Shown: piece after piece, positions 1 through 64,000 of the stretch
Layout of the letters: every line of letters starts with the position of its first letter
Numbering within the stretch: position 1 is the stretch's first letter
Virus record (IMG/VR): IMGVR_UViG_3300036834_000231
Span: 1 to 64,000 of that record
DNA from: a virus
Length of the DNA: 64,000 nucleotides
Reading direction: 5' to 3' (one strand)
Made by a program: the position numbers and the translations under genes
Notes under the pieces: model-generated
The model's input: only the letters and a program-made list of their open reading frames with translations
Databases searched by the model: none
Told to the model about the DNA's origin: nothing

Positions 1-81
1 GGCGGCGATCGCCGATCTCAAGAAGAACAACAAGCCCAATTAACCAAAGAAGGAGCGTATGAAACCGAATAGGATTCGCAA

Positions 82-369
82 GTGCATCTGAACGGCAACG
101 TGTATCGCGTTGCGCCGCTCAAAATGTCGCAGATAGAAAGCTACGTCCACCAACAGACGATGAACCCGGCGCAGATGGAAGAAACGAGTTGGGCCTGCAT
201 TCAGGCTTCGCTACGCAATGCGGCCGGCCCGGACGGAGCGGTTCCGTCCATCGAGGAATTGAAGAACGCTCTCGACTTGCAGGATTTCATGGAGCTGAAC
301 CAGGCGGTGCTCGCGGTGAGCGGCCTGGACGGATCGATGACCCCAGGCGCAACGAAGATATCACAGTAA
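82..369 (+). CDS. putative tail assembly chaperone
   Basis: Small ORF directly upstream of the tape measure gene; the best RBS (AAGGAG ~50-55) points to an out-of-frame ATG at 59. Confidence 0.5.
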   Translation: MHLNGNVYRVAPLKMSQIESYVHQQTMNPAQMEETSWACIQASLRNAAGPDGAVPSIEELKNALDLQDFMELNQAVLAVSGLDGSMTPGATKISQ

Positions 370-389
370 TTTCCTAGCGGTACCGTCCG

Positions 390-3300
390 ATGCCCGAAGA
401 CAACACCATATTCGTACAGATCGTCGCCGATGGCGAGCCTGTGCAAGCGGCGATGAAGCAGATGCTCGCCGATGTAAAGGGTGCGCTGCAGACGCTAGAA
501 GCGGAAGCCAAGAAAACGAGCGCCGTTTTGACGGCCATGGCGCCGGGTGAGCCGCAGAGGGCGGCGTTTCGGGACTATGCCAATGTCGTCAAAGTCCAGA
601 TCGCCGACATCGAGAAGCAGCTAGACGACTACAACAACAAATGGGATGAACTGCGCAGCCGCATCGGGAGTTCTTTAGACGCCTTTGCCAAATATGAGCG
701 GGCGGCGACGACGGGCCGCGGTCCCTATCAGACGGAGGAAAAGACCTATCGGCCGGGGCAAATTTTGCCCAGAAAGGTCGTGACGGAAGCGCGCGAGGGG
801 TTGGCGGAGGCCCGCCAAGACTTGGAAATCGCCAAGCCGGAAATGGAGGCCTTGGCGGCGAGCGGCTTCGCTTTTCGCGAGAAGGTTTTGGCGACGGCCC
901 AAGCGCCCGGCCGGGCAGATATTGGGATAGGTTTACCCAAGGCGCTGCTAGGTCCTTCGAAGGAGGATAGGGCCAAGGAGGCGGAGGAAAGGGCCAAAGC
1001 CGCAGCCGAAGCAGCCGCGAAGGAAGAGGAGGAAAGTGCCGCCCGGGCAAAACGAGACGCTGAATTTTTTGCGAGCTATAAAGCGGCCAAAGAGAAGGCA
1101 GCGAGCCTGGAGCCTGCTCCCGTCGCAGCCCCCAGCGAAGCGGCCGCGCCACCGATTCCTCCAGTCGCTCCCCCTCCCCCCATTGCCGCAGCTCCACCGC
1201 CCACTCCGCCCACTCCGCCCGTCGTGGCGGCGGCTCCTCCCCCGCCGCCGCCCGACGATCCTCTCACTCGTCAACGTGAGAAGGTGGAACTGCTCAAGCG
1301 GAGCTATGCGGAAAAGAATGCCGACGTCCTGCGCTATTCCCAAGAAGAGGTCATTGCACAAAAAGCTACCGGCCAGTCGGTTGAAGAGCTAAAGCTTAAA
1401 CAAGAGCAACTGAACTATCAGACGAAGGAACAAGAGACCGTCGTCAGAGACCACGTCGCGAGTTTAAACGAGTTCATCGAGACCAACAAAAAGAAGGCCA
1501 CCTTTGGAGAACAGGCCGCCGGGATTGCCGACAAAGAGCGGCAACTTCTTTCGCAGCAAATTGAAAAGCGCGATCAGTTAAAAGTCCGGCAAGAGCAAAA
1601 CGCGCAGGCTCTCGAACGTGAGTTAGCGCTGCTCGGCAAGGAAGCGCATAGCGATGAGTTTGCGCGCACCATCGATCAGCGGGCGCAAATCGGCGCGGAA
1701 CTCGAAAAAGAACAAGCGCACTTGGGGTTGCTTGAGCGCTCCTATGCCTTGGCAGCGGAAGAAGACGCGCGCGCGACTGGCGAGAAGGTCACAGGCGAGG
1801 GGCAGAAACAATCGGCGGTCCGTCAAACAGCGGCCGTCGAAGCGGAAGCCACGAAAGCCGCGACCTCATCCGTCAGCGATCTGCAGCTCAAGGGAGCGCA
1901 GCTCGCCGCAGAACAACGCCAAGTAGCCCAAGACATTACGGCGGCGCAGCGCCAACAGGCGGCGGCCAGCAAGGCCAACGCCGATTCGGCGGGAGAATTG
2001 GGTGCAAAGCAACACGAGCTTCGCACCAGGATCTCCGAAACCGGCGCCTCGATCAAGCAATTGACGAGCGACTCGGAGGCCTGGCGGGAACGCGCGGCGG
2101 CCGGCGATGCGGATGCGGAGGGCCATCAGGCCAGAATCCAGCAGCGATTAGGAGAGTTGCACACCGCGCGGGCGAACGATCTGACTCAGCTCGATGAAGT
2201 CAGGAAGCAACTCGTAGCGAACAAAGCGGCGGAAGTCGAAGCGAACAACCCGGCGCCGGTCGACGCATTAATCCGTAAATACAACGAACTGACCGAGAAG
2301 CTTCGCCAGAACAAAGCTGAACTGGCGACGGCGACCACGCTCGCGCATATAGCCGGCGGTGCGCCTCCTCCGCCAACCGGCGGCGGCGGGGCTCCTCCTA
2401 CCAGCGGGGGCGGCGGCGGGGAAGAAGATGCGCTCTTGCGCCAACGCCAGGAGCTGACGGCGCTGAGAAAGCTACGCGCCGAACTCGCGAGCGAAAGCAA
2501 CCGCTATGCGACCGACGAACAAGTGGCAACCCGCGCCACCGGTCAGGCGGTGAATGAACTCCGGACGCAGCGCGAAGTTTTGCTCGCCGGCTACCGCGAT
2601 GCGGAACATTCCGTCAGGCAGCTCGCGGACGCTGCCTTCCAGATGGGCGCAAACGAGAAAGGAGCGGCTTCGGCGACAGTTGCCGGTCTCGAAGTAGCCA
2701 CTGAGCGTAGCAACCTATACAAAATTGCCGTTCAGAACATCGACCAGGCTCTGGCTGAGGAGCAAGCGCGCGAAGACGCGGCGGCGCACAAAGATCGCTA
2801 CGCCGAAGTCACTACGCAATTAAAGCAAGTCGACGCAAAGATCAAGGAGTCGACGCAAAACCTCGAGTTGATGGAGCGCACCGTCGCGGCCTTGGGGCAA
2901 GACAGCAAAACGAGCGCCGATGCCGCCATAGCTGGTGAAGCGGCCAAGCAATCTGCGGTGCGCGACACAACCGCGGCGCAGACGGATGGAGCGGCTACGG
3001 CGGCGGATGCGCAAACGGCCGGCGCGGCGCGCACCATGAGCGCGCTCGATGAAGAGCAGCTCAAGCTGTTCCTGCTCAGCCGCGAACAAGCTCGCGTGGG
3101 ACAGGAAGCGCGCCGGGTCGAACAGGAGCAGACGACCGCCCGCTCCGCAAGCGGCGAGCAGATCGAGGCCTTGCGGGCGAAGCAAGAGATCCTCAAGGCG
3201 CAGCTCGGCTCCGTCAGCCAGGAGTATAAAAAGCTCGCGGCGGACACCGCCCTTTGGAAGCAGGCTTCCGACCAAGGCTCGGCGAGCGCTAAGCAGAATG

Positions 3301-6300
3301 TCGACCAGTTGACCAGCAAGATGGAGGCGCTCCTTGCTAAAGAGGCCGAGTATCAAGCGGAACTCAAGCGCACTAACGAACTGCTCAAGGCAGAGGAAGC
3401 CGCTTTTGCCCAAGCCAATAACCCCGCGCAAATAGAGCCGCTGATAGCCCGTATTTCCGAACTGAACGCGCAGATCACCAAGACCAAGGAGCGCATCGGC
3501 GAATTGCAGCCGGTGACTGAGCAGATCGGTAGTAGCGCTGGCGCGGGGATGGGCAAAGCGCGCGTGTTGATGGCGGCTCTGACCGACCAAACCAACGCGG
3601 CGATTTACGGGTTTACGCGACTGATCGCGTCGATACCCGGTCTTGCCGCAGCGGTAGAAGCGGCCTTCGCCTTCGCCGCTCCGATTGCGGCCTACGAGAT
3701 TATTTCGAGCCTAGTCAGCGGCGTCTATAAGCTATATGAAAACTACGTTCTTTTGAAGCACGCCGAAGAGGAGACGGCGGCGGTATCGGATCGTTTGCAA
3801 AAAGCTTTTCGCACCGAATGGGAGCGCACCGAGGAACTCCTCGCCGCGCAAGCCGAGTACCGGGGAAACCTGGTCGAGGCGGCCAAGATTCGCTCCAATA
3901 TCGCAGCCACCAAACCGATCGATCTGCGTGATTTCCTCAAGCCAGAGGAAATCGATGAAAAATTCAAGGACCTGCCGAGACGCTTCCAGGACCAACTCAA
4001 AGAGGCCTTCCGGGTAGGGCCGGAAAAATTTGATTTGGTCGGACCTAATGTCGTCACCAAACTGAACGACTTCAAGAAAAATCTGGCCGATGTTCAAGTA
4101 GAGATTAAAAAGGCCACCGATGCCCAGACGGCGCTGGTAGCCTCGCAAAAGGAATTGTTCAAAGGCCAGGGTTCGAGCCGCGGCGAAGCTGCGGCAGCCG
4201 TGGGGATCCAGATTTATGAGCAAGAGCGCCTGCAGCGCCTGTATGAATTGCTGGCAAAGATTTACACCCAGGCCATTCAGGAGATTGCGCAGAAACGCGA
4301 TACCGATGCGGCGCAAGCCGTGGACGCAGCAGACAAGTTAGAGCAGGCGACGCTTCGCGAGCTGATTCGTGGCACTACCGAGAAAGTCGATGCGCTGAAA
4401 ACCCGCCACCAATACACGGTTGCGGCGGAAATAGCGCTCTGGCAGGATGTGCTCGCGCAGGCGGAAAAGGGCGGCGGCCGGCACACCGCGCTGTACGAAC
4501 AGGTCTACGGCAAACTGGCCGCGCTCGCGAAACGCGGCACGCGCGAGATCCTCGACGAGATGAAGCAGGCAGACCAACAAGCGTTGGCCGATCTCGAAGA
4601 GCAGCAGGAGCTCACGCTCGAACAAAAGAAGAAGTTTTTGGAATCGCGCAAATCACCCGAACCGGCGCCCCCGGTATTGGGAGCACATCGTCAACCAGGC
4701 GAAGCCGCGCCTGCGCCTCTGCCGATTGGGCCCGCAGGGCCTCCCGCAGCCCCGCTGCCGCCGAAGGCCCTGCAGTATCAAGGCCTGGTTGGTGAAGCAA
4801 CCGCCAAGTACGGTCTGCCGCCGAACCTGCTCAATAATCTGATCGGCGCCGAGAGCGGTTGGGATGAACATGCGCTCTCCCTGAGGGGTGCGCAGGGCTT
4901 GACGCAGTTGATGCCCGGAACTGCCGCCGAGCTAGGCGTGAATCCGCTCGATCCGAAAGGCGCAATCGAGGGCGGAGCGAAGTACCTGCATGATCGCTTC
5001 GTGGAGTTCGGCGATTGGACGAAGGCGCTCCAGGCTTACAATGCCGGCGCTGGCGCGGTGCGGGCGGCGGAGGCCCACCATACGCCGCTGCGTCCCGAAA
5101 CGCAGGATTATGTTGCTAAGATCAGCACCGGCACGACGGCGCTCGCCGGCACCGCAGCAGCGGTCAGTGCATTGACCGAAGCCACTCGCAAGCATAACGC
5201 GGAGCTTAAGCACCAGATCGGACTCGTTGACCAGCAGATCTATCGCCAGGAGGCCGAAAAGACTCTCGCCGGGCATCGGGAGCGGATCGAGGGAATCACC
5301 ACCGAAGAAGGGCGCCCGGATTACACCAAACAGCTCGACGCTTGGAAGGAGGTCTTAGCCCAGGCGCGCGCTTTGCGCGCTACCCAACCGGGTCTTGCCG
5401 AGCATCTCGAAACCGGCGCGGAGAAAGAGGTCGGCCGCCTCGCGCCCGAAGCCGACCGCCAACAGCAGCGGGAGAGGGTCGATGACGCGCGCCGAGCGTT
5501 CAAAGAGTACGACGCAGAAGAAAAGCGCTCGACCGCCAACGAACTGCTGTATTGGGAGACGATCGTCAAGCAGGCGAAGGCGGGCTCCCTCCTCTACAAC
5601 GTTGCGTTAGATGAAGTCGCCCAGTACACGAAGAAGTTGAATGACGAAAACTATCGGAACGGCCAGCAAGACCTCATCAATCAACACGAGATCGCGCAAG
5701 CAAAATTCGATATCCGCAGGGCCGAAATCGAGAGCGACTATGCCATGTCGGAGCAGACCTACCGCGATAAGGTTCACGAGCTTGAACGCATCAAGGCTCT
5801 CGACAAGGAACTCTTAAAAGAGGAGCAGGATTATTGGGACAAGCGCATTGCGTTCGCCCGATCACACGGGGAGGAGCGGGAAGAATCCAAGCTAGGGGCT
5901 GAAAAAACCGCTGCTGGGCGGCGCGCGAATGAAGTCCTTTTAAAGGACAACCTCAAGCTGACGGAGGAGATGGAGAAGCAGTGGCAAAAAGTTTTCAACT
6001 TTATCGACCAGCAATTTATCAGCGCCTTCAATAGTTGGCTCACCGGCCATCAGAAATTTTCGGCCGCCATGGTCAAGATGTGGAACCAGATTGTGCAGCA
6101 TGTCGAGGACGCTTTGTTGCAGTTGGTCCTGAAATTTGCCGAACACGAATTGAAAATCCTGCTGCAACACGTGTTAACGAACAAAGCCAAGACAGCGGAC
6201 GATGATATGACTGCGGCGACGTCCCTAGCGATTTCCAAAGAAAAGACTATAAAAGATATTTTCATGGACGCCAAAGGTGCGGCGGCTACGGCCTTTCGTC

Positions 6301-6662
6301 AAGCAATGAAATTGCCGCCCCCAATCAATTTCATCTTGGCTCCCATCTTGGCGGCCGCGGCTTTTGTGGGCGTCATGGCGTTTGCCGCCTTCGAAAAGGG
6401 CGGCATCGTCCCGAACACCGGCCTGGCGATGGTGCATGGCGGCGAAGGCGTGCTGCCGCAACCGCTGACGAGCATGCTCACGAGCGTCGCAACGAATTAC
6501 AACACGAACACGAGCACCGGCGGCAACTCGCATGTGCATGTGCACTATTCACCGACCATTCAAGGAGCGGGCGGCGGCGGGGATATGAGAATGATGTTGA
6601 GCCAGCACGCCGATCACATCGGGCGCATCGTGCAGCGGCAGTTGAAGACCTTCAATCGTTGA
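390..6662 (+). CDS. tail tape measure protein with lytic transglycosylase (SLT) domain
   Basis: 2090 aa Ala/Glu/Lys-rich helical protein; SLT motifs IGAESGW..GAQGLTQLMPGTA..GAKYL..AYNAG at ~4775-5125; C-terminal FEKGGIVP..VHGGEGVLP typical of tape measure proteins. Confidence 0.92.
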   Translation: MPEDNTIFVQIVADGEPVQAAMKQMLADVKGALQTLEAEAKKTSAVLTAMAPGEPQRAAFRDYANVVKVQIADIEKQLDDYNNKWDELRSRIGSSLDAFAKYERAATTGRGPYQTEEKTYRPGQILPRKVVTEAREGLAEARQDLEIAKPEMEALAASGFAFREKVLATAQAPGRADIGIGLPKALLGPSKEDRAKEAEERAKAAAEAAAKEEEESAARAKRDAEFFASYKAAKEKAASLEPAPVAAPSEAAAPPIPPVAPPPPIAAAPPPTPPTPPVVAAAPPPPPPDDPLTRQREKVELLKRSYAEKNADVLRYSQEEVIAQKATGQSVEELKLKQEQLNYQTKEQETVVRDHVASLNEFIETNKKKATFGEQAAGIADKERQLLSQQIEKRDQLKVRQEQNAQALERELALLGKEAHSDEFARTIDQRAQIGAELEKEQAHLGLLERSYALAAEEDARATGEKVTGEGQKQSAVRQTAAVEAEATKAATSSVSDLQLKGAQLAAEQRQVAQDITAAQRQQAAASKANADSAGELGAKQHELRTRISETGASIKQLTSDSEAWRERAAAGDADAEGHQARIQQRLGELHTARANDLTQLDEVRKQLVANKAAEVEANNPAPVDALIRKYNELTEKLRQNKAELATATTLAHIAGGAPPPPTGGGGAPPTSGGGGGEEDALLRQRQELTALRKLRAELASESNRYATDEQVATRATGQAVNELRTQREVLLAGYRDAEHSVRQLADAAFQMGANEKGAASATVAGLEVATERSNLYKIAVQNIDQALAEEQAREDAAAHKDRYAEVTTQLKQVDAKIKESTQNLELMERTVAALGQDSKTSADAAIAGEAAKQSAVRDTTAAQTDGAATAADAQTAGAARTMSALDEEQLKLFLLSREQARVGQEARRVEQEQTTARSASGEQIEALRAKQEILKAQLGSVSQEYKKLAADTALWKQASDQGSASAKQNVDQLTSKMEALLAKEAEYQAELKRTNELLKAEEAAFAQANNPAQIEPLIARISELNAQITKTKERIGELQPVTEQIGSSAGAGMGKARVLMAALTDQTNAAIYGFTRLIASIPGLAAAVEAAFAFAAPIAAYEIISSLVSGVYKLYENYVLLKHAEEETAAVSDRLQKAFRTEWERTEELLAAQAEYRGNLVEAAKIRSNIAATKPIDLRDFLKPEEIDEKFKDLPRRFQDQLKEAFRVGPEKFDLVGPNVVTKLNDFKKNLADVQVEIKKATDAQTALVASQKELFKGQGSSRGEAAAAVGIQIYEQERLQRLYELLAKIYTQAIQEIAQKRDTDAAQAVDAADKLEQATLRELIRGTTEKVDALKTRHQYTVAAEIALWQDVLAQAEKGGGRHTALYEQVYGKLAALAKRGTREILDEMKQADQQALADLEEQQELTLEQKKKFLESRKSPEPAPPVLGAHRQPGEAAPAPLPIGPAGPPAAPLPPKALQYQGLVGEATAKYGLPPNLLNNLIGAESGWDEHALSLRGAQGLTQLMPGTAAELGVNPLDPKGAIEGGAKYLHDRFVEFGDWTKALQAYNAGAGAVRAAEAHHTPLRPETQDYVAKISTGTTALAGTAAAVSALTEATRKHNAELKHQIGLVDQQIYRQEAEKTLAGHRERIEGITTEEGRPDYTKQLDAWKEVLAQARALRATQPGLAEHLETGAEKEVGRLAPEADRQQQRERVDDARRAFKEYDAEEKRSTANELLYWETIVKQAKAGSLLYNVALDEVAQYTKKLNDENYRNGQQDLINQHEIAQAKFDIRRAEIESDYAMSEQTYRDKVHELERIKALDKELLKEEQDYWDKRIAFARSHGEEREESKLGAEKTAAGRRANEVLLKDNLKLTEEMEKQWQKVFNFIDQQFISAFNSWLTGHQKFSAAMVKMWNQIVQHVEDALLQLVLKFAEHELKILLQHVLTNKAKTADDDMTAATSLAISKEKTIKDIFMDAKGAAATAFRQAMKLPPPINFILAPILAAAAFVGVMAFAAFEKGGIVPNTGLAMVHGGEGVLPQPLTSMLTSVATNYNTNTSTGGNSHVHVHYSPTIQGAGGGGDMRMMLSQHADHIGRIVQRQLKTFNR

Positions 6663-6665
6663 TTT

Positions 6666-7415
6666 ATGTCGAATGCGATCTATCCCAGCCTCATTCACGG
6701 CTTCACTTACACGTTCCTGAAGACGCCGGAATTCGCGACCATCGTGCAGAAGAGTCCGAACGGCTACGAGACGCGCATCGCGCAGATGCAGAATCCGCTC
6801 TGGCACTTTACGCTGGTGTATGACTATCTCTACGATCATTTCCCCTCGCAGAACAACACGATGCCGTATACGCCCTATACGGATTTGGCGACGCTCATGG
6901 GATTCTTTCTCGCGCGTCAAGGCCAGAACGATAGCTTCTTGTTTACCGATCCGACAGATTCTTCGGTTGGGCCCGCCATGCTCAGCGGCAGCCCGAATCT
7001 GCAAACCCAACTCCCGCTCGTCGCGGACTCCTCGGGCGTGTTCTATTCGCCGATCCAGCGCAATATAGGCGGGCTCTTCAAAGAAGACATCAGCGATTTG
7101 AACGGCCTGATCACCGTTTATGCGAATGGCGTCCTGCAGGCGATCACCACCAATTACACGATCGGCGGCCCGGGGCTCGCGCTGCCCGGCGCCTCCTATG
7201 CCGGCTTATATCTCAAATGGGTGGGGACTCCGACCGGGCCCATCACCGTGCAGTTCAATTTTTACTATCGAGTCCGGTTCGAAACCGATTCCCAAGATTT
7301 CGAGAACTGGATGGCGGGACTCTGGACCATCGGCGGCGGCGCGAGCAAAAGCGGCTCGGGCGTGGTCAAGCTAATGAGTTCCCGGCCAGGAGCGGCCCCG
7401 CTCATTCTTTTCTGA
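6666..7415 (+). CDS. distal tail protein (DUF2460/GTA-like)
   Basis: KTPEFATIVQKSPNGYETRIA..PLWHFTL..FFLARQG..SFLFTDP..VRFETD pattern; position after the tape measure gene. Confidence 0.8.
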   Translation: MSNAIYPSLIHGFTYTFLKTPEFATIVQKSPNGYETRIAQMQNPLWHFTLVYDYLYDHFPSQNNTMPYTPYTDLATLMGFFLARQGQNDSFLFTDPTDSSVGPAMLSGSPNLQTQLPLVADSSGVFYSPIQRNIGGLFKEDISDLNGLITVYANGVLQAITTNYTIGGPGLALPGASYAGLYLKWVGTPTGPITVQFNFYYRVRFETDSQDFENWMAGLWTIGGGASKSGSGVVKLMSSRPGAAPLILF

Positions 7416-7418
7416 TCC

Positions 7419-8342
7419 ATGCGCAAAGTGATAGGCGGCGACGGCTCGGACACGACGACGGCGACGGCCGCGTGGCTCGCGGGCGGCAACCAGTTTTTGA
7501 TGGCCAATCTGTACTTGATTGGCGAAGTCGGCGATCCGCTCGCGCTGTGGCTGACGGATTGGGAAGCGCCGCTGCTATGGTCCGCCTGGGGCACGTTCCA
7601 GCCGGCGGTTATCAAGCGAGGCTCGGTCGCGAGCAAGATCGGCCTAGCGGTCGATTCGCTCGACATCACCTGGTCGCCCAAGGCGGCTTCCCTGACCTCG
7701 AGCGTCAAGACGGCGAATCCTTATCAGCTCGGGCAGATGGGAATTTACGACAACTGGAAGGTGCGCATTTGGACGGTCTACATGCCGACCGCTGGGGACG
7801 CGAATACCTTCGGCGCGAGTGAGCTATTCGGCGGGAGAGTCGCGGACACGACCATCGAGCGGGGCGACATCCAATTCAAGGTCAACAGCTTTTTGGACGT
7901 GGTGAATCAGAATGTGCCGACCAATGTGATCGAACTGTTGAATACGGCTGCCTCGTATGCCGGGGCTACGCCGCCGCCTGGTTTCAACCATATCCCGCAG
8001 TTCAATGTAGTCACCGGCAACTCGACAACGACTATTGAAGGGGATTGCACCAATCTAGGCCCTCATCAGGTCTTTTCGACCAATGCGTTTCAGCATGGCT
8101 ACATGGTTTTCAACAACGGACCTTTTGCAACGCTCGCGGGCGTTTGGAGCGCCATTCAACAGAATGTGAGCGTAACCATCGGCGGGATAAACTACAACCA
8201 GTTCCTGCTCTATGCGCCGCTGCCCTGGGCGCCTACTCCCGGATCGGACACCTTTTACGTCAGCGGCGCTTCGCCGATCAATCAAGCGGACGGCACGTAT
8301 TTTGGCTTTCCCTACGTGCCGAATCCGGAGGCGGCTGTATGA
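7419..8342 (+). CDS. baseplate hub protein (DUF2163/GTA-like)
   Basis: Synteny; C-terminal YFGFPYVPNPEAAV typical of this family. Confidence 0.75.
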   Translation: MRKVIGGDGSDTTTATAAWLAGGNQFLMANLYLIGEVGDPLALWLTDWEAPLLWSAWGTFQPAVIKRGSVASKIGLAVDSLDITWSPKAASLTSSVKTANPYQLGQMGIYDNWKVRIWTVYMPTAGDANTFGASELFGGRVADTTIERGDIQFKVNSFLDVVNQNVPTNVIELLNTAASYAGATPPPGFNHIPQFNVVTGNSTTTIEGDCTNLGPHQVFSTNAFQHGYMVFNNGPFATLAGVWSAIQQNVSVTIGGINYNQFLLYAPLPWAPTPGSDTFYVSGASPINQADGTYFGFPYVPNPEAAV

Positions 8343-8788
8343 CGCGGCAAGAGTTGGTCGCCGAGGCGCGTAGCTGGATTGGGACCAAGTATGTGCACGG
8401 CGCGCGGGTAAAGGGAGGCGGCGTCGATTGCGCCTCTTTCATTGCCGAAGTCTTGATCGCCGCGGGTTTGGCCGATCGCGAGGACCTCGGGGTTTATTCG
8501 CATGATTGGTTCCATCACAGCCAGGACGAAAAATACATGCTGCGCCTGGTGCGTCATGCGCCGCTGACGCTCGAGGCGGTGGCCTATCGGTCGCTCGCGG
8601 TCAAGCCGGGGAATATCGTGCTCACCAAGGCCGCGCGGAGCAAGCTATACAACCACGGCGGGGTCATCACCGGCTGGCCGCTCGTGGTGCATGCCACGCT
8701 GCCCGAGGTCGCAGAAGTCGATGCGAGCCGTGATCCCATGTGGGCTTTTCAGCAAATCGCTATTTTTGATCCATTTGCAAAATCATGA
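8339..8788 (+). CDS. NlpC/P60 tail-associated peptidase
   Basis: ARSWIGTKYVHGARVKGGGVDCASF (catalytic Cys), NHGG and VVHA His motifs; ATG 8339 overlaps the upstream stop. Confidence 0.88.
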   Translation: MTRQELVAEARSWIGTKYVHGARVKGGGVDCASFIAEVLIAAGLADREDLGVYSHDWFHHSQDEKYMLRLVRHAPLTLEAVAYRSLAVKPGNIVLTKAARSKLYNHGGVITGWPLVVHATLPEVAEVDASRDPMWAFQQIAIFDPFAKS

Positions 8789-11700
8789 TTGGTGGTAAAT
8801 CGCAATCCTCGGTCAAGCCGGTAGCTCTCGGCGCGACGCTGCAATCCTCCACGTACGGGCAGACCATACCCGTTTTGTTCGGGCGCACCAAGCAAAGTTT
8901 GTATGTCATTTGGGCGGCCAACATCCGGCAGAGCGGGGGCGGCAAGAAAAGCAAAAAGGGCGGCAAGAAGGGACCGCCGCCAGACTATTACGAGAACATC
9001 GACTTCCTCATCGGCCATAACCCCATCGTTACCCCGCTGCAGTTTTGGGCGAAGCAGGATGCCCGTTATCCGTTCAATTTTGTAAAGCACTCTGGCTCCA
9101 TGTCTGGCGGGGTGTCGGTGACGGTGCCGGATGGCCTGTTTTTCGCCGTCGTCGGCGTTACTCTCTCGGCAACCTATAGCGTGACCTTCGACGACTACGG
9201 CGGCCAGGGTTCGCAGACTCTTTCGGGAAGCTGGGAGATTCCTTTGTGGAATGCCGCCTATGCGGCGCCCGATCCAGGCCGCGCGGGCACGGACCGCTTC
9301 GGCAAATACTATTACTACTGGCAGCCTGGCAGCGGGCCCACCATTACCTTTCCGCAGAATGCCAATTCCCAGACGGGCATCTCGGGAACGGTGAATGTTT
9401 ACTATGCGCAATTGGACATAGCCGATATCCTGGTTTACACGAAATTCCTAAGCAGCGCGACGCCCATGGCCGCTTTGAATATGGTGTTTGAGCCGGTGCT
9501 CGGCGACGGTCCGGAATTTTCCGGCAACGACAACATTACGGGCGCGCCGCTGAATCTGCAGCAGATTCTCTATCCGCACTATGCCGGGATCGGTTCGGCC
9601 AATTACGACTTGGGCAGCGCGCAGGTCCTGCCCAATGTGCGGGTCGAGATACTCGGCGCGTATCCCCTGTACCCGACCGGCGACGCCGATTTTGCCGACA
9701 TGATCGAGGACATCTTCAAGATGGGTCTGGCGCAAGCGGCGTTAGGCAGCGCTTATGCGTATACGCAGATTCAGCACGGACTCAGTTGTTTCGATTTTCC
9801 GGGATCGGTGCAATGCACCACGATGAACACCGTGAACCCGTTCAGCGGGCCAATTTCTTATTACCGTCCGAACACCGCGAATAACATCTTGCTCGTGGCC
9901 GCGAACGCGGGCGGCATCATCGGCGGCTTGGCCACTTTCGGAGCCTCGCCCGTCAGCGACTCGGCCGGAAACACCTGGTCGCTCGCGCTGCCGACCGGCC
10001 TGAATGCCCAGATCTGTTATGCGAAGGCGGTCGCCGCCTCATCCAATGCCGTAACCATCACCGGACAGACTTACCATTGGCAGAGTTCCCTCCTCGAAAT
10101 CGGCGGCGTCGATACCTTCGATAATGCGGCTTATAGTACGACCAGCAGGAAGGTAACGATCCTCACCGGCAATGACGCGGGCACGCCGTGCTTTATTTTG
10201 GCGATGGCAAACTACACGCCGGACGCGATCATATCCGCGCTGCCGGAGGTAGTGCAGTGGAAGTTGCTCGTCGACCGGCCGAACGGCGCCAACGATTTTG
10301 CCCTCTACTACCAAGTGGTCTACCAACCCGGCTACTATAGCTTCACGGCGCCACTCGGCACCTTCGGCACTACCCCGAATGTCGTCGCTTTGGTTTCTTT
10401 TAAGTGCGCCGAACCGCCGGGCTATCCGCGGCCTCTCGGGGATATTCTTGACGCGGCGTCGCTCGATCTGTGCCGGCAGCAATGCCGCGCGAACGGTCTG
10501 TGGGGTTCGCTCTTAATGGACTCGCAACAGAAGGCCGGCGATTGGCTGGGGGATCTCTTCACAGCCATGAATGCCGCCCCGGTATGGAGCGGCTTTACGC
10601 TGAAGTGCATTCCTCTTTCGGAGGTGAGCGCGGTGGGCAATGGCGCGATCTATAACGCGCCGAGCGCGGCTGGACCCGTCGCCACGTTATACGAATCCGA
10701 TTTCATCGGAGGGGCCGATTCTCCGCTCATAACGGTGGAGCGCAAAGCCCAGGTGGATGTGCCGAACATCTTGCAATACCAGCATCCGAACCGGTCAAGC
10801 GACTACAATGACGTAACTGTCTCGCAGCCGGAGACCGCCTCGATCGCGCTCTTTGGGCCGCGCAAGGATTCCCCGAAGCAGATGCGAATGATCCAGGACA
10901 CGGGGATTGCCCGCATGATTCTCAGCATCGCGGTGCGCAAGCAGAACTTTTTGCGCAATGTCTATAAGTTCAAAATAAAGGCGAAGTGGAAACTGCTCGA
11001 ACCGCTGGATTTGATCCTCATCAATGAACCGCGGCTCGGCATCTCGCAATTGCCGGTGCGCCTCACCAGCGTAAGCGAGGATGCGGAATACGCGCTGGAT
11101 TGCGAAGCGGAGCCGTTTATCTATGGTTGTTATTCACCAGTCGCCGTGCCCACTACGGCAGTCGCGCCGCACCGCCCGCAGGTCGGCATCAGTCCGGGGC
11201 AGGTCAACCCACCGATTATTTTTGAACCCGTGCCGCGTCTTTATGGGGCGTTGAACCAAAACCAATTGTGGCTGGTCGTCAGCGCGTCGAACGTCAACTA
11301 CGGCGGCTGCCAGGTTTATATTTCGACCGATGGCGGGGTGAGTTACAACCTGATCGGTCAACTGCAAGGCAGCGCCACGACCGGCGTAAGCACCGCAGAT
11401 TGGCCGGCCGCCAGTGATCCGGATACGACAAATGACCTGCCGCTCGATTTGACCGAGAGCAATAGACCCCTCACGTCCTACCAGACGAGCGATGAGGACA
11501 ACTTTACTTACATCTCGTACATGGCGGGCGGGAATGCTTCGATTCCCTATGAGTTGTTGAGCTATGCCGTCGCCACTTTAACGTCCGCCGAACACTACAC
11601 TTTGAAAGCGACCGGAACAGGCAACAAGCTGCGGCGCGCGGTCTTCGGCGCGCCCGCCGTGGGCGCTGGGGTCGATCATCCAATCGGTACGCGGTTCGCC

Positions 11701-11931
11701 TTTCTAGGTCCGCCGGGCGCGCAAGCGCAGCAGGGCATCCTGAAATTGTCGATGGATCCGACGTGGATCGGGAAGACGCTTCACTTCAAGTTTTTGGCTT
11801 TCAATACCAATTTGGGCGCGCTCGAATCGCTATCCGATGCGGTGGACTATACCTACACTCCGACCGGAACGGTAGGGAGCGTGAACCCGGCCGGCGCGTC
11901 GACTCAGATCTTTCAAATCAATGGAGCGTAA
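8785..11931 (+). CDS. tail tip / central tail fibre protein (GTA g15- / gpJ-like)
   Basis: SSTYGQTIPVLFGRT N-terminus; LLEPLDLI..VRLTSVSED and YGGCQVYISTDGG motifs; synteny. Confidence 0.8.
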   Translation: MIGGKSQSSVKPVALGATLQSSTYGQTIPVLFGRTKQSLYVIWAANIRQSGGGKKSKKGGKKGPPPDYYENIDFLIGHNPIVTPLQFWAKQDARYPFNFVKHSGSMSGGVSVTVPDGLFFAVVGVTLSATYSVTFDDYGGQGSQTLSGSWEIPLWNAAYAAPDPGRAGTDRFGKYYYYWQPGSGPTITFPQNANSQTGISGTVNVYYAQLDIADILVYTKFLSSATPMAALNMVFEPVLGDGPEFSGNDNITGAPLNLQQILYPHYAGIGSANYDLGSAQVLPNVRVEILGAYPLYPTGDADFADMIEDIFKMGLAQAALGSAYAYTQIQHGLSCFDFPGSVQCTTMNTVNPFSGPISYYRPNTANNILLVAANAGGIIGGLATFGASPVSDSAGNTWSLALPTGLNAQICYAKAVAASSNAVTITGQTYHWQSSLLEIGGVDTFDNAAYSTTSRKVTILTGNDAGTPCFILAMANYTPDAIISALPEVVQWKLLVDRPNGANDFALYYQVVYQPGYYSFTAPLGTFGTTPNVVALVSFKCAEPPGYPRPLGDILDAASLDLCRQQCRANGLWGSLLMDSQQKAGDWLGDLFTAMNAAPVWSGFTLKCIPLSEVSAVGNGAIYNAPSAAGPVATLYESDFIGGADSPLITVERKAQVDVPNILQYQHPNRSSDYNDVTVSQPETASIALFGPRKDSPKQMRMIQDTGIARMILSIAVRKQNFLRNVYKFKIKAKWKLLEPLDLILINEPRLGISQLPVRLTSVSEDAEYALDCEAEPFIYGCYSPVAVPTTAVAPHRPQVGISPGQVNPPIIFEPVPRLYGALNQNQLWLVVSASNVNYGGCQVYISTDGGVSYNLIGQLQGSATTGVSTADWPAASDPDTTNDLPLDLTESNRPLTSYQTSDEDNFTYISYMAGGNASIPYELLSYAVATLTSAEHYTLKATGTGNKLRRAVFGAPAVGAGVDHPIGTRFAFLGPPGAQAQQGILKLSMDPTWIGKTLHFKFLAFNTNLGALESLSDAVDYTYTPTGTVGSVNPAGASTQIFQINGA

Positions 11932-12426
11932 GTGCCCACGCAAGCGCAGATCATCAATCTCAATGATTTGACGCCAGCGCCACCGGCGGGCGAGCAGAAC
12001 ATCCATTGGCAGAAAGGCGCGACTGTCGGGAACGATCCAGAGACGGGTTACCCGATCTACCCGGCCTCGGGGAACATGCCGCCCATGTTGGGCGATACGG
12101 GCTCGGGCGGGACGGGTGGCGCCGTGCCAGCGCCTGGCGCCGGGGACGCGGCGGCGGGCAAATTTCTGCGGGCGGACGGCTCCTGGGGCATTCCGAGCGC
12201 GACCTCGGGCGGTACGCCGGTGCGCGAAACGCCAAGCGGTACGCTCAACGGATCGAACAAGACGTTTACTTTGAGTTTTACACCGTCGCCAGCCGCAACG
12301 CTCTGGCTCGCGTTAAATGGCGTGGTGCAGGATCAGGGCGTAGATTTCTCGATCAGCGCCGCGGTCATCACGTATACGACGGCTCCCAAGGCGGACGATT
12401 GGCATTTGGCCTGGTACACCCACTAA
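11932..12426 (+). CDS. tail fibre-associated structural protein
   Basis: GAVPAPGAGDAAAGKFLRADGSW fibre motif; ETPSGTLNGSNKTFTLS module. Confidence 0.65.
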   Translation: MPTQAQIINLNDLTPAPPAGEQNIHWQKGATVGNDPETGYPIYPASGNMPPMLGDTGSGGTGGAVPAPGAGDAAAGKFLRADGSWGIPSATSGGTPVRETPSGTLNGSNKTFTLSFTPSPAATLWLALNGVVQDQGVDFSISAAVITYTTAPKADDWHLAWYTH

Positions 12427-12427
12427 C

Positions 12428-13168
12428 ATGTCTCTCCCGGTAACGTCGAGCTTGCAGTTGTGGTTTCCGGCCGATATCATCGGCGGCGCGGACGGGAGTT
12501 CGGTCACAAGCTGGGCCGATCAATCGGGCAATGCCAATAACGCCACCGTGACCGCCGGTACGTTGACGTATCACACGGCGCAGATTGAAGGCTTGCCGGC
12601 TGTGACGTTCGCAAGCGGCAAATTGTCGTTGGCGAATGCCATCAGTTCCACGGGCCAGCATACCGTGTTTGCCGTTTATAAACTCTCCAGCAGTTCGAAG
12701 GGCTGCATCATTGGCGGCGGGTTAGGCGCGTTCACCTATTGGTTCGGGGCCAGTTCAAAAGCGCAAGGCGTGGACGGCGCAGGCATTATCCAGGATTCGA
12801 CCGGCACGGCAGCGGTGGACACCACGCTCTGGCATCAATCGAATGTGGTCAACAGCGGCGCGGGTTCGAGCCCCGGCACGATTGGCCTCTTTCGTTTGGA
12901 TCGCGCGGACGACGCGACCATAGGTCTCATCACGAGCGGCAATAATTTCACGGAGCCGACCGTGCTCGGCTACAACAATTCGAACGGCAGCGAATTTTTT
13001 ACCGGCCAGCTCGCCGAGTTGATCTATTACAACCGCAATCTCACCACTACGGAAGTCTCGCAGGTCGAGACGTATTTGGCCGGGAGGTATTTTGCCGCAG
13101 GCCTGCTGGTCAACACGGGCACGGATGGCGGCATGCGGCCGCATCTGTTAGGAGGAACCAATGGCTAA
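12428..13168 (+). CDS. LamG/concanavalin-like virion protein (possible receptor binding)
   Basis: LQLWF.AD..VTSWADQSGNANNAT..FTGQLAELIYYNRNL..VETYLAGRY pattern. Confidence 0.7.
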   Translation: MSLPVTSSLQLWFPADIIGGADGSSVTSWADQSGNANNATVTAGTLTYHTAQIEGLPAVTFASGKLSLANAISSTGQHTVFAVYKLSSSSKGCIIGGGLGAFTYWFGASSKAQGVDGAGIIQDSTGTAAVDTTLWHQSNVVNSGAGSSPGTIGLFRLDRADDATIGLITSGNNFTEPTVLGYNNSNGSEFFTGQLAELIYYNRNLTTTEVSQVETYLAGRYFAAGLLVNTGTDGGMRPHLLGGTNG

Positions 13169-13814
13169 GCTGAGCCGCCAGATCGGCACGACGAGCCAAA
13201 TCGTCGAGGTCTTCGTACAGGATTCGTCGAGCATCACCGGCGCAGGCAAGACGGGCATTCTCTTTAACGCGAGCGGGCTCGCTTGCTACTACAAGCGCAA
13301 TACCGCCTCCAGTTCAACGGCTGTGACGCTTGTGACCATCACCACGCTAGGGACCTACGCTTCGGGCGGCTGGAAAGAAGTGGATGCTACGAATATGCCC
13401 GGCGTTTACGAGGTGCATTTGCCGAATGCCGCGCTCGTCTCTGGCGCTGACTCGGTGGTCTTTTATGCGGGCGGCGCGGCCAACATGGCCCCCTTGCTGC
13501 TTGAAATCGAGTTGACGGCCACCACCAATCAGACCGACATCCAGGTCAAGAAGAATCAGGCGCTCTCGAATTTCGCCTTCCTGATGGTGTCCTCGACCGA
13601 TCACGTCACGCCGAAGACCGGGCTCACCATTACCGCGCAGCGCTCGATCGACGGGGCGGCGTTCGCCTCCTGCGCCAATGCCGCGACCGAATTGTCGAAC
13701 GGCATTTACCTCATCAACCTGGCGGCGGCCGATCTCAACGGCAATGTGATCACCCTGCTCTTTAGCGGCTCGGGAGCCGATTCCCGGTATGTCGGGATTG
13801 TGACCCAAGCGTGA
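13161..13814 (+). CDS. putative virion structural protein
   Basis: Two related modules (GKTGI..EVDATNMPGVYEV / PKTGL..ELSNGIYLI); located in the tail operon. Confidence 0.55.
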   Translation: MAKLSRQIGTTSQIVEVFVQDSSSITGAGKTGILFNASGLACYYKRNTASSSTAVTLVTITTLGTYASGGWKEVDATNMPGVYEVHLPNAALVSGADSVVFYAGGAANMAPLLLEIELTATTNQTDIQVKKNQALSNFAFLMVSSTDHVTPKTGLTITAQRSIDGAAFASCANAATELSNGIYLINLAAADLNGNVITLLFSGSGADSRYVGIVTQA

Positions 13815-14962
13815 TTATCGAGTGGTCGAACGAAATCAATTATCTCGGCCTGCGGCCCTTGGTGCGCCCGTTGGTTACGGGCGTGGCGATTGCGCCTAGT
13901 GCGCGCGGCAATATCGATTACGATCAGCTCAAGGCGGCCGCGCGGCACGGCATCGGCGCGCAGATCCAGATGTTCGGCGGCGGCGCGATCACCGCCGGTC
14001 ATGCGGTCATTTTCGACGCCGCCGGGAACGTGGTGGACGGCGGGGCGAGCGTCTATGCGCCCACTTCCCGGCTGATCTCGACGACCGCGCCGCTCACCGG
14101 CGGCGGGGATCTGACGGCAGACCGGACGCTTGCGATCAATGCCTTCACCGGCGATTCCGGATCGGGCGGCCTCAAAGGGGCGGTCCCGGCGCCGGCGGCG
14201 GGCGATGCTGCCGCCGGTAAGTATCTGAAAGCAGACGGCACCTGGACCACTGCGGGCGGCGATGTCACCGCCGAATACATCATCGGCGCGACGGATGCCG
14301 CGCTGACCAATGCTTTGGTCTGGCCGGCGCTGTACAACCATGTCGATGCGCCGCCGGTCTCGGCCGGTTCGCTCGACGATGAGTTCGATGCGAGTACGCT
14401 CAATGGCGCCTGGAGCTGGGTGAACCAGGGCAGCGCAACTGCGACCTTTTCCCGCAGTTGGCTCAAGCTCGCGCTCGCGAGCTCAACCAGCAGCGATAAC
14501 ATCACTATGATCGTCAAGACCGCGCCTTCCACTCCTTGGGAAGTGACGGCGCGTATCTGCATGGTGACGCTGAACAACAATTGGCTCGGCGGCGGCATCG
14601 TCCTCCGCGAATCGTCGACCGGCAAGATTATGATGTTCGGGCCGGCTTTCTACCAGACTCGCGGCTTAGACGTTTCGCGCTGGAATTCAACGACTTCGAA
14701 TAGCAGCGACACGACGGGCGGCTCGGTTTGGGCGACGCTCGGTTGCAGTCCCGGCTACATGCGCGTGAAGGACGACGGTACGAATCTAACGTTCAGCGCC
14801 TCGGCCGATGGCATTTCGTTTGCCCAGTTCAACCAGCAGAGCCGCACGGCGTTTCTCTCAGGCGGGGCGAATCAAGTCGGCCTCGGCTATAACTGCCAAG
14901 TAGTGGGCGGCACGGGCACCGCCATCGCACTCGATTGCGATTACTTCCGGCGGACCGTATGA
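13811..14962 (+). CDS. tail fibre protein with C-terminal lectin-like domain
   Basis: TTAPLTGGGDLTADRTL and GAVPAPAAGDAAAGKYLKADGTW fibre motifs; DDEFDASTL..W beta-sandwich start. Confidence 0.7.
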   Translation: MIIEWSNEINYLGLRPLVRPLVTGVAIAPSARGNIDYDQLKAAARHGIGAQIQMFGGGAITAGHAVIFDAAGNVVDGGASVYAPTSRLISTTAPLTGGGDLTADRTLAINAFTGDSGSGGLKGAVPAPAAGDAAAGKYLKADGTWTTAGGDVTAEYIIGATDAALTNALVWPALYNHVDAPPVSAGSLDDEFDASTLNGAWSWVNQGSATATFSRSWLKLALASSTSSDNITMIVKTAPSTPWEVTARICMVTLNNNWLGGGIVLRESSTGKIMMFGPAFYQTRGLDVSRWNSTTSNSSDTTGGSVWATLGCSPGYMRVKDDGTNLTFSASADGISFAQFNQQSRTAFLSGGANQVGLGYNCQVVGGTGTAIALDCDYFRRTV

Positions 14963-14981
14963 ATTTTTTTGGAGCGTTATC

Positions 14982-15221
14982 ATGTCCACCCCTGCTCCTG
15001 CTCCCATGCCGTATGCCAGTGTTGTCGCCGCTTCTCGGGACAAAGAGCATCCGCAATTTCATTTGTCGCTAGGCAAGGTGCTCGCGACCATTCTTCTAGG
15101 CTCGTTCGATGCGCTAGCGGCGCAGCAAAATCCGACCAATAGCAACATCGACAGTTCCATCACCGCCTTTCTCGGCGGATTCTTGCAGATCTGGCTGCCG
15201 CCAACGCAGCCCCCGAGCTAG
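14982..15221 (+). CDS. putative holin / small membrane protein
   Basis: 79 aa with two moderately hydrophobic segments, immediately before the lysozyme. Confidence 0.35.
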   Translation: MSTPAPAPMPYASVVAASRDKEHPQFHLSLGKVLATILLGSFDALAAQQNPTNSNIDSSITAFLGGFLQIWLPPTQPPS

Positions 15222-15796
15222 TGAATAACCATTCGCAGGCCAAGCAGCTCCTCATCGATCACGAGGGCTGGTGCCGGCATTTCTATCTCGACCAAGCCAA
15301 AAATGTGACTGTGGGCGTCGGCCATCTGCTACGCACCAGTCTCGACGCCAGCCGTTTGCCCTTTGTCTGGCGCGCGAGCAAGTGGCCGACCACCGCAACG
15401 CAGATCAGCGCGGAGTATCTGAATGTTTTGAAGCAGAAGCCCGGACAGAAGGCCAGCTATTACCGGCAATTCACCCAATTGGAATTGCTCGATCCGGCGA
15501 TCGAGCAATTGCTCGATGAGGATATCGCGAGCGTTGAGGTGAGCGTCGAAGCGTATTTTCAGGGCTATGTGCAGTATCCGCCGCCCGCCCAGGACGGCCT
15601 CATCGATATGGACTTTAATCTGGGAACGCATCGCCTGGTCAGCGAATACTCAAAGCTCAAGGTGGCGGCCGAAGAACGCAATTGGCGCGCTTGCGCGGCT
15701 GAATGCTTTCGCCGGGGCGTCGCCGAAACGCGCAATGCCCAGACCCGGGACCTGTTTCTGCAAGCGGCGTCTATTGATATCACAGTGATTTCCTAG
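15221..15796 (+). CDS. endolysin, T4-lysozyme-like (GH24)
   Basis: HEG..YLD..VTVGVGHLL: E-x8-D-x5-T catalytic spacing as in T4 lysozyme; DMDFNLG. Confidence 0.85.
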   Translation: MNNHSQAKQLLIDHEGWCRHFYLDQAKNVTVGVGHLLRTSLDASRLPFVWRASKWPTTATQISAEYLNVLKQKPGQKASYYRQFTQLELLDPAIEQLLDEDIASVEVSVEAYFQGYVQYPPPAQDGLIDMDFNLGTHRLVSEYSKLKVAAEERNWRACAAECFRRGVAETRNAQTRDLFLQAASIDITVIS

Positions 15797-15829
15797 TGAG
15801 ATAGGAGATAAGGAAAAAGGAGGGTTGTT

Positions 15830-16921
15830 TTGGCCAGTAATCGCAATCCGAGTCAAAATCCCACGGAGCGGGCGCAACGCGGAGTGGTGGCCGCGCTTTC
15901 GACGCGCGACTTCTCTAGCAAGGCCCTCAAGTTCGAGGAGCAGTTTGGCCGTTTGATTCCGAACACTATCCGCAAGACCGAGATTCTGACGGCCAGCCGG
16001 GTGGTTGGCTTGCTTGTCAATCTCTACGCCTCGAATGAGGATATCCGCAAGTGCAAGCCTTCGACGATCTTGAATTCGGCCGGCCTCGCCTGCGCGGTGG
16101 GTCTGGAGTTCAATAACGCGCTCGGCCAGTCAGCCATCATCCCGTACAAGGATGTGGCAAGCTGGCAGCCCATGTACCGCGGCCTGATTACCCTCGCTTC
16201 GCGTAGCGGCCGGGTGCACGACGTAACCGCGCACGTCGTCATGGAGCAGGATTACTTCGAGTACCGCTACGGCATCCAGCCCGAGCTGCACCACAAGCCC
16301 GCCTTCCGCTGGAATGAGGGTTTCGATCTGGAGCGCGATTGGCGCTATGCCTATTCGCTCGTGCGCTTCAAGGACGGTCCCGCCGCCTTTCTGGTGATGG
16401 ATCGCTCCGAGGTCGAGCGGGTGAAGACCACTTCCTCAAGAGCCACGAGCGAGTTCGCTCCCTGGAAAGTACATCTGGAGGAGATGATCCGCAAGACACC
16501 CATCAAGCGGCACCTCAAAATGCTGGACCTGACGGCGCACGCAAATATGGCGGTGGGCCTCGACGACGCAGCCCAAGAGGGCGAGAAGCAGGACGTGGTC
16601 CTCGACTGGAAGGACTACTCGACCGAGGATCTCGACGAACCGCTCAAAGGTTACACGGCTGGCGCGGGCGAGAAGGAAAAGCCGGCAGAACCTGATGACG
16701 CCATGCCGAAGCCGGGCGGCGCCGTCCGCAGTACCTTGGGCCCGTTCACCGAAGACGACTTTTCCGAGGAAGAATTCGACTGGCTGCTACGCCAATTCAA
16801 AGCCTACGGCCACGGCCAGACCAAGGCGCAATTGCTTGGCTTCGCCGGCACATGGCGCGAGACGAAAGACGCGTTGATGGAGTACCTCAGCCATGCCGAA
16901 GCTCAAACCGCCGGCCGATGA
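15830..16921 (+). CDS. recT: RecT-family single-strand annealing recombinase
   Basis: GLE..LGQSAIIPY..YRGLITLASRSG..AHVV..DYFEY..G..L.HKP..PW...EEMIRKT motifs. Confidence 0.88.
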   Translation: MASNRNPSQNPTERAQRGVVAALSTRDFSSKALKFEEQFGRLIPNTIRKTEILTASRVVGLLVNLYASNEDIRKCKPSTILNSAGLACAVGLEFNNALGQSAIIPYKDVASWQPMYRGLITLASRSGRVHDVTAHVVMEQDYFEYRYGIQPELHHKPAFRWNEGFDLERDWRYAYSLVRFKDGPAAFLVMDRSEVERVKTTSSRATSEFAPWKVHLEEMIRKTPIKRHLKMLDLTAHANMAVGLDDAAQEGEKQDVVLDWKDYSTEDLDEPLKGYTAGAGEKEKPAEPDDAMPKPGGAVRSTLGPFTEDDFSEEEFDWLLRQFKAYGHGQTKAQLLGFAGTWRETKDALMEYLSHAEAQTAGR

Positions 16922-18242
16922 ACAAGCTCATTTCGAGATCGTGCCGCGCATCGAGGCGCCGCCTGGCATTTCGAAGTCGATGGGCCGCGCGCTCGGGTGC
17001 GCTACGTTCTTTGCCGGTCAGTATCTGCAGGGCCGGGGTGTCGGCCGGAACGAACACTTCCTGAGTCAAACCGGGCTCGAGTTTCATGCCTGGCGCAAGG
17101 CGTATGTCGAGCATCTGATCGCCGAGAATCAATGGAGCGACGAGGCTTTTCGCGATCAGTATGTCGCGACGCAGGCCTTGAGCGAGGACGGCGCTGCGCT
17201 GATCAGCCGGGATGCCTTCACCATCAATCCGGATTCGGTCTACGGTTGCGAGCTCTTCCTGTCGGTCGACCAGGACTTTCAACCGCTCGAAGCGATCCGG
17301 GACCGGACGCCCGGGCAGTTCAGCGATAACCCGCAGGCCTTGCTGGGGGGCACGCTCGATCTGCTGTTGCTCGAAGGCCGGATTGCCACGATTCTCGATC
17401 CGAAGAGCGGTTTCTCGACGACCGGGGTGACCGACGACGAGCCGGCGTTTTACGCGGCGCTGGTGTTCGCGCATTTCCCGACCGTCGAAGAGGTGCAGTT
17501 TCGCTGGGACTTCGTGCGGGTGGATAAGGTGCGGCGCACGAGCTATACGCGCGACGAACTCGGCTGGATTGTGGAGCGCGTGCGGGAGGTTAATCGCCAA
17601 AAGAATGAGTATGTTACGCGCTACAACGCGGGCCAGCCGCTCGAAGCGAATCCGTTCGCCGGGCTATGTCCCTACTGCCAGTTGGCCTGCCCGCTGCGGC
17701 CGCGCTGGGAGGAGGGCGAGCTTGCCATAGCCATGCCGCAGAAGCGCGAGGATGCCGTGCGCCTGGCGCAGTTGGTCAAGGTCTGCGAGGACGTCATTAC
17801 GCGCGCGCGCAAGCTGGTCGTCACCTGGCTCGATCAGGACCCAGAGCGCCGGCTGGAGCTCGGCGGCGGCTTCGAGGCGGCCTTGCGGGTAGACGAGCGC
17901 TGCGAGTATCCGCTCGTCCAGGCGCTGAATGTGCTAGGGCTGGATCTTATTGATTTACAGGCACTTCCGCCTGAGATGCGGCAGACGATTGCGGAGAACC
18001 GGCCAGACGGCTCGCCGGTCTTTGATGTGCCGCTACGGTCCTTGCATGTCTCCGGGTTGACGGGCTTCTTCAAAAGCCGGAAGTCGAAGCGTGGCGTGCC
18101 GCGGGAGGGGCTGAAGGATTTGATGCGGTCGATCGCGGTCCGCGGCGCCGCAACTCTGCTCGTCATCCGCAAGCCGCAGCCGATGGCGGCGGACGAGAAC
18201 ATCGCGGAGCTGCTCGAAGCCAGTGTGGAAAAGAGTCAGTGA
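16893..18242 (+). CDS. PD-(D/E)XK (RecB/Cas4-like) exonuclease, RecT partner
   Basis: GTLDLL..ILDPKSG motif and C-terminal CPYC..CP cluster; overlaps recT. Confidence 0.7.
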   Translation: MPKLKPPADEQAHFEIVPRIEAPPGISKSMGRALGCATFFAGQYLQGRGVGRNEHFLSQTGLEFHAWRKAYVEHLIAENQWSDEAFRDQYVATQALSEDGAALISRDAFTINPDSVYGCELFLSVDQDFQPLEAIRDRTPGQFSDNPQALLGGTLDLLLLEGRIATILDPKSGFSTTGVTDDEPAFYAALVFAHFPTVEEVQFRWDFVRVDKVRRTSYTRDELGWIVERVREVNRQKNEYVTRYNAGQPLEANPFAGLCPYCQLACPLRPRWEEGELAIAMPQKREDAVRLAQLVKVCEDVITRARKLVVTWLDQDPERRLELGGGFEAALRVDERCEYPLVQALNVLGLDLIDLQALPPEMRQTIAENRPDGSPVFDVPLRSLHVSGLTGFFKSRKSKRGVPREGLKDLMRSIAVRGAATLLVIRKPQPMAADENIAELLEASVEKSQ

Positions 18243-18273
18243 TATCACTCGGCTATCCCGGTGAGATAAAAAA

Positions 18274-18768
18274 ATGAACTGGACGATCGGGGATCTGCGC
18301 AAGCTGGAGGGCAGGCGCAGGGGCGTGGCGGTCAGGCCTGTCGCCGCCGTACCGTTAGGCGCTTGGGTCGAGGCGACGTTCTTTCTGCCGGTTCCCGTCC
18401 CGACCAAGAAGAACGGCAAGGGCGCCTTTAACGAGCGCGTGGTGATCAGCCGGCGCAACCGGTTGCTGCTCGACGAGGTGACGAAGGCGGCGCGGGTGGC
18501 CTGGTCGGGCAGGCGGCCGGCGCTGAGCAATGCGACCATCAACTGTGTATTCCACACTACGAATCTGAGCCAGGATGACGATGGGGCGTTGACTTCCACG
18601 CTGGATTGCTTGGTCGCGGCCGGTGTGCTCGCCGACGACAGCCGCAAGCACCTGGTGGGCGGGACGTTCACGCATGAACTCGTGGGGCTCGGGCAGCCGG
18701 AGGGCGTGGTGATCCATATTCGTGGCCAGGAATATCACAGTGATAGCCTCATGAGATGTCCGAAGTAG
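18274..18768 (+). CDS. RusA-like Holliday junction resolvase
   Basis: PVPTKKN start; QDDDG..LDCLV.AGVL.DD catalytic-type motif. Confidence 0.65.
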   Translation: MNWTIGDLRKLEGRRRGVAVRPVAAVPLGAWVEATFFLPVPVPTKKNGKGAFNERVVISRRNRLLLDEVTKAARVAWSGRRPALSNATINCVFHTTNLSQDDDGALTSTLDCLVAAGVLADDSRKHLVGGTFTHELVGLGQPEGVVIHIRGQEYHSDSLMRCPK

Positions 18769-19016
18769 TTTTGAGGGCCGGCGGCATGGTGCGTATCCGG
18801 CGCGTGGATGATCCGGAGTGGAGCTGGGCGCGGATTCAGCTTGTGAGCGACATTAGTGCGGCTGGGATGCAATCGGTGGCGGTCACATTGGAGAGTGCGG
18901 TGCGGGCCGGTGCGGGCGTCGTGATCGGCGTGCTGCCGCTATTCGTGGACTACCAGCGGGAACTCGTGACGGGTCTGCTCGGTAGCGACGAATACGAGAT
19001 CGACGTAGCGACGTGA
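18756..19016 (+). CDS. hypothetical protein
   Basis: Overlaps the upstream gene; protein-like composition. Confidence 0.5.
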   Translation: MSEVVLRAGGMVRIRRVDDPEWSWARIQLVSDISAAGMQSVAVTLESAVRAGAGVVIGVLPLFVDYQRELVTGLLGSDEYEIDVAT

Positions 19017-19214
19017 GGGTATGAACCAGAAGCAGAGCAAGCTGAGGGTTGTCAGCGAGATCCAGCATTCCCAGAAGCTCCTGTTGTGGCGGCGTTTGCT
19101 GAATCCGCCGGTCCCGTGGTGGCGCCGGTGGTTGCTGATGCATCGGCGTAGACCTGTTTAGAAAGGTTTTAGTGACGGCGCGCGTCAGCGCTTTCCTTTG
19201 TTGGGATTGCGAGC

Positions 19215-19608
19215 CGAAAAGTACCGTTTCAGCATATGAGCGTGGACTGGTTTCTCACAGGTCGGGCTTATCAGGGAATGGGGGGGTAGATTCGCGCGAC
19301 CGAGTTCCGGCATTAGCGCGTTAATCGGAAAGGGGGGGGGCAGATTCGCGCGGGGGGACCGTTTCAGCGCGAAGAAATAACGAAAAGTACCGTTTCAGCA
19401 TACGTTTCCCACAGGCGCGGTGCGCCTACTACTGTTCTGGTACATGATCTAACTACATGTATGTGAGGGTGTTTCAGCGGAGGATGGTGAGGGTGTTTCA
19501 GCGGAGGCCCGCCGTAGTAATTGCCCGCTAAGCGCCTTTAAATATCTTTATAATCAGCTTGTTATGGTCCAACAATACCTTGCCTCAGGAGTGAGGGTGT
19601 TTCAGCGG
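19215..19608. repeat. iteron array / plasmid replication origin
   Basis: GTGAGGGTGTTTCAGCGG at 19463, 19487, 19591; CGAAAAGTACCGTTTCAGCATA at 19215, 19381; shared core GTTTCAGC 6x; AT-rich patch ~19537-19555; non-coding and adjacent to repA. Confidence 0.8.
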
Positions 19609-19665
19609 GGAAAAATGCCGGTAATCCACTAGTTTTTCCACGGCCACTTTGTCACACCTCTAGGC

Positions 19666-20640
19666 TCACCGGTCGATAGCTTTAGGATTGACAGATGGCG
19701 GACAAGGGCGGATTTCCAAGCAACCAGGTGGAGTGGCAATGTTGAGCGTCGGCCAGCAAAGCCTCAGCTTTTTTAGTTCCCTGATAACGTCCTTGCGAAA
19801 GTCGCGGACCGTGAATTTCTCTCCCGCCCTGGCAGGGTCGGCGCCGAATTGCATGTAGAGCTTTTCCCATGAGAGGCGCTCAGGCTTTTTCTTTAGGCTG
19901 TAAAGCGTGAAGGTTTTGTATGAAAGCCACATGTACAAGTCAAGCCCGAGGGAGGACCGTTTCATTTCCTTCAGGATTCGCATGTCGAGCGGGATGGGGT
20001 GAGCAATGATTTCGTTAAAGAAGGCCTCCCCCAGATGAATTTTGCTCTGCCATAGCGTGGACTGCTCTGGTTTTTTATAGTCCCACCAAAACTCCGTCCA
20101 ATCGGCAATTGATGACGATGCGGTGGCTTTGTGGCCGGGCGTTTCGTAGATAAGCTGCACATGGGAGTTGAACAGTCTGTCTATCTGGTGCCTGAGCCGA
20201 GTATGGTCGCCTCGGTCGCCGCCACTGTCGGAATACAGCCCTAATTGCCGCATGAAGACTGAAAGCGAACTGCCAAGGAATAGCTCGCGCTCCCTTGTCC
20301 GGACAGCTTCGGTTGATACCCATGCGAGCAAAAGGCGCGGTAGATTGCCATAGGGCAATTTGTTGTCGCCGCCGGCAATCATGACCAGCTTGTATGGCCC
20401 GTTTTGGCGTTTGTACTGGAGGCGGGTTCCAGGGTCGGTTCTCGGCAAGGAACAGAGCGTTAGCAAGCGGGTCATAAAGCCCATGTCGGTGTTGGGATCG
20501 TCACCAATGCTGGCTAGAGCGTCAATCTGCTTGATGCGAGTGAAATGATGTTTGCCCTGAAGCGTGAGCGCCTTGGTTTCCTGCGGTTCGAGGCGCTCGA
20601 AAACAGGTAGTTTGTCGATGATTTCGCCGGGCTTTTTCAT
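19666..20640 (-). CDS. repA: plasmid replication initiator RepA (IncW-like RepA_C family)
   Basis: GFM.R.L..CSLP..DP..Y.RQNG..LPYG..PRLLLAW..TEAVRT..R.L.LG.S.S.FMR.LG..LDLYMWLSY..QFG motifs. Confidence 0.88.
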   Translation of the reverse strand: MKKPGEIIDKLPVFERLEPQETKALTLQGKHHFTRIKQIDALASIGDDPNTDMGFMTRLLTLCSLPRTDPGTRLQYKRQNGPYKLVMIAGGDNKLPYGNLPRLLLAWVSTEAVRTRERELFLGSSLSVFMRQLGLYSDSGGDRGDHTRLRHQIDRLFNSHVQLIYETPGHKATASSSIADWTEFWWDYKKPEQSTLWQSKIHLGEAFFNEIIAHPIPLDMRILKEMKRSSLGLDLYMWLSYKTFTLYSLKKKPERLSWEKLYMQFGADPARAGEKFTVRDFRKDVIRELKKLRLCWPTLNIATPPGCLEIRPCPPSVNPKAIDR

Positions 20641-20924
20641 TGGTGATGATGCTCCAGCATGTGAATCTTTATGGCGGATTCGATGCGCTGAAAGCCAGCT
20701 TCCATATCCTTGCGGAGTAGAGCAATTTCCGAGTGCAGGGTTGCCATCTCGGCGCGAAGAGTGACCATTTCCGCCCTGATCTCGGCGCGAAGGGTGGCCG
20801 TTTCCGTTTTGATTTCGGCGCGAAGCGTCTCTTTCGCCTCGGTGATGCGGCTGTTCGAATAGATCAGTAGCGAAATCGGGATGACGATCGCCATCGCGAG
20901 GGTGAATACTTGTGCATCGGTCAA
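20637..20924 (-). CDS. membrane-anchored coiled-coil protein, stop overlapping the repA start
   Basis: N-terminal TM helix followed by ETLRAE repeats; ATGA overlap with repA. Confidence 0.7.
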   Translation of the reverse strand: MTDAQVFTLAMAIVIPISLLIYSNSRITEAKETLRAEIKTETATLRAEIRAEMVTLRAEMATLHSEIALLRKDMEAGFQRIESAIKIHMLEHHHQ

Positions 20925-20983
20925 TATCCCAACGGTATCACCAGGGTGTTATTTTGAGCTGTCTGGGAGTACGGGTACGGGCG

Positions 20984-21277
20984 ATGGTCTACTTTAAAAA
21001 AATCTTTCCAAGCACACGTGCAGCGTGGGGCCTCGCAGCGGTCGAAAGCGGGCTCTACTTTTCGGACGAGTTTTCAGACAAGAGCTGGCTCGAGACCGGC
21101 CAGGCGGCGCTGCTTTACTTCGAACTCGGCGCCCTCGAGGACCGTCCGGAGTGGTTTCCGGACGGCAAGTCGGCCAGCTTGGAATACTTCCGCACACTGA
21201 TCGAGCAGGCAGTGCGCGAGGAACTAGCAAACCCCGCCTATCCGCCCACCCTCAAAAAAAGCCCTACGGCGCTCTAG
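20984..21277 (+). CDS. hypothetical protein (paralog of 26700-27038)
   Basis: Shared AA.L.F.L..L..R.(E/D)WFP.GK..SL..F..LI..A motif. Confidence 0.55.
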   Translation: MVYFKKIFPSTRAAWGLAAVESGLYFSDEFSDKSWLETGQAALLYFELGALEDRPEWFPDGKSASLEYFRTLIEQAVREELANPAYPPTLKKSPTAL

Positions 21278-21321
21278 GTTGCATCGAAGAGACCCTGGAG
21301 GATTCCATGGCAGGCAGGGTC

Positions 21322-22344
21322 TCAGCCGCGAGCAGCCAGCCCTGGAATCTCTCCAGCGCTGGGGGCATTAGCCTCTCTCCCTAGCGGCTTTCGTGTACCG
21401 GAGTCGGTCAAACCGAGCTCCGTCCAGAGCTTGTCGCGCTCTGCCCGCCACTGTTTCACTTGCGGGTGCAAGGGGTAATCTGCCAGCAAAAGTTCCGTAG
21501 TTTCAAGAAGATACAGCTTGGATTCGCGGGTCTCCAGACCAGGCGCCGGCATTACTGCCCGAGTGGGCGGGCGGTCTCGAAGCTCCTGGATGCGTTGCCG
21601 GATCTTCGTGACCACCCCTCCCCAAGTCTTCAGCCCGGCGAAGCCTGGACGATTACGCCTGATGCTCTCGAGGATGTCGCGCGCGAACCATTGGAGCGCC
21701 CCGGGCAGATCGGGCTCGCGCTCTAACTCAGCCGAAATCCTGCCTATCGTCAGGGACGTAGCTTCGTCTTGTAGACGTAACTTAGAAGAATCAATAACTT
21801 CCCGGACCTCTGCGCTAATGTCTACCCGTACAGTCTCTGGTATAGATACGTATTCACTCTGAAAAGAACCCTCCCTCGGGTAGGGAGTTAAAACCCCACT
21901 CTTATCCCCATTCTTACTTTCCTTATATGGGTTCGGCACTTCTGCCGTACTAGTTCGGCACTTCTGCCGTACTGCTGCAAACAAAGGACTTGTGATCTCT
22001 GCCAGAGCTTTGCGGAGCGCTTCCCAGCCGAAGCGCAGCTTGAGTTTGTTCGACGGCGCCCGCTCTTCGAGCAAGAGGCCGCGGCGGACCAAATAGCGCC
22101 TAGCGCTGCGAAGCATCTTCAGGCCATATTCGTGGCCGACGAGGTCGTGGATTTCCGCCTCGCTGGTTTCCAACCAGGTTCGATCTCCGCGGCCGCCATC
22201 GGTTGAGCGAAATTGCACCGCCCAAAGAAGGAGTGCCGCCGCGGAGTTGCCCTTGCACATGGCGAGGTAGTCGTAATTCAGTTGGGCGTGCAAGGAGTTG
22301 ACTTGGCAGCCGTAGGAGTTTTGCATTGTGGCGAAAGAAATCAT
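21322..22344 (-). CDS. phage replication initiator (lambda O-like, N-terminal wHTH)
   Basis: Adjacent to dnaB; N-terminal wHTH-like region followed by internal DNA repeats and an AT-rich low-complexity linker. Confidence 0.6.
   Translation of the reverse strand: MISFATMQNSYGCQVNSLHAQLNYDYLAMCKGNSAAALLLWAVQFRSTDGGRGDRTWLETSEAEIHDLVGHEYGLKMLRSARRYLVRRGLLLEERAPSNKLKLRFGWEALRKALAEITSPLFAAVRQKCRTSTAEVPNPYKESKNGDKSGVLTPYPREGSFQSEYVSIPETVRVDISAEVREVIDSSKLRLQDEATSLTIGRISAELEREPDLPGALQWFARDILESIRRNRPGFAGLKTWGGVVTKIRQRIQELRDRPPTRAVMPAPGLETRESKLYLLETTELLLADYPLHPQVKQWRAERDKLWTELGLTDSGTRKPLGREANAPSAGEIPGLAARG
21931..21973. repeat. tandem 21-bp iterons inside the initiator gene (putative lytic origin)
   Basis: GTTCGGCACTTCTGCCGTACT at 21931 and 21953, each with inverted repeat CGGCA-N4-TGCCG; AT-rich 21780-21930 adjacent. 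Confidence 0.65.
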
Positions 22345-22346
22345 GG

Positions 22347-23828
22347 CTACCTCCTGGCGTCTCCTTCTGCGTTCGGCCCGGGCAACATGGAGCCAACCTT
22401 CCAGAAGCCGGGCCGGTCAAAGACGGCCGGTTTCTCCCCTTCCCCCTCCTCCTCAATCGGCTCGATGCCGGTGTCATTGGCCAGGTTTTCGAACCGCGTA
22501 TAGCGGTTCACAAAGGCGAGTTTGATTCGCCCAATCGGGCCGTTGCGTTGTTTCGCCAAGATCAGCTCGGCGAAGCCTTTTAGGCTTTCCTTGTCTGGCC
22601 GGTAAAGTTCTTCGCGGAAGACGAAGGCGACGAGGTCGGCGTCTTGCTCGATAGAGCCCGAGTCGCGCAGGTCGCTCAGCATGGGCCGATGGTTGCCCAT
22701 GCGCAATTCGGGTGATCGGGAAAGTTGACTGAGAACCAAGAACGGAACGCTTAAGTCTTTCGCCAGCAGCTTCAGGCCTCGCGAGATATTGCTGATTTCG
22801 TTCTGCCGGTTTTCAAAATGGCCGTGCCCCTGCATCAGCTGCAGATAGTCCACGATGACCAGGCCTAGATCGCGTTCGATTTGCAGTTGCCGCAGCTTCG
22901 CGTGCATGTCCACTAAGCTGATAGCTGCGGTGTCGTCGAGATAGAATGGCGCCTCCGCGAGGATACCGAGGGCGCTCTGGAGCGCTTCACGTTCGAAGGA
23001 GTTCAGGTAGCCTAGCCGAAAACGCTGCATATCGAGGCGTCCAATGCCGCACAGCATGCGGGTGAGCAGAGATTCCTTCGACATTTCGAGCGAAAACATG
23101 GCGACGGCTTTTTCCGTGTGCGTCACTACGTGTTGGGCGATATTCATGGCGAGCGCCGTTTTGCCCATTGCCGGCCGAGCAGCGAGAATGAATAGTTCGC
23201 CCGGCCGGAGGCCGCCAGTCATTTCGTCGAGCTTCAAGAAGCCAGTGGAGAGTCCGTGGCGCTGCAGCGACGGGTCCAGAAAGGCGTTCATCCCTCCCTC
23301 ATAGGACTTGATGATCTCCGCCGGGTTCTGCAGGACGCCACGTCTATGGTTCCATTCAGACATACGGATCAGGTTCTCTGCCGTATCCATAAGAATCTTG
23401 TGCGGATCATCGTTCACCACGCAACGCGCGATGGTTTCCTTCGAAGTGGCGATCAGTCGGCGCTGCATCTCCTTCGCCTTGATCATTCCGATGTATCCCT
23501 CGACATTTGACAGGCGAGGCATCCCCTCATCGAGCGATGCGAGGTAGGTTAGGCCTCCAACGGACGGGAGCTGGTCGATCCGTCGCAGTTCTTCGGCGAC
23601 TGCCACGCGATTGATCTGTTCGCCACGCTCGGCGAGCACTCCCATGCAGGAGAAAATGCGTTGATGTCTATCAAAATAAAAGGCCCCCGGCTGAAGGTCG
23701 GAGGCGATTTTAAGATAGGAAGTAGGGTCGTTAAAAATGGCCCCAAGAATGAACCGCTCGGCGTCGCCGTTCGAGGGCGTTTCGTCCGAGCGGGTAATAC
23801 TACGTCTCATTTTGGATGTTGCAGACAA
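22347..23828 (-). CDS. dnaB: replicative DNA helicase
   Basis: AARPAMGKT Walker A, FSLEMS, IVDYLQLM, LSQLSR, SDLRDSGSIEQDAD, KQRNGPIG. Confidence 0.97.
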   Translation of the reverse strand: MSATSKMRRSITRSDETPSNGDAERFILGAIFNDPTSYLKIASDLQPGAFYFDRHQRIFSCMGVLAERGEQINRVAVAEELRRIDQLPSVGGLTYLASLDEGMPRLSNVEGYIGMIKAKEMQRRLIATSKETIARCVVNDDPHKILMDTAENLIRMSEWNHRRGVLQNPAEIIKSYEGGMNAFLDPSLQRHGLSTGFLKLDEMTGGLRPGELFILAARPAMGKTALAMNIAQHVVTHTEKAVAMFSLEMSKESLLTRMLCGIGRLDMQRFRLGYLNSFEREALQSALGILAEAPFYLDDTAAISLVDMHAKLRQLQIERDLGLVIVDYLQLMQGHGHFENRQNEISNISRGLKLLAKDLSVPFLVLSQLSRSPELRMGNHRPMLSDLRDSGSIEQDADLVAFVFREELYRPDKESLKGFAELILAKQRNGPIGRIKLAFVNRYTRFENLANDTGIEPIEEEGEGEKPAVFDRPGFWKVGSMLPGPNAEGDARR

Positions 23829-24155
23829 CTTTCTATCTGGTTACGAGCCGGTTATGGACCGACGAAGAAAATTGCTACACACCCAAGGCGAAAGCGCTGG
23901 AGGAGCAGCCTTCGTCGGGCCTTGCTTTGCCACACACGATCTACGCAGATGTGTGCGACAGTAGTATTTGCGTTTGGCTATTGGGGCTTAACGCATCCCG
24001 AGGGTCCAGGCGAAGGTTAACGCTCTGTCTGGACCCTTACAATCTCGTCACGGAAAGTGATTATACGCCCACGGGTTACGAAAGTGTGACTGACGCGGGT
24101 TTGGCCACTTGGCCGGGGTTCCGGCGTTTATATCACTAAGCTGTCTCTGTGATAT

Positions 24156-24359
24156 CTAGGCCGGGACGACGACCGCCGCGTCCTTTAGCAAGGCGCGGTA
24201 GGAAGCGGTCACTTGCACATAAGGCCCGCTCATGGGCTCCGGGTCGGTATCGACGATGGTCACCTGAACCTGCGGGTGCGGATCGCCGTGTCCCATGCCG
24301 ATCGCCAGCAGCTCCCCATAGAGGCGGTTAATCAGGGCCGATTTCTCGGGATTGCTCAT
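24156..24359 (-). CDS. hypothetical protein
   Basis: ORF preceded by RBS GAAAGGA. Confidence 0.45.
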   Translation of the reverse strand: MSNPEKSALINRLYGELLAIGMGHGDPHPQVQVTIVDTDPEPMSGPYVQVTASYRALLKDAAVVVPA

Positions 24360-24442
24360 TCCTTTCGAATGATAGCGGGCTGAGAGTTTTCCTGCGAATC
24401 CATGCGAGACCGGGACGCAGATAGCTATGAGAAGATGGCTAT

Positions 24443-24682
24443 ATGGATTACGGCATCGCTTACGCGAAGAACAATCTGCCCAAGTTAATTAAGGCCGCCC
24501 TCCGGGGCGAGACTGTGCGCATTGTGAACCGGGGCGCCGACGCTGTGGAACTGGTCCGGATGGCGCCCAAAGGCGTGCCGAAAGGTTACGGCTCTATGCC
24601 TGGCCTGACGGCGGATCTGCCGCCTGGCTGGGACTCTCCTGCGGAAAAGGCCAAGATCACCGCTTTGTTCGAGGATGTATGA
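24443..24682 (+). CDS. Phd/YefM antitoxin
   Basis: AKNNLPKLI..A..GE.V.I..RG motif; overlaps the PIN toxin gene. Confidence 0.85.
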   Translation: MDYGIAYAKNNLPKLIKAALRGETVRIVNRGADAVELVRMAPKGVPKGYGSMPGLTADLPPGWDSPAEKAKITALFEDV

Positions 24683-25068
24683 CCTATCTGCTCGATACCG
24701 TCGCTTTTTACCGAGCGTTGGACAAAACGCTTCCCGCAAAACTACTGCGCCGGTTGCAGCGGTCTGACAGTCAACTGTTCGTTAGCATCGTGACTCCCTG
24801 GGAGATTGCTTTGAAGCCCGCGCTGCAGGCTCACGGCATGAGTAACGAATTGGTGCAAGAGAAGATCCTCGAATTGGGCGCGCGCCTGCTTCCGATCACG
24901 ATGGAGCACACCGGGCTCTTGTACACATTGCCGTATTTCGAGGATCATCGCGATCCATTCGACCGCATGCTCATCGCGCAGGCGCTAGATGAGCGTTGTC
25001 CGCTTGTCTCCAATGATCAAAGGTTTGCTCGCTACCAAGCGAGAGGCCTCAGCGTGATTTGGGATTAA
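24679..25068 (+). CDS. vapC: VapC PIN-domain toxin
   Basis: YLLDT..S..TPWEI..K..HRDPFDRMLIAQA..LVSND. Confidence 0.92.
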   Translation: MTYLLDTVAFYRALDKTLPAKLLRRLQRSDSQLFVSIVTPWEIALKPALQAHGMSNELVQEKILELGARLLPITMEHTGLLYTLPYFEDHRDPFDRMLIAQALDERCPLVSNDQRFARYQARGLSVIWD

Positions 25069-25312
25069 GTTGCATCTCGGCGATTCGCGCGAGGACTCCC
25101 TCCAGCTCCTCGTCTTTGATCCCGTCTTCCGGGAGAATGCCGCCCGGCGCGTGATGGCGGCGTAAGAGTTCCTGGTAAGTTTCGGGAAAGGCTTGCCGCA
25201 ACCGATCGGTGTTGTAAGGATCGGCCTTGCGCATAGCGGACATGATGAGCGCATAGAACGGGGGATCTTGCGCCTCCAGCTTTTGGCTGATCACATATTC
25301 GTGCAAACCCAT
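25049..25312 (-). CDS. conserved phage hypothetical protein
   Basis: DPPFYALIMSAMRKAD..N..RL..AFPE..EL..R..APGG. Confidence 0.6.
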   Translation of the reverse strand: MGLHEYVISQKLEAQDPPFYALIMSAMRKADPYNTDRLRQAFPETYQELLRRHHAPGGILPEDGIKDEELEGVLARIAEMQLNPKSR

Positions 25313-25379
25313 TTGGGATATACTACCAACTTAGTATCGTGGTGATACTACGGAAGACACCCTAATAGACTACCGGCAC

Positions 25380-25598
25380 TTGCTCGAACCGTCGCCTCCG
25401 AGCAAGAGTTTGGTCATCGAAGAAGAACCGGAATTTGGCTGGACCGTGCGCACCAGTGATCGGTACGCCAAGGGTCTAACCCCGGATGAGGCGCTGTGGT
25501 GCGCCGTTCAATTCCTGAACGGCTCCACCTCTCATTACCTGAAGACCGCCGCCGAGCATGCGGCCTGGAAGGCCCAGTTCGGCCGGCGGGCGACGTAA
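25380..25598 (+). CDS. hypothetical protein
   Basis: Protein-like ORF in operon context. Confidence 0.45.
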   Translation: MLEPSPPSKSLVIEEEPEFGWTVRTSDRYAKGLTPDEALWCAVQFLNGSTSHYLKTAAEHAAWKAQFGRRAT

Positions 25599-25605
25599 AA
25601 AAAAC

Positions 25606-25995
25606 ATGTGGACGTATTTTCAATCGTCGGGCGAGCTACGCCACGACGGGGAAACAGTAGGCTTCGGCTACTCTGGCTATTCAACTGGCAGGAACAATCC
25701 GGATCTCGAAAGCGAGGCGGATATCGGGCCGATTCCGCGCGGGCATTATACGATCCTGCCGGCGTACAACGATCCGGGCAAAGGGCCGTGCGTGATGCGT
25801 TTGATGGCGCACGACCCGATCTACGACCGGTCCGGGTTCGAGATTCATGGGGATAGCGGGCAGCATCCCGGCGCGGCGAGCCATGGCTGCATCGTGCTGG
25901 GTCACAATGTGCGCGAGCGGGTAGCCCTGTCTTTGGACCGCGACCTGACGGTCGAGCGTTCGTTAATGGTCCTAGGTGGGGAGCTAAGTACTTGA
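25606..25995 (+). CDS. DUF2778/Tlde1-like L,D-transpeptidase-fold protein
   Basis: WTY.QSSGEL..GYSG..NNP..GPIPRG.Y.I..RSGF.IHGD..ASHGCI. Confidence 0.8.
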   Translation: MWTYFQSSGELRHDGETVGFGYSGYSTGRNNPDLESEADIGPIPRGHYTILPAYNDPGKGPCVMRLMAHDPIYDRSGFEIHGDSGQHPGAASHGCIVLGHNVRERVALSLDRDLTVERSLMVLGGELST

Positions 25996-26023
25996 AACAA
26001 AACTAGTAAGCCGGTACGGCTAG

Positions 26024-26054
26024 AGCGTGCGCCAAACGGACGTTTATGGTACGC
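26024..26054. promoter_or_regulatory. putative res site / resolvase operator
   Basis: Imperfect palindrome GCGTGCGCCAAACGGACGTTTATGGTACGC just upstream of the resolvase; IHF-like TAAGTACTTGAAA at ~25985. Confidence 0.5.
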
Positions 26055-26065
26055 TCGGGCGAAAA

Positions 26066-26686
26066 ATGCGAGTGGCCCTTTATGCGCGCGTCTCCCTCCC
26101 GGGGAAGAGTCTAGACAAGAGCCAGAACCCTGAGAACCAGTTGGAGCAGCTCCGGGAATTCGTCCGGGGTTCGAAGTGGGAGCTGGTCCACGAGTACATC
26201 GACCGCATGTCGGGCAAGGGCTCGGACCGGCCGCAGTTCAAAAAGCTGTTCACCGACGCCTATCAGCGCAAGTTTGATCTGGTGGTGTTCTGGGCCCTCG
26301 ACCGGTTCTCGCGGGAAGGCGTGCTCGCGACGCTGAATCACCTGCAGAGGCTATCGAGCTACGGTGTGAATTGGCGCTCGTTTCAAGAGCCGTACTTTGA
26401 CTCGTGCGGGCCTTTCAAGGATGCTGTGATTTCGATCATGGCGAGCTTAGCGCGCATCGAGCGGGAGCGGATCAGCGAGCGAACCAAGGCGGGGCTCGAG
26501 CGGGCGCGGCGGGCCGGCAAGGTGCTGGGGCGCCCGGAGGCGCCGAAGGATCTCGCGGAACTACGGCGGTTGCGCGAGTCAGGCCTGTCTTTGCGGCAGA
26601 TCGCCGGGCAGACGGGGCATCCCTTGACGACGGTAGCCCAGGCTTTGAAAGCCAAGAAGGTTGATATCACCGTCATTTCGGCGTGA
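26066..26686 (+). CDS. small serine recombinase (resolvase/invertase) with C-terminal HTH
   Basis: ALYARVS..QNPENQL..SGK..RP.F..LDRFSR..ERERISERTKAGLERAR..G..LGRP. Confidence 0.93.
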   Translation: MRVALYARVSLPGKSLDKSQNPENQLEQLREFVRGSKWELVHEYIDRMSGKGSDRPQFKKLFTDAYQRKFDLVVFWALDRFSREGVLATLNHLQRLSSYGVNWRSFQEPYFDSCGPFKDAVISIMASLARIERERISERTKAGLERARRAGKVLGRPEAPKDLAELRRLRESGLSLRQIAGQTGHPLTTVAQALKAKKVDITVISA

Positions 26687-26699
26687 TATTATTCGCGAA

Positions 26700-27038
26700 A
26701 TGAACGTTAGCGAAAAGCAAGAGCTTCGGCAGGCCCTTGACGAATATGGGTTCGGGCAAGACCGGCGGGCTAATGAGCCGCCTGGACAAGTTCGCTGGAG
26801 AGCGTTGCCGATCGAGACGCGCGAGGCGTGGCAAGCTCTGGCGGCGGCCAAGAAGATCATAGACATTCGCTCGTACAGCACGGAAATGCCGGTCGAGACG
26901 GCGGCCGTGCTATGGTTTCAGCTTCGTTCTCTCGACGCGCGCGAGGATTGGTTTCCCCAAGGCAAGTGGCCGAGCCTGCAATTGTTCGAGGGACTCATCA
27001 CCACAGCCGCGGCTGGTTTGGAGGGAGTATCACAATAG
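26700..27038 (+). CDS. hypothetical protein (paralog of 20984-21277)
   Basis: Shared WFP.GK motif block. Confidence 0.55.
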   Translation: MNVSEKQELRQALDEYGFGQDRRANEPPGQVRWRALPIETREAWQALAAAKKIIDIRSYSTEMPVETAAVLWFQLRSLDAREDWFPQGKWPSLQLFEGLITTAAAGLEGVSQ

Positions 27039-27679
27039 TATGTCCCGCTTGCGAGATCGAGATGCGCATGACGCGGGCCGGCGTGCCGGTCGAGAGCATG
27101 ATGACCATCGGGGCTTATCAGTTTTTTGCTGCCGATCAATGGACCTGTCCGGAGTGCAACAAGACGATATTCGCCGGGATTCATAAGCCGATCGCCGAGC
27201 ACTTCCAATCCGATTACCGGCAGGTGGTCGATCAGTTTCGCATGAGCCGGCCAGTGCATCGCTACTGGCGAGACCCTAAAGAAAAAGCCGAGTTCCTCAG
27301 ACGCCAGGCGCTTCCGCCAGAGGAGAAGCCCGAGCCCGAACCCGAACGACAGAATGCGCCGGGAAAATTTCTTGCGGAGGATTGGACGCTATTCCTGCGA
27401 GCCATGTTCGCGAATATCACGATATTCACCGACCCCTTGATCCATGAGGTGCGGCGGCGGATGCTGGCGAACTGTGTGCGCAATCATCCGGGCGATGAGC
27501 CGCAGGAAGGCGAGAAGCCCGCGTCCGCAGAAATGACCGCCGAAGAGCGCGAGACGATGCGGTGTTTGCAAGGGCTCTATGCGCTCCAGGCTGAATCGCG
27601 GAATGCCGTCCGGCACTTCGTTTTGGACTACATGCCCGAGCTGGAGCCACAGGTAAAGACCTGGGTAGAGATAGGCTAA
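27035..27679 (+). CDS. hypothetical protein with zinc ribbon (start uncertain)
   Basis: CPAC..WTCPEC motifs. Confidence 0.45.
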   Translation: MVCPACEIEMRMTRAGVPVESMMTIGAYQFFAADQWTCPECNKTIFAGIHKPIAEHFQSDYRQVVDQFRMSRPVHRYWRDPKEKAEFLRRQALPPEEKPEPEPERQNAPGKFLAEDWTLFLRAMFANITIFTDPLIHEVRRRMLANCVRNHPGDEPQEGEKPASAEMTAEERETMRCLQGLYALQAESRNAVRHFVLDYMPELEPQVKTWVEIG

Positions 27680-27685
27680 CTCTTT

Positions 27686-27904
27686 ATGACCGATGAACAG
27701 ATCAAACAAACGTTCACCTACCATGCGCCGGTTGGGGATCAGCTAGGCCGGTATGAATCGCTACGCGAGGGCGCCAGGATATTCGCCGAGTTGATTCAGA
27801 AAAGTTGCCCTGAGTCGCGGGAGAAGTCGCTGGCTCTGACGAACGTGCAACAGGCTGTGATGTGGGCGAACGCCTCGATCGCGATCAACGGAACACCAGG
27901 TTAG
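27686..27904 (+). CDS. Acb2/Tad1-like cyclic-nucleotide sponge (anti-defence)
   Basis: FTYHAP..Y..LR..A..FA.LI...CP.SREKSLALT.VQQAVMWANASIA helical-hairpin signature. Confidence 0.65.
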   Translation: MTDEQIKQTFTYHAPVGDQLGRYESLREGARIFAELIQKSCPESREKSLALTNVQQAVMWANASIAINGTPG

Positions 27905-28236
27905 TTCCGTTGTGGATAGGCGCCGTTCCGCACCCACGCAGCCGCCCTTTCTTGGCCTTCCTCGGCCTCGTCCCAGGTCGAGGAGCGCTCACACCAAACG
28001 ATAGGGCGCGATCCGTCCTCGTCCCGCTGATTGCGAAACACCATCGTCTCGAAGACTAGCGGCAGCCCGTCACCAAGGCGATGATCCAGCCCTAGAAAAA
28101 CCGTCGATATCCAGTATTCTCCAATGGTCTCCTGCTTGACGATGTAGTCTCCGGCCGCCATCCATTTGCACCACTCTAAAAGATCGTCGACCGGCACGAC
28201 CTCGTGACCATCCAGGCGATATTTCCTTGTCTGCAC
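27901..28236 (-). CDS. conserved phage hypothetical protein
   Basis: ISTVFLGLDH..PLVFETMVF..TWDEA..G motif. Confidence 0.65.
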   Translation of the reverse strand: MQTRKYRLDGHEVVPVDDLLEWCKWMAAGDYIVKQETIGEYWISTVFLGLDHRLGDGLPLVFETMVFRNQRDEDGSRPIVWCERSSTWDEAEEGQERAAAWVRNGAYPQRN

Positions 28237-28269
28237 CTCAGCCTCGTAATCTCCGTGGCTCAGCCATCG

Positions 28270-28605
28270 TCACACCAGCGGGCGCAAACGCTGCATGGCA
28301 TCGAGTGTGTCAATCTCTTCGTTCCAATAGGCGAGAATGACCGCCCGGTTCAGCTCGATCCACTTCGTCAGTAGCTCCAAATCGTGCGCAGCCATCGATG
28401 TCGTGCCGATCACATGCACCTCGGGACGAATCCCCACGCTGATCATCTCGTCAGGATTCGCTTTGCTATTCGCCGAAATCTTCACCCGCACATCGTGTCT
28501 AGCCCCGCCACGCACGGAAATCCAGACGACAAACGGGAGTCCCGTGTGCTTCGGAAATAAAAAGTCAGGCGCCTCCAGGACTTCTGCATGCTCCCGCTGG
28601 GTCAT
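28270..28605 (-). CDS. DUF4160-like protein (possible TA toxin)
   Basis: TGLPFVVWIS..H..RVK..WI.LNR..IL.YW pattern. Confidence 0.45.
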   Translation of the reverse strand: MTQREHAEVLEAPDFLFPKHTGLPFVVWISVRGGARHDVRVKISANSKANPDEMISVGIRPEVHVIGTTSMAAHDLELLTKWIELNRAVILAYWNEEIDTLDAMQRLRPLV

Positions 28606-28850
28606 TCGTGATAGCCGATTTTGAGTTTCGCGATGTCTATGGTCATTTCGTTCAGACGCGCGTCGATGCCTTCAAGTTTGGCGTCGATCCTGTCCAAGCG
28701 CTTGACGAAGCTCTCTTCGAGCCGATCCATGCGACGTTCGATTAGATCAAAACGCTTAGTGTTCAAGACCAGGGCTGTGATAGCAACGCCAACTGTGCTG
28801 GCAGCGCTTGTTACCGAAGTGATGATCGCGGTCAGAATGGTTGCGTCCAT
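28602..28850 (-). CDS. membrane-anchored coiled-coil protein
   Basis: TM helix followed by RFD..ERRMDRLE..RLDRIDAKL. Confidence 0.7.
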   Translation of the reverse strand: MDATILTAIITSVTSAASTVGVAITALVLNTKRFDLIERRMDRLEESFVKRLDRIDAKLEGIDARLNEMTIDIAKLKIGYHE

Positions 28851-28870
28851 TTAGGGGCCAACATATCCCG

Positions 28871-29053
28871 TCATGACCGTTTAGCCCGGTCTTCCAACAC
28901 CGCAACGCGCGTATCGATGTCGCTGCGCAAGCCCCGCACGTCCTCGCGCAATTCTTTCGCCTGCCAAAAGGCAATCAGAATCGTCGTCGTGAAGCCCAGG
29001 AGGTACACAATAATCGGTATGCCAATAGCAAAATACAACTGATGATTACTCAT
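28871..29053 (-). CDS. membrane-anchored coiled-coil protein
   Basis: QLYFAIGIP TM helix followed by LREDVRGLRSDIDTRVAVLE. Confidence 0.7.
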   Translation of the reverse strand: MSNHQLYFAIGIPIIVYLLGFTTTILIAFWQAKELREDVRGLRSDIDTRVAVLEDRAKRS

Positions 29054-29232
29054 ACCGGCGCCCGCTCCGCGAATTTGCGGAGCGCAAGTAAGAGCTTGTG
29101 GTTATTCTCCTTGGAGGATTTCATCCCATCCGTGAGTGTATGCACTTGCTCCGCGAGGGTACGCACGATGCCTTCCAGTTGGGTGAGTCTAATGGCGAGC
29201 GATTCGAGGGAGTCGCCGTCTTGCTCGGCCAT
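29050..29232 (-). CDS. small coiled-coil protein
   Basis: Overlapping stop/start codons with both neighbours. Confidence 0.5.
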   Translation of the reverse strand: MAEQDGDSLESLAIRLTQLEGIVRTLAEQVHTLTDGMKSSKENNHKLLLALRKFAERAPV

Positions 29233-29495
29233 TACACCTTATCCCGGCCAAGCTTCTCTTCGATCGCCTGGAGGATGTAGGTATTGCGGGAAATTCGGCC
29301 TAGGCGTTTTTGAATGCCCAGGTCCATGCGGGCATCGAGTTCAACGGGGAGCCGCAGCGAAATCATTTTCATGAGATGGCCGCGATGATCGAGCCGGCCG
29401 TTTTCCAAATTCGTCTTGTCCCCGTTGGCCTTAAGGCGGCGTCGAGAATGTAGGTTGGTGGCGGTTCGTGCGGCTGCTTTTTTAGCGATAGCCAT
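29232..29495 (-). CDS. ribbon-helix-helix protein, ParG-like centromere-binding partner
   Basis: C-terminal KMISLRLPVELDARMD..ISRNTYILQAIEEKL RHH with flexible basic N-terminus; directly downstream of parA. Confidence 0.75.
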   Translation of the reverse strand: MAIAKKAAARTATNLHSRRRLKANGDKTNLENGRLDHRGHLMKMISLRLPVELDARMDLGIQKRLGRISRNTYILQAIEEKLGRDKV

Positions 29496-29511
29496 GTGTC
29501 TGGACTCAGTA

Positions 29512-30237
29512 TCACACAGATATCGCCTGGCCACTAATGTCCCGCACTCGGTCCCGGTCCATTTTGACTGCGACGCCCATCACGGATCGGTACAAATCCT
29601 GCATTTCGTCGTTCGCCTTGGGATCGGCGGGCTTTAGTTCTATTACGGCTAGACCTTCGGCGGCGGCGTTGCTGAAAGCCTTGCGATCCCCTAATCTCGC
29701 GGTCAAAACTTCAAAGGGCGGTTTTTCGTGGCCGTTGCGGTTCTCGGCGAGCTTCTCAGTCAACATAGCCAAGGCATCATCGTTGTCGCTACCGCGCGGG
29801 AAGGCGCTATTGAGGAACACCTTCAGCTTCAAGTGATCGTTTGCAACCAGCATCTCCTCGACCATGGTGAGCACGTGATCCACGGTCCAGATGTCGAACG
29901 AACGGGGCTGGAACGGGACCAGCACCATGTCGGCGATGCTGAGCGCGGCGCGCTGGCTCACGGTGTCCCTAGCGCCGCAGTCGATGATGATGTGGTCGTA
30001 CTTGTCGCGCATGCGCAGGGTTTGCGACTTGACGGCCTGGCCGGCGAGAACGATGGAGGTGTAGCCCGCCTCTCCGTATTTTTCGGTCCGCAAATCAGTA
30101 AAATCGGTCGCGGTGGTTTGGATATCGGCATCCACCAGCAGTACGTCGTTGCCGTTGAGCGCGCCCATGATCGCGAAGTTCACGGCGACCGTCGTCTTTC
30201 CGACCCCGCCTTTGATGCCGCCGATGGCGAGGATCAT
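29512..30237 (-). CDS. parA: ParA partition ATPase (type Ib)
   Basis: KGGVGKTT deviant Walker A, VDAD.Q, IIDCG; no N-terminal HTH. Confidence 0.93.
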   Translation of the reverse strand: MILAIGGIKGGVGKTTVAVNFAIMGALNGNDVLLVDADIQTTATDFTDLRTEKYGEAGYTSIVLAGQAVKSQTLRMRDKYDHIIIDCGARDTVSQRAALSIADMVLVPFQPRSFDIWTVDHVLTMVEEMLVANDHLKLKVFLNSAFPRGSDNDDALAMLTEKLAENRNGHEKPPFEVLTARLGDRKAFSNAAAEGLAVIELKPADPKANDEMQDLYRSVMGVAVKMDRDRVRDISGQAISV

Positions 30238-30289
30238 ATCAGAGTGATATCCCAGTGACATAAATTTGGGTGCATCTCATCAGGATATC
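30235..30289. promoter_or_regulatory. parA promoter/centromere-like array of GATATC-type half sites
   Basis: CATATC-N5-GATATC-N5-GACATA and CATCTC-N5-GATATC, 11-bp period. Confidence 0.55.
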
Positions 30290-30311
30290 AACGCAAAACC
30301 GCCGCCGCCAG

Positions 30312-30626
30312 CTAATCAAGTTTGCCGAGTACTGATTTGTGGGCGTAGCTCGGATAGTTGCGCCGCCTACACTCGGCGCAGCGGCATTGCCCGCCATTGC
30401 GGCGTGACCAGGAGGCTTTCTCTTTGGCGGACAAGGACTTCCAATTGCGGGGGCGCGGCGGGCTGGGCCGGTGCTCGACTGTCGGCGTGCGGCCGGGACC
30501 GGCGCCGTAGCGTTTGCGCAATCTTCCCATGGCGCGGCCGGCCTCCGTGACCGCGGGATTGTTGCGCATCTGACTCGGTTTTAGTCTCCTGAAATACTCC
30601 GCGACTTCCTCGTCGGTCGGCATCAT
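30312..30626 (-). CDS. small basic protein (GRAMGR/GPGR motif, CxCxxC)
   Basis: TATGAT -10 six nt before the ATG; resembles ORFs at 44861, 51647, 59034. Confidence 0.5.
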   Translation of the reverse strand: MMPTDEEVAEYFRRLKPSQMRNNPAVTEAGRAMGRLRKRYGAGPGRTPTVEHRPSPPRPRNWKSLSAKEKASWSRRNGGQCRCAECRRRNYPSYAHKSVLGKLD

Positions 30627-30656
30627 GCCGCGATCATAGCTTGTTTTTGTACTATT

Positions 30657-30977
30657 ATGTTACGGCGCAGTCCTCTCCATCGTGGGCGGCGCCGGTCGAA
30701 GTATGCCCGCAGAAAACGGGACTGGCTGTACATGGCCTGGATCGCGAGCTTGCGCTGCGTCGTGTGTGGGGCCTGGCCGGTCGAAGTGGCTCACGTGGGA
30801 GCCCGCGCTTACGGACAGAAGTGTTCGGATCGCGAGACGCTGCCCCTCTGCCCGTCCTGTCATCGAGAAGGACCGCAAGCCTTACATAAACTCGGACGTC
30901 GATTCTGGGAGACGCACGGCCTGGACTCAACTGAGCTGGTCGGGCAGTTCAATGCCGCCTATAACTCGTTAGCGTAA
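30657..30977 (+). CDS. DUF968/Ref-like HNH-type nuclease
   Basis: YMAWIASL.CVVCG..EVAHV..K.SD..TLPLC..CH. Confidence 0.75.
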   Translation: MLRRSPLHRGRRRSKYARRKRDWLYMAWIASLRCVVCGAWPVEVAHVGARAYGQKCSDRETLPLCPSCHREGPQALHKLGRRFWETHGLDSTELVGQFNAAYNSLA

Positions 30978-30985
30978 AGGGAAAT

Positions 30986-31267
30986 ATGGGACGCGCCACG
31001 GAGAAAGAAAAGCAATACGCAGAGCGCCATATCTCTGCCGTCCACTCGCTATGGAAAGGAGTGCAGCCCGTCAATGATCGGCAGCTACACTTCGCTTTGC
31101 AAGTTGCGCTACGCGACCACGCTTCGTTGGTCGAGCTGCTCATCAATAAAAATCTCATCACGCGGGAAGAGTACCTGCAAGCGCTCGCGATCGGGATGGA
31201 AACCGAGGCCGCATCGAGGAATCACGTGCTTATGACAAAGTTGTTGTCCGATGGCGTCCAGGGTTAA
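30986..31267 (+). CDS. hypothetical protein
   Basis: SLVELLINKNLITREEY motif; operon context. Confidence 0.55.
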   Translation: MGRATEKEKQYAERHISAVHSLWKGVQPVNDRQLHFALQVALRDHASLVELLINKNLITREEYLQALAIGMETEAASRNHVLMTKLLSDGVQG

Positions 31268-31958
31268 TCGCACGCCCAAGCCAGTGGCTTGGCGCAACCG
31301 CATTGTGGGTCACGACGTTGTACCCGCGGAAGACCTGCTCGCGAATCCCAAGAACTGGCGCATTCATCCGCAGAATCAGCAGCAGACCCTCGAAGGGGTG
31401 CTCGACGAAGTGGGCTGGGTCGACGAAATCAAGGTGAATCAGCGGACCGGCTTCGTGGTTGATGGGCACATGCGCGCCTCGATGGCGATCGCGAAAGGCG
31501 AGACCGTGCCGGTAGCTTACCTCGATCTGTCGGATGAAGAAGAGAACCTGGTGCTCGCGAGTTTCAATCCCGTCGCTGGTATGGCGGTGGCGGACGAGGC
31601 AGTGCTGAATGAACTGATCGGGTCGATCTCCACGAACAATCCGGACATCGCGGTCTTTCTCGACGGGCTCTACTCGGAGGTCAATCAAAGTGCTCTAAAG
31701 AACGCGCAAAACGAGCACGGCGCGGGGGAGTCAGGGGAGTCAGGCGGCGGGGACGCCGGCCAGCCTAGCCAGGCTACCGTGCGGGTTTTGATACAAGTGC
31801 CGGACGTGGCGATTCTCGAACAAGCTTTGATCCGCACCGGTTTCGCCACGCGGGGCGAAGCTTTGATAGCGATTTGCAGGAGCTATCTCGATGGCAGCAG
31901 CAACGTCAAAAGACAACTCACCAAAAACGCAAACGCAAAAAACGCAACTGCGGTCTAA
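31251..31958 (+). CDS. ParB/Srx-like N-terminal domain protein
   Basis: LLANPKNWRIHP..Q..L...L.EVGWV..I.VN.RTG.VVDGH.R. Confidence 0.75.
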   Translation: MASRVNRTPKPVAWRNRIVGHDVVPAEDLLANPKNWRIHPQNQQQTLEGVLDEVGWVDEIKVNQRTGFVVDGHMRASMAIAKGETVPVAYLDLSDEEENLVLASFNPVAGMAVADEAVLNELIGSISTNNPDIAVFLDGLYSEVNQSALKNAQNEHGAGESGESGGGDAGQPSQATVRVLIQVPDVAILEQALIRTGFATRGEALIAICRSYLDGSSNVKRQLTKNANAKNATAV

Positions 31959-32535
31959 GGCGCTTCTCATCTTGGGGCGTCAGGCGGAGCCGGTTGTGAT
32001 GGAGACGCACGGCGGGTACGGGAAGCTATTCGCCTCCTGCTATGCCCACATCAAGCGCGGAATCGTCATCGAGAAAGATCCGGCCAAAGCCACGAAACTA
32101 TTGAATCAGCGCGGCCAGCATTGGGCGGTGTATCAGGCCGAGAACGAACTGGCGCTCAAAGCGGGACTCGGGAGCCATCTGCCCGTCAACTTTCTGGACG
32201 TCGCTCCGTGGGGCGACCCATGGCCGACGATCGGGGCCTTTCTCGCGAGCCGGCGCCCGAGGACCGAGCACTTGATGATCGTGGTCAATGACGGCCTACG
32301 GCATTTGTTGCAGCGGCAAGGCGGCTGGACGTGCGCCACCTTGGAGCCGATGGTGCGCAAGTATGGAAATGCCGATCTGTATGGCAGGTACTTAGAGGTC
32401 TGCCGCGAAATGATGGTCGAACGCGTCAAACCCCAGGGTTATCAACTGGCGGCCTGGACCGGTTACTATGCCGGTCAGCAGATGACCCATTACGCCGCGT
32501 ATTGCCGCCGGTCCACACCGGACCACAAGGAGTAG
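31891..32535 (+). CDS. putative SAM-dependent methyltransferase-fold protein
   Basis: VMETHGGYG (motif I-like), IEKD, NFLDVAPWGDPW (D.DPyG.P-like). Confidence 0.5.
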   Translation: MAAATSKDNSPKTQTQKTQLRSKALLILGRQAEPVVMETHGGYGKLFASCYAHIKRGIVIEKDPAKATKLLNQRGQHWAVYQAENELALKAGLGSHLPVNFLDVAPWGDPWPTIGAFLASRRPRTEHLMIVVNDGLRHLLQRQGGWTCATLEPMVRKYGNADLYGRYLEVCREMMVERVKPQGYQLAAWTGYYAGQQMTHYAAYCRRSTPDHKE

Positions 32536-32537
32536 CC

Positions 32538-32672
32538 ATGTTGCATTTGGGATTTTTGATCGCCGCCATGGTGATCTTCATTCTAGGTTGTTTTGTATCG
32601 CCGCCGAAGGCGAACATGACAAATATCGGCTTGGCGCTGTTATGCGCCTCGATACTATTCCAAGCCCGCTAG
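32538..32672 (+). CDS. small two-TM membrane protein
   Basis: AAGGAG RBS; MLHLGFLIAAMVIFILGCFV..IGLALLCASILF. Confidence 0.55.
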   Translation: MLHLGFLIAAMVIFILGCFVSPPKANMTNIGLALLCASILFQAR

Positions 32673-32930
32673 GGCTCGCCGTTCTCGTACCCTGTGATCT
32701 TCGAGAACGCTAACAAGATAGCCATCCAGAAGAGAAGTCTGACGAGCATGAGCATGGCCGCCAATTTTTTCGGGATGGTCATTTCGCGCAGGTCTTCCGG
32801 CAAATTCCGGGTCACGAACAGCCAAAACCCGTGGATGCGATCTTTCATGCCGATACCTTCCTACGGATATCACCGTAGTGGGCTGAATGATATCACAGGC
32901 GTCAACGTCATCGCGCGATAAGGAAGTGAA

Positions 32931-33914
32931 GTGAGAGTGCTGTTGTGCCAGATCGACGGTAAGATTCCGAACCTCGCGCTCATGCGAATCGCGGCATACC
33001 ATCGGGCGAACGGTGACGAGGTGGAACTGCGCCACGGTGCGAACTTCATGCGTCTGTTGTGGGACGCGGCGCCAGACCTCGTTTACGCCTCGGCCATTTT
33101 CGTGAAGTCGCGTCCCACGGTAGAGCGGCTGCTATCGATGTTTCCTCTAGCAGTGATCGGCGGCACAGGATGGGACATTGCGCGCACGGTCGAGTCGGTC
33201 GGCATTGATTCAACCGCACTAGATTACACGTTGTACCCGCGCTTCCGGCAGTCCATCGGCTTTACGCAGCGCGGCTGCCGGCTGCGGTGTCCCTTTTGCG
33301 TGGTCCCGCAGAAGGAAGGCGCTATGCGGGAGCAGTCCTCGGTCTACGACATTTGGCGCGGCGATCCGTGGCCGCGGGAACTGCTACTGCTCGATAACGA
33401 TTTCTTTGGCCAGCCACATTGGCGGGAGCGAGCCCGCGAGATACGCGACGGCGGATTCAAGGTGTCCTTCAATCAAGGCATTAACGCGCGCTTTCTCACG
33501 GACGAGGCGGCCGAGGCGATAGCCTCGCTCGACTACCGCGATGACGGCATGAAGGACAAGCGGATCTATACCGCGTGGGACAACCTGAAGGACGAGCACC
33601 GCCTGTTCGCTGGCTTGAACCGACTCGTGCGGTACGGCGTGAAACCGGATCAGATCATGGTCTACATGCTCTGCGGCTATTGGCCGGGCGAGACGCAGGC
33701 AGACCGCGAGTATCGGCGTAAGCAGTTACGCGAGTTTGGGGCCAGACCGTTCCCCATGCCATATGTGCGGACCCTGGAGCTGGTCGGATTCCAGCGGTGG
33801 GTTATCGGCGCTTACGACAAGCGCATCCCGTGGGCAGAGTGGTTCGCGGCGCACTACCGGCCAGAGAAACTGCGACCGGAATCGGCGTCACTCTCACTGT
33901 TGGAGAGCGAGTGA
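32931..33914 (+). CDS. radical SAM protein (phage type)
   Basis: TQRGCRLRCPFCVVP.KEG CxxxCxxC; IPNLALMRIAAYH N-terminus; LLDNDF. Confidence 0.9.
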   Translation: MRVLLCQIDGKIPNLALMRIAAYHRANGDEVELRHGANFMRLLWDAAPDLVYASAIFVKSRPTVERLLSMFPLAVIGGTGWDIARTVESVGIDSTALDYTLYPRFRQSIGFTQRGCRLRCPFCVVPQKEGAMREQSSVYDIWRGDPWPRELLLLDNDFFGQPHWRERAREIRDGGFKVSFNQGINARFLTDEAAEAIASLDYRDDGMKDKRIYTAWDNLKDEHRLFAGLNRLVRYGVKPDQIMVYMLCGYWPGETQADREYRRKQLREFGARPFPMPYVRTLELVGFQRWVIGAYDKRIPWAEWFAAHYRPEKLRPESASLSLLESE

Positions 33915-35179
33915 CTTTTGGCTCCCTCTTCTCAGGCATTGGGGGCCTGGATCTAGGGCTCGATCGCGCTGGCTGGGAGTGCCGCTGGCAGGTGGAGAAG
34001 GACGAGTTTTGCGGGCGCGTGCTGGAGTCGCACTGGCCGGGCTTGAAGCAGTATCGGGACATCGCGCATGTCGCGCAGTTCGATGAAGAAGGATGGAGGT
34101 TTCTTGACTTACCTGAATCAGTTGACTTACTCGCAGGGGGGTTCCCATGCACCGATCTCAGCGTCGCCGGCAAGCAAACCGGACTCACCAACGCAGACGG
34201 CACGCCGACTCGCAGCGGCCTTTGGTTTGAGTTCGCCCGCCTTATTGGGGAGCTTAGACCCGGCTACGTTCTCGTTGAAAACGTCAGCGGTGTCCTTGTT
34301 CACGACGCAATGCGACGAGTGGTCGGAGAGCTGGCCGGACTCGGGTATGTGGGATCTTGGCTCTGTCTACGAGCTGCGGACTTTGGCGCCAGTCACTTGC
34401 GTAAGCGGGTCTTCCTCGTCGCCGTCCGGTACGTGGCCGACAGCGAGCGCCTCGCTTGCGAACGACGGCGAGGATATCGAGAGTTGGAAGGCCCGCAAGG
34501 CGCGCATCTTAGCGAAGGGCTACAACGGCAACGGAATGGGGACGCCACTGACGATTGCGGCCACCACCTGGCCAACAGCGCGCTCGGAGGATGGCGAGAG
34601 TTGCGGGAATCACCCGGGGGCGGTGGACTCCTTAACGGGCGCGGCGCGCCTGTGGAACACGCCGCACGGGATGAGCAATCGGGACTCTCGGGGCAAGGTG
34701 GGGGGCTGCGGCGGGGGGCAATTTGCGTTGCAGGCGAATCACTGGGAGACGCCGCGAGCATCGACGGGAGGCCTGCGGGAGTACGACGGCAAGCGCGGGG
34801 TGGGAGTGAACACACAGGCGGCTCACTGGCAGACGCCGGCGACGGACAGCTTTCGGAGCCGGGGCGGGGAACGCAAGGAAGAAATGGGGCTGGACCAGGA
34901 AGCCCGGGCTTTCACTTCGCTCCCGGACCCAGCGACCCCAGATGGGTTGACATCCTGCGAGTACGACCAGACCTCGCTCCAGCCCTGCCCGTCGCCGCCG
35001 ACGAGGCGTCTCAATCCTCGTTTCGTCGAGTTTTTGATGGGTCTGCCGATAGGCTGGACCGAGCTATGAGTAATCGCACAAAGCGGTTATCCCGCCTCGG
35101 GAATGCCGTTGTGCCGGATGTGGCTGAGTGGTTAGGGCGCCGGTTAATGGAGTTCATACAATCGACGCCCACGCGATGA
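33911..35179 (+). CDS. C5 DNA cytosine methyltransferase, alpha chain (motifs I-VIII and X)
   Basis: SLFSGIGG, GGFPCTDLS, VENV, H.RKRVF, RLGNAVVP; motif IX absent; GTG 33911 overlaps the upstream stop. Confidence 0.9.
   Translation: MTFGSLFSGIGGLDLGLDRAGWECRWQVEKDEFCGRVLESHWPGLKQYRDIAHVAQFDEEGWRFLDLPESVDLLAGGFPCTDLSVAGKQTGLTNADGTPTRSGLWFEFARLIGELRPGYVLVENVSGVLVHDAMRRVVGELAGLGYVGSWLCLRAADFGASHLRKRVFLVAVRYVADSERLACERRRGYRELEGPQGAHLSEGLQRQRNGDATDDCGHHLANSALGGWRELRESPGGGGLLNGRGAPVEHAARDEQSGLSGQGGGLRRGAICVAGESLGDAASIDGRPAGVRRQARGGSEHTGGSLADAGDGQLSEPGRGTQGRNGAGPGSPGFHFAPGPSDPRWVDILRVRPDLAPALPVAADEASQSSFRRVFDGSADRLDRAMSNRTKRLSRLGNAVVPDVAEWLGRRLMEFIQSTPTR
34068..35069 (+). CDS. C5 methyltransferase beta chain (TRD repeats plus motif IX) in an overlapping frame; start uncertain
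   Basis: Five W.T(P/A) repeats and terminal RLNPRFVEFLMGLPIGWT motif IX, nested in the alpha ORF. Confidence 0.75.
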   Translation: MSRSSMKKDGGFLTYLNQLTYSQGGSHAPISASPASKPDSPTQTARRLAAAFGLSSPALLGSLDPATFSLKTSAVSLFTTQCDEWSESWPDSGMWDLGSVYELRTLAPVTCVSGSSSSPSGTWPTASASLANDGEDIESWKARKARILAKGYNGNGMGTPLTIAATTWPTARSEDGESCGNHPGAVDSLTGAARLWNTPHGMSNRDSRGKVGGCGGGQFALQANHWETPRASTGGLREYDGKRGVGVNTQAAHWQTPATDSFRSRGGERKEEMGLDQEARAFTSLPDPATPDGLTSCEYDQTSLQPCPSPPTRRLNPRFVEFLMGLPIGWTEL

Positions 35180-35185
35180 GTCGCT

Positions 35186-35968
35186 TCAGGCGGACTTCCT
35201 CTTCGCGGGCTTCCCTTTGAGAGAGGCCTGCAAGGCGACCATCAGATCGTTGGTCTCGCTCTGCGGCGGGCGCTTGGCCAAGGTGTGCACCTTATTCCCT
35301 TGCCGTTTGGCCTGTAGCAGTTTTTCCACGGATTGCTGGTAGCCGTCCACGTATTGCGCGTGGTCGAATTTGTCCGAGGTGGCGCGTAGCAATTGTTTAG
35401 CCAGCGCTAGTTCCTTCGCTTCGATCGGAATGGCTTCCAGCCCGAGGTGGGGCGCTGCGTGCACCTCCCCCTGGTAGAACATGGTGTGGAAGACGAGCGT
35501 TCCGTTGTACGGCCGGATGACGATGACGTGTTCGCGCGAGTGCAGGGTAGCGCGCGCGATGGCGTACCGCTTCTCGGCGCGCAGGGCATCGTGCAATAGC
35601 TTGTAGCCCTTCATGCCGGCGGTGTCCGGTTCGAGGTAGTAGGACGACTCGAACAAGAGCGGATCGACTGCGTTCGCGGCGACGCACTGTTCGATCTCCA
35701 TGCTGTGCGAGCTGTCAGGCTGGCAATCCTTCAGCTCCTCATCGCTGACGGTCACGTATTGGTCCTTCGCCACTTCGTGGCCGCGGTGCGTATCCTTGCG
35801 GGTGATTTCCTTATTGCACTTGGGACACCACGTCTTGGTGTTGATGCGGCTGCCGCATTCGCTATGCAGCAAGTTGAATGAGATTGATTCAGCCCGGGCG
35901 GCGATCGTCACCTTCACCGGGATGTTCACGAGTCCAAAGGAAATAGTGCCCTTCCAAATGGCGGCCAT
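35186..35968 (-). CDS. ku: Ku (NHEJ DNA end-binding protein)
   Basis: AIWKGTISFGLVNIPVK..FNLLH..YYLEPD..Y.LL..AL..EL.LAKQL..DLM.ALQASL. Confidence 0.96.
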   Translation of the reverse strand: MAAIWKGTISFGLVNIPVKVTIAARAESISFNLLHSECGSRINTKTWCPKCNKEITRKDTHRGHEVAKDQYVTVSDEELKDCQPDSSHSMEIEQCVAANAVDPLLFESSYYLEPDTAGMKGYKLLHDALRAEKRYAIARATLHSREHVIVIRPYNGTLVFHTMFYQGEVHAAPHLGLEAIPIEAKELALAKQLLRATSDKFDHAQYVDGYQQSVEKLLQAKRQGNKVHTLAKRPPQSETNDLMVALQASLKGKPAKRKSA

Positions 35969-36121
35969 TAGCGTTCACCTCCGTGGGTGCGGGTCAGTTT
36001 AGGGGTATGTCTGCTCAGCATTTGATCTCCTATATATTTTCTATTATAAATATAACAAGGTGAGGTGTTCTTTGTCCAAGAACAAGCTTGTTTCTGGATT
36101 TAAAAAAATAACCGCGACGGG

Positions 36122-36304
36122 TCATTCTTCTTCCACCTTGCAAGCTCTGTACGTAATCTCTATCTCTCGATACAACTCCATGTGCGTCTCGCACACATGG
36201 CACCACGCAAGACGATAAGAACACAGGAGGTCATTGCCGAAAAGCTCTGCGCCATTATCGAAGATGTGGCCGCAATTGGGGCAACGATAGGCAGTTGAGG
36301 TCAT
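36122..36304 (-). CDS. small zinc-finger protein
   Basis: CPNCG..CHVC; ATGA overlap with the ligase stop. Confidence 0.5.
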   Translation of the reverse strand: MTSTAYRCPNCGHIFDNGAELFGNDLLCSYRLAWCHVCETHMELYREIEITYRACKVEEE

Positions 36305-37197
36305 TTCTTTCCTTTCGGCGCGACTATCTCTAGAGTCGGCTTCCCTTGGTTGGACGGCATTCTCATCGATCCTTTCGTGTGCAGTTGCGCGGCCGTGCAT
36401 TCGGCGCGGCGGATGTCCCGGCGGACTCCGCGGTAAACCGCTTGGATCAGATCCCCTCCGATATCATGGCGATACAAGTATTCCACCTCGATGATTTGCC
36501 CGGCTTTGGGAATTTCCTGGTTGGGCGGGATGGTCACGGAGCCGACCGGCGTATCGTCCGCAAGCTTGATCTCGACGCTACGCTTCGCGCCACGCTGTTG
36601 GGCGACGATCACCGAGCAGGTGTTGACGAACTTGAATTTCAGGGCGGGGCCTCCGCTGTTGGGGCGGCCGCCTGAGTAGGCAGCATCGCGGCGTTTGAAG
36701 ACTACGCCTTCCAACCCATTTTCGTGGATGGAGCGGTAGAGGGTTTGCTTGTCTTGGACGCCAAAGGCGGAAACCACGGGTAAGATACGCCTGGGAGGAT
36801 TCTTCCCGCCCCATATGGCTTCGATGTAGCTAATGCGAAACTCGCAGGCCAGCCGCCATATCGCGTTGTCGCCGTACTGAAGAAGGTCGAAGCAGATGTA
36901 GTCGTCGCCGATCAGTTCGCCGTCGAGCACCAGACGCGAGGGAAGCGATAGCGTGGCGTCTACCACGGTTTGCGGGAGGGTGATCGGCTTCCCGGTTCGG
37001 GAGATCCCCCGGGGCCTGGCGCCGGTGCGCGATTCGAGACGAACGCGCACTCCGTCGAATTTGGGTTGCAGGAGCCACGCCTCGTCTGCGAGAAGGCGTT
37101 CCATTTCCGCCCTGTCGATCGAGGTCAATAGCTGGTGGCCGGGGATCGGCTGTTCGTCTGCGGCGTGAGAGTCTCGATGGTGAAGGGGTTTTGGCAT
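36301..37197 (-). CDS. ATP-dependent DNA ligase (minimal)
   Basis: QPKFDGVR (KxDG), VLDGEL, CFDLL, EGVVFK, LKFKF, OB-fold EVEYL. Confidence 0.85.
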   Translation of the reverse strand: MPKPLHHRDSHAADEQPIPGHQLLTSIDRAEMERLLADEAWLLQPKFDGVRVRLESRTGARPRGISRTGKPITLPQTVVDATLSLPSRLVLDGELIGDDYICFDLLQYGDNAIWRLACEFRISYIEAIWGGKNPPRRILPVVSAFGVQDKQTLYRSIHENGLEGVVFKRRDAAYSGGRPNSGGPALKFKFVNTCSVIVAQQRGAKRSVEIKLADDTPVGSVTIPPNQEIPKAGQIIEVEYLYRHDIGGDLIQAVYRGVRRDIRRAECTAAQLHTKGSMRMPSNQGKPTLEIVAPKGKK

Positions 37198-37277
37198 ATA
37201 TATACGAGTGCTAACAGTATAGCACATAAATAATATACGGAAAAATTAGCCGGGTCGAGACCGGTTATGCTTTGGTC

Positions 37278-37787
37278 ATGGCTTCCGCCGCGCCGCCGGT
37301 CGATCGCTGCGAATTGATCGATGGGTGTGAGGTCGTGAAGCCGCTAGCCAAAAAGCTGCATTTTCTCGCCCAGTCTTATTTGGCATTCGCCCTGCGCCGC
37401 GATCTGCCGGCGCGTTTCGTGTGCGGCGCCGAATTGAGCATCCTTTGCGGCGCGAACCGGATTGCGCCGGACGTCGTCGTGACGACGCGCCAGGCGCGCT
37501 TCGTCGACGGGTGTCTGGCCGATCCGCCGCTGCTCGCGGTCGAAATTCTCTCGCCCGGCCTAACGATTCCCGGTTTGTTTCACAAAGCCCAGCGCCTCAT
37601 CGACAGCGGGGCGCCGCAGGTGTGGATCATTCTGCCCGAGCGGCGCCAGGCCTGGTCGATGAGGTCCCAGGAAATCGCGAAGATGGCGATCTATCTTTCG
37701 GCCGACTTCCCGAGTTGCGGCGAGGGTCGAATCGATCTGCGCCTCTACCTGCCGGATCTGTGGGAAGACATAGAGCAAATAAAGTAG
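37278..37787 (+). CDS. Uma2/DUF820 family endonuclease
   Basis: ELIDG..H..Q..PDV..PLLAVEILSP..K..G..VWII.P. Confidence 0.85.
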   Translation: MASAAPPVDRCELIDGCEVVKPLAKKLHFLAQSYLAFALRRDLPARFVCGAELSILCGANRIAPDVVVTTRQARFVDGCLADPPLLAVEILSPGLTIPGLFHKAQRLIDSGAPQVWIILPERRQAWSMRSQEIAKMAIYLSADFPSCGEGRIDLRLYLPDLWEDIEQIK

Positions 37788-37942
37788 CCATCGGTTTAAT
37801 CTGATCGCCGGCAGATTGCGAGCGTGCGCGCGAAACGGGCACTTTCTTGATGGATGAAGCTTCAACCGCCAAACAGGGGCGCGCGTTCGGCCGGCGTGAT
37901 CGGAGGAACCGCTGAAGGGCGAGCGCTCCAGTTGGTTGCCGC

Positions 37943-38542
37943 TTGATCGAGCCATTAAGCCTAGAGCAACAGCAATGGGTCGAGTCCATGTTGCCTTTGG
38001 CACGCAAGATCGCCGACTGGACGTACCACCGTTATTCGAGGGCTCTCGGCATGAGCCGCGACGACATTCACCAAGAGGCCTGCCTGCTGCTCTGTTATGC
38101 GGCGCGCCGCTACAATCCTGAGAAACTAGATTCCTTCCGCATCTACGCCTGGATGCGGCTACGCAGCCTACATGTCGATTTGCTACGCCAGCAGTATGGC
38201 CGCGATGACAATCCAGATCCCTCCCGGCGGATTCAGTTGTTGAGCCTGGACGCCCCCATGGACGGCGGCGACGGCGAAACCTATCTGGCCTTCTTTGAGA
38301 ATCACGGCGCCGAGGCGGGTTTTCGGCAGCGCGTCGAGAACAGCCTATACCTCGATCATTTAATGCAGCCGCTGAACCCGCGTTACCAGCAGATTTTCAT
38401 GGCGTTCCGCGAAGGCAAATTGAAAAGCGAGGTGGCGGCGGAACTCGGCGTCAACTTCAGCCGAGTCTCGCAAATCTACAGCGCCGGGCTTGAGACGATC
38501 CGCAAGGCGGCGGGCATCGAATCGTTGCCGGTAGCGGCGTAG
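37943..38542 (+). CDS. sigma-70 family RNA polymerase sigma factor
   Basis: DDIHQEA.L.L..AA.RYNP..F..YA..R; LSLDAP; region 4 EVA.ELGV..SRVSQI. Confidence 0.88.
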   Translation: MIEPLSLEQQQWVESMLPLARKIADWTYHRYSRALGMSRDDIHQEACLLLCYAARRYNPEKLDSFRIYAWMRLRSLHVDLLRQQYGRDDNPDPSRRIQLLSLDAPMDGGDGETYLAFFENHGAEAGFRQRVENSLYLDHLMQPLNPRYQQIFMAFREGKLKSEVAAELGVNFSRVSQIYSAGLETIRKAAGIESLPVAA

Positions 38543-38545
38543 ATA

Positions 38546-39073
38546 TCAAGCAGCTTTCTTTAAGGGAACGTTCAACCGTTGGCGGGTATCCGGCAGGCGC
38601 AGCGCAGTTGCCACCGCGCGGTTGGTTTCGCGCCGGAAGTAATCTTCGATCGGAAATAGCGCGTAGGGCTGCTGGCTGCAGAAGGCGTGCGCGAGCGCAT
38701 GCTCGATCCGGTAGAAGTCGCGGTGCGTTGAGCGCTCATCGCGCGGGCGGCCGAGCTGAACGTTGATCTGTTCGAGGGAGGCTTCGAGGATGTAGCGCGA
38801 GACGAACAGCCGGTGATCAGCCGACGCTAGACTACGGCGCGCGCAGGACAAAAAGTCGGCGGCGTATTCGTAGTTCCGATAGCCCGGCGCCACGCTGCGG
38901 AACTTCGCGAGGCAGATGCGAAAGATCGACCGCAGCACGCAGGGGCACGGCTCCCCGGCGACTCCTCCGATATCGCCGGTCAGACCGAGACCCCTGCAAC
39001 GGACACAGCGCCGGCTCGCGAGATGTACTACTTCGGCGTGCGTCCAGTCCATACACAATAGCAGTGCCCGCAA
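38546..39073 (-). CDS. hypothetical protein with CxxC.G.G zinc finger (possible transcription regulator)
   Basis: CVRCRGLG..PCPCV followed by a helical domain. Confidence 0.55.
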   Translation of the reverse strand: MRALLLCMDWTHAEVVHLASRRCVRCRGLGLTGDIGGVAGEPCPCVLRSIFRICLAKFRSVAPGYRNYEYAADFLSCARRSLASADHRLFVSRYILEASLEQINVQLGRPRDERSTHRDFYRIEHALAHAFCSQQPYALFPIEDYFRRETNRAVATALRLPDTRQRLNVPLKKAA

Positions 39074-39101
39074 ATCGCGCGGAATCGCGCCAGATTAATC
39101 T

Positions 39102-39410
39102 TTAGGCCGCGGGTTTGCGGAGCAAGTTGCGGGCGTAGCGGTCTTCGTCTTCGAAGCGCGATTGGTGGCGTTCGACCATGGTGCGCAGGGCGTTCACAGC
39201 GATAGTAAGCGAAGTGCTGATCTCGGATTGCGTCGAGAGCATTTCGCTTTGTTTCTTCATCTGCTCGTTCAGTTCCTTCAAGTGCTCGGTGCACTCGTTG
39301 GCCTGATGCACCTTGGTGAACAGGTATTTGATGGCGGCCAGCACGAACGCAGCCGATTGAAGCCACGCGTGTAGCATGCGGGCGTCGAGGGCAGAGATAG
39401 GTTCCGACAT
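39102..39410 (-). CDS. membrane-anchored coiled-coil protein
   Basis: RBS GAAAGG; one TM segment followed by heptads. Confidence 0.5.
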   Translation of the reverse strand: MSEPISALDARMLHAWLQSAAFVLAAIKYLFTKVHQANECTEHLKELNEQMKKQSEMLSTQSEISTSLTIAVNALRTMVERHQSRFEDEDRYARNLLRKPAA

Positions 39411-39421
39411 AAGTACCTTTC

Positions 39422-39457
39422 AAAAAAAAGCCCTGGTCCTCCGAAAAGGACCAGGGC
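39422..39457 (-). terminator. intrinsic terminator
   Basis: GCCCTGGTCCT-loop-AGGACCAGGGC followed by T8 on the minus strand. Confidence 0.75.
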
Positions 39458-39997
39458 CAAGAAGCATTGATCGAGAAGAGAGATTATGAATGCGACCGGA
39501 GCCAGAAAGAGGTGCTTAGCATGAGGGTCAGGGTTAATTTCTCCGGTCGATAGCATAGTGTCTCGCCGCCGCCGTTACTCTCACGATCAGAACGGCAGCT
39601 CATCCTGTGGAACGTGTTTTCGTTGTCGTACTTCCACGGAAATCTTCGTCATCCAGCATGGTTTCTCCTCCTTCTGTCTAGATCTTTCGTATTGACAGCC
39701 ACCGGCGAGCCAAGCGAGCGCCGGAATCGAGACGGTCTCGTCTTCGTCCACTTCTTCTTCGGGAATCATGCCGCATTACCTCCGCGAGCGCGAACACCCG
39801 TTTCTTGGAGTTAATTCTTACGAATCGTAATCCAGGCCTTCGGTGATATCATTCCCTGCAAGCAAGGTCCCCGCCTCGGGCCCGCTCTTCCTCCCGGCTG
39901 CCATGCCGGACCAAGGTCGCGCGGCACCTCTTCAAACGGATCACTGAACTGCTGTGGATAGACTACGTTCGAGGCGCCCTTGCTTTTCTCGAAGAAG

Positions 39998-40711
39998 ATG
40001 AACACCGCCCCCGTTCTACGAGCTGACCTAACTGCGATCGCTATGCCCGACCGCGTCGCCCGTCTGCCGCTCGATCCGCGTGGCTATCCTATTCCCTGGT
40101 TCGTGAACATCGACAAAGAGGGCGTGGCAGATTTCCGGATCATTGGCCCGGGCAAAGTCGAGCGCGCGGTCAAGCAAGGCGTGTGCTGGATCTGCGGCGA
40201 GCGTTTGGGCGTTAACCGGGCGTTCGTCATCGGCCCGATGTGCGCGATCAACCGCATCTCGTCGGAGCCGCCCTCGCATCGCGACTGCGCGGAGTATGGG
40301 GCGCGCGCCTGTCCGTTTCTTACCCGGCCGCACATGCGCCGCCGCGAGAACGATCTGCCAGAGGTAATCGTCCCGGCGGCCGGCTTTGGCGTGGACCGCA
40401 ATCCGGGCGCTACGCTTGTGTGGATCACCAAGGATTACGAGATTCGGAATGCCGAGCACGGCGCTCCTGGTTTGCTGTTTCATCTGGGCGATCCGCTCGA
40501 AACGCTCTGGTATGCGGAAGGGCGCGCGGCGACCGCGACGGAAATTTGGACGTCCGTTCGGACTGGCCTGCCCATTCTGTTCGAGCAAGCCCGAGCGCAA
40601 GGCCCGGAAGCGGTCCAGGACCTCAACGAAGCGTGCCGGCGCGCTCTGCCGCTCTTGCCGCGGCTTAGCGCCGGTGAAGGCCTGGAGGCTTACACCGCCC
40701 AAAGCTCATGA
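39998..40711 (+). CDS. conserved Cys/His hypothetical protein
   Basis: RGYPIPWFV..CWICG..GPMC..EPPSH.DCA.Y..ACPFL. Confidence 0.7.
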   Translation: MNTAPVLRADLTAIAMPDRVARLPLDPRGYPIPWFVNIDKEGVADFRIIGPGKVERAVKQGVCWICGERLGVNRAFVIGPMCAINRISSEPPSHRDCAEYGARACPFLTRPHMRRRENDLPEVIVPAAGFGVDRNPGATLVWITKDYEIRNAEHGAPGLLFHLGDPLETLWYAEGRAATATEIWTSVRTGLPILFEQARAQGPEAVQDLNEACRRALPLLPRLSAGEGLEAYTAQSS

Positions 40712-41265
40712 AGCCGCCGCCTGTCGTCGGGGCGCGCAATCACTTTCAGTCGACGCGCGAGATGGCGGAACTCGCGGTCGGGCGCCTGAAGCTCGAGGAG
40801 CCGTGGGTCTGGGACGACGCCATGCGGGCGCGTTTTCTCGAATGGCTCACCGGGTACTCGAATAGGCTGGTCGATTGGATAGCCGATAACTTTACGACCG
40901 GGGCGCAGCGTGGCATCGAGCAAACCGCCCATCTGCTGCAGAATCCCGATTACTACGAAACTCTCAAGAGGCGGCGCGAGCGGGGCCGCGAACGCATGAA
41001 AGCCGAGCAGGAGAGCCAGGAGCGCGAGCGGGAAGAACGCGCGCAGGGCGGCTACACGGCGGCAGAGATCCAGTCGGAGCGGGAGAGCTTAGAGGAGCAG
41101 ATTCGCTATCATGCCTCCTGCTCTGCCCAATTGCGCGCGCGCCTGGAAGCGCTGCCGACAAATCCCAAGCTCGTGCGGTTTACGGACCTCGCGAAACAAT
41201 CTAAAAACTGGACGGTTTCGGTGAACGGAGTGCGGCACCCGGCCGATCCGAACGATGCCAGCTAA
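40708..41265 (+). CDS. hypothetical coiled-coil protein
   Basis: ATGA overlap upstream; followed by hairpin 41270-41296. Confidence 0.55.
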   Translation: MKPPPVVGARNHFQSTREMAELAVGRLKLEEPWVWDDAMRARFLEWLTGYSNRLVDWIADNFTTGAQRGIEQTAHLLQNPDYYETLKRRRERGRERMKAEQESQEREREERAQGGYTAAEIQSERESLEEQIRYHASCSAQLRARLEALPTNPKLVRFTDLAKQSKNWTVSVNGVRHPADPNDAS

Positions 41266-41352
41266 AAAGGGAAACCCGGCTGTTAGGATGCCGGGTTTGT
41301 GTGCTGATCTAAGTGTATTGGGGTAGGTTGATGTACCCAGGGCGATCTTATC

Positions 41353-41565
41353 ATGAATCCGCAGCAGCATCCAGACGAAGATCATGTGTGTTTGATCGTA
41401 AGCCGGGCGCAAATTCCCATGCCGCTCGGCGAGGCGCAGCGGCGCGTTTTAGACGAGAATCTGGAGATCGATTCGGGGGGCCTGGTGTTCTTCTTCCGGG
41501 ATTGCCCGGAGGTGCGCTCGGTGCTTGGCTTGAGCCCGGGCGGCCGGCTGCTGCTCGAGGCTTAA
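41353..41565 (+). CDS. hypothetical protein
   Basis: Protein-like ORF. Confidence 0.4.
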   Translation: MNPQQHPDEDHVCLIVSRAQIPMPLGEAQRRVLDENLEIDSGGLVFFFRDCPEVRSVLGLSPGGRLLLEA

Positions 41566-41711
41566 AAAGGAACCATCGGCTATTCTGAAGTTTCCGCCTA
41601 ACGCTGGCAGAAGCGCGGTTGCTCGAAGCCTCCTAGGAGCTTCACTAAAGGCAAACCCCGCTATAAGAGAGCGGGGCTGCCAATCCGGTGAGGCGGAAAG
41701 GAGTTCCGCCG

Positions 41712-41789
41712 ATGGAACACCTGGTGCTGTTGCTGCTCCTGCTGTTTAGGAGACGCCGGCTCAAGATACGGCTCGAAATCGAGTTGTAG
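41712..41789 (+). CDS. 25-aa peptide MEHLVLLLLLLFRRRRLKIRLEIEL, putative type I toxin (locus A)
   Basis: AGGAG in the loop of a GGCGGAA/TTCCGCC hairpin; flanking hairpins; antisense extended -10 TGATATCAT at ~41841-41849. Confidence 0.6.
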   Translation: MEHLVLLLLLLFRRRRLKIRLEIEL

Positions 41790-42247
41790 TTGATGCCGAA
41801 AGGGATTGGCGGGAGCGAACCGCTGATCCCTTCAGCACCGATGATATCAAAAGAGGCCCTTTAAAACAGCAAACCCGCCTTCGCAAGAGGCGGGTCAGCC
41901 TCCGGTTTCCGCCAGATTTTTGAAATGCTCGGCCAATTTACCAAAGGCATCATCCAGGTTGTCGGCTTCGAATTTACAATCTGCCTTCAAATGAAATGTC
42001 GGCATCGGTGCGCTTCTCCACTAGGTTCATCGCGGCCAACTGGCGGCGTTCCTGCGAATCCTTGGGATAGAGAAATTGGGCGAATTCGAGCAAGGTATCC
42101 GCCAAGGCACAGCGGATAAAATCCAACGTATTCTTCATATGGATCGCAGCACGAAGAGAGCTATTCCCATTATCGCGAGCCACAGGAAGATGAGCAGCAG
42201 AAGCATGCTGACGTCTATTTCCTTCAACGAGCGAAGGAGTCTAGACC

Positions 42248-42595
42248 TCAATGCACGACCTCGCTCGTTAAATTGTCGTCCTTGAGCAAGACCTCGTAGA
42301 TGCGGAGATCCTGCCGGCCGATTTCGAGGTAGCGCACGCAATTGGGATAGAGCTCGGTGGCGCGTACGCTCTCGATCATGCCGTCGAGGACGGCCGAGAC
42401 GCAGCGGGCGGCGGCACCCTGGTTATCGGGGCTGGCGAGGGCTAATTGCAGATTAGAGGCGACGGCGAGCAGGGAGGCGATGTCCATGTCGACCGTGATG
42501 CGCGCGCGCGGATCGCGGCTGGGATCGACCTCTGCGGTGGCTTGCGCGATAATCTCTTCCCACTGCTTGACAACTGCGGGATCAGGAGGTTTCAT
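42248..42595 (-). CDS. hypothetical protein
   Basis: GGAGGAG RBS; LLAVASNLQLAL..P.N.G motif. Confidence 0.6.
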   Translation of the reverse strand: MKPPDPAVVKQWEEIIAQATAEVDPSRDPRARITVDMDIASLLAVASNLQLALASPDNQGAAARCVSAVLDGMIESVRATELYPNCVRYLEIGRQDLRIYEVLLKDDNLTSEVVH

Positions 42596-42959
42596 GACTC
42601 CTCCGTTTTACGTAGTCATCGACGACGCTATTCATTTTGCGCCTTCCCTCTTTGAGCACGGTGGCGGCGTCCGCGAGCGACAAGCCGGTATCGGCGGCGA
42701 GGGATTCAACAGTGTTGTCGGCGGTGCGCAGGGCTTCGCGCGAATCGGCATGCGAGAGCGCGCAAGCGAAGCATATGGTCCGGACGGACTCTGGATTGTT
42801 TCGGATCAGTTCGACGGACGATGGAGACATCCACGCATCGCCGTGACAAAGGAAGCAACTGAACCTGGTTTGCGAGGCGATCATATCCGCTTCTGGGATA
42901 TACTTGCCCATGCCCACGATGACGACTACTTCTTGAGGCATTTTCAGGAAGGATATCAC
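42582..42959 (-). CDS. hypothetical zinc-binding protein (start uncertain)
   Basis: CFLC..W..ICFAC. Confidence 0.5.
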   Translation of the reverse strand: MISFLKMPQEVVVIVGMGKYIPEADMIASQTRFSCFLCHGDAWMSPSSVELIRNNPESVRTICFACALSHADSREALRTADNTVESLAADTGLSLADAATVLKEGRRKMNSVVDDYVKRRSHETS

Positions 42960-43027
42960 GGCGCCATCATCGGTGGTATCGCGATGGTATGACCGCGTAA
43001 TATAAAGCGAGTGGCAGGTTTATAAGT

Positions 43028-43249
43028 ATGAACGATTTTGGATGGGCCTTAAGGCAACTCCACAATGGAGCTAAGGTATCGCGCTCGGGCTGGAACGGCA
43101 AAGGCATGTGGCTTCACCTGCAAGTGCCTGACGAGCACAGTAAGATGACCTTGCCCTACATTTACATGTTTACAGCCCAAGGCGATCTGGTGCCATGGCT
43201 CGCTAGTCAAACCGACGTATTGGCATTTGATTGGGCGTCCGCTGAATGA
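43028..43249 (+). CDS. Tad2-like (DUF2829) anti-Thoeris nucleotide sponge
   Basis: DFGWAL..L..G.KV.R.GWNGKGM.L..PYIYM.T..G.LVPWLASQTD.LA.DW. Confidence 0.85.
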   Translation: MNDFGWALRQLHNGAKVSRSGWNGKGMWLHLQVPDEHSKMTLPYIYMFTAQGDLVPWLASQTDVLAFDWASAE

Positions 43250-43746
43250 ATCAGATCGTCGGCAAGCAAGCGAACGGGCGGGATTACGTGGCGCTGGTGC
43301 TCGAACCGGGCAATCTGCACCGGCTGCAGAAGAAGCAGCCTATCACGGTGCGCATCGAGGATTTGTTCCCGGCCGGCATCCCGCGCAAATTGACTGTGCT
43401 GATTTCGTTCAGCGCGACGCCGCAGGCCGATGCGAAGAGGCTGCGCGAGACAGCCGAAGTGACGTTCGACGAGCGCACGCCCGTCAGCGAGAAGAAGAGA
43501 CCGCATTGTCCAGAGTGCCGCTCGACGGTCGAGACGCTTGGCGTCTGGCGCAACGATTCGCCGCTGTGGCTGGTGTTTTGCCCGGTTTGCGGTTGCACAC
43601 TCGGCATCGTACCGAAAGAGAAGGAGCCGGCCTGGAAAGCGGAACTCAGCAAAGCAGAGCCCGTGCGCAGTGATGAATCAAAAGAAGTGCTTGACGAAGT
43701 AGTCGATCCACCACACGCACAGCGCGACGAGCAAAATCATAAGTAG
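43246..43746 (+). CDS. hypothetical protein with zinc ribbon
   Basis: LVLEPGNL.RL..PI; CPEC..CPVCG. Confidence 0.55.
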   Translation: MNQIVGKQANGRDYVALVLEPGNLHRLQKKQPITVRIEDLFPAGIPRKLTVLISFSATPQADAKRLRETAEVTFDERTPVSEKKRPHCPECRSTVETLGVWRNDSPLWLVFCPVCGCTLGIVPKEKEPAWKAELSKAEPVRSDESKEVLDEVVDPPHAQRDEQNHK

Positions 43747-43828
43747 AGCAAAGAGCAGTATGTGAGCAACGTCATTCGAGAGCATCGAGACGCTCACGTG
43801 TTCGCTTGGCCGATTCGGAATGCGCAGC

Positions 43829-44041
43829 TCATGAGGATATCAGGCCCTTGGCTTTAGCTTCCGGGTAATCGACCCAGCGCCAACCGAGAAAGCAGCGCAC
43901 AAAGGCGCGGTGAATCCACCAGGGCCGCTTGGCCGCCACTACGTAAAAGTCGGGGAACAGCACGAACACGCCGGCCTGTGGCGGCGGCGTAAAAGGGCGG
44001 CACGCGGTCTTTCCAGATTCGTCTGGTTCGATGCGGGGCAT
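43829..44041 (-). CDS. hypothetical protein
   Basis: RPWWIHRAFVR.FLGWRW motif common in phage small proteins. Confidence 0.5.
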   Translation of the reverse strand: MPRIEPDESGKTACRPFTPPPQAGVFVLFPDFYVVAAKRPWWIHRAFVRCFLGWRWVDYPEAKAKGLISS

Positions 44042-44079
44042 GAGAGGAAAAGCATATCACGCCTTGATATCCTAGCGAT

Positions 44080-44406
44080 ATGTCTGTCGACAACTTCCAA
44101 GAGATCGCCCAGGAGATCGTCAACAAGGCCCAGCGGGCGGTGGACGATGTGATCGATCGACAGGGAAAAGCCGCCAAGGGCGCCTGGAAAGTGCAAGCCG
44201 GCGTGGTGCCGGGGAGTCGAATCGCAGAATACGATCGGGTATGGTTCTACACAGTCGAAGACTACGATCGGGACGGCGAGCACGCGAACGATCCGAAGTA
44301 CCTCACCAAATACAACGAGCTTCAGTGGGAAGCCATGCGCTACTACTTGCAGATCTCCGATCCACGGGTGAACAACTGGGCGGATCTGCAGTTCATCTGG
44401 TATTAG
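44080..44406 (+). CDS. hypothetical protein
   Basis: Extended -10 TGATATCCT six nt before the ATG; acidic/aromatic composition. Confidence 0.55.
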   Translation: MSVDNFQEIAQEIVNKAQRAVDDVIDRQGKAAKGAWKVQAGVVPGSRIAEYDRVWFYTVEDYDRDGEHANDPKYLTKYNELQWEAMRYYLQISDPRVNNWADLQFIWY

Positions 44407-44486
44407 CCCCCAAACTTTCTTGATAGAGTGAATGGGTCAGGACTGCGATAACCTTCACGTCATAACTCTTCGTCTTTTGGTAATAC

Positions 44487-44526
44487 ACAAGCCCGGCTCT
44501 TCCTCGGAGCCGGGTTTGTTTTTTTG
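44487..44526 (+). terminator. intrinsic terminator
   Basis: CAAGCCCGGCTC-loop-GAGCCGGGTTTG followed by a T run. Confidence 0.75.
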
Positions 44527-44556
44527 GGGCAACGCCATTTTCACACGCCAAGGCGC

Positions 44557-44585
44557 TTGCATTATTCAATCTAGTTTGATATCAT
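44557..44585 (+). promoter_or_regulatory. sigma70-type promoter for peptide locus B
   Basis: TTGCAT-17 bp-TATCAT with TG extension. Confidence 0.6.
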
Positions 44586-44715
44586 ACAAGTATGGCGGGA
44601 AGCGGTTGGAACGAAGGATGGGCAATCGGCAACGATGCACCTAGGGCGTCGAGTCGATTGGCCGGAGTTACGAGCTCCGGCCTTTCAATCCTACTCGCCG
44701 TAGGAGGTGATCTGT

Positions 44716-44787
44716 ATGCACCTCGTGCTGAAGGTGGTCTTGATTTTTGGGACCATAGTGCTGAAGTTGCGGTGGAAACGCCGTTAA
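44716..44787 (+). CDS. 23-aa peptide MHLVLKVVLIFGTIVLKLRWKRR, putative type I toxin (locus B)
   Basis: AGGAGGTG SD paired with upstream TCCTAC; 3' hairpin; antisense -10 TATACT at ~44832-44837. Confidence 0.65.
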   Translation: MHLVLKVVLIFGTIVLKLRWKRR

Positions 44788-44860
44788 TCCAGGCACAGGA
44801 GGCGGCGGCCCACCCGTCGCCTTCCTTCTTCAGTATACCGCCAATTCAAACTAGTTCGAT

Positions 44861-45067
44861 ATGACAGACTACAAGGCGAGTTGGGATCTAGCCTCAATCC
44901 CAGACCAGGAGTTTTTTTCGGAACTTGGCCGCCGCAATGCTGCGAAGCGGAGCAAGCCGCTGGGCGGCGCCCGGCCCGGGGCTGGCCGCAAGGCAACTAT
45001 GGCGCCGTGTCCGCGCTGCGGTCAATTGGTGACGGCCACGCAAGCGCGCCGCGGTCACGGTTGCTGA
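44861..45067 (+). CDS. small basic protein, GGARPGAGRK (AT-hook-like) plus zinc knuckle
   Basis: SELGRR..GGARPGAGRK..CPRCG..HGC. Confidence 0.6.
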   Translation: MTDYKASWDLASIPDQEFFSELGRRNAAKRSKPLGGARPGAGRKATMAPCPRCGQLVTATQARRGHGC

Positions 45068-45236
45068 GCCTCCAGAACGCCTTTACGCCGCAAACTCTCT
45101 TCGATCTCGTCTAAATCCAGACCCTCGAAGCCAGGATCAAAATTATCTTCGCACTCTGAGTCGGCAACGCAGGAGCGTAGGTATTGGAGCTCGTCACGAG
45201 TCAGAGTTACGGTGATCTCTTGCGTTTCTTCGGGGC

Positions 45237-45590
45237 TCATGCAGTTCTTTCGGGGCCGAACTCGAACGCATGGTGCTCCGAGCCGTCCGGGAAGATGACC
45301 ACGATCGGCGATAGACGAAACAAGCCATAGCCCGCGTAATCGCAAGGTTGGCGCTTGGCGCCCGTCGGGTTCTCGCCGAAGGCCTTCGGCGAGTCAGGCA
45401 GATAGCGGCTGAGGCATTCGCACGTGGCGCTGTCCGGGGTCGCGCCCTGATCTTTGAATTGCCGGAAGTCCTCGATCGAGGCGACGTGGCCGCAGACGGG
45501 GCATCCAAAACGCCAGCAGAAAATGTCAGGTCCGAAGCGCCGCGTGCCCTCGTCGAGCCACTCCTGATGGGTCATTCGAGCGGGCATATC
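45237..45590 (-). CDS. VVA0879-like conserved phage protein (start uncertain)
   Basis: W..EG..RFG.D...WRF.CP.CG.VAS..DF..EC..R..CDYAGYGLF. Confidence 0.65.
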   Translation of the reverse strand, partial: DMPARMTHQEWLDEGTRRFGPDIFCWRFGCPVCGHVASIEDFRQFKDQGATPDSATCECLSRYLPDSPKAFGENPTGAKRQPCDYAGYGLFRLSPIVVIFPDGSEHHAFEFGPERTA

Positions 45591-46465
45591 GCGCTGACCT
45601 CCTCGATGAAGCGGATCGCCCATTCGAGCGCAGATTGCTCAGACTTGTCAAAGTCGGGGTCGCCGCGGTGCGTGGCAATGCGATGAGTGAGCCAGTCACA
45701 CCGCCGGCGCAGCCGGTCGAGGCGGTCCAATTCCTTGGGCGTCAACGTGGTACGGATCGCGAGAGGTTTACTCACGATGACTTCTTCCGCAGGGAATTGC
45801 GAAAGGAAAATGGTATCACGGTAACCATCATGTTAAAGAGTCTCAGCTTTCTTAAGCTGCTGAGCAAGCTACGGTTTGTGCAACAGGCTCTCGCACTGCC
45901 GGGCCTCGGGCACTTTCTCTGCGATCTGTTCGCATAGCCCTTGCAGAAAACCGTGCAGCCACATGAGCTGCTCTTTGTCCTGCTCGCCGGCCACTTCATC
46001 TTGCAGGCCGTGCGCGAACTTGACGATCAAGTCGTTCATGATTCGAAGACCGGAGAGCCCGTCTAGAGCCCTCCGGCGCTCCGCATATTTGCGAAGTTTC
46101 TGAGAACTCCTCTCAGTCTACCCGAAAGCCCGGTGGCCCAGAGCAGTTGTCGCCTTGCGCTTTCATGGTCGGCGCTGCAGAATGGCGCGCTCCATGGGCG
46201 AGTGCTTGGCGCAGGCCCAGTACCTGGTCGTTCGAATGAGGAACGCGCAGGTTCCCGGCTGGCCGGGACGGCAAACCGCCGCCACGTGTTCTTCCGTCAC
46301 CGGCGCCGGGTCGTCGCGTTCGGGAATCAGCACCTGCCCATGATGCCATGGCAGTTGTCCACTTTTTTTCGGGATACTAGGGCCCTTGCCGCTCTGCTGC
46401 TTAGGAGACGACAGAGCAAGGAATTTTAAGCACAGGATGCGTCCTTATGCTACAGTCCCGATTGA

Positions 46466-46620
46466 CAGAAGGGAAAAGCCGGGAGTAAGGTCCCGGCTTC
46501 TCCGATACCACTTCCAGCTAAGGAGGTGATCGTACTTGGTCATCAGACTCAGACTGGCCCTATTTTTGGTAGGGTCGCTAAAATTCTACCTCTCCCTGCA
46601 AAGGGCGCGGTAGCGACCTC
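46466..46620 (-). ncRNA. putative antisense antitoxin RNA of locus C
   Basis: Minus-strand -10 TAAACT (~46621-46626) and terminator GCCGGGA/TCCCGGC+TTTT, conserved in locus D. Confidence 0.5.
46536..46613 (+). CDS. 25-aa peptide MVIRLRLALFLVGSLKFYLSLQRAR, putative type I toxin (locus C)
   Basis: AAGGAGGTGA SD with TTG start; mostly synonymous divergence from locus D. Confidence 0.75.
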   Translation: MVIRLRLALFLVGSLKFYLSLQRAR

Positions 46621-46653
46621 AGTTTACGACAGCAGCAAGCGCGCGAGAAAGCC

Positions 46654-46872
46654 ATGAAACGCCACGATCTGCCAGCCGAGTATTTCCCGTTCACGATCGA
46701 AGCCATCAACCCGGCGACCGGCCAGGTGGTTTGGTTCCGGCGCGTGGACAAACCGGATGGAGTTCTTAAGCTCGAGATTCCGCCGCTCGCGCGCCAGCTC
46801 GGGCATCCGGTTTCGATCCGCTTGGTCTTTGCTGACGGCTCAGTCGAAGAAGGCGGCGAGCTCTTAACATAG
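46654..46872 (+). CDS. hypothetical protein
   Basis: Protein-like ORF between loci C and D. Confidence 0.5.
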   Translation: MKRHDLPAEYFPFTIEAINPATGQVVWFRRVDKPDGVLKLEIPPLARQLGHPVSIRLVFADGSVEEGGELLT

Positions 46873-47042
46873 GCCCAAGTCTTGCCACGGCAGTTGTCCG
46901 CCTTCCCCGGACGACTGGTTTCGCATTCTGGGAACTGCTAGTGCTGCTAGCTCTTCGAGCATAGCAAGCGTTTACAATGGAAATTCCTAGGCCGAAAGGT
47001 TGGAGAGGCGAGCGTTCTTTTGTCGGCTATTCAGTTCGGCCG

Positions 47043-47232
47043 AGAAGGGAAAAGCCGGGATAGCGTCCCGGCTCTCCAATACCACTTCCGGTTAGGGAGG
47101 TGATCGTTTTGATCATCCGAATACGGCTGGCCCTATTCCTAATAGGGTCACTGGAGTTCTATCTCTCCCTGCGAAGGGCTAGATAAATTCCGGTTGGGTC
47201 GTCAGCCTCGCACGCTGGCGGCCCACCGTATT
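47043..47232 (-). ncRNA. putative antisense antitoxin RNA of locus D
   Basis: Minus-strand TAAACT (~47235-47240), internal hairpin ~47196-47225, terminator 47050-47072. Confidence 0.5.
47109..47186 (+). CDS. 25-aa peptide MIIRIRLALFLIGSLEFYLSLRRAR, putative type I toxin (locus D)
   Basis: GGGAGGTGA SD with TTG start; paralog of locus C with conserved length and stop position. Confidence 0.75.
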   Translation: MIIRIRLALFLIGSLEFYLSLRRAR

Positions 47233-47256
47233 CAGTTTACGACAACAGCAGGCCGC

Positions 47257-47793
47257 TCATTTCCGTTCGCGCAGCTCGCGCCAAACCTCGGCCAGGCTGA
47301 TCGTGGCGCCGTTCGTCAGCTTAAACTCCTCCAAGCGATCGAGTTGTCGACGCTCGCGGTTCCAAATCCAGGCGCTCTCGGCTTGCGGGTCGGCGAGGTA
47401 CACCTGCTCGATGCCGATACGGACGTACTCTTCGCACTTGGCCAGGACTCGCGTCATGGCGTCGTCCGGAGACAGAATCTCGATCACTATCTCGATCTGA
47501 CCGGGCTCGGTCGGGTAAGGCGTCGGGATGCTCTGCCGGCCGGCGGCGACATCCGGCCGCGGTGCGAACTCGGGATCCAGCCGCAGATCCAATTCCGTCG
47601 CCGCCTTGTAGCCCGCTCGCCTAAGTGCCTCGCTCAAAATCACTTGCAGTAGGGAATGCAGCCAGGTGGCCATGCTTTTTTCGACCAGCGCGCCGTGCCA
47701 GAATTCGTACGGTCGCTCGCTCGATTGATAGAGCAGCGCAAACTCTTGAAAAGTGAGCGGTCCGGCTACGGCGGCCATGTCTTCAGCCATCAT
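47257..47793 (-). CDS. Uma2/DUF820 family endonuclease
   Basis: EFWHG..H..LQ..RPDV..IVIEILSPDD..K..Y..G..V..DP. Confidence 0.88.
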   Translation of the reverse strand: MMAEDMAAVAGPLTFQEFALLYQSSERPYEFWHGALVEKSMATWLHSLLQVILSEALRRAGYKAATELDLRLDPEFAPRPDVAAGRQSIPTPYPTEPGQIEIVIEILSPDDAMTRVLAKCEEYVRIGIEQVYLADPQAESAWIWNRERRQLDRLEEFKLTNGATISLAEVWRELRERK

Positions 47794-47855
47794 GCCACGG
47801 CAGGTAAACCACTACTTCTTTGAGTCTCGGTTCGGTCGAGCCACCGAGCAGTCTC

Positions 47856-48416
47856 CTACAAGTTCACGCCCGCGAAAATCTCAGGGAGGGCAACTTCGAA
47901 CGGCCATTCCATGCGGCCCGCCCGAATGATTTCCGGGGTCGGATCTTCGGGCCTGTAAACCAGTACAACCTGTTTGGTTAGTTCGACCTCTACGACTGCC
48001 CCGGCTCCTGCTTCGAGGTACAAGCCCACTTTCTGCAAACGTTTCGCCCGGCGCTCCGAGGGCGAAATCACCTCGACCACAAAGAGCGGCTTTCCCTCGA
48101 ACCAGCGGCCGCCACGCAGCGAATCCTCGTAATCGCCGGCTGAGAGCACCATCAAGTCCGGACCAGGCACGTTGTCGCGGCCGGTCGGCGATTGGAAATG
48201 CCAGCCGGCTTCCCGGACCACCCGGTGAAGCAGGAACTGCTTCTCTAACAACCGCTCCAGATTCTTGACCACGACCACATGGGGCGTCATCGGAAAGGGC
48301 GCCAAGACCTGCTCTCCTTCAATCAGCTCATCTCGGTACCAAATCCCGTCGATGACTCGCTCGTCGAGCTTCGCGTATTCTGCCGCGGTCCAGAGCGCAT
48401 CCGCTTTCGCAGCCAT
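47856..48416 (-). CDS. Uma2/DUF820 family endonuclease
   Basis: ELIEG..P..H..PDLMV..P.FVVEVISPS..K..YL.AG. Confidence 0.88.
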   Translation of the reverse strand: MAAKADALWTAAEYAKLDERVIDGIWYRDELIEGEQVLAPFPMTPHVVVVKNLERLLEKQFLLHRVVREAGWHFQSPTGRDNVPGPDLMVLSAGDYEDSLRGGRWFEGKPLFVVEVISPSERRAKRLQKVGLYLEAGAGAVVEVELTKQVVLVYRPEDPTPEIIRAGRMEWPFEVALPEIFAGVNL

Positions 48417-48792
48417 GCAGCCATGATGCCACGGCCCGCCGCGCCCATTTGCCACAACCCCGCGCTTTTTCCCCCCAACTTCAGCACTTTTCCCTCCGAC
48501 TTGGCCACTTTTCCTTCAACTTTCCTCCCTTTTTGCCCTTTTCCCGCCCCTTTTCTTATCCTGCTGCAAAACTAGCATGCGCCTTCTTATCAACACCTTA
48601 CCAACCGCCCCCCGCTGCTGGGTGCGTGGGGATCGGCGCCCCCGCGCCTCTGCGTTTTTTTTCAACGATTTTCCCGGCTGCGCGCCAATCCCAACGGCAT
48701 TCGAGCTTGGTGCCCATTTTGCAGCTAAGTCCATTGTAATGTTGGGGTTGATTGACAGCATACACAATTGTATGGCACAATAGTGAATGTAG

Positions 48793-49071
48793 ATGCGCTT
48801 CACCTGGGACGCCGAAAAGAATCGAAGGAACATACTAAAACACGATGTTTCTTTCGAGGTGGCGGCAGAGGTGTTCGGCGACCCACAACACCTCGTTTCG
48901 CAGAACTACCTCATCGACGGCGAACAGCGCGAGCAAGTCATCGGGATGACTGAAGGCTTGGTCTTGCTGCTGGTCGTGTTCGTGGAGCACACCAGCGAGG
49001 GCGAGGACGTGATCCACATAATCTCAGCGAGGAAGGCCAACAAATACGAGGAAGGACTTTATGCCGAGTAA
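48793..49071 (+). CDS. brnT: BrnT toxin
   Basis: FTWD..KN..N..KH.VSFE.A..VF.DP..E.R..IG..IISARKA. Confidence 0.93.
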   Translation: MRFTWDAEKNRRNILKHDVSFEVAAEVFGDPQHLVSQNYLIDGEQREQVIGMTEGLVLLLVVFVEHTSEGEDVIHIISARKANKYEEGLYAE

Positions 49072-49330
49072 GATTTCAGACAAGACCCGTAAGCTGTACG
49101 AAGAGCGCGACAAGGCAATGGACAACGATCCAGATGCGCCGGTGCTGGCGCCCGAGATGTGGGCGAATGGCGTGAGGGGCAAGTACTACAAAGTAAGGAA
49201 ACAACCCGTTACCGTGCGTGTGGACATGGACGTATTGGAATGGCTCAAGTCACAGGGTGAAGGCCACCTGACGAAGATCAACCAGATCCTGCGCGAGCGG
49301 ATGCTGGCTGATCTGAAACGCGCCTCGTAG
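49061..49330 (+). CDS. brnA: BrnA antitoxin
   Basis: KQPVT.RVD.DVLEWLKSQG.G..T.INQILR. Confidence 0.92.
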   Translation: MPSKISDKTRKLYEERDKAMDNDPDAPVLAPEMWANGVRGKYYKVRKQPVTVRVDMDVLEWLKSQGEGHLTKINQILRERMLADLKRAS

Positions 49331-49491
49331 TGAGGCTCGGTGAAGTCGGGCCGGCCGGTGTGCCGAAAATGGCCGTTTGAGGTACGCGGAAAAGTGGGCG
49401 AGGCAGGGAAAATTAGCCCAATGTTTTCAGAGGCTTATGGGATAAGGAAGGCGCGAAAAACGGGACCCTTTTTGGTACGGCCGCCGGTGGG

Positions 49492-49740
49492 CTAGCTGCC
49501 GAAGTCGAAATTGGGATCGACCTGGCGGTCGAGCGTGGCGGCCAGGCGTGGCTCGGGCTGACGAGGGACCTCAGGAAGCGTGGAATGGCTTACTGTTTTT
49601 TCCCGAGCGATAGCGGCAACGGCAATCTTGTTTTTCCGGGGTCGGTTCCAATACGGGCTTTTGCACCTCGGGCAGTTCTTTGGAGCCTCTACCCGGTTGG
49701 CCCAGAGGTACTCGCAGCGGGCGCAGACCTGCTTTTCCAT
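49492..49740 (-). CDS. small zinc-ribbon protein
   Basis: CARCEYLW..P..CPRCKSPYWN. Confidence 0.65.
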   Translation of the reverse strand: MEKQVCARCEYLWANRVEAPKNCPRCKSPYWNRPRKNKIAVAAIAREKTVSHSTLPEVPRQPEPRLAATLDRQVDPNFDFGS

Positions 49741-49761
49741 GTGTAATCATCATAATAGAAA

Positions 49762-50004
49762 ATGGATACCCAACTCGCTACCGCGGTTGTCTCCTCGGGC
49801 GGATCTGTGCTCGTCGCTCTGGGCGCGCTCTGGTTCAATTCCTTCCACATCAGCAAGCGCATGGACGACATGCGCCAGGATATTCGGGACGTGCGCTCGG
49901 AGTTGCACGACCTGCGCTCGGAGTTGCACACGTTCAAGGAAGTCGTCAATTCAAAGTTCGCGGCGCTGGATCTGGAAATCGCGAAATTTCTGGACCGGCG
50001 GTAA
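49762..50004 (+). CDS. membrane-anchored coiled-coil protein
   Basis: TM helix followed by KRMDDMR..LRSELH repeats. Confidence 0.7.
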   Translation: MDTQLATAVVSSGGSVLVALGALWFNSFHISKRMDDMRQDIRDVRSELHDLRSELHTFKEVVNSKFAALDLEIAKFLDRR

Positions 50005-50186
50005 TGCTGACCGAATGGGGGCCCGCGATCTTGATTTGTGCAGTCTTCTATGGCGCGTTGCTCTATGGGACTAGACGGCGACCGGACGATCTGGAGCGGA
50101 GCCTCAACCGACGCGTTGACGATCTGGACCGTAAGCTGAGTAGACGGATGGACGATCTGGAGCGCGACTTGAAGCGACATTACTGA
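50004..50186 (+). CDS. membrane-anchored coiled-coil protein
   Basis: MLTEWGPAILIC.. TM helix plus three 11-aa DDL repeats; TAATG overlap. Confidence 0.65.
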   Translation: MLTEWGPAILICAVFYGALLYGTRRRPDDLERSLNRRVDDLDRKLSRRMDDLERDLKRHY

Positions 50187-50362
50187 TCCGTCGCTACCTG
50201 CTCTCCCCGCTGGCCCAGATGTTCGTCGTCTGCGCCCGTTCGAAGTGAACGGAGAATTCGCCGTTCACCTCCTGCACGACTGCGATGTAGCCTTGGCTCG
50301 CCAGCTCGCGCATGCGGCGTCTCGCCTCGCTCTCGCTGTTGAATTGTTCCGTCTGTTTCATT

Positions 50363-50632
50363 TCAACGCCACCCCATTCTTAGCTGCTTTATGACATTGA
50401 TGCCGAGGAACCAGAAACCCTTCAGGGGTGCGCCATCTTCGCAAATCAGCGTCCAGCGCCTATCTTGCGTCCCGTGTGCGAGCAACGCTTCTTTGATCGT
50501 TTCCGGCGTAGCGCGATCAGCATAACGAACGCCATCCCGCCCAGTCCAGACGATCCACATACGATGACCGAAACGCGCCTTTCGCAGCGCCGTCTGATAC
50601 GAGTCTTTACCGCTGATACGCGTTGTAGTCAT
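50363..50632 (-). CDS. hypothetical early-region protein
   Basis: GAGGTG RBS; part of the minus-strand small-gene operon. Confidence 0.5.
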   Translation of the reverse strand: MTTTRISGKDSYQTALRKARFGHRMWIVWTGRDGVRYADRATPETIKEALLAHGTQDRRWTLICEDGAPLKGFWFLGINVIKQLRMGWR

Positions 50633-50658
50633 TCGCTCACCTCGCACACGTAGCGTAA

Positions 50659-50925
50659 TCATTGCCGGTACGCTTTCTGCAAAATCCGTTCGAGCTTCCA
50701 CATCGGCTCGCTGTCAGTGGCTCCGAGGTCTGCGTACTTCTTCCACGTTGGCCACGCCTTGGCTTGCGCCTCAGCCTCGGTGTCGCTGGTATTGATGGCA
50801 TCCTGGAGAGCGTCGCTCATCGCGCAGGCGGCCTCTTCGGCACCAGGCTCATGCGAGTACAGGTCCCATTCGTCCGCCGTCAGATTGATTGTGGCCTGTG
50901 GCTTCTTCGTAATTAGATATCCCAT
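50659..50925 (-). CDS. small acidic early-region protein
   Basis: YADLGATDSEP motif; RBS. Confidence 0.6.
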   Translation of the reverse strand: MGYLITKKPQATINLTADEWDLYSHEPGAEEAACAMSDALQDAINTSDTEAEAQAKAWPTWKKYADLGATDSEPMWKLERILQKAYRQ

Positions 50926-50988
50926 ATTTCCCTTTTCCGAGCCAGTCGGCTCACGAGGCGTCCGGCCCGCAGCCAGGCGCCCTAGTGC

Positions 50989-51192
50989 CTACTCGCCAAC
51001 AACAGACATTGCTTCGCGGATCACCCGCTGCTTAATCCACTCTTCGCACTCCGCTTTTGATCCGTGGTACAGCCAGTCGTCGCCCACCCAAACGCCATGC
51101 GTCCCGCGCAGCTCCGCCGGCGCATCGGTGTCAAGATGCCGGCGCACTTCATACACCCGCCCGCCCTGCCATCTCTCCTCGTTCTTTGTCAT
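50989..51192 (-). CDS. hypothetical early-region protein
   Basis: HGSKAECEEWI motif; RBS. Confidence 0.55.
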   Translation of the reverse strand: MTKNEERWQGGRVYEVRRHLDTDAPAELRGTHGVWVGDDWLYHGSKAECEEWIKQRVIREAMSVVGE

Positions 51193-51383
51193 CTAGATTT
51201 CCCCTTGTCCTGTGATGTCGCCGCGAGCTTCACCGCGGCCGCTGCTCTTCGGAAGGCAGCTTGCAACTGTTTCTCGTTGTACTTCGGGCGCAGCCATTTC
51301 TTGGCGCTCTTGTGAGCCGCGTTCTGTTCTGCCATGAATATCACCCATATAATTTATATAATACAATGGAACGAATATGCGCG

Positions 51384-51647
51384 CTATGCGCGTTGCGTTT
51401 TTGCCTTACTGCACTTGTGCGCGCGCATTTCACGCGCACTCAGCTCCAGCCCGCACTTAGGGCAGAGTCTTATCACTCGCGGTCGACCGCCCTGCGCACT
51501 GTCGCACTTGTGTGCGCGCATCTCACGCGCACTCAGTTCCAGCCCGCACTTAGGGCAGGGTCTTATCACGCGCGGTCGACCGCCGCCGTAGGTCTTACGC
51601 AGGGCGTTAAGCGCCCTCCCGAGAGCGGACTTCGCTGCGCGATTCAT
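51384..51647 (-). CDS. small basic protein with duplicated GGRPR + CPKC..HKC unit
   Basis: Tandem ~93-bp duplication. Confidence 0.65.
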   Translation of the reverse strand: MNRAAKSALGRALNALRKTYGGGRPRVIRPCPKCGLELSAREMRAHKCDSAQGGRPRVIRLCPKCGLELSAREMRAHKCSKAKTQRA

Positions 51648-51838
51648 TTGCTCACCCCCTCGATCCGCTCGCGCACCTTGACGATCTTGAGCGGGTACTG
51701 CGGGCAGTTCTCGCGGTAGGCCTTTAGGTTCGCCAGCATTGCCGCGCGCGTCTCTTCAGTTATCTCGTGCTCCCACCCCTGCCCGTAGTTCAGATAGAAA
51801 CGCCACACGTCGCGAGTCTTTCGAACATAGCGCCTCAT
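51644..51838 (-). CDS. conserved phage small protein
   Basis: Y.RKTRD.W..NYG.GWE..E..L..YREN..KVRERI. Confidence 0.65.
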   Translation of the reverse strand: MRRYVRKTRDVWRFYLNYGQGWEHEITEETRAAMLANLKAYRENCPQYPLKIVKVRERIEGVSK

Positions 51839-51992
51839 TGCGCAGTCCCCCCGTCCTTTAGGCGCGCTGTCCGCTGCAGCCGATCATGAAAGTACCGCGC
51901 GCGCGAGCCGTTGGCGTTCTTGGGTTTCCGGTACCTAACCCGGGCAAGATTGTGCAACGCGTCTTTCAGGACCACGGGATTTTTCAACCGTT

Positions 51993-52523
51993 TCATTGTG
52001 CTGTTTCCTCCTCTATTCCTGTCGAATCCTCAGGCGCATTCAGATCTACTCCGAGTGCACCTAACTGCTCAATCACGTCGGCTTCGAACGCCGAGAACGC
52101 GAGCGCGCTCCAGTTGATGGCTCCATCGCTAACGGCGCCGTCACTGCCAAAGTCCTCGAGATACTGCCCATCGTGCTCGGAATAGAGCAAGCATTCTTGC
52201 GCCTGCGCGGTGTAGATGACGCGTTGTGAGCCGTCTATCGTCTCGCGAATGTGCTCTATGAGCCACTCGCGCAGGGTTTCGCCTCGTTCGCCGTCTTTGA
52301 TCCGGCGCGACAGTTCGTCTTTGATAGAGTCCGCAATGCTCCGCACGTCGGACCAGTAATCCGCGCGCGCCAATTGCTTGCCGAAGTCGGCGGGATCAGT
52401 TTTGATCCGTACGTAATCGTTCGCGTCCGTCGAGTGCAGAAACGTCGCTATTACTTCGCCGTCGAGTGTGACGGTTGTCAGTTCGCCCGAGGCTTTCGGC
52501 CAAACGGTCTCATATTTCGCCAT
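51993..52523 (-). CDS. acidic protein, possibly Ocr-like DNA mimic
   Basis: LIEHIRETIDG..VIY pattern reminiscent of Ocr IH..AD..V..Y; strongly acidic C-terminal half. Confidence 0.45.
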   Translation of the reverse strand: MAKYETVWPKASGELTTVTLDGEVIATFLHSTDANDYVRIKTDPADFGKQLARADYWSDVRSIADSIKDELSRRIKDGERGETLREWLIEHIRETIDGSQRVIYTAQAQECLLYSEHDGQYLEDFGSDGAVSDGAINWSALAFSAFEADVIEQLGALGVDLNAPEDSTGIEEETAQ

Positions 52524-52537
52524 AAGTTAAAATTCAT

Positions 52538-52605
52538 CCTCCCTACACGGGCAGCCCATCAGCCGACCGTGTTTCGTCGCCATTCGCGGTACTCGTCAGG
52601 AGAGG
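52538..52605 (-). ncRNA. hammerhead ribozyme (type I topology)
   Basis: Minus strand CCUCUC-CUGACGA-GU..AC-GAAA-CACGG..CCGUG-U-A-GGGAGG: full core, stems I-III, GUA cleavage triplet. Confidence 0.85.
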
Positions 52606-53048
52606 TCCTCCGTGCGAAATTGTTTTGCCTCCTCCTCTTCTGGCCGTAGTTCGTCGGCTAACTCCGCACGGACCACACGTTTGTAATTTCCGTCAGCGTT
52701 GACAATGCCCCAGAGACCAGCCCGTTCGCTCGTCTTACGAACCTCTCCGTCTTCATCCGGTAACCAGGCGATAATGCCGATTCGCTCTTTGATTTCGGAT
52801 GGTTCGATATCGCCATCCGCGCAATCGTCTGCGTCTGGCCGTTCTTCGAACTCCACCCCGTTTTCGGCCGCCCATGTCTCGGCGGCCGCCAGTTCGATTG
52901 CACAGCGTGTGCGCCCTTCGATCGAGGTCTCCGTTTTCGGGTCATAGGACCATCCAGCGTGCTCGAAGAAAAATGCCTGCTGGGTAGTCAGAGCTTGAGT
53001 AGGCTGCTCTTGCTTCGGCTGTTTGGTTTTAGGTTTAGGTTTAGTCAT
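52596..53048 (-). CDS. hypothetical early-region protein flanked by hammerheads
   Basis: FFFEHAGWSYDP..E..GR.RCA..LA.AE..GLWGI motif; its stop TGA lies inside the ribozyme CUGA. Confidence 0.65.
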   Translation of the reverse strand: MTKPKPKTKQPKQEQPTQALTTQQAFFFEHAGWSYDPKTETSIEGRTRCAIELAAAETWAAENGVEFEERPDADDCADGDIEPSEIKERIGIIAWLPDEDGEVRKTSERAGLWGIVNADGNYKRVVRAELADELRPEEEEAKQFRTEDLS

Positions 53049-53055
53049 AGGTTTC

Positions 53056-53123
53056 ATCCCGACTAGTGCGCCGAGCATGCGCGCGCTAGTTTCGTCCGAA
53101 TTCCACGGAGCTCGTCAGGGGAT
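53056..53123 (-). ncRNA. hammerhead ribozyme (type I topology)
   Basis: Minus strand AUCCC-CUGACGA-G(C)UCCG..CGGAC-GAAA-CUAG..CUAG-U-C-GGGAU: full core, GUC cleavage triplet. Confidence 0.88.
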
Positions 53124-53563
53124 TAGACTGCATCGGCGAACGGAAACACCTGCCCTTCTAGCGCTTTGCGCCCGTCTAATCCCGCGAAATACACCTTGCC
53201 ATTAGGCCAAACACGTACGCATGAGTCGCTCAATTCTGCTCCGCTAAGATCAGGATGAACGGAACGCCACTCGTCAAACGATCGGTACAGTTTGCCCTGG
53301 TACAGATGTGCGAAAACGAGCGTGCGTTCAAGTAGCGAATAGTGCGATCCGATGACACCTTCGCGATATCCCGATACGCGATGATGTACCCACGCTGGAC
53401 TCGTCCGATACCAAGGCGCATCCCATACGCGCGCCAGTGCAGTATCTAGCTCGGTATTCGTCTGCTGAAAGTGCAGACAGCTATCCAGCGAATCATTAAC
53501 GAGCGACTTAGCGCGCCGCTCATGCTCTAACGCTGCCTTAAAGTGCCGCGATGTTTTACTCAT
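53123..53563 (-). CDS. hypothetical early-region protein
   Basis: GGAGG RBS; stop codon abuts the hammerhead. Confidence 0.55.
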   Translation of the reverse strand: MSKTSRHFKAALEHERRAKSLVNDSLDSCLHFQQTNTELDTALARVWDAPWYRTSPAWVHHRVSGYREGVIGSHYSLLERTLVFAHLYQGKLYRSFDEWRSVHPDLSGAELSDSCVRVWPNGKVYFAGLDGRKALEGQVFPFADAV

Positions 53564-53792
53564 GCGTGTGTTCCTCCCGAGTCCAGGGCCCATAGTTCCT
53601 TCGGCCACCATTCGATTCTGTTTCGCGCGTTGCGCCACAGGCGCAGGTATCCACGTACGTCACATTGCCGTGGGCGCATTGCCGCGCTGGATTGTGCGAG
53701 CACTCCGCCGGCGTTACACAGTGCAGCCATGCCCGCACTGTGCTCTTAGCCTGTACAGCCTTATGCGTGTGCGGGCGCCGTCTCGGTGTCAT
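53556..53792 (-). CDS. small His/Cys-rich phage protein
   Basis: AHGNVTYVDTCACGATRETESNG..YGPW. Confidence 0.55.
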   Translation of the reverse strand: MTPRRRPHTHKAVQAKSTVRAWLHCVTPAECSHNPARQCAHGNVTYVDTCACGATRETESNGGRRNYGPWTREEHTHE

Positions 53793-54139
53793 AGAATCAC
53801 CGCTGCTAACGCCATGCAATGGACTTGCTCCAAGCGATCCTTAACGAACTGTTCGATCCAGCGCTTGCCTGCATCGAATGTCGTAAACTCACGGGGTCCG
53901 GGCGCATCGGCAATCTGCCGCAACTGCCATGACAACGAGGCTTCATAGCGCGTTCCACGAAAACCGTAGGCGGCCTTGACTTGACCCAATGGAAACGGGT
54001 TTCCCGTGTTACCCGCTACAGGCAGATAGACAAGCGAGACCCAATAGGGTTCGCCCTTGACGTCTGTATGAATGGTGTTCCAGTAAACCCGAGCTTCGAT
54101 AAACTCTCGACTCAGTGGTGACAGTGTGGTTTCCGACAT
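53789..54139 (-). CDS. hypothetical early-region protein
   Basis: Tight operon spacing. Confidence 0.5.
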   Translation of the reverse strand: MSETTLSPLSREFIEARVYWNTIHTDVKGEPYWVSLVYLPVAGNTGNPFPLGQVKAAYGFRGTRYEASLSWQLRQIADAPGPREFTTFDAGKRWIEQFVKDRLEQVHCMALAAVIL

Positions 54140-54142
54140 GGC

Positions 54143-54691
54143 CTATGCGCCCCCCGTTTCCGGCAACACTTCAACGTCGTCCGCTACCCGCCATACCCGG
54201 TACGGCGCCCGATCGTCGTCGAACCACTCATGGCCCAACGCATAGCACTTGACTCCGACTTCTGGATCGAGTGGTGAATTCAGGCTGCATGCGCCGGGTA
54301 CACACGGACTACAGAATGCAGCATAGGTATAGAACGGACTACCGAGCACGAAGATATCGCTATCTAGACAATCCTTTAGTTCGTATCCGTGCTGCTCGTA
54401 AGACCAGCCAATGGGGTCATCCCCATAGACCGAGTCGGACCAATAGCACTTTTGACACTTTGTGCACGCGAAGTCCTTACCGTCATTCCATTCTTCGTCT
54501 GTTACGCTTTCATCGTCAGACGAGACCACTTCGCCATGTCCCGCGGGACACTGCGCGGGACCATAATTGTATTCAAAATCATCAGTCGATTCTGCTCGTA
54601 CCGCATGTTGCGAGATAACGCCATAGCGTATCCCAGTTTTCACGTCGATATTCGATTTACCTAAACCGTAGTCAATGCCCGCACTTCCCAT
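54143..54691 (-). CDS. acidic Cys-rich phage protein
   Basis: GIDYG.G..NID..TGIRYGVI..SPFYT...FCSPCVPGA; GGAGG RBS. Confidence 0.65.
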   Translation of the reverse strand: MGSAGIDYGLGKSNIDVKTGIRYGVISQHAVRAESTDDFEYNYGPAQCPAGHGEVVSSDDESVTDEEWNDGKDFACTKCQKCYWSDSVYGDDPIGWSYEQHGYELKDCLDSDIFVLGSPFYTYAAFCSPCVPGACSLNSPLDPEVGVKCYALGHEWFDDDRAPYRVWRVADDVEVLPETGGA

Positions 54692-54715
54692 AGTTCCTCC
54701 CTTTGTCCCTATCTC

Positions 54716-54784
54716 TTTGCCGATTGATAGGCCAGACTCCGCTTGCTCGCTCGCGAGCGGAGTCTAGTCCGTCTATCGGGCAAT
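54716..54784 (-). ncRNA. intergenic structured RNA motif, copy 1 (unknown class)
   Basis: UAGACGGACUAGACUCCGCU..AGCGGAGUCUGGCCUAUCAAU long hairpin; conserved in copy 2. Confidence 0.6.
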
Positions 54785-55117
54785 CTACCTTTCCTTCCGT
54801 TCCTCGGCTTCTAACTCGGTTTGAGTCAACGTCTCGACAATGCGCCCTTTGAAGTTCCCTACCACAAACAGCAGTACAGGTACCCCTGGTTCGCCGGCCT
54901 TAGTCACACTGGCGTTATTACCGTCCAAACATCGGCAGTATTTGAGTGCATACGCTTTAGCATCCTCAATCGATCCGTGAAACGTGAATGCCCCAGTCGG
55001 TTTCCAGCGCGCGTTCCAGGCTAGTACACAATAGCTTGCGTCACCTTGAGTCGCTTTCGCCACTGCCTTTAGGAACGCGTTTGCCTTACGAGTTCCGTAT
55101 GTCATGTTGTTAGTCAT
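54785..55117 (-). CDS. hypothetical early-region protein flanked by the repeated hairpin
   Basis: Start MTNNM after a purine-rich leader. Confidence 0.5.
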   Translation of the reverse strand: MTNNMTYGTRKANAFLKAVAKATQGDASYCVLAWNARWKPTGAFTFHGSIEDAKAYALKYCRCLDGNNASVTKAGEPGVPVLLFVVGNFKGRIVETLTQTELEAEERKER

Positions 55118-55143
55118 AGTCTTATCCCTTAATCCGTCCTTTT

Positions 55144-55211
55144 TTGCTGAATTGATAGGCCATACTCCGCTTGCCACTAGCAAGCGGAGTCTAGTCCGTC
55201 TATTAAGCAGC
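55144..55211 (-). ncRNA. intergenic structured RNA motif, copy 2
   Basis: Same core with a different apical loop and different but still complementary outer stems. Confidence 0.6.
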
Positions 55212-55841
55212 CCTATGCGTCCGTGGGCGATTCTCCCGAAGGAATCGCGCTAGCGCCGGCCGCCTACAACGATCCACTGCGTAGCGAACCATGGAATGGT
55301 TTTCCGTGCTAATTTCACCAGACGGAATGAGCGACTCAAACCATTCCCGCACTGTATCTTGGTCGATATCCCGCATAGCATCGGTAGTGTCGTACGAGAG
55401 CTTAAACTTATCCCGCAAGGTACTAATGAAGTCATGGCACTCATACTCAGACCAGCCCTTGAGGTAGGCTTCATACTCGCGCTCGCTGAAATCCGTTTCG
55501 TCTAGGACGGCGCAACCATGGCGCAAGGTATGGTACGTTTGCTCGGCTATTTCTACCCGCGCAGTATCGAGCGGAGAAATGATGATAATCTCGTACCAGC
55601 CTGGTCCCCAATGCCCAAAGCGATGTACCTCAACTGTGTCGCTTTCTCCGCCGAGACTAGAGAGCATTGCAGCGAAATTGCTTTCCTCTAGGCAGTCACT
55701 GTCCCGCGTTTGCGTTACGGGCGCTACTAGCCAGTTCTGTTGCTCGTCTAAAGCTAAACCGGGAACGTCAAACTGAGTCGGCGCATATGCGCCATATGTG
55801 CTCAATACACTGTCCATTGTTGTCTCCATTTCGGTAGTCAT
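55203..55841 (-). CDS. conserved acidic phage protein
   Basis: TRDSD.LEESNF..LGGESDTV..HRFGHWGPGW.E..VLDE.D.S.RE. Confidence 0.65.
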   Translation of the reverse strand: MTTEMETTMDSVLSTYGAYAPTQFDVPGLALDEQQNWLVAPVTQTRDSDCLEESNFAAMLSSLGGESDTVEVHRFGHWGPGWYEIIIISPLDTARVEIAEQTYHTLRHGCAVLDETDFSEREYEAYLKGWSEYECHDFISTLRDKFKLSYDTTDAMRDIDQDTVREWFESLIPSGEISTENHSMVRYAVDRCRRPALARFLRENRPRTHRAA

Positions 55842-55876
55842 AGTTTCCTTTCTTAATCGTGACCTAGGCCGGCGGC

Positions 55877-56107
55877 CTATTTTGTCTCGCTATCCGCGTC
55901 AAATTGCAGCCAGCCCACTTCCGCTGCGTCCAGAATGATTTGTTTAGCTTGCTGCGCGTTGAATCCTAAAGCTAGTAGGGCATTTTTCGCCCTTGTTCGA
56001 GCACTAAGAATAACCTTACGAGCTACAACACTGCCCTTGCCATGCTTACGATTAGCGGCAAGCTCTGCCGCTATTTGTTTGTCCTGAATCCGAATGATAG
56101 TTTCCAT
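55877..56107 (-). CDS. hypothetical early-region protein
   Basis: Stop/start overlap with the upstream gene. Confidence 0.5.
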   Translation of the reverse strand: METIIRIQDKQIAAELAANRKHGKGSVVARKVILSARTRAKNALLALGFNAQQAKQIILDAAEVGWLQFDADSETK

Positions 56108-56391
56108 TACTTAAGCCTTCCTTTGGGCGGCCAGATTTTAGCTAATTTTGCGTCCCACTTGACGAGCAGTCTGGCCGCACGCTCGTCCAGAAGTGAGTCT
56201 AGATCCTCACTGACCACATTGATACGGAAAGGCAAGTTATGCAGTTCACAATCTAGGTCACAATGGTCGATATTCAAGTCGGCTTCGTCCAGAATCGCCT
56301 TGACTTCGTTGTAGCGCGCGTTCATTGCATCCAGTTCATTGTTTAGCTCTATGATTCTGGCCGCCAGCGCTTTGTTTGATTGCCGTTTCAT
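56107..56391 (-). CDS. hypothetical coiled-coil protein
   Basis: Overlapping stop/start codons. Confidence 0.5.
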   Translation of the reverse strand: MKRQSNKALAARIIELNNELDAMNARYNEVKAILDEADLNIDHCDLDCELHNLPFRINVVSEDLDSLLDERAARLLVKWDAKLAKIWPPKGRLK

Positions 56392-56678
56392 TTGTTACTC
56401 GTCTCTCTCCGCGCCGGCCTATTCCATTCCTTATAAATCGTGATTGTCGGCTCATAGATCGGCAGAGCTTCAATCTTCGCTAGCGCTTTGTTAATCGCGG
56501 CCAGAGTTTTCGCTTTTTTGATTGCTTCGCGAAACCACTCGATATTTACTTCGTCCGTTTGAAGCCGATCAGCGAGTAATGCGATAACCGTCTCATTAGC
56601 ACGGTTCTTGGCCGGCCATAACTGGCATTCCGTTCTGTAAGATTTGTTGTACTTATACTCCCAAGCATGAATCGACAT
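56388..56678 (-). CDS. hypothetical early-region protein
   Basis: GAGG RBS; leader GAGAGAGGAACGGAA shared with the next gene. Confidence 0.5.
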   Translation of the reverse strand: MSIHAWEYKYNKSYRTECQLWPAKNRANETVIALLADRLQTDEVNIEWFREAIKKAKTLAAINKALAKIEALPIYEPTITIYKEWNRPARRETSNK

Positions 56679-56706
56679 TTACCGTTCCGTTCCTCTCTCT
56701 GGCCGC

Positions 56707-56931
56707 CTAAGCTCTAATGCCATGGCCAGCCAACGCGTCTCGCATAGTCCGGAGCATGATAAGCAAGTTGGGCGCTAACTCAGTCACTTGCGCGTTAGTC
56801 GATTTAATGGCGTCTAACTCGCTAATCTCTCGTAACAAAAACGAGACGTCATTTCGAATTGCCAGAATCGTATTGTTTGCGCCGGCGTCATACTCTCTCT
56901 GTCTGACGTCGAATAACTCGCTGTCGCTCAT
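56707..56931 (-). CDS. hypothetical early-region protein (first gene of the operon)
   Basis: GAGG RBS; AP.LL..L motif. Confidence 0.5.
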   Translation of the reverse strand: MSDSELFDVRQREYDAGANNTILAIRNDVSFLLREISELDAIKSTNAQVTELAPNLLIMLRTMRDALAGHGIRA

Positions 56932-57336
56932 TCCGTTCCTCTCTCAGTGGCCAGAAGTTTCGCTTTTGTAACTGCTTCGCGAAACTCTCGATTTGCACCG
57001 TCTGTAGCTCTCGCTACTCTCGGCTGGCTCTCGTCTCTCTCTCGGCTGCTCTCGGCTGCCTATTCCAAGGTAGCGCAAACCGCGCAGTTTGTGTGGAAAA
57101 TGTGAAAGCAATTGATACTAGGCAGTAATGGCTAAAAGGGAATACGAGGGCCCTATAGGCCTGGTCGGCGCGCCGGCCGGCGGCCAGGCGAAGAGACCCT
57201 ATCACCCTCCAAAAATAGGGCTAATGCGGCCAAAAGCGGCGCGGCCAATCCGCGGGTATGGAAATAAAAAGGGCAATTTTGGAAACTGTGGGCGGGTCGG
57301 GGTAGGGGAACGTGAGATAGGCTAAAGCGAAATAGA

Positions 57337-57363
57337 CCTGCTCAGTGGCGAAATGACTGAGAC
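57337..57363. repeat. palindromic 27-bp element, copy 1 (copy 2 at 58691-58717)
   Basis: CCTGCTCAGTGGCRARATGACTGAGAC with CTCAGT-N9-ACTGAG inverted repeat. Confidence 0.7.
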
Positions 57364-57573
57364 CTGTGCCAGGCATGACTATCGAGGCCGAAACGGAAGA
57401 AAAGGAGAAGGAGATAGGGATGGGTGGTAAGGGATAGGCGCATTACTTTGTGAGGTGGCGACCGCTGCCGGCCACGAGTGCGAAGACGATCCCGACGCCG
57501 CCGAAAACTTTGTGGAATGAGAGTTGCAAGCTATACGTGATTCACGTTATTACTGTGGTGTAAACTGATTATC

Positions 57574-57822
57574 GTGACCTGGGTGAATGTGTGGGGACCG
57601 GCGCTCATCGTGTGCTTGACCGCTTTTATGGGCTTTCTTTGGGGGAACGGGCGCGTCAAGGACTTGAAGGAAGACGTGATCCGGCACATCGACGGACTGG
57701 AAAAGCGTCTCACCGACAAAATCGACGCGGTGGAAAAGCGTCTCGACGACAAAATCGACGGCGTAGAGAAGCGTTTGACCGACCGCATGGAGCGGTTAGA
57801 GCATCCGATCTACCGGCCTTAA
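57574..57822 (+). CDS. membrane-anchored coiled-coil protein
   Basis: WGPALIVC TM helix; three 11-aa ID.VEKRL.DK repeats. Confidence 0.75.
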   Translation: MTWVNVWGPALIVCLTAFMGFLWGNGRVKDLKEDVIRHIDGLEKRLTDKIDAVEKRLDDKIDGVEKRLTDRMERLEHPIYRP

Positions 57823-57873
57823 CATCTCCCCATCGCCCCTTTACTGCGTCACGCTTGGCATATCCACTCGCTC

Positions 57874-57980
57874 GGGCGGAAGTAATTGGTTTGATTGCTG
57901 CCTATTCGAAGAACCAAAAGGAGAACCTGACGGATGCCGACAAAAAAGCGCTCCACCGTATCGTCGAAAGCTTCCAGTAA
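57874..57980 (+). pseudogene. 3' remnant of a RelE/HigB toxin
   Basis: LIAAYSKNQKENLTDADKKAL is the typical RelE/HigB C-terminus; the N-terminal part is missing. Confidence 0.6.
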
Positions 57981-58302
57981 GCGGGCTGATGGAAACAGCA
58001 AAAGGACGAGCCTCGGAAAGCACATTGAGGAAGGCTTGGAAGAATTTGCCGGGCACCTGCGCGGTGAAAAGAAACTGCGGACACGGGTGATTCACGTGCC
58101 GGATGCCGTCAATGTCCGGACGATTCGAGAACAGACGGGACTTTCACAGAGCGAGTTCGCGGACAACTACGGTTTTAACCCGAGAACGTTACAGGAGTGG
58201 GAACAGGGGAGAGCGAAACCGGATGGGGCGATTCGCGCTTATCTAACTGTAATCTCTAAGAATCCGGCCGCAGTAGAAAATGCTCTTAAGAAAGCGAGCT
58301 AG
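57934..58302 (+). CDS. HigA-like XRE/HTH antitoxin (start uncertain)
   Basis: VR.IRE.TGLSQSEFA..YG...RTLQEWEQGR.KPDG..RAYL.VI..NP.AV. Confidence 0.85.
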   Translation: MPTKKRSTVSSKASSKRADGNSKRTSLGKHIEEGLEEFAGHLRGEKKLRTRVIHVPDAVNVRTIREQTGLSQSEFADNYGFNPRTLQEWEQGRAKPDGAIRAYLTVISKNPAAVENALKKAS

Positions 58303-58383
58303 AGCGGAGGATGAGCGGGGGCGGCCGCTGGGGGAGTGCCGGCACGAGTGCGAGGATGGCGGGGAGTTGGATATCGTGGGGAT

Positions 58384-58680
58384 ATGACGGGACCGAACTC
58401 AGAAGCTTTGCAGGTGTTTTACGGGACGTTGCCTTTGATAGGGGCGGCGGTATTGGCGGTATGGACGAACAATTACCGATTAGGGGAGTTGAGCAAGCGG
58501 CTGGACGATGGGTTGGCGGGGGTGAATAAGCGGCTGGATGATAGTTTGGGCGCGGTGAATAAGCGGCTGGATGACGGGCAGGGGGCGTTGCAGGCGTTTC
58601 GGGCGGACGTGCGGCAGGATTTTAAGGAGGTAAAGGAGCGGCTGACGGACCTGGAGAAGAGCGCGCGGTTGGTGAGGTAG
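58384..58680 (+). CDS. membrane-anchored coiled-coil protein
   Basis: TM helix plus KRLDD 11-aa repeats. Confidence 0.7.
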   Translation: MTGPNSEALQVFYGTLPLIGAAVLAVWTNNYRLGELSKRLDDGLAGVNKRLDDSLGAVNKRLDDGQGALQAFRADVRQDFKEVKERLTDLEKSARLVR

Positions 58681-58794
58681 GTTACAAGAGCCTGCTCAGT
58701 GGCAAGATGACTGAGACGGTCGGGATGTGCAGATGTTCCACCAGCTACATGAGGGCGAAAGTAATTGGTTTGATTGGGGACCGGCGGCGGAGGC

Positions 58795-59037
58795 ATGAGC
58801 GAGCTAAACGGCGGCGAGGGCGACAATCGGCGGCGGCTGGACCAGATGGAAGATGTAATTCAGAGCATGATTGCGCTGGTGCTTGAGCAGGGTAAGCTGT
58901 ACGACCGGCAGCACCAGCAGGCAATGGAGGAAATAAGCGAGGTGCGCGGCAGTATTCGGGAACTGTTGGAGTTGCAGAAGGAGCATCGCGTCGACATCAT
59001 GGCGCTGTTTCAGACGCGCAAGCGGGAGGGGCAATGA
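58795..59037 (+). CDS. coiled-coil hypothetical protein
   Basis: RLDQME..LLELQKEHRVDIMALF. Confidence 0.55.
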   Translation: MSELNGGEGDNRRRLDQMEDVIQSMIALVLEQGKLYDRQHQQAMEEISEVRGSIRELLELQKEHRVDIMALFQTRKREGQ

Positions 59038-59177
59038 GCACGAGGAAGAACGCGGCGGCGGTCGCGTTGGGGCGGCGCGGAGGGAAGAACAGCCGGAAGA
59101 ACTTGAGTGAGGAGCAGAAGAGGGAGTTGGGGCAGCGGGCTGCGGCGGCCCGCTGGTCGAAGGAGAAGAAGGGATGA
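59034..59177 (+). CDS. 47-aa basic protein (KNAAAVALGRRGG..AA.ARW family), missing from the ORF track
   Basis: ATGA overlaps at both ends. Confidence 0.7.
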   Translation: MSTRKNAAAVALGRRGGKNSRKNLSEEQKRELGQRAAAARWSKEKKG

Positions 59178-59680
59178 CTCACCTTGCGAAATACCACACG
59201 GAACTGATCGATCACCAGGAGATCCAAAAGCCATTGCCCAAGCGTTTACATGCCATCGTTCAGGCTCGCCTGATCTTTTTCCTTATGCAGTGGGGCGGCC
59301 CCCTGCAAACGCAGGTTCTGTCCGAGCAGAACGTCCTCTGCGGCGCGGATCGGCTGGTTCCGGATATCGCGGTGGTATCGACGGAGGCGCCAGATTACGG
59401 CGGGGATTTGAAAGCCCTAGACGTACTGTTGGCGATTGAGATTGCCTCGCCCGGGCAGAAGTATAACCAGCTCGTTGCGAAGTGCGATCGATTGCATAAG
59501 GGCGGGGCCCGACTGTGTTGGATAGTTCTTCCCGCTGAGCGCCAGGCGTTCATGTACTGGAGAGAGGAAGTGCCGGTCGAGGTCGAGGTGCTACGAATCT
59601 ACAACGGTCGAGCCGGCGATTGCACGATCACAACGGCTGACCTGTTCGCTGGCCTAGAACGCTACGAGGAGACGCTCTGA
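59174..59680 (+). CDS. Uma2/DUF820 family endonuclease
   Basis: H..VQ..VPDIAV..LAIEIASPG..K..G...CWIV.P; paralog of 37278. Confidence 0.85.
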   Translation: MTHLAKYHTELIDHQEIQKPLPKRLHAIVQARLIFFLMQWGGPLQTQVLSEQNVLCGADRLVPDIAVVSTEAPDYGGDLKALDVLLAIEIASPGQKYNQLVAKCDRLHKGGARLCWIVLPAERQAFMYWREEVPVEVEVLRIYNGRAGDCTITTADLFAGLERYEETL

Positions 59681-59878
59681 AGCGGGATGCACACATGCCC
59701 AGACTGCGGCCAGGCCTGCGACTGTGACGGCGAGGACATCTGGATGGAAGATGATCGCGGTATGCCCCTCGAACCGTGCCGGCACAGGTGCGAAGACGAC
59801 GACGAGGAAGGCCCGGAAAAAAATTTGGGGTTAGGGAGGGCGATTTAAGGAAACTGTGGGAGTGCTCTTCTTGCGGTC

Positions 59879-61186
59879 GTGACGACGCGGGAGAGTGAGA
59901 GCGCGCCGGTGGTGGACGCTGACGTCGACGACCGGGAGATATCAGTGAGTTTCGAGATTCTCTGTGGGGGCGCGCTTAAGGTATTGGGGACGCTGGCGGA
60001 GGGGATGGCGCAAACGTGCGTGACGAGCCCCCCGTATTGGGGGCTGCGGGATTACGGCACGGCGACATGGGCGGGCGGGGATGCCGCATGCGACCATGTG
60101 GCGGGCGAGATTCGGAGAGGATTGGGCTTGGCTGCCCTAGGCGAGCAGTATCGCGGTGGCGGTCACAAACAAGCTAAGGTTTCCAAGCTTCAATACGTCG
60201 GGACATGCGGCAAGTGCGGAGCGCGCCGCCTCGATCAGCAGCTCGGCCTCGAGCGGACGCCACAGGAATACATCGCCAACATCGTCGAGATCTTCCGCGA
60301 AGTGCGGCGCGTGCTGAAGGACGATGGCACGTTGTGGCTGGTCCTGGGGGATTGCTACGCGACGGGCGGCGGGAAAGTGGGGAATTGCCCGGGCGGTGGG
60401 GCGCAGGGGGATCGCTGGAAGGGCTTCCGGGGCAATCATCTAGTGGATAGCAAGCGAAACCCCGAGTCAATCCCGCTCGGGCCGATGACGCAGCCGAACC
60501 GCATGCCGCTGCCCGGATTCAAGCCGAAAGACCTCGTGGGCATCCCGTGGCGCGTGGCCCTTGCCCTGCAGGCGGATGGCTGGTGGTTGCGCTCCGACAT
60601 CATTTGGAGTAAGCCGAACCCGATGCCGGAGAGCGTCCGGGACCGGCCGACCAAGGCCCATGAGTACGTGTTTTTGATGGCCAAGCAGGAGCGCTACTAC
60701 TACGACGCGGATGCGATCAAAGAGCCGGGGGTCGCGGATAGCCTTGCCCGCTATGGGCGCGGGCGAAGCACAACGCATAAGTGGGCGAACGGCGGGCCGG
60801 GGAATCAGACGATCGCCAAGAGCTTTGCGCACATGGAGAAAGCCGGCTCGGGCATGCGTAACAAGCGCACCGTTTGGACCATCGCGACGTGTCCCACGCC
60901 CGAGGCGCACTTTGCCACTTATCCGATAGAGTTGGCCGAGCTGTGCATTCTCGCCGGCTGCCCGGCCGGGGGGGTGGTGCTCGATCCGTTCTCGGGCGTG
61001 GCGACCACGGGTCTCGCGGCGCTAAAGCATGGGCGCCGTTACCTCGGCATCGAACTGAATCCCAAGTACGTCGAGATGAGCCACCGACGCGCGCAGAAGT
61101 ATTATCCGCTGCTCGCGGAAGGCCCGGCGTTCGATGGGGAAGCGAGCGCCGTCCGCAAGTTTTTATCGACAGGCAAATTCTCGTAA
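59879..61186 (+). CDS. N4/N6 DNA methyltransferase (beta class) with Cys insertion
   Basis: TSPPYWGLRDY, DIIWSKPNPMPES, HFATYP, VLDPFSG..T, GIELNP. Confidence 0.92.
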   Translation: MTTRESESAPVVDADVDDREISVSFEILCGGALKVLGTLAEGMAQTCVTSPPYWGLRDYGTATWAGGDAACDHVAGEIRRGLGLAALGEQYRGGGHKQAKVSKLQYVGTCGKCGARRLDQQLGLERTPQEYIANIVEIFREVRRVLKDDGTLWLVLGDCYATGGGKVGNCPGGGAQGDRWKGFRGNHLVDSKRNPESIPLGPMTQPNRMPLPGFKPKDLVGIPWRVALALQADGWWLRSDIIWSKPNPMPESVRDRPTKAHEYVFLMAKQERYYYDADAIKEPGVADSLARYGRGRSTTHKWANGGPGNQTIAKSFAHMEKAGSGMRNKRTVWTIATCPTPEAHFATYPIELAELCILAGCPAGGVVLDPFSGVATTGLAALKHGRRYLGIELNPKYVEMSHRRAQKYYPLLAEGPAFDGEASAVRKFLSTGKFS

Positions 61187-61261
61187 AAGACGCTCGCTCA
61201 AAAAAATTTGTGGGGGAAAAAGGGCGATTTTCGGAAACTGTGGGAATGATATCGTGAGGAT

Positions 61262-61519
61262 ATGGCGGCGTCGATTTGGCTGATTTACCGAGCGGCCGCG
61301 GGCGTCGATGGATACCTGGTGCGGCGTTATGACAGTTTGCCGGAGGAAGGGGTCATGCTGCGGCCGGAAGAAGAAGAGGCGGTGGCATATGGGTCGCTGT
61401 CGGAGGCGCGCGCGGCGCTAGAAGGAATGGCGGGGTTGGCGTGCCTGTACCGGCGATTAGAGATGACCGAGGCGGTGTTTCCGCTGCAGTTGATGGAAGC
61501 GTGGGCGCGGAAAGACTGA
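61262..61519 (+). CDS. hypothetical protein
   Basis: Extended -10 six nt upstream; SL.EARA.L..GL..R..E.W motif. Confidence 0.55.
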   Translation: MAASIWLIYRAAAGVDGYLVRRYDSLPEEGVMLRPEEEEAVAYGSLSEARAALEGMAGLACLYRRLEMTEAVFPLQLMEAWARKD

Positions 61520-61523
61520 AGAT

Positions 61524-61757
61524 ATGGGATACCGGCGGGTAGAGGACGTGGTGACGGTGGAACTCGCGGCGGCGGACTTCGCGAAGCTGATGGTGTTGTT
61601 GGGAGAGGCGCTCGCTTTGGGGCACCCGGAATGGACGAAAGAGGAGCGGCGGACGCGGCAGGACGAGATTTTGCGGCTGGTGAATCTGTTGAACGAGGGA
61701 AACGAGCACTGGAGGCCGTACGGGCGGCCCGAGAAGTTGGTTGAGCGAAATGCGTAA
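61524..61757 (+). CDS. hypothetical protein
   Basis: VN.LNEGN..WRPY motif. Confidence 0.5.
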   Translation: MGYRRVEDVVTVELAAADFAKLMVLLGEALALGHPEWTKEERRTRQDEILRLVNLLNEGNEHWRPYGRPEKLVERNA

Positions 61758-61761
61758 CGTC

Positions 61762-61989
61762 TCAGACGTCTTCCTCCTCTCCGCATAGCATCTGGGCGAC
61801 GTCGAGGGCGAGTTCGGCGGCTTCGCGTTTCGTGAGGTGGGGCGGATCTTCGCGCTCCCCGCCGTAGCAGGAGCATTCGCCGAGCTGATGCGCGGCCGAA
61901 CCGACCACCATGCGGAAGAGACATTCCTGGTGAACGCCAGTTTCCGGCGCCGCTTCGCCGCACCACACGCAGAGGAGGTCCGTCGTCAT
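61762..61989 (-). CDS. small Cys/His protein
   Basis: CVWCGE..HQEC.FR...GS.AH..G.CSC.GG..DPP.LT.REAA. Confidence 0.6.
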   Translation of the reverse strand: MTTDLLCVWCGEAAPETGVHQECLFRMVVGSAAHQLGECSCYGGEREDPPHLTKREAAELALDVAQMLCGEEEDV

Positions 61990-62249
61990 ATCACTAGGAT
62001 ATGGTGTGAGAGATGGCTGAGGAACAGACAGAGACGCGCCGCGCGATGAGACCGGGCTGGCCGTACGGGCGGGCGCGGCACATTGGCGGCGGGACGTTGA
62101 TTGTGTTTGCGTTTTACCGCACCCAGGCGGAGGCCGAGGAAGCCATCGCCGCGATCGCGCCAGACGCGCCACGTCAGTTCGTGGTGTTTCTGCCGCATTT
62201 GGCGGCAGAGCCAGCGGTATCACTAGGATATGGTGGTAAAGTTTAACGG

Positions 62250-62591
62250 ATGGCGGTTTACCTCGCGCAGTTGCTCTGTCCGGCGCGCCATACCATCCTC
62301 GCGCTAGCCGAGGAGCGCGGGCCGTTGACCGAAGAGCAGATCAAACAGGAGAATGAGGGGCTCGCGGTATTGCTCTGGAAGATGAAAGGCAAGCTGCGGC
62401 TGTCGCTCAATCCCTGGTGCGCGCTGTGCGGGGCAAAGGAGGCAACGTGGCACGTCGAAGTCGGACGGACCAAATTCCAGACGAAACAGGAAGCCGATCG
62501 GGAGCTCAGCCGGCTGGAACAGGAGCAACTGGACACCCAGCGCACGCTTGTTCAGCGCGGACGGGCCTTCGACAGCCCGGAAAAGAACTGA
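62250..62591 (+). CDS. hypothetical zinc-binding protein
   Basis: Q.LCP.RH.I.A..LNPWC.LCG..T.F.T..EA. Confidence 0.6.
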   Translation: MAVYLAQLLCPARHTILALAEERGPLTEEQIKQENEGLAVLLWKMKGKLRLSLNPWCALCGAKEATWHVEVGRTKFQTKQEADRELSRLEQEQLDTQRTLVQRGRAFDSPEKN

Positions 62592-62854
62592 GCGTCGAGG
62601 AACGGGACATCGAGCTGCGCCCGCCGCTCGAAATCCAGCGCGCCCACGATCTCTTGACAGGCATCCTCCTCGGCCATTGCCCTTGCCCCGAGCGCGTGCA
62701 GGCCGGCCGCCTGCGCGACGCCGCCGACGTCTTGTGCTGGGTCTTAGAGCATCGGCACAATCAAAGGTTCACGATGAATTTGGCAATGCTCGAGGATTTT
62801 CTAAAGGAGAGCGGGTTCGCGCTGGTCGAGGAGCAGGAGAACGGGTAACAGGCT

Positions 62855-63325
62855 ATGGATATCGAGGCCTTGAACGCCATGGGCGAGCGCGCCGTCGCGG
62901 CCGCGATCGAGCAACTCAAGCGTAACGGTAAGTTTCCGCCGCTCTTTCTGGTGGAATCGCCCGCCGGCTGCGATGCCGTGACGGGCCGATCCGAGACCGA
63001 GCAAGGATGGTCTGCGGCGCGCGATGACATGGCCGAGAAGATCCGCGAACTGGTGCGCACCAAAAATGCCTACGCCGTCATCGGTACGACCGATTCGTGG
63101 ATTACCGAACCGCTCAAAGGCGGCAGACGGAGGAGCGCCATCCTGATCCGCATCGAAACGCCGATCTATGAGCGCTCGATCCTCCAGTTCTACTACCGGA
63201 ACGCCGAAGGCGCGATTATCTTGCGCGAGCGCCAACAGACCGATACCCTGGCGAAGGACTTCCGGCCCGGCGTCGGGCGCTTTATGCGCTTCTTTTCGCC
63301 GGTCGAGACGAAGGCGGCGCAGTAA
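62855..63325 (+). CDS. hypothetical protein
   Basis: Protein-like ORF in operon context. Confidence 0.55.
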   Translation: MDIEALNAMGERAVAAAIEQLKRNGKFPPLFLVESPAGCDAVTGRSETEQGWSAARDDMAEKIRELVRTKNAYAVIGTTDSWITEPLKGGRRRSAILIRIETPIYERSILQFYYRNAEGAIILRERQQTDTLAKDFRPGVGRFMRFFSPVETKAAQ

Positions 63326-63650
63326 TTTGCCCGCCAAACGCGAGTCCTGGCATGAATTGGTCCCCGCCACCCGGCGCGAAATGGGCATGCTTGAGGAAAA
63401 ATTGCTCACCCGCGCGTTGGCCTTGGAGACCGCGGTCGCCGGCTTGCGGCAGGAGTTTCAGGCCTTTTCGTCGGAGGAGCGCAAACTCTTGCACGCTTTG
63501 CTGCGCTACGCCGAGGGCGGCCCCGAACACCGCGCCGTTTTGCGTAGGATGCTCCAACTCCTCGATATCCCGGCCGCTTTGCTCGAAAACATCCTCACCC
63601 GTAAGAGGCTCAATGAACCGGAGGGTCTTCGAGAGCCTCAATGACGGATG

Positions 63651-63923
63651 TTAGTGGTGGGCCCGGTCCCATAAGAGGTCTACCCGCGCCGCCAGCTTGT
63701 CCATCTTGCTCTCCAGCCGGTTCGATAGCTCATCGATTTTGCGGTCGAGATTGTTCATCCGCTGTTCGAGCGCGTTGAAGCGCAGGTTCATTTCGTTGCG
63801 CAGCGTGTTCATTTCGTTGCGCAGCGTGTTGATCGCCGTTTCGTTGCGTAGCCAGGTCAATATCACCGCTAGCGTCGGTATGCCGCCGCTGAGCGCGCTC
63901 GTGATCCATTGGTCCGTCGTCAT
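63651..63923 (-). CDS. membrane-anchored coiled-coil protein
   Basis: GIPTLAVI TM helix; exact 21-bp tandem repeat (NTLRNEM x2). Confidence 0.75.
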   Translation of the reverse strand: MTTDQWITSALSGGIPTLAVILTWLRNETAINTLRNEMNTLRNEMNLRFNALEQRMNNLDRKIDELSNRLESKMDKLAARVDLLWDRAHH

Positions 63924-64000
63924 CTGATAGCCCTAGGATATCCTGGACGCATGCCACGCTCGATTATCTGTCCTCGCTGCGGCCGCGAGAGCTTCAATGC

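Follow-up and report, generated by a model that had tools for sequence, protein, structure and literature searches.

Two paralogous loci on viral DNA from soil, which we call C and D, each carry a TTG-started ORF of 25 codons; these ORFs are real, selected genes, and the structure of the RNA that encodes them is under selection in addition to the ORF itself. The window, 64,000 nucleotides long, starts at position 1 of a virus record of 96,282 bp that comes from a soil metagenome. We tentatively read C and D as a new type I TA-like family, in which a cis-antisense RNA would lie opposite each peptide gene, and put the probability of this reading at about 0.45; close behind it comes the possibility that C and D are small-protein genes without an antisense partner, their translation being gated by the mRNA's own structure. 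Judged from two sequences on one metagenomic contig, the family appears to be new and its peptide unusual.

An earlier note on this DNA had described two copies of a unit of 300-370 nt. The two paralogous blocks are real, with all of the elements that the note listed in place, and C and D match each other within the genome at E=4e-31, so the repeat is not a product of chance. The unit size did not hold up, as continuous conservation extends over only 175 nt in C and 212 nt in D. Each block consists of a GC hairpin (H1), a hairpin that pairs an anti-SD with the SD (H2), a 10-nt SD, GGAGGTGATC, the 25-codon ORF with its TTG start, and, downstream of this ORF, a 22-nt box that is conserved. D alone has an extra hairpin of 40 nt (about 47191-47229), which separates its stop codon from the 3' box. 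The parts of the two units are the following:

46466-46640 (+): conserved block of unit C (leader, ORF, and 3' box), from the alignment to D; plus-strand fold z=-4.95
47042-47253 (+): conserved block of unit D, from the alignment to C; plus-strand fold z=-7.72
46448-46456 (+): candidate extended -10 of the sense mRNA of C, TGCTACAGT, 9 nt before the conserved block, read from the sequence only
47025-47033 (+): GGCTATTCA, putative counterpart in D, by position, of the candidate -10 TGCTACAGT; 8 nt separate it from the conserved block
46472-46503 (unstranded): hairpin H1 of C, with its core GCCGGGA/TCCCGGC at 46478-46497; C and D have the same stems but different loops
47054-47072: core stem of the GC hairpin H1 of D
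46509-46531 (+): anti-SD/SD hairpin H2 (CACTTCC / GGAGGTG) and SD GGAGGTGATC of C, -9.9 kcal/mol
47083-47105 (+): anti-SD/SD hairpin H2 and SD GGAGGTGATC of D, -10.8 kcal/mol
46536-46613 (+): peptide gene C, 25 codons with TTG as start and TAG as stop
47109-47186 (+): peptide gene D, 25 codons with TTG as start and TAA as stop
about 46555-46577 and 46586-46613: hairpins H3 and H4 inside ORF C, H4 with a GNRA loop
46619-46640 (unstranded): the conserved 22-nt 3' box of C; its minus-strand TAAACT is at 46626-46621
47232-47253 (unstranded): the conserved 22-nt 3' box of D; its minus-strand TAAACT is at 47239-47234

The two words previously proposed as -10 elements, TGCTACAGT and TACAAT, are both present, the latter on the D side at 46973-46978, but they do not occupy equivalent positions, since the counterpart of TGCTACAGT in D is GGCTATTCA. 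This counterpart also precedes a module of a second peptide family (family A, see below), at 41578. A sigma-70 consensus scan of both strands returned no promoter and did not pick up TGCTACAGT.

The ORFs of C and D differ at 20 of 78 nt, with 8, 1, and 11 differences at the first, second, and third codon positions, and these amount to five residue changes (V/I, L/I, V/I, K/E, and Q/R). Random placement of the same changes leads to an expectation of 10.7 +/- 1.6 residue changes (P=0.0008) and creates a premature stop in 40% of placements; in C and D the stop is found at the same codon. The synonymous codon pairs that had been cited as a sign of coding selection are all correct, two more can be added to them (CTA/CTG and GCG/GCT), and the bias of the differences bears out the claim that the 25-codon ORF is under such selection. 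In each of the other five frames, 9-13 of the 14-15 changed codons are non-synonymous, and a 43-aa overlapping frame and the minus-strand frames, in which the differences are mostly non-synonymous, were rejected as genes. Every comparative test on C and D, here and below, rests on a single pair, because only two sequences exist.

Upstream of the ORF, GGAGG is located 9 nt (C) or 8 nt (D) before the TTG, and the word GGAGGTGA is found at 46522 in C and at 47096 in D. The sole indel near the start, a single nucleotide, falls exactly between the SD and the TTG and thereby puts an upstream GTG out of frame in C; this GTG, which lies inside the SD (47100 in D), was rejected as a start codon. The full SD word, GGAGGTGATC, is a 10-nt complement of the 3' end of 16S rRNA. 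It occurs only three times in the 96 kb, at peptide loci C and D and at a further peptide locus, B.

Both blocks fold more weakly on the minus strand (z=-3.58 for C and -4.94 for D) than on the plus strand, where H1 (GC-rich), H2, H3, and H4 (inside the ORF, with a GNRA loop) are common to the two. In the consensus fold of the two sequences, differences affect 6 of 86 paired columns and 27 of 86 unpaired columns (Fisher P=7e-5), a contrast that is inflated by the derivation of the fold from these same two sequences. All five of the changed pairs stay paired, and one of them, in the outer stem of H4, is changed on both sides, from C-G to U-A, by two silent third-position changes. Stems are kept while loops vary, with the exception of the GNRA tetraloops (GCAA/GCGA), which are conserved. 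The leader has nine differences in 66 columns, compared to a divergence of 42% at silent sites (P=5e-7). Within it, the unusually long SD is predicted to be locked in H2, with pairing probabilities of 0.98-1.0 in C and 0.87-0.99 in D (0.87-1.0 across C, D, and B). The SD pairing, the H2 energies, and the z-scores describe a structured mRNA with an occluded ribosome-binding site, as is found in the type I class.

Very strong folding, with stems kept, loops variable, and GNRA tetraloops conserved, could also belong to non-coding structured RNAs (phage sRNAs) in which the 25-codon frame is incidental, and some of the silent changes are pair-preserving as well. We nevertheless consider such RNAs very unlikely, given the codon bias of the differences (8/1/11, with only five residue changes; P=0.0008), a frame that is open and stops at the same codon in both copies, and a perfect 10-nt SD at the right distance from the start, with the indel confined to the spacer between them. 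Nor was any Rfam family found at E<=10, bar a chance miRNA match.

The 3' box is identical between C and D at 20 of 22 nt, against 42% silent (third-position) divergence (P=0.0008), which points to purifying selection; both units have kept it, even though it lies 40 nt farther from the stop codon in D. Read on the minus strand, the box contains TAAACT, a candidate -10 for an antisense RNA, with neither a conserved -35 nor a TGn extension. At the opposite end of the unit, H1 is more stable on the minus strand than on the plus strand (-24.6 vs -22.2 kcal/mol in C; -20.1 vs -19.1 kcal/mol in D). The minus strand of C reads as a stem of 13 bp followed by UUUUCCC, that is, a four-U tail; UUUUCCC likewise follows the minus-strand H1 in D, and conservation ends just past H1. 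The tail and the stability of the hairpin agree with its previous description as a minus-strand terminator, but a consensus scan, under its five-T rule, found no terminator on this strand. Equivalent places in other modules hold comparable words, namely TATACT in locus B and TGNTATCAT-like boxes, TATCAT, in the three family A modules, two of which have TGN before the box. Taken together, a cis-antisense RNA opposite the ORF is plausible: the conserved TAAACT and the U tail of H1 fit the antisense layout that had been claimed, while the lack of a -35, the negative scan, and an alternative pairing on the sense strand weigh on the other side. The 3' box was also considered as a sigma-54 promoter or a plus-strand promoter, both of which were rejected, as the spacing does not fit.

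Under the type I TA-like reading, C and D are two diverged copies of a small autonomous module on a phage-plasmid, each with a strongly folded sense RNA whose 25-residue product is basic and hydrophobic. A cis-antisense RNA of ~145 nt (C) or ~185 nt (D) would start at the TAAACT box just after the ORF and end at H1 with the minus-strand UUUU tail. Its reach would include the SD and the start codon as well as the ORF, much as Sib RNAs cover ibs. The peptide, when made, would harm the envelope or another essential target, and the module could serve plasmid maintenance or phage exclusion, like the neighboring BrnT/BrnA. Indirect hints that the peptide may be toxic are the locked SD, the weak TTG start, the TA neighbors, and a decayed copy in family A.

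The coding and structure evidence speaks identically for small-protein genes that have no antisense partner. The product could then be an accessory micropeptide that, for instance, modulates a membrane or envelope protein of the host or serves in exclusion or lysis timing, and the SD hairpin and a 3' box folded back on the start region would be opened by processing, temperature, or a trans factor. The consensus fold does pair the 3' box (YCAG..ACGA) with the SD-start spacer and start codon (UCGU..UUGR), and H2, H3, H4, and the additional hairpin in D all fold better on the plus strand. Also consistent with this possibility are the consensus scan, with neither a minus-strand promoter nor a minus-strand terminator, and a peptide without a hydrophobic run of transmembrane length. 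However, the fold-back helix (4+4 bp) is found in the minimum-energy fold of C and is absent from that of D, and it uses only 8 of the 22 conserved nucleotides of the box. Further points in favor of an antisense RNA are the -10-like words on the opposite strand, which occur at the same position in six modules of two unrelated peptide families, and H1 with its U tail, which reads better on the minus strand in both C and D. H1 may instead be a sense-strand 5' stem-loop, because the H1 of locus B has no minus-strand U tail. In D and B the 3' box also follows a strong plus-strand hairpin and could be part of a weak sense terminator.

The 25-residue peptide has a net charge of +5 in C and +4 in D, a GRAVY of 0.88-0.90, and an Arg-rich C-terminus. 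Its longest uncharged run is 9 residues, and position 16, amid the hydrophobic part, is the site of the Lys/Glu swap. Over residues 2-22, strongly hydrophobic residues are found at nine of the ten odd positions, the exception being Gly13 (post hoc P=0.006), and the helical hydrophobic moment is below that of most shuffles. Owing to the short uncharged run, the charge at position 16, the low helical moment, and the two-residue hydrophobic period, a single transmembrane helix is doubtful. A beta-hairpin, as suggested in the earlier note, is a possible but weakly supported fold; the alternating hydrophobicity and the low helical moment favor it, but the beta moment, although higher, does not beat shuffles (P=0.08-0.2). 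We think it unlikely that C and D, along with B, are members of a type I TA family whose toxin is a 25-residue cationic amphipathic beta-hairpin, with two strands of alternately hydrophobic residues around Val/Ile-Gly-Ser, borne by a soil phage-plasmid without close relatives in the collections searched. Such a peptide might oligomerize in or on the membrane, or act by adding a strand to a target protein.

The membrane type I toxins that have been reviewed are hydrophobic and shorter than 60 aa, each with an alpha-helical transmembrane domain; features known among them are small size, a cationic C-terminus, sequestration of the RBS, and tandem duplication (PMC8309996). Compared to this profile (PMC8309996), the size, GRAVY, and Arg-rich C-terminus of the C/D peptide fit, but the uncharged run is only 9 residues long and position 16 is charged. 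Type I toxins have been reported only from Proteobacteria and Firmicutes, in families that are narrowly distributed (PMC8309996, PMC5367252).

Among known systems, the layout of C and D is closest to that of ibs/Sib of E. coli (PMC2943612), the likeness drawn previously, but this does not extend to sequence similarity or to an Rfam Sib match. Both have a tiny ORF (18-19 aa in ibs, 25 aa in C and D) in short repeated paralogous units. The antitoxin RNA of ibs/Sib, about 140 nt long, is encoded on the opposite strand and covers the whole ORF; the antisense RNA proposed for C and D, about 140-185 nt in length, would also cover the ribosome-binding site. Ibs is uniformly hydrophobic, whereas the C/D peptide has a net charge of +4 to +5 and a charge inside its hydrophobic part. 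The ibs/Sib loci are found on an enterobacterial chromosome, in contrast to C and D, which are located on a soil phage-plasmid, where the antisense RNA is putative.

The hok/sok system of R1 and AapA1/IsoA1 of Helicobacter pylori (PMC5416894, PMC6733600) resemble the proposed C/D module in having an mRNA that is kept inert by folding, with sequestration of the SD and long-range pairing of the 3' end, and the plasmid-maintenance setting of hok/sok is like that of the C/D carrier. However, Hok is about 50 aa long and needs the overlapping mok frame, and AapA1 is a helical peptide of 30 aa, compared to 25 aa in C and D; the antisense RNAs of these two systems cover only the 5' part of the message. 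Unlike in hok and AapA1, the long-range pairing in C and D is short (4+4 bp) and is robustly predicted only for C. The zorO/OrzO system, from the class described as "tandemly duplicated small hydrophobic ORF" (PMC8309996), shares with C and D its tandem duplication, its size (25-29 aa), and an RBS within a 5' UTR structure. It differs in that OrzO, which is divergently encoded, finds its pairing site in the 5' UTR, ZorO has a predicted transmembrane helix, and there is no homology to C and D.

The peptide matches no family in Pfam, NCBIfam, or PHROGs at E<=10, neither Ibs, Hok/Gef, Ldr, Fst, TisB, or ShoB nor any other catalogued toxin family, and has no sequence match in the PDB. A search of positions 45500-48000, both strands, with the Rfam covariance models (cmscan, E<=10) returned no Sib, Sok, RatA, SR4, IstR, or IsoA; the sole hit was a chance match of mir-483 to H1, at 21.5 bits compared to a gathering score of 60. 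The suggestion of an undescribed family is in keeping with these results, there being no catalogued family in Pfam, NCBIfam, PHROGs, Rfam, or the PDB. A tblastn check, proposed along with that suggestion, was run against phages and plasmids and gave no relative; in these same collections, blastn and tblastn produced chance matches of <40 nt or nothing. The leader DNA word had no match in viral contigs, scans with peptide patterns of viral, metagenome, and genome collections were empty, and a codon-degenerate pattern of 15 residues was likewise empty in the metagenome and genome collections. An nhmmer profile of C and D, run over the whole 96-kb genome, found C and D only, without detecting locus B.

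Locus B (window 44557-44862) contains a 23-codon ORF at 44716-44787 with an ATG start. It has in common with C and D the SD word GGAGGTGATC and the succession of a GC hairpin and an anti-SD hairpin, and its peptide of 23 aa resembles theirs in being basic close to the N-terminus, in having Gly-Thr at its center, and in ending with an Arg/Lys tail. B and D share GGCGGCCCACC, a word of 11 nt within the 3' hairpin. After the hairpin, B reads TCAGTATAC and C and D read TCAGTTTAC, with the word TCAGTWTAC common to both. The candidate sense promoter of B (TTGCAT-17-TATCAT) is better than those of C and D, and a terminator-like hairpin on the plus strand (44804-44821) has TATACT on the opposite strand just after it. 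As these features are shared but the nhmmer profile misses the locus, we regard B as probably a distant sister of C and D.

Family A, a second family of peptide modules, is found at 41712-41789 (plus strand) of the window and at G000:C1 93109-93189 and 93370-93399 (both minus strand). Its peptide, a hydrophobic run followed by RRRR and then LKI.(L/I)EI, is different from that of C and D but follows the same plan. In every family A copy the SD is part of a hairpin, and a GC hairpin reads as a terminator on the opposite strand. The third copy is decayed, with a 1-nt deletion that results in a 9-codon ORF and with the 3' half of the ORF deleted; it keeps the leader and the TATCAT box on the opposite strand. 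The soil phage-plasmid carries at least six small peptide modules, in two families built on one plan. Should this plan be confirmed, an unexplored mobile element would join the known carriers of antisense-guarded peptide modules, possibly with a peptide that folds differently. If the TA reading is set aside, C and D still provide a clear example of a 25-codon gene subject to overlapping constraints from coding and from RNA structure, and genes of this kind are missed by gene callers.

The replicon encodes RepA, ParA, DnaB, one or more tail genes, and DNA methylases, a gene content that supports its assignment as a phage-plasmid. RepA and DnaB match plasmids from many phyla at ~40% identity; relatives of RepA, of orf72 (below), and of a 128-aa ORF were sought in viral contigs, with none found there. 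C and D adjoin two Uma2 nuclease genes and a BrnT/BrnA pair in an accessory stretch. These flanking genes, the tandem Uma2-family nuclease genes at 47257-48455 (minus strand) and the BrnT/BrnA type II TA pair at 48793-49330 (plus strand), mark an accessory or defense island of the phage-plasmid. Of three soil DNA runs, all in the form of contigs, one is the probable source of this DNA and the other two contain identical fragments; the sole usable variants are two changes in the H1 loop in one low-depth contig.

One further gene lies between the two units:

46654-46872 (+): orf72, an orphan 72-codon gene from the ORF list, outside the repeat

It begins 41 nt after unit C, on the same strand and with no terminator between them, and may be co-transcribed with C. 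With this arrangement, the 25-codon ORF could be a leader peptide or upstream ORF with control over the gene that follows it, but unit D has no plus-strand gene downstream, running into the 3' end of a convergent Uma2 gene, and orf72 is not part of the repeat; of all the explanations weighed here, we give this one the least credence. The product of orf72 looks protein-like; in a set of 5.8 billion proteins its sole match is itself, and it has no family in Pfam or PHROG.

Upstream of each unit is a second repeated element, a 22-nt box:

46344-46365 (unstranded): box copy 1, with the palindrome TGCCATGGCA, repeat family D5
46883-46904 (unstranded): box copy 2, TGCCACGGCA, also the 5' arm of a hairpin just after orf72

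The boxes are separated from the conserved blocks of C and D by 106-142 unconserved nucleotides. The palindrome TGCCAYGGCA is found in three copies within 1.5 kb (46344-46353, 46883-46892, and 47793-47802) and nowhere else in the 96 kb. Because two of the three copies abut minus-strand start codons, that of an Uma2 gene at 47793 and an ATG at 46349, the box was rejected as part of the peptide unit and probably belongs to the starts of the neighboring minus-strand genes; its form suggests an operator, or else a different kind of DNA-level site, for a dimeric regulator. Near-copies of the upstream box (13/13 nt, 1 mismatch) and of the core of the 3' box (GAGTTTACGACA), 32 nt apart, are found at 53879-53934 on the minus strand, inside a 116-codon ORF (53789-54139, minus strand), and may reflect either chance or a trace of common origin.

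What the first reader, a model, noticed from the sequence alone, without database searches (positions are those of the whole stretch)
52538..53123. Two hammerhead ribozymes bracket one gene in a phage small-gene operon
Seen: on the minus (coding) strand two intergenic elements have the complete hammerhead core (CUGACGA / GAAA / NUH). Stems I-III all pair although the stem sequences differ between copies. Predicted cuts are after GUC (between 53061/53060) and GUA (52544/52543). Each starts at the upstream stop codon, and one stop UGA is the CUGA of the core. The 3' strand of stem I (GGGAUG / GGGAGG) is the purine-rich leader of the next gene. Known: hammerheads occur in phage operons but their role is largely unknown. 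Inference: self-cleavage cuts the early mRNA into units with 5'-OH ends and frees a sequestered SD, and ribosome termination could gate folding.
Basis: partly seen in the sequence, partly recalled or inferred. Interest (0 to 1): 0.88.

Follow-up and report, generated by a model that had tools for sequence, protein, structure and literature searches.

The report
Two hammerhead ribozymes flanking phage gene
Two small self-cutting RNA motifs (hammerhead ribozymes) sit on either side of one small gene in a soil phage's operon and probably chop the long message into single-gene pieces; this layout has been known in phages since 2011, so this is a clean new example, not a new kind of system.

Summary
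On the minus strand, 53123-53056 (HH1) and 52605-52538 (HH2) are complete type I hammerhead motifs. Predicted cuts lie at 53061/53060 and 52544/52543, which would release a 517-nt piece carrying gene B. My descriptor finds only these two in the 96-kb phage record, against 0.01 expected per simulated genome. A covariance model built from 75 hammerheads of other phages scores them 38 and 37 bits (E about 1e-9); the next best hit scores 13.6. Rfam models miss them, but they also miss nearly all such phage hammerheads.

Gene A's UAA abuts stem I of HH1, and gene B's UGA is U4-G5-A6 of the HH2 core. A survey of 80 other phage type I hammerheads shows both layouts are common.

A homolog of gene B in another phage (L179) carries a hammerhead in the same place with the same geometry: stem I 3' strand as Shine-Dalgarno (SD), 7 nt, AUGACUAA. 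That supports SD masking for HH1; for HH2 the 14-nt spacing is poor.

HH1 also has a 10-bp competitor helix inside gene A, which hints at translation-dependent cutting. Nothing was tested biochemically. The arrangement was described by Perreault et al. 2011, and this scan has met it in over 245 genomes: a new member of a known kind.

The parts
53056..53123 (-). HH1, type I hammerhead (68 nt); predicted cut after C17 between 53061 and 53060
   Evidence: Sequence; descriptor; fold; model R1 gives 38.4 bits, E 1.2e-9
52538..52605 (-). HH2, type I hammerhead (68 nt); predicted cut after A17 between 52544 and 52543; core U4-G5-A6 (52598-52596) is gene B's stop codon
   Evidence: Sequence; descriptor; folds (stem I pair probability about 0.92); model R1 gives 37.1 bits, E 3.1e-9
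53174..53183 (-). GGGAUUAGAC inside gene A: a perfect 10-bp complement of 53128-53119 (GUCUAAUCCC, i.e. stop UAA plus the stem I 5' strand of HH1); a predicted competitor ('lock') helix
   Evidence: Folds: duplex -14.9 against -5.5 kcal/mol for stem I, and the hammerhead fold is 12.3 kcal/mol worse in context. Shuffle null about 2e-4
53123..53638 (-). Gene A (up to 171 aa; the start is uncertain, and AUG 53563 has the best SD); stop UAA abuts HH1
   Evidence: ORF list; sequence; no Pfam or PHROG match
52596..53048 (-). Gene B, the bracketed gene (150 aa from AUG 53048, or 153 aa from AUG 53057); a conserved phage family of unknown function
   Evidence: Homologs; 47 viral loci; start inferred from the L179 layout
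51993..52523 (-). Gene C (176 aa), which starts 20 nt after the HH2 cut; a conserved family of unknown function
   Evidence: Homologs; no Pfam or PHROG match
52544..53060 (-). Predicted 517-nt product released by both cuts: 5'-OH GGGAU leader, gene B, and the HH2 body as a structured 3' end with a 2',3'-cyclic phosphate
   Evidence: Inference from the cut sites and established hammerhead chemistry

Best explanation
Both elements are type I hammerhead self-cleaving ribozymes transcribed as part of the minus-strand small-gene operon. Each folds at a gene junction and cuts the polycistronic RNA.

HH1 would separate gene A from gene B, and HH2 would separate gene B from gene C. Together they release a 517-nt monocistronic gene B message.

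Because the topology is type I, nearly the whole ribozyme stays on the upstream product as a structured 3' end carrying a 2',3'-cyclic phosphate. The downstream product begins with a 5'-OH and only the 5-6 nt stem I strand. For gene B that strand is the SD-like leader, 12 nt before AUG 53048.

The likely consequence is that neighbouring cistrons acquire separate stabilities and translation rates. For gene B, a masked ribosome site would also be exposed.

Shown here: the motif, its statistics, its class membership and the comparative layout. Inferred: cleavage itself and all of its consequences.
For: - The complete core, three helices and a non-G cleavage nucleotide are present in both elements.
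- There are only two such sites in 96 kb, both intergenic and on the coding strand. 0.01 are expected per genome, and none of comparable strength appeared in 300 simulated genomes.
- The minimum-free-energy folds are the hammerhead junction. The HH2 fold persists in 176-261-nt contexts.
- A covariance model built only from 75 hammerheads of other phage contigs scores the two at 38.4 and 37.1 bits. The next best hit in the genome scores 13.6 bits.
- That class shows strong covariation: 91.7% of cells paired against 63% when shuffled, and 15 of 17 pairs with compensatory changes.
- The same class forms arrays of up to 9 copies per 6.6 kb in other phages.
- In contig L179 a gene B homolog is preceded by a 54-bit type I hammerhead with the same geometry. 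It has different stem I and stem III sequences that still pair. In L168 a homolog is preceded by a type II hammerhead.
- Clustered prophage hammerheads flanking single genes cleave in vitro and in E. coli (PMC3088659).
- An SD held in stem I of a type I hammerhead is released by cleavage in engineered E. coli switches (PMC7445771).
Against: - There is no biochemical or RNA-end evidence; no RNA run holds this sequence.
- Rfam hammerhead models give no hit even at E<=10. However, they recognise only 1 of the dozens of descriptor hammerheads in control loci.
- Both stems II carry bulges next to the core, unlike most class members.
- No stem I / loop II tertiary contact was identified.
- In longer context the HH1 fold is predicted to lose to a 10-bp upstream helix by 12.3 kcal/mol. 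It also loses to another alternative fold by 3.5 kcal/mol.
- The training set for model R1 was seeded with a pattern taken from these two elements, so the core part of the score is circular.
- No orthologous phage was available to test conservation of HH2.
Confidence: 0.75

Rival explanations
1. Translation-gated relay. HH1 is held inactive on naked RNA by the 10-bp helix between gene A codons (53183-53174) and the stop codon plus stem I strand (53128-53119). Ribosomes translating gene A melt this helix and license cleavage, which then unmasks gene B's SD. At HH2, ribosomes terminating on the core UGA block folding, so cutting depends on the translation rate of gene B.
For: - The 10-bp perfect complement has a shuffle null of about 2e-4.
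- It forms as soon as the stem I strand is transcribed, and outcompetes stem I at -14.9 against -5.5 kcal/mol.
- The stop codons lie in or next to the ribozymes.
- In a survey, 28 of 80 other phage type I hammerheads use the core UGA as the stop and 32 have the stop flush with stem I.
- The SD-in-stem-I geometry is shared with L179.
Against: - The upstream lock helix is not a class feature; observed equals null in 88 elements.
- It was noticed post hoc.
- Flush stop codons could simply reflect tight gene packing in phages.
- Only about 6 of 91 class members have the SD in stem I.
- HH2's SD spacing of 14 nt is poor.
- Thermodynamic folds ignore tertiary stabilisation of the hammerhead core.
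Confidence: 0.2
2. The motifs are inactive relics or chance look-alikes and have no RNA-level function.
For: - No Rfam match.
- Bulged stems II.
- The HH1 fold is disfavoured in context.
- R1 scores are at the low end of the class, 37-38 bits against 45-72 bits for most members.
Against: - Two complete motifs 517 nt apart, both exactly filling gene junctions on the coding strand, against 0.01 expected per genome.
- All invariant core positions are intact.
- A homologous hammerhead-plus-gene-B layout occurs in L179.
Confidence: 0.1
3. The hammerhead with its short leader is chiefly a portable cassette boundary. It travels with the downstream gene and serves as a recombination junction for swapping accessory genes. 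Cleavage is secondary.
For: - Hammerhead plus gene B recurs in L179 with the same AUGACUAA start.
- In the source sample, a low-depth variant (about 4x against 40x) shares HH1 and the first codons of gene B. It then diverges between 53041 and 51942.
- Gene C homologs elsewhere lack hammerheads, so the association is with particular cassettes.
Against: - Only 3 of 57 gene B family loci have an upstream hammerhead.
- The variant is known only from 30-base graph overlaps.
- This does not explain conservation of a full catalytic core.
Confidence: 0.1
4. The doubly cut 517-nt gene B fragment is circularised, either by hammerhead reverse reaction or by a host RtcB-type ligase, giving a stable circular mRNA.
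For: The fragment would carry 5'-OH and 2',3'-cyclic phosphate ends. Both stem I 3' strands begin with GGGA.
Against: - The hybrid stem I (HH2 5' strand with HH1 3' strand) is weak, -2.2 kcal/mol.
- No RtcB or RNA ligase is encoded in the phage record.
- Perreault et al. looked for circular or spliced products in similar arrays and detected none.
Confidence: 0.03

Closest known systems
Clustered hammerhead ribozymes flanking single genes or short gene blocks in prophages (Perreault et al. 2011, PMC3088659; Agrobacterium tumefaciens, Azorhizobium caulinodans, Clostridium scindens)
   Same: Several hammerheads lie close together, on the coding strand, between phage genes whose identities are not constant. 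The proposed role is processing of a long transcript into gene-length mRNAs.
   Different: Here there are only two copies, both type I, in an uncultivated soil phage. The stop codon overlaps the core, stem I is SD-like, and HH1 has a 10-bp upstream competitor. That paper does not mention stop codons, ribosomes or translation.
Rfam Hammerhead_1 (RF00163) and Hammerhead_HH9 (RF02275)
   Same: Same catalytic core, and the same type I connectivity for RF00163.
   Different: No match at E<=10. These elements have 26-27-nt stem III hairpins, bulged stems II and a short open stem I. The Rfam models also miss almost all comparable phage hammerheads.
Engineered type I hammerhead switches in E. coli with the SD inside an extended stem I (described in PMC7445771 and the work it cites)
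   Same: The ribosome site is paired in stem I, and cleavage frees it and turns on translation.
   Different: Those are synthetic and ligand-controlled, with a deliberately extended stem I. Here stem I is 5-6 bp, natural, and has no aptamer. This is a functional analogy, not family membership.
Type I hammerhead upstream of a gene B homolog in IMG/VR contig 3300005518_000004 (locus L179, 2931-2995)
   Same: Same order of parts: stop UAA, stem I, core, near-identical stem II and loop, stem III, GUH, SD-like stem I strand, 7 nt, AUGACUAA. The downstream gene is from the same family.
   Different: Stem I and stem III sequences differ while keeping pairing. L179 has a canonical GGAGG, no stem II bulge, no second hammerhead after the gene, and no 10-bp upstream lock.

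Membership tests
Hammerhead ribozyme (type I) | Invariant core C3 U4 G5 A6 N7 G8 A9 and G12 A13 A14 | tested here: met
   CUGACGA and GAAA are present in both elements at the right places
Hammerhead ribozyme (type I) | A15.1-U16.1 pair and a non-G nucleotide at position 17 (cleavage site) | tested here: met
   GUC in HH1 and GUA in HH2
Hammerhead ribozyme (type I) | Three helices around the core, with stems II and III closed and stem I open | tested here: met
   Stem I is 5 and 6 bp. Stem II is 5 bp with a 1- or 2-nt bulge. Stem III is 8-9 bp with one mismatch. The minimum-free-energy fold equals this fold in the ~80-nt context
Hammerhead ribozyme (type I) | Tertiary contact between stem I and loop II (or a pseudoknot), needed for fast cleavage at cellular Mg2+ | tested here: inconclusive
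   No convincing partner was found by eye. Loop II of HH1 (UGGAAUU) resembles the recurrent UGRRAAUU loops of the class and the loop of L179
Hammerhead ribozyme (type I) | Match to the curated Rfam covariance models | tested here: not met
   No hit at the gathering score or at E<=10. Control: Rfam recognises only 1 of the many descriptor hammerheads in 14 phage loci, so the test has little power here
Hammerhead ribozyme (type I) | Match to a covariance model of phage type I hammerheads from other contigs | tested here: met
   38.4 and 37.1 bits, E about 1e-9; the next best in 96 kb is 13.6 bits. Caveat: the training loci were found with a core pattern taken from these elements
Hammerhead ribozyme (type I) | Site-specific Mg2+-dependent self-cleavage giving 2',3'-cyclic phosphate and 5'-OH ends | not testable with these tools
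   No RNA run holds the sequence
Clustered phage hammerheads flanking genes (Perreault 2011) | Two or more hammerheads within a few kb, on the coding strand, between genes of a phage or prophage | tested here: met
   Two copies 517 nt apart at consecutive gene junctions of a minus-strand operon, in a virus record with tail, DnaB, RecT and methyltransferase genes

The most novel reading that the evidence does not exclude
HH1 may be a translation-licensed ribozyme relay. On untranslated RNA, a 10-bp helix between gene A codons and the stop codon plus stem I strand keeps the hammerhead from forming. Ribosomes translating gene A would open it, and the ribozyme would then cut and expose the SD of gene B held in stem I. 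Expression of gene B from processed mRNA would thus depend on translation of gene A. HH2, whose core contains gene B's stop codon, would be the mirror case: terminating ribosomes delay cutting.
Probability: 0.2. Interest if true: 0.65.

Novelty: new member of a known kind. Interest (0 to 1): 0.33.

Why it matters
The biological role of the thousands of hammerheads in phage operons is still described as elusive (PMC6765202).

This locus is a compact two-ribozyme, one-gene test case. It combines three features that connect cutting to translation and that can be mutated separately:
- a stop codon inside the catalytic core (HH2);
- a ribosome-binding sequence inside stem I (HH1, shared with a homologous cassette in another phage);
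- a strong upstream competitor helix inside the preceding ORF (HH1).

It does not reveal a new kind of system. Its value is as a well-defined substrate for the experiment the field lacks.

Tried and rejected
- **Rfam.** No family reached the gathering score in the window or the rest of the genome. There were no hammerhead hits at E<=10 or E<=1, and none for RF00163 or RF02275 on the whole record. The control shows this is uninformative.
- **Close relatives.** blastn against the phage collection found no match. Close-relative scans with genes A, B and C singly found none.
- The 98.9-kb contig that carries the nearest gene C homolog (P0002) could therefore not be examined.
- **Gene C homolog loci.** 9 viral and 24 metagenomic loci were checked. 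No hammerheads were found apart from one weak core-variant hit after the gene in L151.
- **Gene B homologs in bacterial genomes.** 9 loci, no hammerhead.
- **Sequencing runs.** No RNA holder is listed. Laid contigs of two soil DNA runs gave no RNA information, and the second run does not cover the ribozymes.
- **Function of genes A, B and C.** No Pfam, PHROG or Atlas lead.
- **RNA repair genes.** The phage record encodes no RtcB or RNA ligase.
- **Circularisation.** A hybrid stem I is weak, -2.2 kcal/mol.
- **Upstream lock helix as a class-wide feature.** Rejected; observed equals null.
- **Literature.** Jimenez et al. 2011 (JBC) is not held in the library.
- **Not used.** Structure prediction and complex prediction; they do not bear on an RNA finding.

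Full report
**What the window is.** The window is the first 64 kb of a 96,282-bp IMG/VR virus record, estimated 86% complete, with no end repeats. The only runs that hold it are soil metagenomes. It encodes a tail protein, a DnaB-type helicase, a RecT-like protein, a radical SAM protein and DNA methyltransferases.

The finding lies in a minus-strand block of about twenty small genes between roughly 56.9 and 49.5 kb. Most are preceded by GGAGG/GGGAGG-type ribosome sites 4-10 nt from the start. None of the seven genes tested around the finding matches Pfam or PHROGs. Nothing shows that the block is 'early'.

**The observation.**
- HH1 (53123-53056) reads: AUCCC, CUGACGA, an 18-nt stem II hairpin, GAAA, a 27-nt stem III hairpin, UC, GGGAU.
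- HH2 (52605-52538) reads: CCUCUC, CUGACGA, a 17-nt stem II hairpin, GAAA, a 26-nt stem III hairpin, UA, GGGAGG.
- The order stem I strand, core, stem II, GAAA, stem III, UH, stem I strand is the type I topology.
- The cleavage nucleotides are C 53061 and A 52544.
- Gene A ends with UAA at 53125-53123, so its last base is the first stem I base.
- Gene B ends with UGA at 52598-52596, which is U4-G5-A6 of the HH2 core.
- Both stems II have a bulge just after the first one or two pairs, and both stems III have one internal mismatch.
- RNAfold returns the three-way junction as the minimum-free-energy and centroid fold of each ~80-nt element. The energies themselves are not unusual (z -0.2 and -1.2).

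**Is it more than chance?** The bare pattern CUGANGA...GAAA is not: 3 found against 3.0 expected. The whole architecture is. A descriptor requiring the core, a closed stem II, the A-U pair, a closed stem III, a non-G at position 17 and at least 4 bp of stem I finds exactly these two sites in the 96-kb record. It averages 0.01 sites per genome in 300 first-order Markov simulations, with none as strong.

**Rfam.** No family reaches its gathering score in the window or in the rest of the genome. No hammerhead model hits at E<=10. This turned out to have little weight. In 14 phage loci containing dozens of descriptor hammerheads, Rfam reported only one, at 36 bits against a cut-off of 34.

**The class these belong to.** My descriptor found 120 type I hammerheads in 69 of them, in arrays of up to eight per 6.6 kb. 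The model later added a ninth in L085.

I aligned 75 non-redundant examples, none from this window (A2), and built covariance model R1. With filters off, over the whole genome, R1 gives 38.4 bits (E 1.2e-9) for HH1 and 37.1 bits (E 3.1e-9) for HH2. The next hit is 13.6 bits.

On 86 model hits the three helices covary strongly:
- 91.7% of cells are paired, against 63% in shuffles and 32-48% in slid controls.
- 15 of 17 pairs show compensatory changes.

Two caveats apply. The loci were found with a core pattern taken from the two elements, so the core part of the score is circular. The two also score at the low end of the class.

**Stop codons and start sites across the class.** Of 80 such hammerheads with an upstream ORF of at least 40 codons (78 of them from other contigs), 28 use the core UGA as the stop. 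Another 32 have the stop 4-7 nt before C3, that is, flush with stem I. Both layouts in this window are therefore typical.

Downstream, the next start is mostly 20-45 nt from the cut. Of 91 elements, 81 have an SD plus start within 70 nt, but only about six have the SD motif beginning inside the stem I 3' strand.

**A homologous cassette.** Gene B belongs to a conserved family found in 47 viral loci and 9 bacterial genome loci, the closest of them Acidobacteriota MAGs.
- In one viral locus, L179, a 54-bit type I hammerhead lies immediately upstream of the homolog.
- Its layout is: stop UAA, CCUCC, CUGAUGAG, a stem II and loop nearly identical to HH1's, GAAAC, a different but fully paired stem III, GUA, GGAGG, 7 nt, AUGACUAAG.
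- HH1 has GGGAU, 7 nt, AUGACUAAA.
- The shared geometry argues that gene B starts at AUG 53048, 12 nt after the cut, and that the stem I 3' strand is its ribosome site.
- Stem I differs between the two while keeping its pairing.
- In L168 a type II hammerhead (Rfam, 41 bits) precedes another homolog.
- The other homolog loci tested show none.
- Gene C homologs in 33 loci essentially lack hammerheads.

This agrees with the published remark that the flanked genes are not constant.

**Folding in context.** HH2 keeps its fold in 176- and 261-nt contexts, with stem I pair probability about 0.92.

HH1 does not. GGGAUUAGAC at 53183-53174, inside gene A, is a perfect 10-bp complement of GUCUAAUCCC at 53128-53119, which is the stop codon plus the stem I 5' strand.
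- The duplex is -14.9 kcal/mol, against -5.5 for stem I.
- It forms in every growing-transcript fold as soon as it is available.
- It makes the hammerhead fold 12.3 kcal/mol worse.
- A helix of this length arises in about 2e-4 of shuffles. It is not a feature of the other 87 elements tested.
- Even without the upstream strand, another alternative fold is 3.5 kcal/mol better.

These energies ignore the tertiary stabilisation of the hammerhead core. They do say that HH1 is either a weak ribozyme or one that needs the upstream strand to be occupied, for example by a translating ribosome.

**Mechanism.** The best-supported reading is the published one: self-cleavage of the operon transcript at gene junctions (PMC3088659, where comparable prophage arrays cleaved in vitro and in E. 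coli).

What the type I topology adds follows from hammerhead chemistry. The upstream product keeps the ribozyme body and a cyclic phosphate as a structured 3' end. The downstream product starts with a 5'-OH and a 5-6-nt leader.

For gene B that leader is the SD. That cleavage can free an SD paired in stem I of a type I hammerhead is established in engineered E. coli switches (PMC7445771). For gene C, GGGAGG matches the operon's SD but lies 14 nt from the AUG.

Translation gating is compatible with the stop-in-core layout and the HH1 competitor, but it is untested. I give it about 0.2.

**Known or new.** Reviews still call the role of bacterial and phage hammerheads elusive (PMC6765202). The arrangement itself has been known since 2011. 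Earlier reports of this scan list the same kind of array in at least 245 other genomes, including notes on stop codons flush with the ribozyme and ribosome sites in the closing stem. I re-tested those two points on type I elements here. This is a new member of a known kind: a tidy two-ribozyme case with one unusual local feature, the HH1 competitor helix.

**Limits.**
- No RNA data exist for this sequence.
- No function could be assigned to genes A, B or C.

Noticed in passing
window 51913-51942 and 53041-53070: In the probable source soil run, low-depth contigs (about 4x against 40x) branch off at these two 30-base overlaps. A minor variant therefore seems to share HH1 and the first codons of gene B (AUGACUAA), then carries different sequence across gene B, HH2 and gene C. 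The new sequence stays open in gene B's frame for the 30 bases shown.
   Followed up: partly
loci L010-L129 (IMG/VR), e.g. L085:2989-6430, L024:5676-10569, L122:500-3542: Type I hammerheads are abundant in viral contigs and form arrays of 6-9 copies spaced by single small genes. Within an array the stem I sequence is often the same in all copies (CCCC/GGGG in L085, CCGC/GCGG in L122), while stems II and III vary.
   Followed up: partly
same loci, survey of 80 elements (78 from other contigs): The upstream ORF's stop codon is the core UGA in 28 of 80 cases and lies flush with stem I in another 32. The papers I could read do not mention this (PMC3088659 has no occurrence of 'stop codon', 'ribosome' or 'translation').
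   Followed up: yes
same loci, first 28 nt after the cut: The stem I 3' strand is often followed by its own complement, so the 3' product could begin with a small terminal hairpin. At least 4 bp occur in 64% of 90 elements, against 43% when the tail is shuffled. Both window elements show only weak versions: 3 bp in HH1 and 4 bp in HH2.
   Followed up: partly
L054:11611-11665 (-) and L046:8169-8230 (+): Twister-P5 ribozymes (Rfam, 60 and 43.5 bits) lie in the same phage loci as type I hammerheads, a co-occurrence already noted in the literature.
   Followed up: no
window 53563-53790: Gene A's start is uncertain. The listed GTG 53638 has no ribosome site, whereas in-frame AUG 53563 follows GGGAGG by 9 nt. 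That would leave about 225 nt after the previous gene (which ends at 53789) without an obvious gene or known RNA family.
   Followed up: partly
L151:2278-2339: Directly after a gene C homolog lies a hammerhead-shaped element with CCGGAGGAG in place of CUGANGAG (22 bits). It may be a degenerate or variant core.
   Followed up: no
window 390-6662: The 2090-aa ORF has a strikingly high A-over-T skew (0.26-0.29) compared with the rest of the window. It was not examined.
   Followed up: no
L203-L205, L211: The closest gene B homologs in bacterial genomes are in Acidobacteriota MAGs. This is a weak hint at the host phylum, consistent with the soil source and 59% G+C.
   Followed up: no

Follow-up and report, generated by a model that had tools for sequence, protein, structure and literature searches.

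A hairpin present in two copies brackets a single small gene of a soil phage, in gaps between cistrons where related phages carry self-cleaving twister ribozymes or hairpins of other sequence. The two copies have kept their pairing and a near-invariant core. The hairpin could well be a processing or stability signal of a long message, with a protein RNase, RNase III for instance, as the cutting enzyme; this is the reading that we favour, and we put it forward tentatively.

The hairpin pair and its gene neighbourhood

The window analysed here covers the opening 64 kb of an IMG/VR phage record that is 96,282 bp long and originates from soil. A run of small genes on the minus strand has a single reading direction, and two gaps of this run hold the hairpin copies (54716-54784 and 55144-55211), which are imperfect, about 67 nt long each, and lie on the coding strand. 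The features of this part of the window are as follows.

~52540-52603, minus strand: hammerhead-like element, CUGANGA/GAAA/NUH core recognised by eye
~53056-53123, minus strand: hammerhead-like element, CUGANGA/GAAA/NUH core recognised by eye
54143..54691, minus strand: g182, the downstream gene, of a large phage Cys-rich zinc-ribbon family (634 hits)
54692..54715, minus strand: A-rich spacer with the Shine-Dalgarno sequence AAGGGA after copy 1, partly alignable with the spacer after copy 2
54716..54784, minus strand: hairpin copy 1, conserved core 54723-54775
54785..55117, minus strand: g110, 110 aa, between the two hairpins; a near-ORFan with a GC content like that of its neighbours
55118..55143, minus strand: A-rich spacer with the Shine-Dalgarno sequence AAGGGA after copy 2
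55144..55211, minus strand: hairpin copy 2, conserved core 55151-55202
55203..55841, minus strand: g212, the upstream gene, with 7 relatives in IMG/VR

The window contains two occurrences of each conserved half of the hairpin and no more, both on the minus strand and against a chance expectation of 0, which bears out the description in an earlier note on this DNA of two intergenic copies flanking one gene. BLAST, pattern search and covariance model R1, which was built from the two copies, all failed to find a third copy in the 96,282 bp of the record.

Both copies are placed in their gaps in the same manner. Copy 1 begins 1 nt past the TAG stop of g110 (54787-54785), and 24 nt separate its end from the ATG of g182 (54691); the stop codon of g212 (TAA, 55205-55203) lies inside the 5' outer stem of copy 2, which ends 26 nt before the ATG of g110 (55117). 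The common geometry is a stop codon at or in the 5' base of the hairpin, then 24-26 nt from its end to the next ATG, with AAGGGA as the Shine-Dalgarno sequence. As far as gene layout goes, the genes lie on the same strand, the gaps are short, and there is no promoter or terminator consensus around the hairpins; a scan found neither a sigma-70 promoter nor a U-tract terminator at either of them.

The gene between the hairpins has only three distant relatives among 1.8 billion representatives, none of them in viral contigs, and it shows no Pfam match and no paralogy with the neighbouring genes. The predicted structure of g182 is confident (AlphaFold pLDDT 89), and searches of it with Foldseek and VIA-align gave no convincing PDB fold match beyond the zinc ribbon. 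The record also carries a dead-Cas12f mini-array, which has k-mers in common with the hairpins at chance level, none of them inside the array itself.

The earlier note had compared the hairpins with hammerheads in the same operon. The latter elements have a type-I core when read by eye (CUGACGA, GAAA and GUC/GUA) and fold as three-way junctions. The Rfam hammerhead models do not score either element, even at E <= 10, and neither RF00163 nor RF02684 has a match across the whole record; we regard both elements as unconfirmed hammerheads.

The fold and its pattern of conservation

Either copy folds as one long interrupted hairpin, at -37.8 kcal/mol for copy 1 (z = -4.3) and -31.5 kcal/mol for copy 2 (z = -3.9), and for each copy 0 of 200 shuffled sequences were equally stable. 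The plus strand folds slightly better than the minus strand (-40.8 and -32.4 kcal/mol for copies 1 and 2), and the counts of wobble and A.C mismatches are equal between the strands, two of each. The sequence thus carries no signal as to which strand is the active one, or whether it acts as RNA or as single-stranded DNA.

We aligned the copies by hand with their outer stems in register. In this alignment, 25 pairs are common to both copies, two outer pairs are changed on both sides and remain paired (G-C to A-U and C-G to U-A), and one pair is broken in copy 2 (G-C to G.A). The outer-stem compensations proposed earlier, GAU/AUC against AAU/AUU and UUGCC/GGCAA against UGCU/AGCA, are real in the alignment of the copies. 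The lower half is interrupted by five stacked non-canonical positions (A.A, C.A, G.U, A.C and U.G), which together with the 25 standard or wobble pairs give about 30 layers of irregular helix, and all irregularities of the hairpin are 1x1 mismatches or one bulge. The conserved basal junction, for which the earlier note had offered an AGAC/AUCA internal loop, is therefore better seen as a continuous irregular helix with single stacked non-canonical pairs.

The core differs between the copies at 1 of its 42 positions, whereas the outer stem and apex together differ at 10 of 24, a very uneven distribution (Fisher p = 8e-5), and the apical loop tolerates three substitutions and a 1-nt indel. This pattern of kept pairing, variable loop and near-invariant core would, on the evidence of the two sequences, fit a folded single strand better than a double-stranded operator, and the indel between the arms argues against a double-stranded operator for a dimer. 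A coding reading of the plus strand was rejected; the loop indel places the open reading frames across the two copies mutually out of frame, and the conservation is therefore not protein-coding.

Searches for homologs of the hairpin

The hairpins have no match in Rfam 15, either at the gathering score or at E <= 10, in the window as a whole or in a permissive scan of 52450-55300. The covariance models for hammerhead, twister, twister-sister, pistol, hatchet, HDV-like, hairpin and glmS ribozymes all fail to match, which agrees with the earlier remark that the element has no known ribozyme core. On architecture, too, the known ribozyme classes were rejected, as the hairpin has no multi-helix junction or pseudoknot around a conserved unpaired core.

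Searches of sequence collections gave a similar result. A 14-mer scan of viral contigs returned chance matches only, among the matches listed, and a 17-mer had one match there, by chance. A 19-mer had none in genome contigs. A gapped 21-base pattern was found in no viral contig, in no genome contig and in one metagenome contig, where it is a chance match inside a coding region. The genomes of 185,579 species contain 0 copies by the hairpin pattern or the 19-mer, blastn against phages and plasmids returned chance fragments only, and model R1 had no match in any of 59 related loci or across the full length of four related phage records. As no homolog was found, the covariation rests on two sequences and two compensatory pairs. 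On homologs with covariation, whose absence the earlier note had set against its motif, the outcome is accordingly divided: no homolog was found, and two pairs carry double changes within the copies themselves. The other finding that it had set against the motif, membership of a known terminator or REP class, did not emerge, there being no such match, no U-tract and no copy in the species' genomes.

The lack of copies in genome, phage and plasmid collections makes a host REP-like family unlikely, and REP or BIME repeats were rejected on the same genome search, the one metagenome match being a chance one in a coding region. Several other classes of element were set aside. An intrinsic terminator was rejected, as the sequence after the hairpins is A-rich and the scan found no terminator-like site. 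Integron attC sites were rejected in view of the lack of RYYYAAC and GTTRRRY cores and of a tyrosine recombinase in the 96-kb record, and end hairpins of IS200/IS605 elements (PATE-like) were rejected because the record has no Y1 (HUH) transposase (PF01797). There is no RNase III gene in the record either. A PeSL cassette was rejected, as neither copy has a sigma-70 promoter-like site.

The same junction in related phages

The g212 and g182 families adjoin in several related phages, in either order. The content of the junction differs by lineage, so that one and the same slot holds twisters, a covarying hairpin family or an orphan hairpin.

In the relative L128, the gap that separates the homologs of g182 and g212 is taken up by a type-P5 twister (RF02684), which scores 46.6 bits where the gathering threshold is 37.6. 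In L127, a close relative of L128, the twister module occurs twice and flanks an inserted ORF of about 99 aa, which is the layout of the hairpin pair in the window; the inserted ORF is unrelated to g110. The two twister copies in L127 have a conserved frame and covarying stems, with a crossover in the conserved 3' segment. L127 exceeds L128 by two small ORFs at the g182/g212 junction, of which one is bounded by the duplicated twisters and the other by an 8-9-nt direct repeat. The layout of two copies around an inserted ORFan arose at least twice. The loci of L127 and L128 contain three to four twisters per 6.6 kb (RF02684, 42-48 bits), all of which lie in the stretch from a stop codon to the following ribosome-binding site.

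L127, 1033-1095: type-P5 twister, RF02684
L127, 2527-2597: type-P5 twister, RF02684
L127, 2915-2987: type-P5 twister, RF02684
L127, 6290-6354: type-P5 twister, RF02684
L128, 96-159: type-P5 twister, RF02684
L128, 1784-1846: type-P5 twister, RF02684
L128, 2917-2987: type-P5 twister, RF02684

The slots of the window's hairpins are equivalent to the ribozyme slots of these relatives, and in L127 and L128 hairpins and ribozymes coexist in one operon. The earlier suggestion of a RAGATH-type motif is upheld by this context, in which homologs of the flanking genes adjoin bona fide type-P5 twisters, and the assignment of the hairpin as a RAGATH-type element by context is supported.

A different long hairpin is found in L173 and L175, with the stop codon of the g212 homolog in its 5' base and its end 20 nt before the g182 homolog; this is the arrangement of the window without g110. 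The L173 hairpin (L173:2407-2459) belongs to a family with six to eight copies per phage in four related records (G006-G009). In this family, which was collected from L200-L211 as alignment A7 and modelled as R2, all copies lie on the gene strand and within a few kilobases. The loop UGCG is invariant, as are the segments GA..G and UCGUGU, and a run of G.U wobbles pairs on the sense strand only. Of the alignment cells, 93.8% are paired, and 11 of 21 pairs are changed on both sides. The covariation score is 0.554 against 0.25 for shuffled alignments (0 of 500 reach 0.554), and slid controls stay at or below 0.13. The family has no Rfam match, and model R2 has no match in the record that contains the window. 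We consider the family a candidate for an uncatalogued RNA motif in ribozyme-type slots.

In the relatives, g212 homologs are commonly followed, and g182 homologs commonly preceded, by intercistronic hairpins of unrelated sequence; relative to other genes, the upstream side of g182 homologs shows no overall enrichment of strong hairpins (Mann-Whitney p = 0.41). A 61-nt interrupted hairpin starts from the stop codon of the g212 homolog in both L127 and L128 (L127:3634-3697 and L128:3634-3697), in an operon whose other gaps hold twisters.

What the hairpin may do

The early polycistronic mRNA of phage T7 carries RNase III processing signals, R0.3 to R1.3, between its cistrons. The window's hairpins are like these signals in being paralogous, imperfect long hairpins between the cistrons of one operon, with a helix of more than two turns and with mismatches or loops in the stem, and the expected outcome is likewise a set of monocistronic messages with a 3' hairpin. 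They differ in that they have no sequence similarity to the T7 signals, carry single wobble-type mismatches in place of an asymmetric internal loop, and are more strictly conserved in their core; cleavage here is only predicted.

The idealised RNase III substrate is 22 bp, or two turns, and a mismatched target site is cut in one strand only, which leaves 3' ends that are stabilising (PMC3867540). The helix of the hairpin is longer than 22 bp, mismatched and, by gene layout, intercistronic. The length and the mismatches are both compatible with a substrate of RNase III type, and we therefore favour a signal for processing or stability that acts through a protein. The hairpins would act as cis-acting stem-loops of a polycistronic minus-strand message, filling the gaps between stop codon and ribosome-binding site. 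A nuclease specific for double strands, most simply the RNase III of the host, would cut in the mismatch-rich lower half, giving an upstream message with a protective 3' hairpin and a downstream message with a short leader, and the net effect would equal that of the twisters in the same slot of related phages. Conservation of the 42-nt core, mismatches included, exceeds what RNase III is known to need, and this hints at a more specific partner. The ORFan g110 may have been inserted into an ancestral g212-hairpin-g182 junction via the conserved module, an event that would have duplicated the hairpin, and the repeat probably also served as a recombination or homology patch for this insertion. 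Against the favoured reading, the lower stem competes in longer context with pairing to the purine-rich sequence downstream.

Since the hairpin is a single irregular helix without junction or pseudoknot, its self-cleavage is unlikely, and the new self-cleaving motif that the earlier note had inferred receives no support. A new minimal ribozyme that takes the place of a twister or hammerhead would have some precedent in the slot itself, which holds type-P5 twisters in relatives and hammerhead-like elements in the same operon, and in the logic of gene association, which yielded the pistol, hatchet and twister-sister ribozymes (PMC6765202); the unusual A.C and G.U pairs of the conserved core also speak for it. 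However, the hairpin also lacks a sizeable conserved loop and matches no Rfam ribozyme model at E <= 10, other RNA structures from the same approach failed to cleave in tests (PMC6765202), and even the 'hammerheads' of this operon are without Rfam confirmation, so that we regard such a ribozyme as very improbable. Rather less remote, though still unlikely, is that a dedicated cutting activity, interchangeable with twisters and hammerheads, recognises the core rich in wobble and A.C pairs, be that activity an unrecognised phage endoribonuclease or a minimal self-cleaving fold.

The remaining alternatives place the function elsewhere than in cutting. The repeat may have served chiefly at the DNA level, as a recombination or cassette boundary (a homology patch or a single-stranded DNA hairpin site, like PeSL or attC) with any RNA role secondary. 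We think this a minority possibility, to which several observations lend weight: the two direct copies enclose a single near-ORFan; in relatives, members of the g212 and g182 families adjoin with no g110 between them; the ORFan insertions of L127/L128 have duplicated junction modules as their borders, and the crossovers fall within the conserved segment; the two strands are equally good at folding; and PeSL repeats likewise lie on either side of ORFans and have been documented as recombining (PMC2839356). The record, however, encodes neither a tyrosine recombinase nor a Y1 transposase, the copies have no attC-type core sites and no promoter, and plain use of homology leaves the compensatory changes and the freely varying loop unexplained. 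Of the sequencing runs, only the probable source, a soil metagenome, contains this stretch of DNA, and no RNA run is listed with it. The contigs of that metagenome show no deletion joint between the copies, a result of little weight since rare variants are lost from contigs. A somewhat more doubtful alternative is that a specific RNA-binding protein, of phage or host, binds here, the hairpin being a translational operator or coupling device in which termination at the upstream stop codon would melt the lower stem and the 3' arm would re-pair downstream, altering access to the ribosome-binding site. The strict conservation of the core, mismatches included, and the stop codon at or in the 5' base would suit such a device. 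So would a competing fold open to both hairpins, in which the 3' lower arm joins with a purine-rich stretch further downstream (minus strand, 54692-54740 and 55118-55170): for copy 1 in longer context the alternative pairing is already the minimum-energy fold, and for copy 2, when the 5' lower arm is blocked, the re-paired 3' arm reaches the first bases of the Shine-Dalgarno sequence. Yet the Shine-Dalgarno sequence of copy 1 stays free, the downstream partner differs between the copies in sequence, register and distance, and purine-rich leaders pair easily by chance with pyrimidine-rich arms; the alternative pairing may thus be due to chance, its partner being unconserved. No candidate protein was found, and g182 is without a known fold. 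Improbable, finally, is a passive role without specific recognition, as a 3' stabiliser, a weak terminator or the neutral leftover of a local duplication. The unrelated hairpins that are common at these positions in relatives would be in keeping with it, but there is no U-tract, and loop and outer stem have diverged far more than the 42-nt core (p = 8e-5), a contrast within one repeat that argues against neutrality.

Comparison with phage ribozymes and stem-loop cassettes

Hammerhead clusters flanking single genes in prophages were described in 2011, and processing of long messages was proposed as their role (Perreault et al., PMC3088659). The window's hairpins share with such clustered phage and prophage ribozymes the slot between stop codon and ribosome-binding site and the bracketing of one small gene by two copies, and with the twisters of L127 and L128 also the g182/g212 neighbourhood and a conserved frame with covarying stems. 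Unlike these ribozymes, the hairpin has no ribozyme core, junction, pseudoknot or Rfam match, and its cutting would need a protein. The RAGATH approach (Weinberg et al. 2015) looked for RNAs near ribozyme-associated genes and, according to PMC6765202, yielded pistol, hatchet and twister-sister along with other structures that did not cleave in tests. The hairpin is comparable as a structured intergenic RNA candidate defined by context, through genes that elsewhere accompany twisters or hammerheads. It differs in that the RAGATH structures are covarying families of many members, whereas here there are two copies in one genome and no matching Rfam entry. The PeSL cassettes of T4-type phages combine a strong early promoter of sigma-70 type with terminator action (Arbiol et al. 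2010, PMC2839356). They are similar as repeated intergenic stem-loop modules that flank ORFans, and through which recombination inserts or removes genes; the window's hairpins differ in having no promoter and no U-tract.

The purpose of self-cleaving ribozymes between small genes in bacteria and phages is still unknown (PMC6765202). The two-copy hairpin alone is a modest find, real and constrained, with no relatives found in the collections searched. Across lineages, one syntenic junction holds three unrelated elements, namely twisters, covarying multi-copy hairpins and an orphan hairpin pair, and this suggests that the slot needs a defined RNA boundary and not a particular catalyst. The junction variants form a matched natural set in which the idea of an RNA boundary can be tested. 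Should a dedicated cutting activity recognise the core, then, together with the family in G006-G009, it would mean a free exchange, at one and the same junction of phage genomes, between ribozymes and signals that depend on a protein, and it would point to defined message ends between small genes as the purpose of twisters and hammerheads in bacteria and phages.

The minus-strand gene run of the window holds one further repeat, a tandem pair of 81-nt elements (51411-51491 and 51504-51584) that are 94% identical and 93 nt apart.
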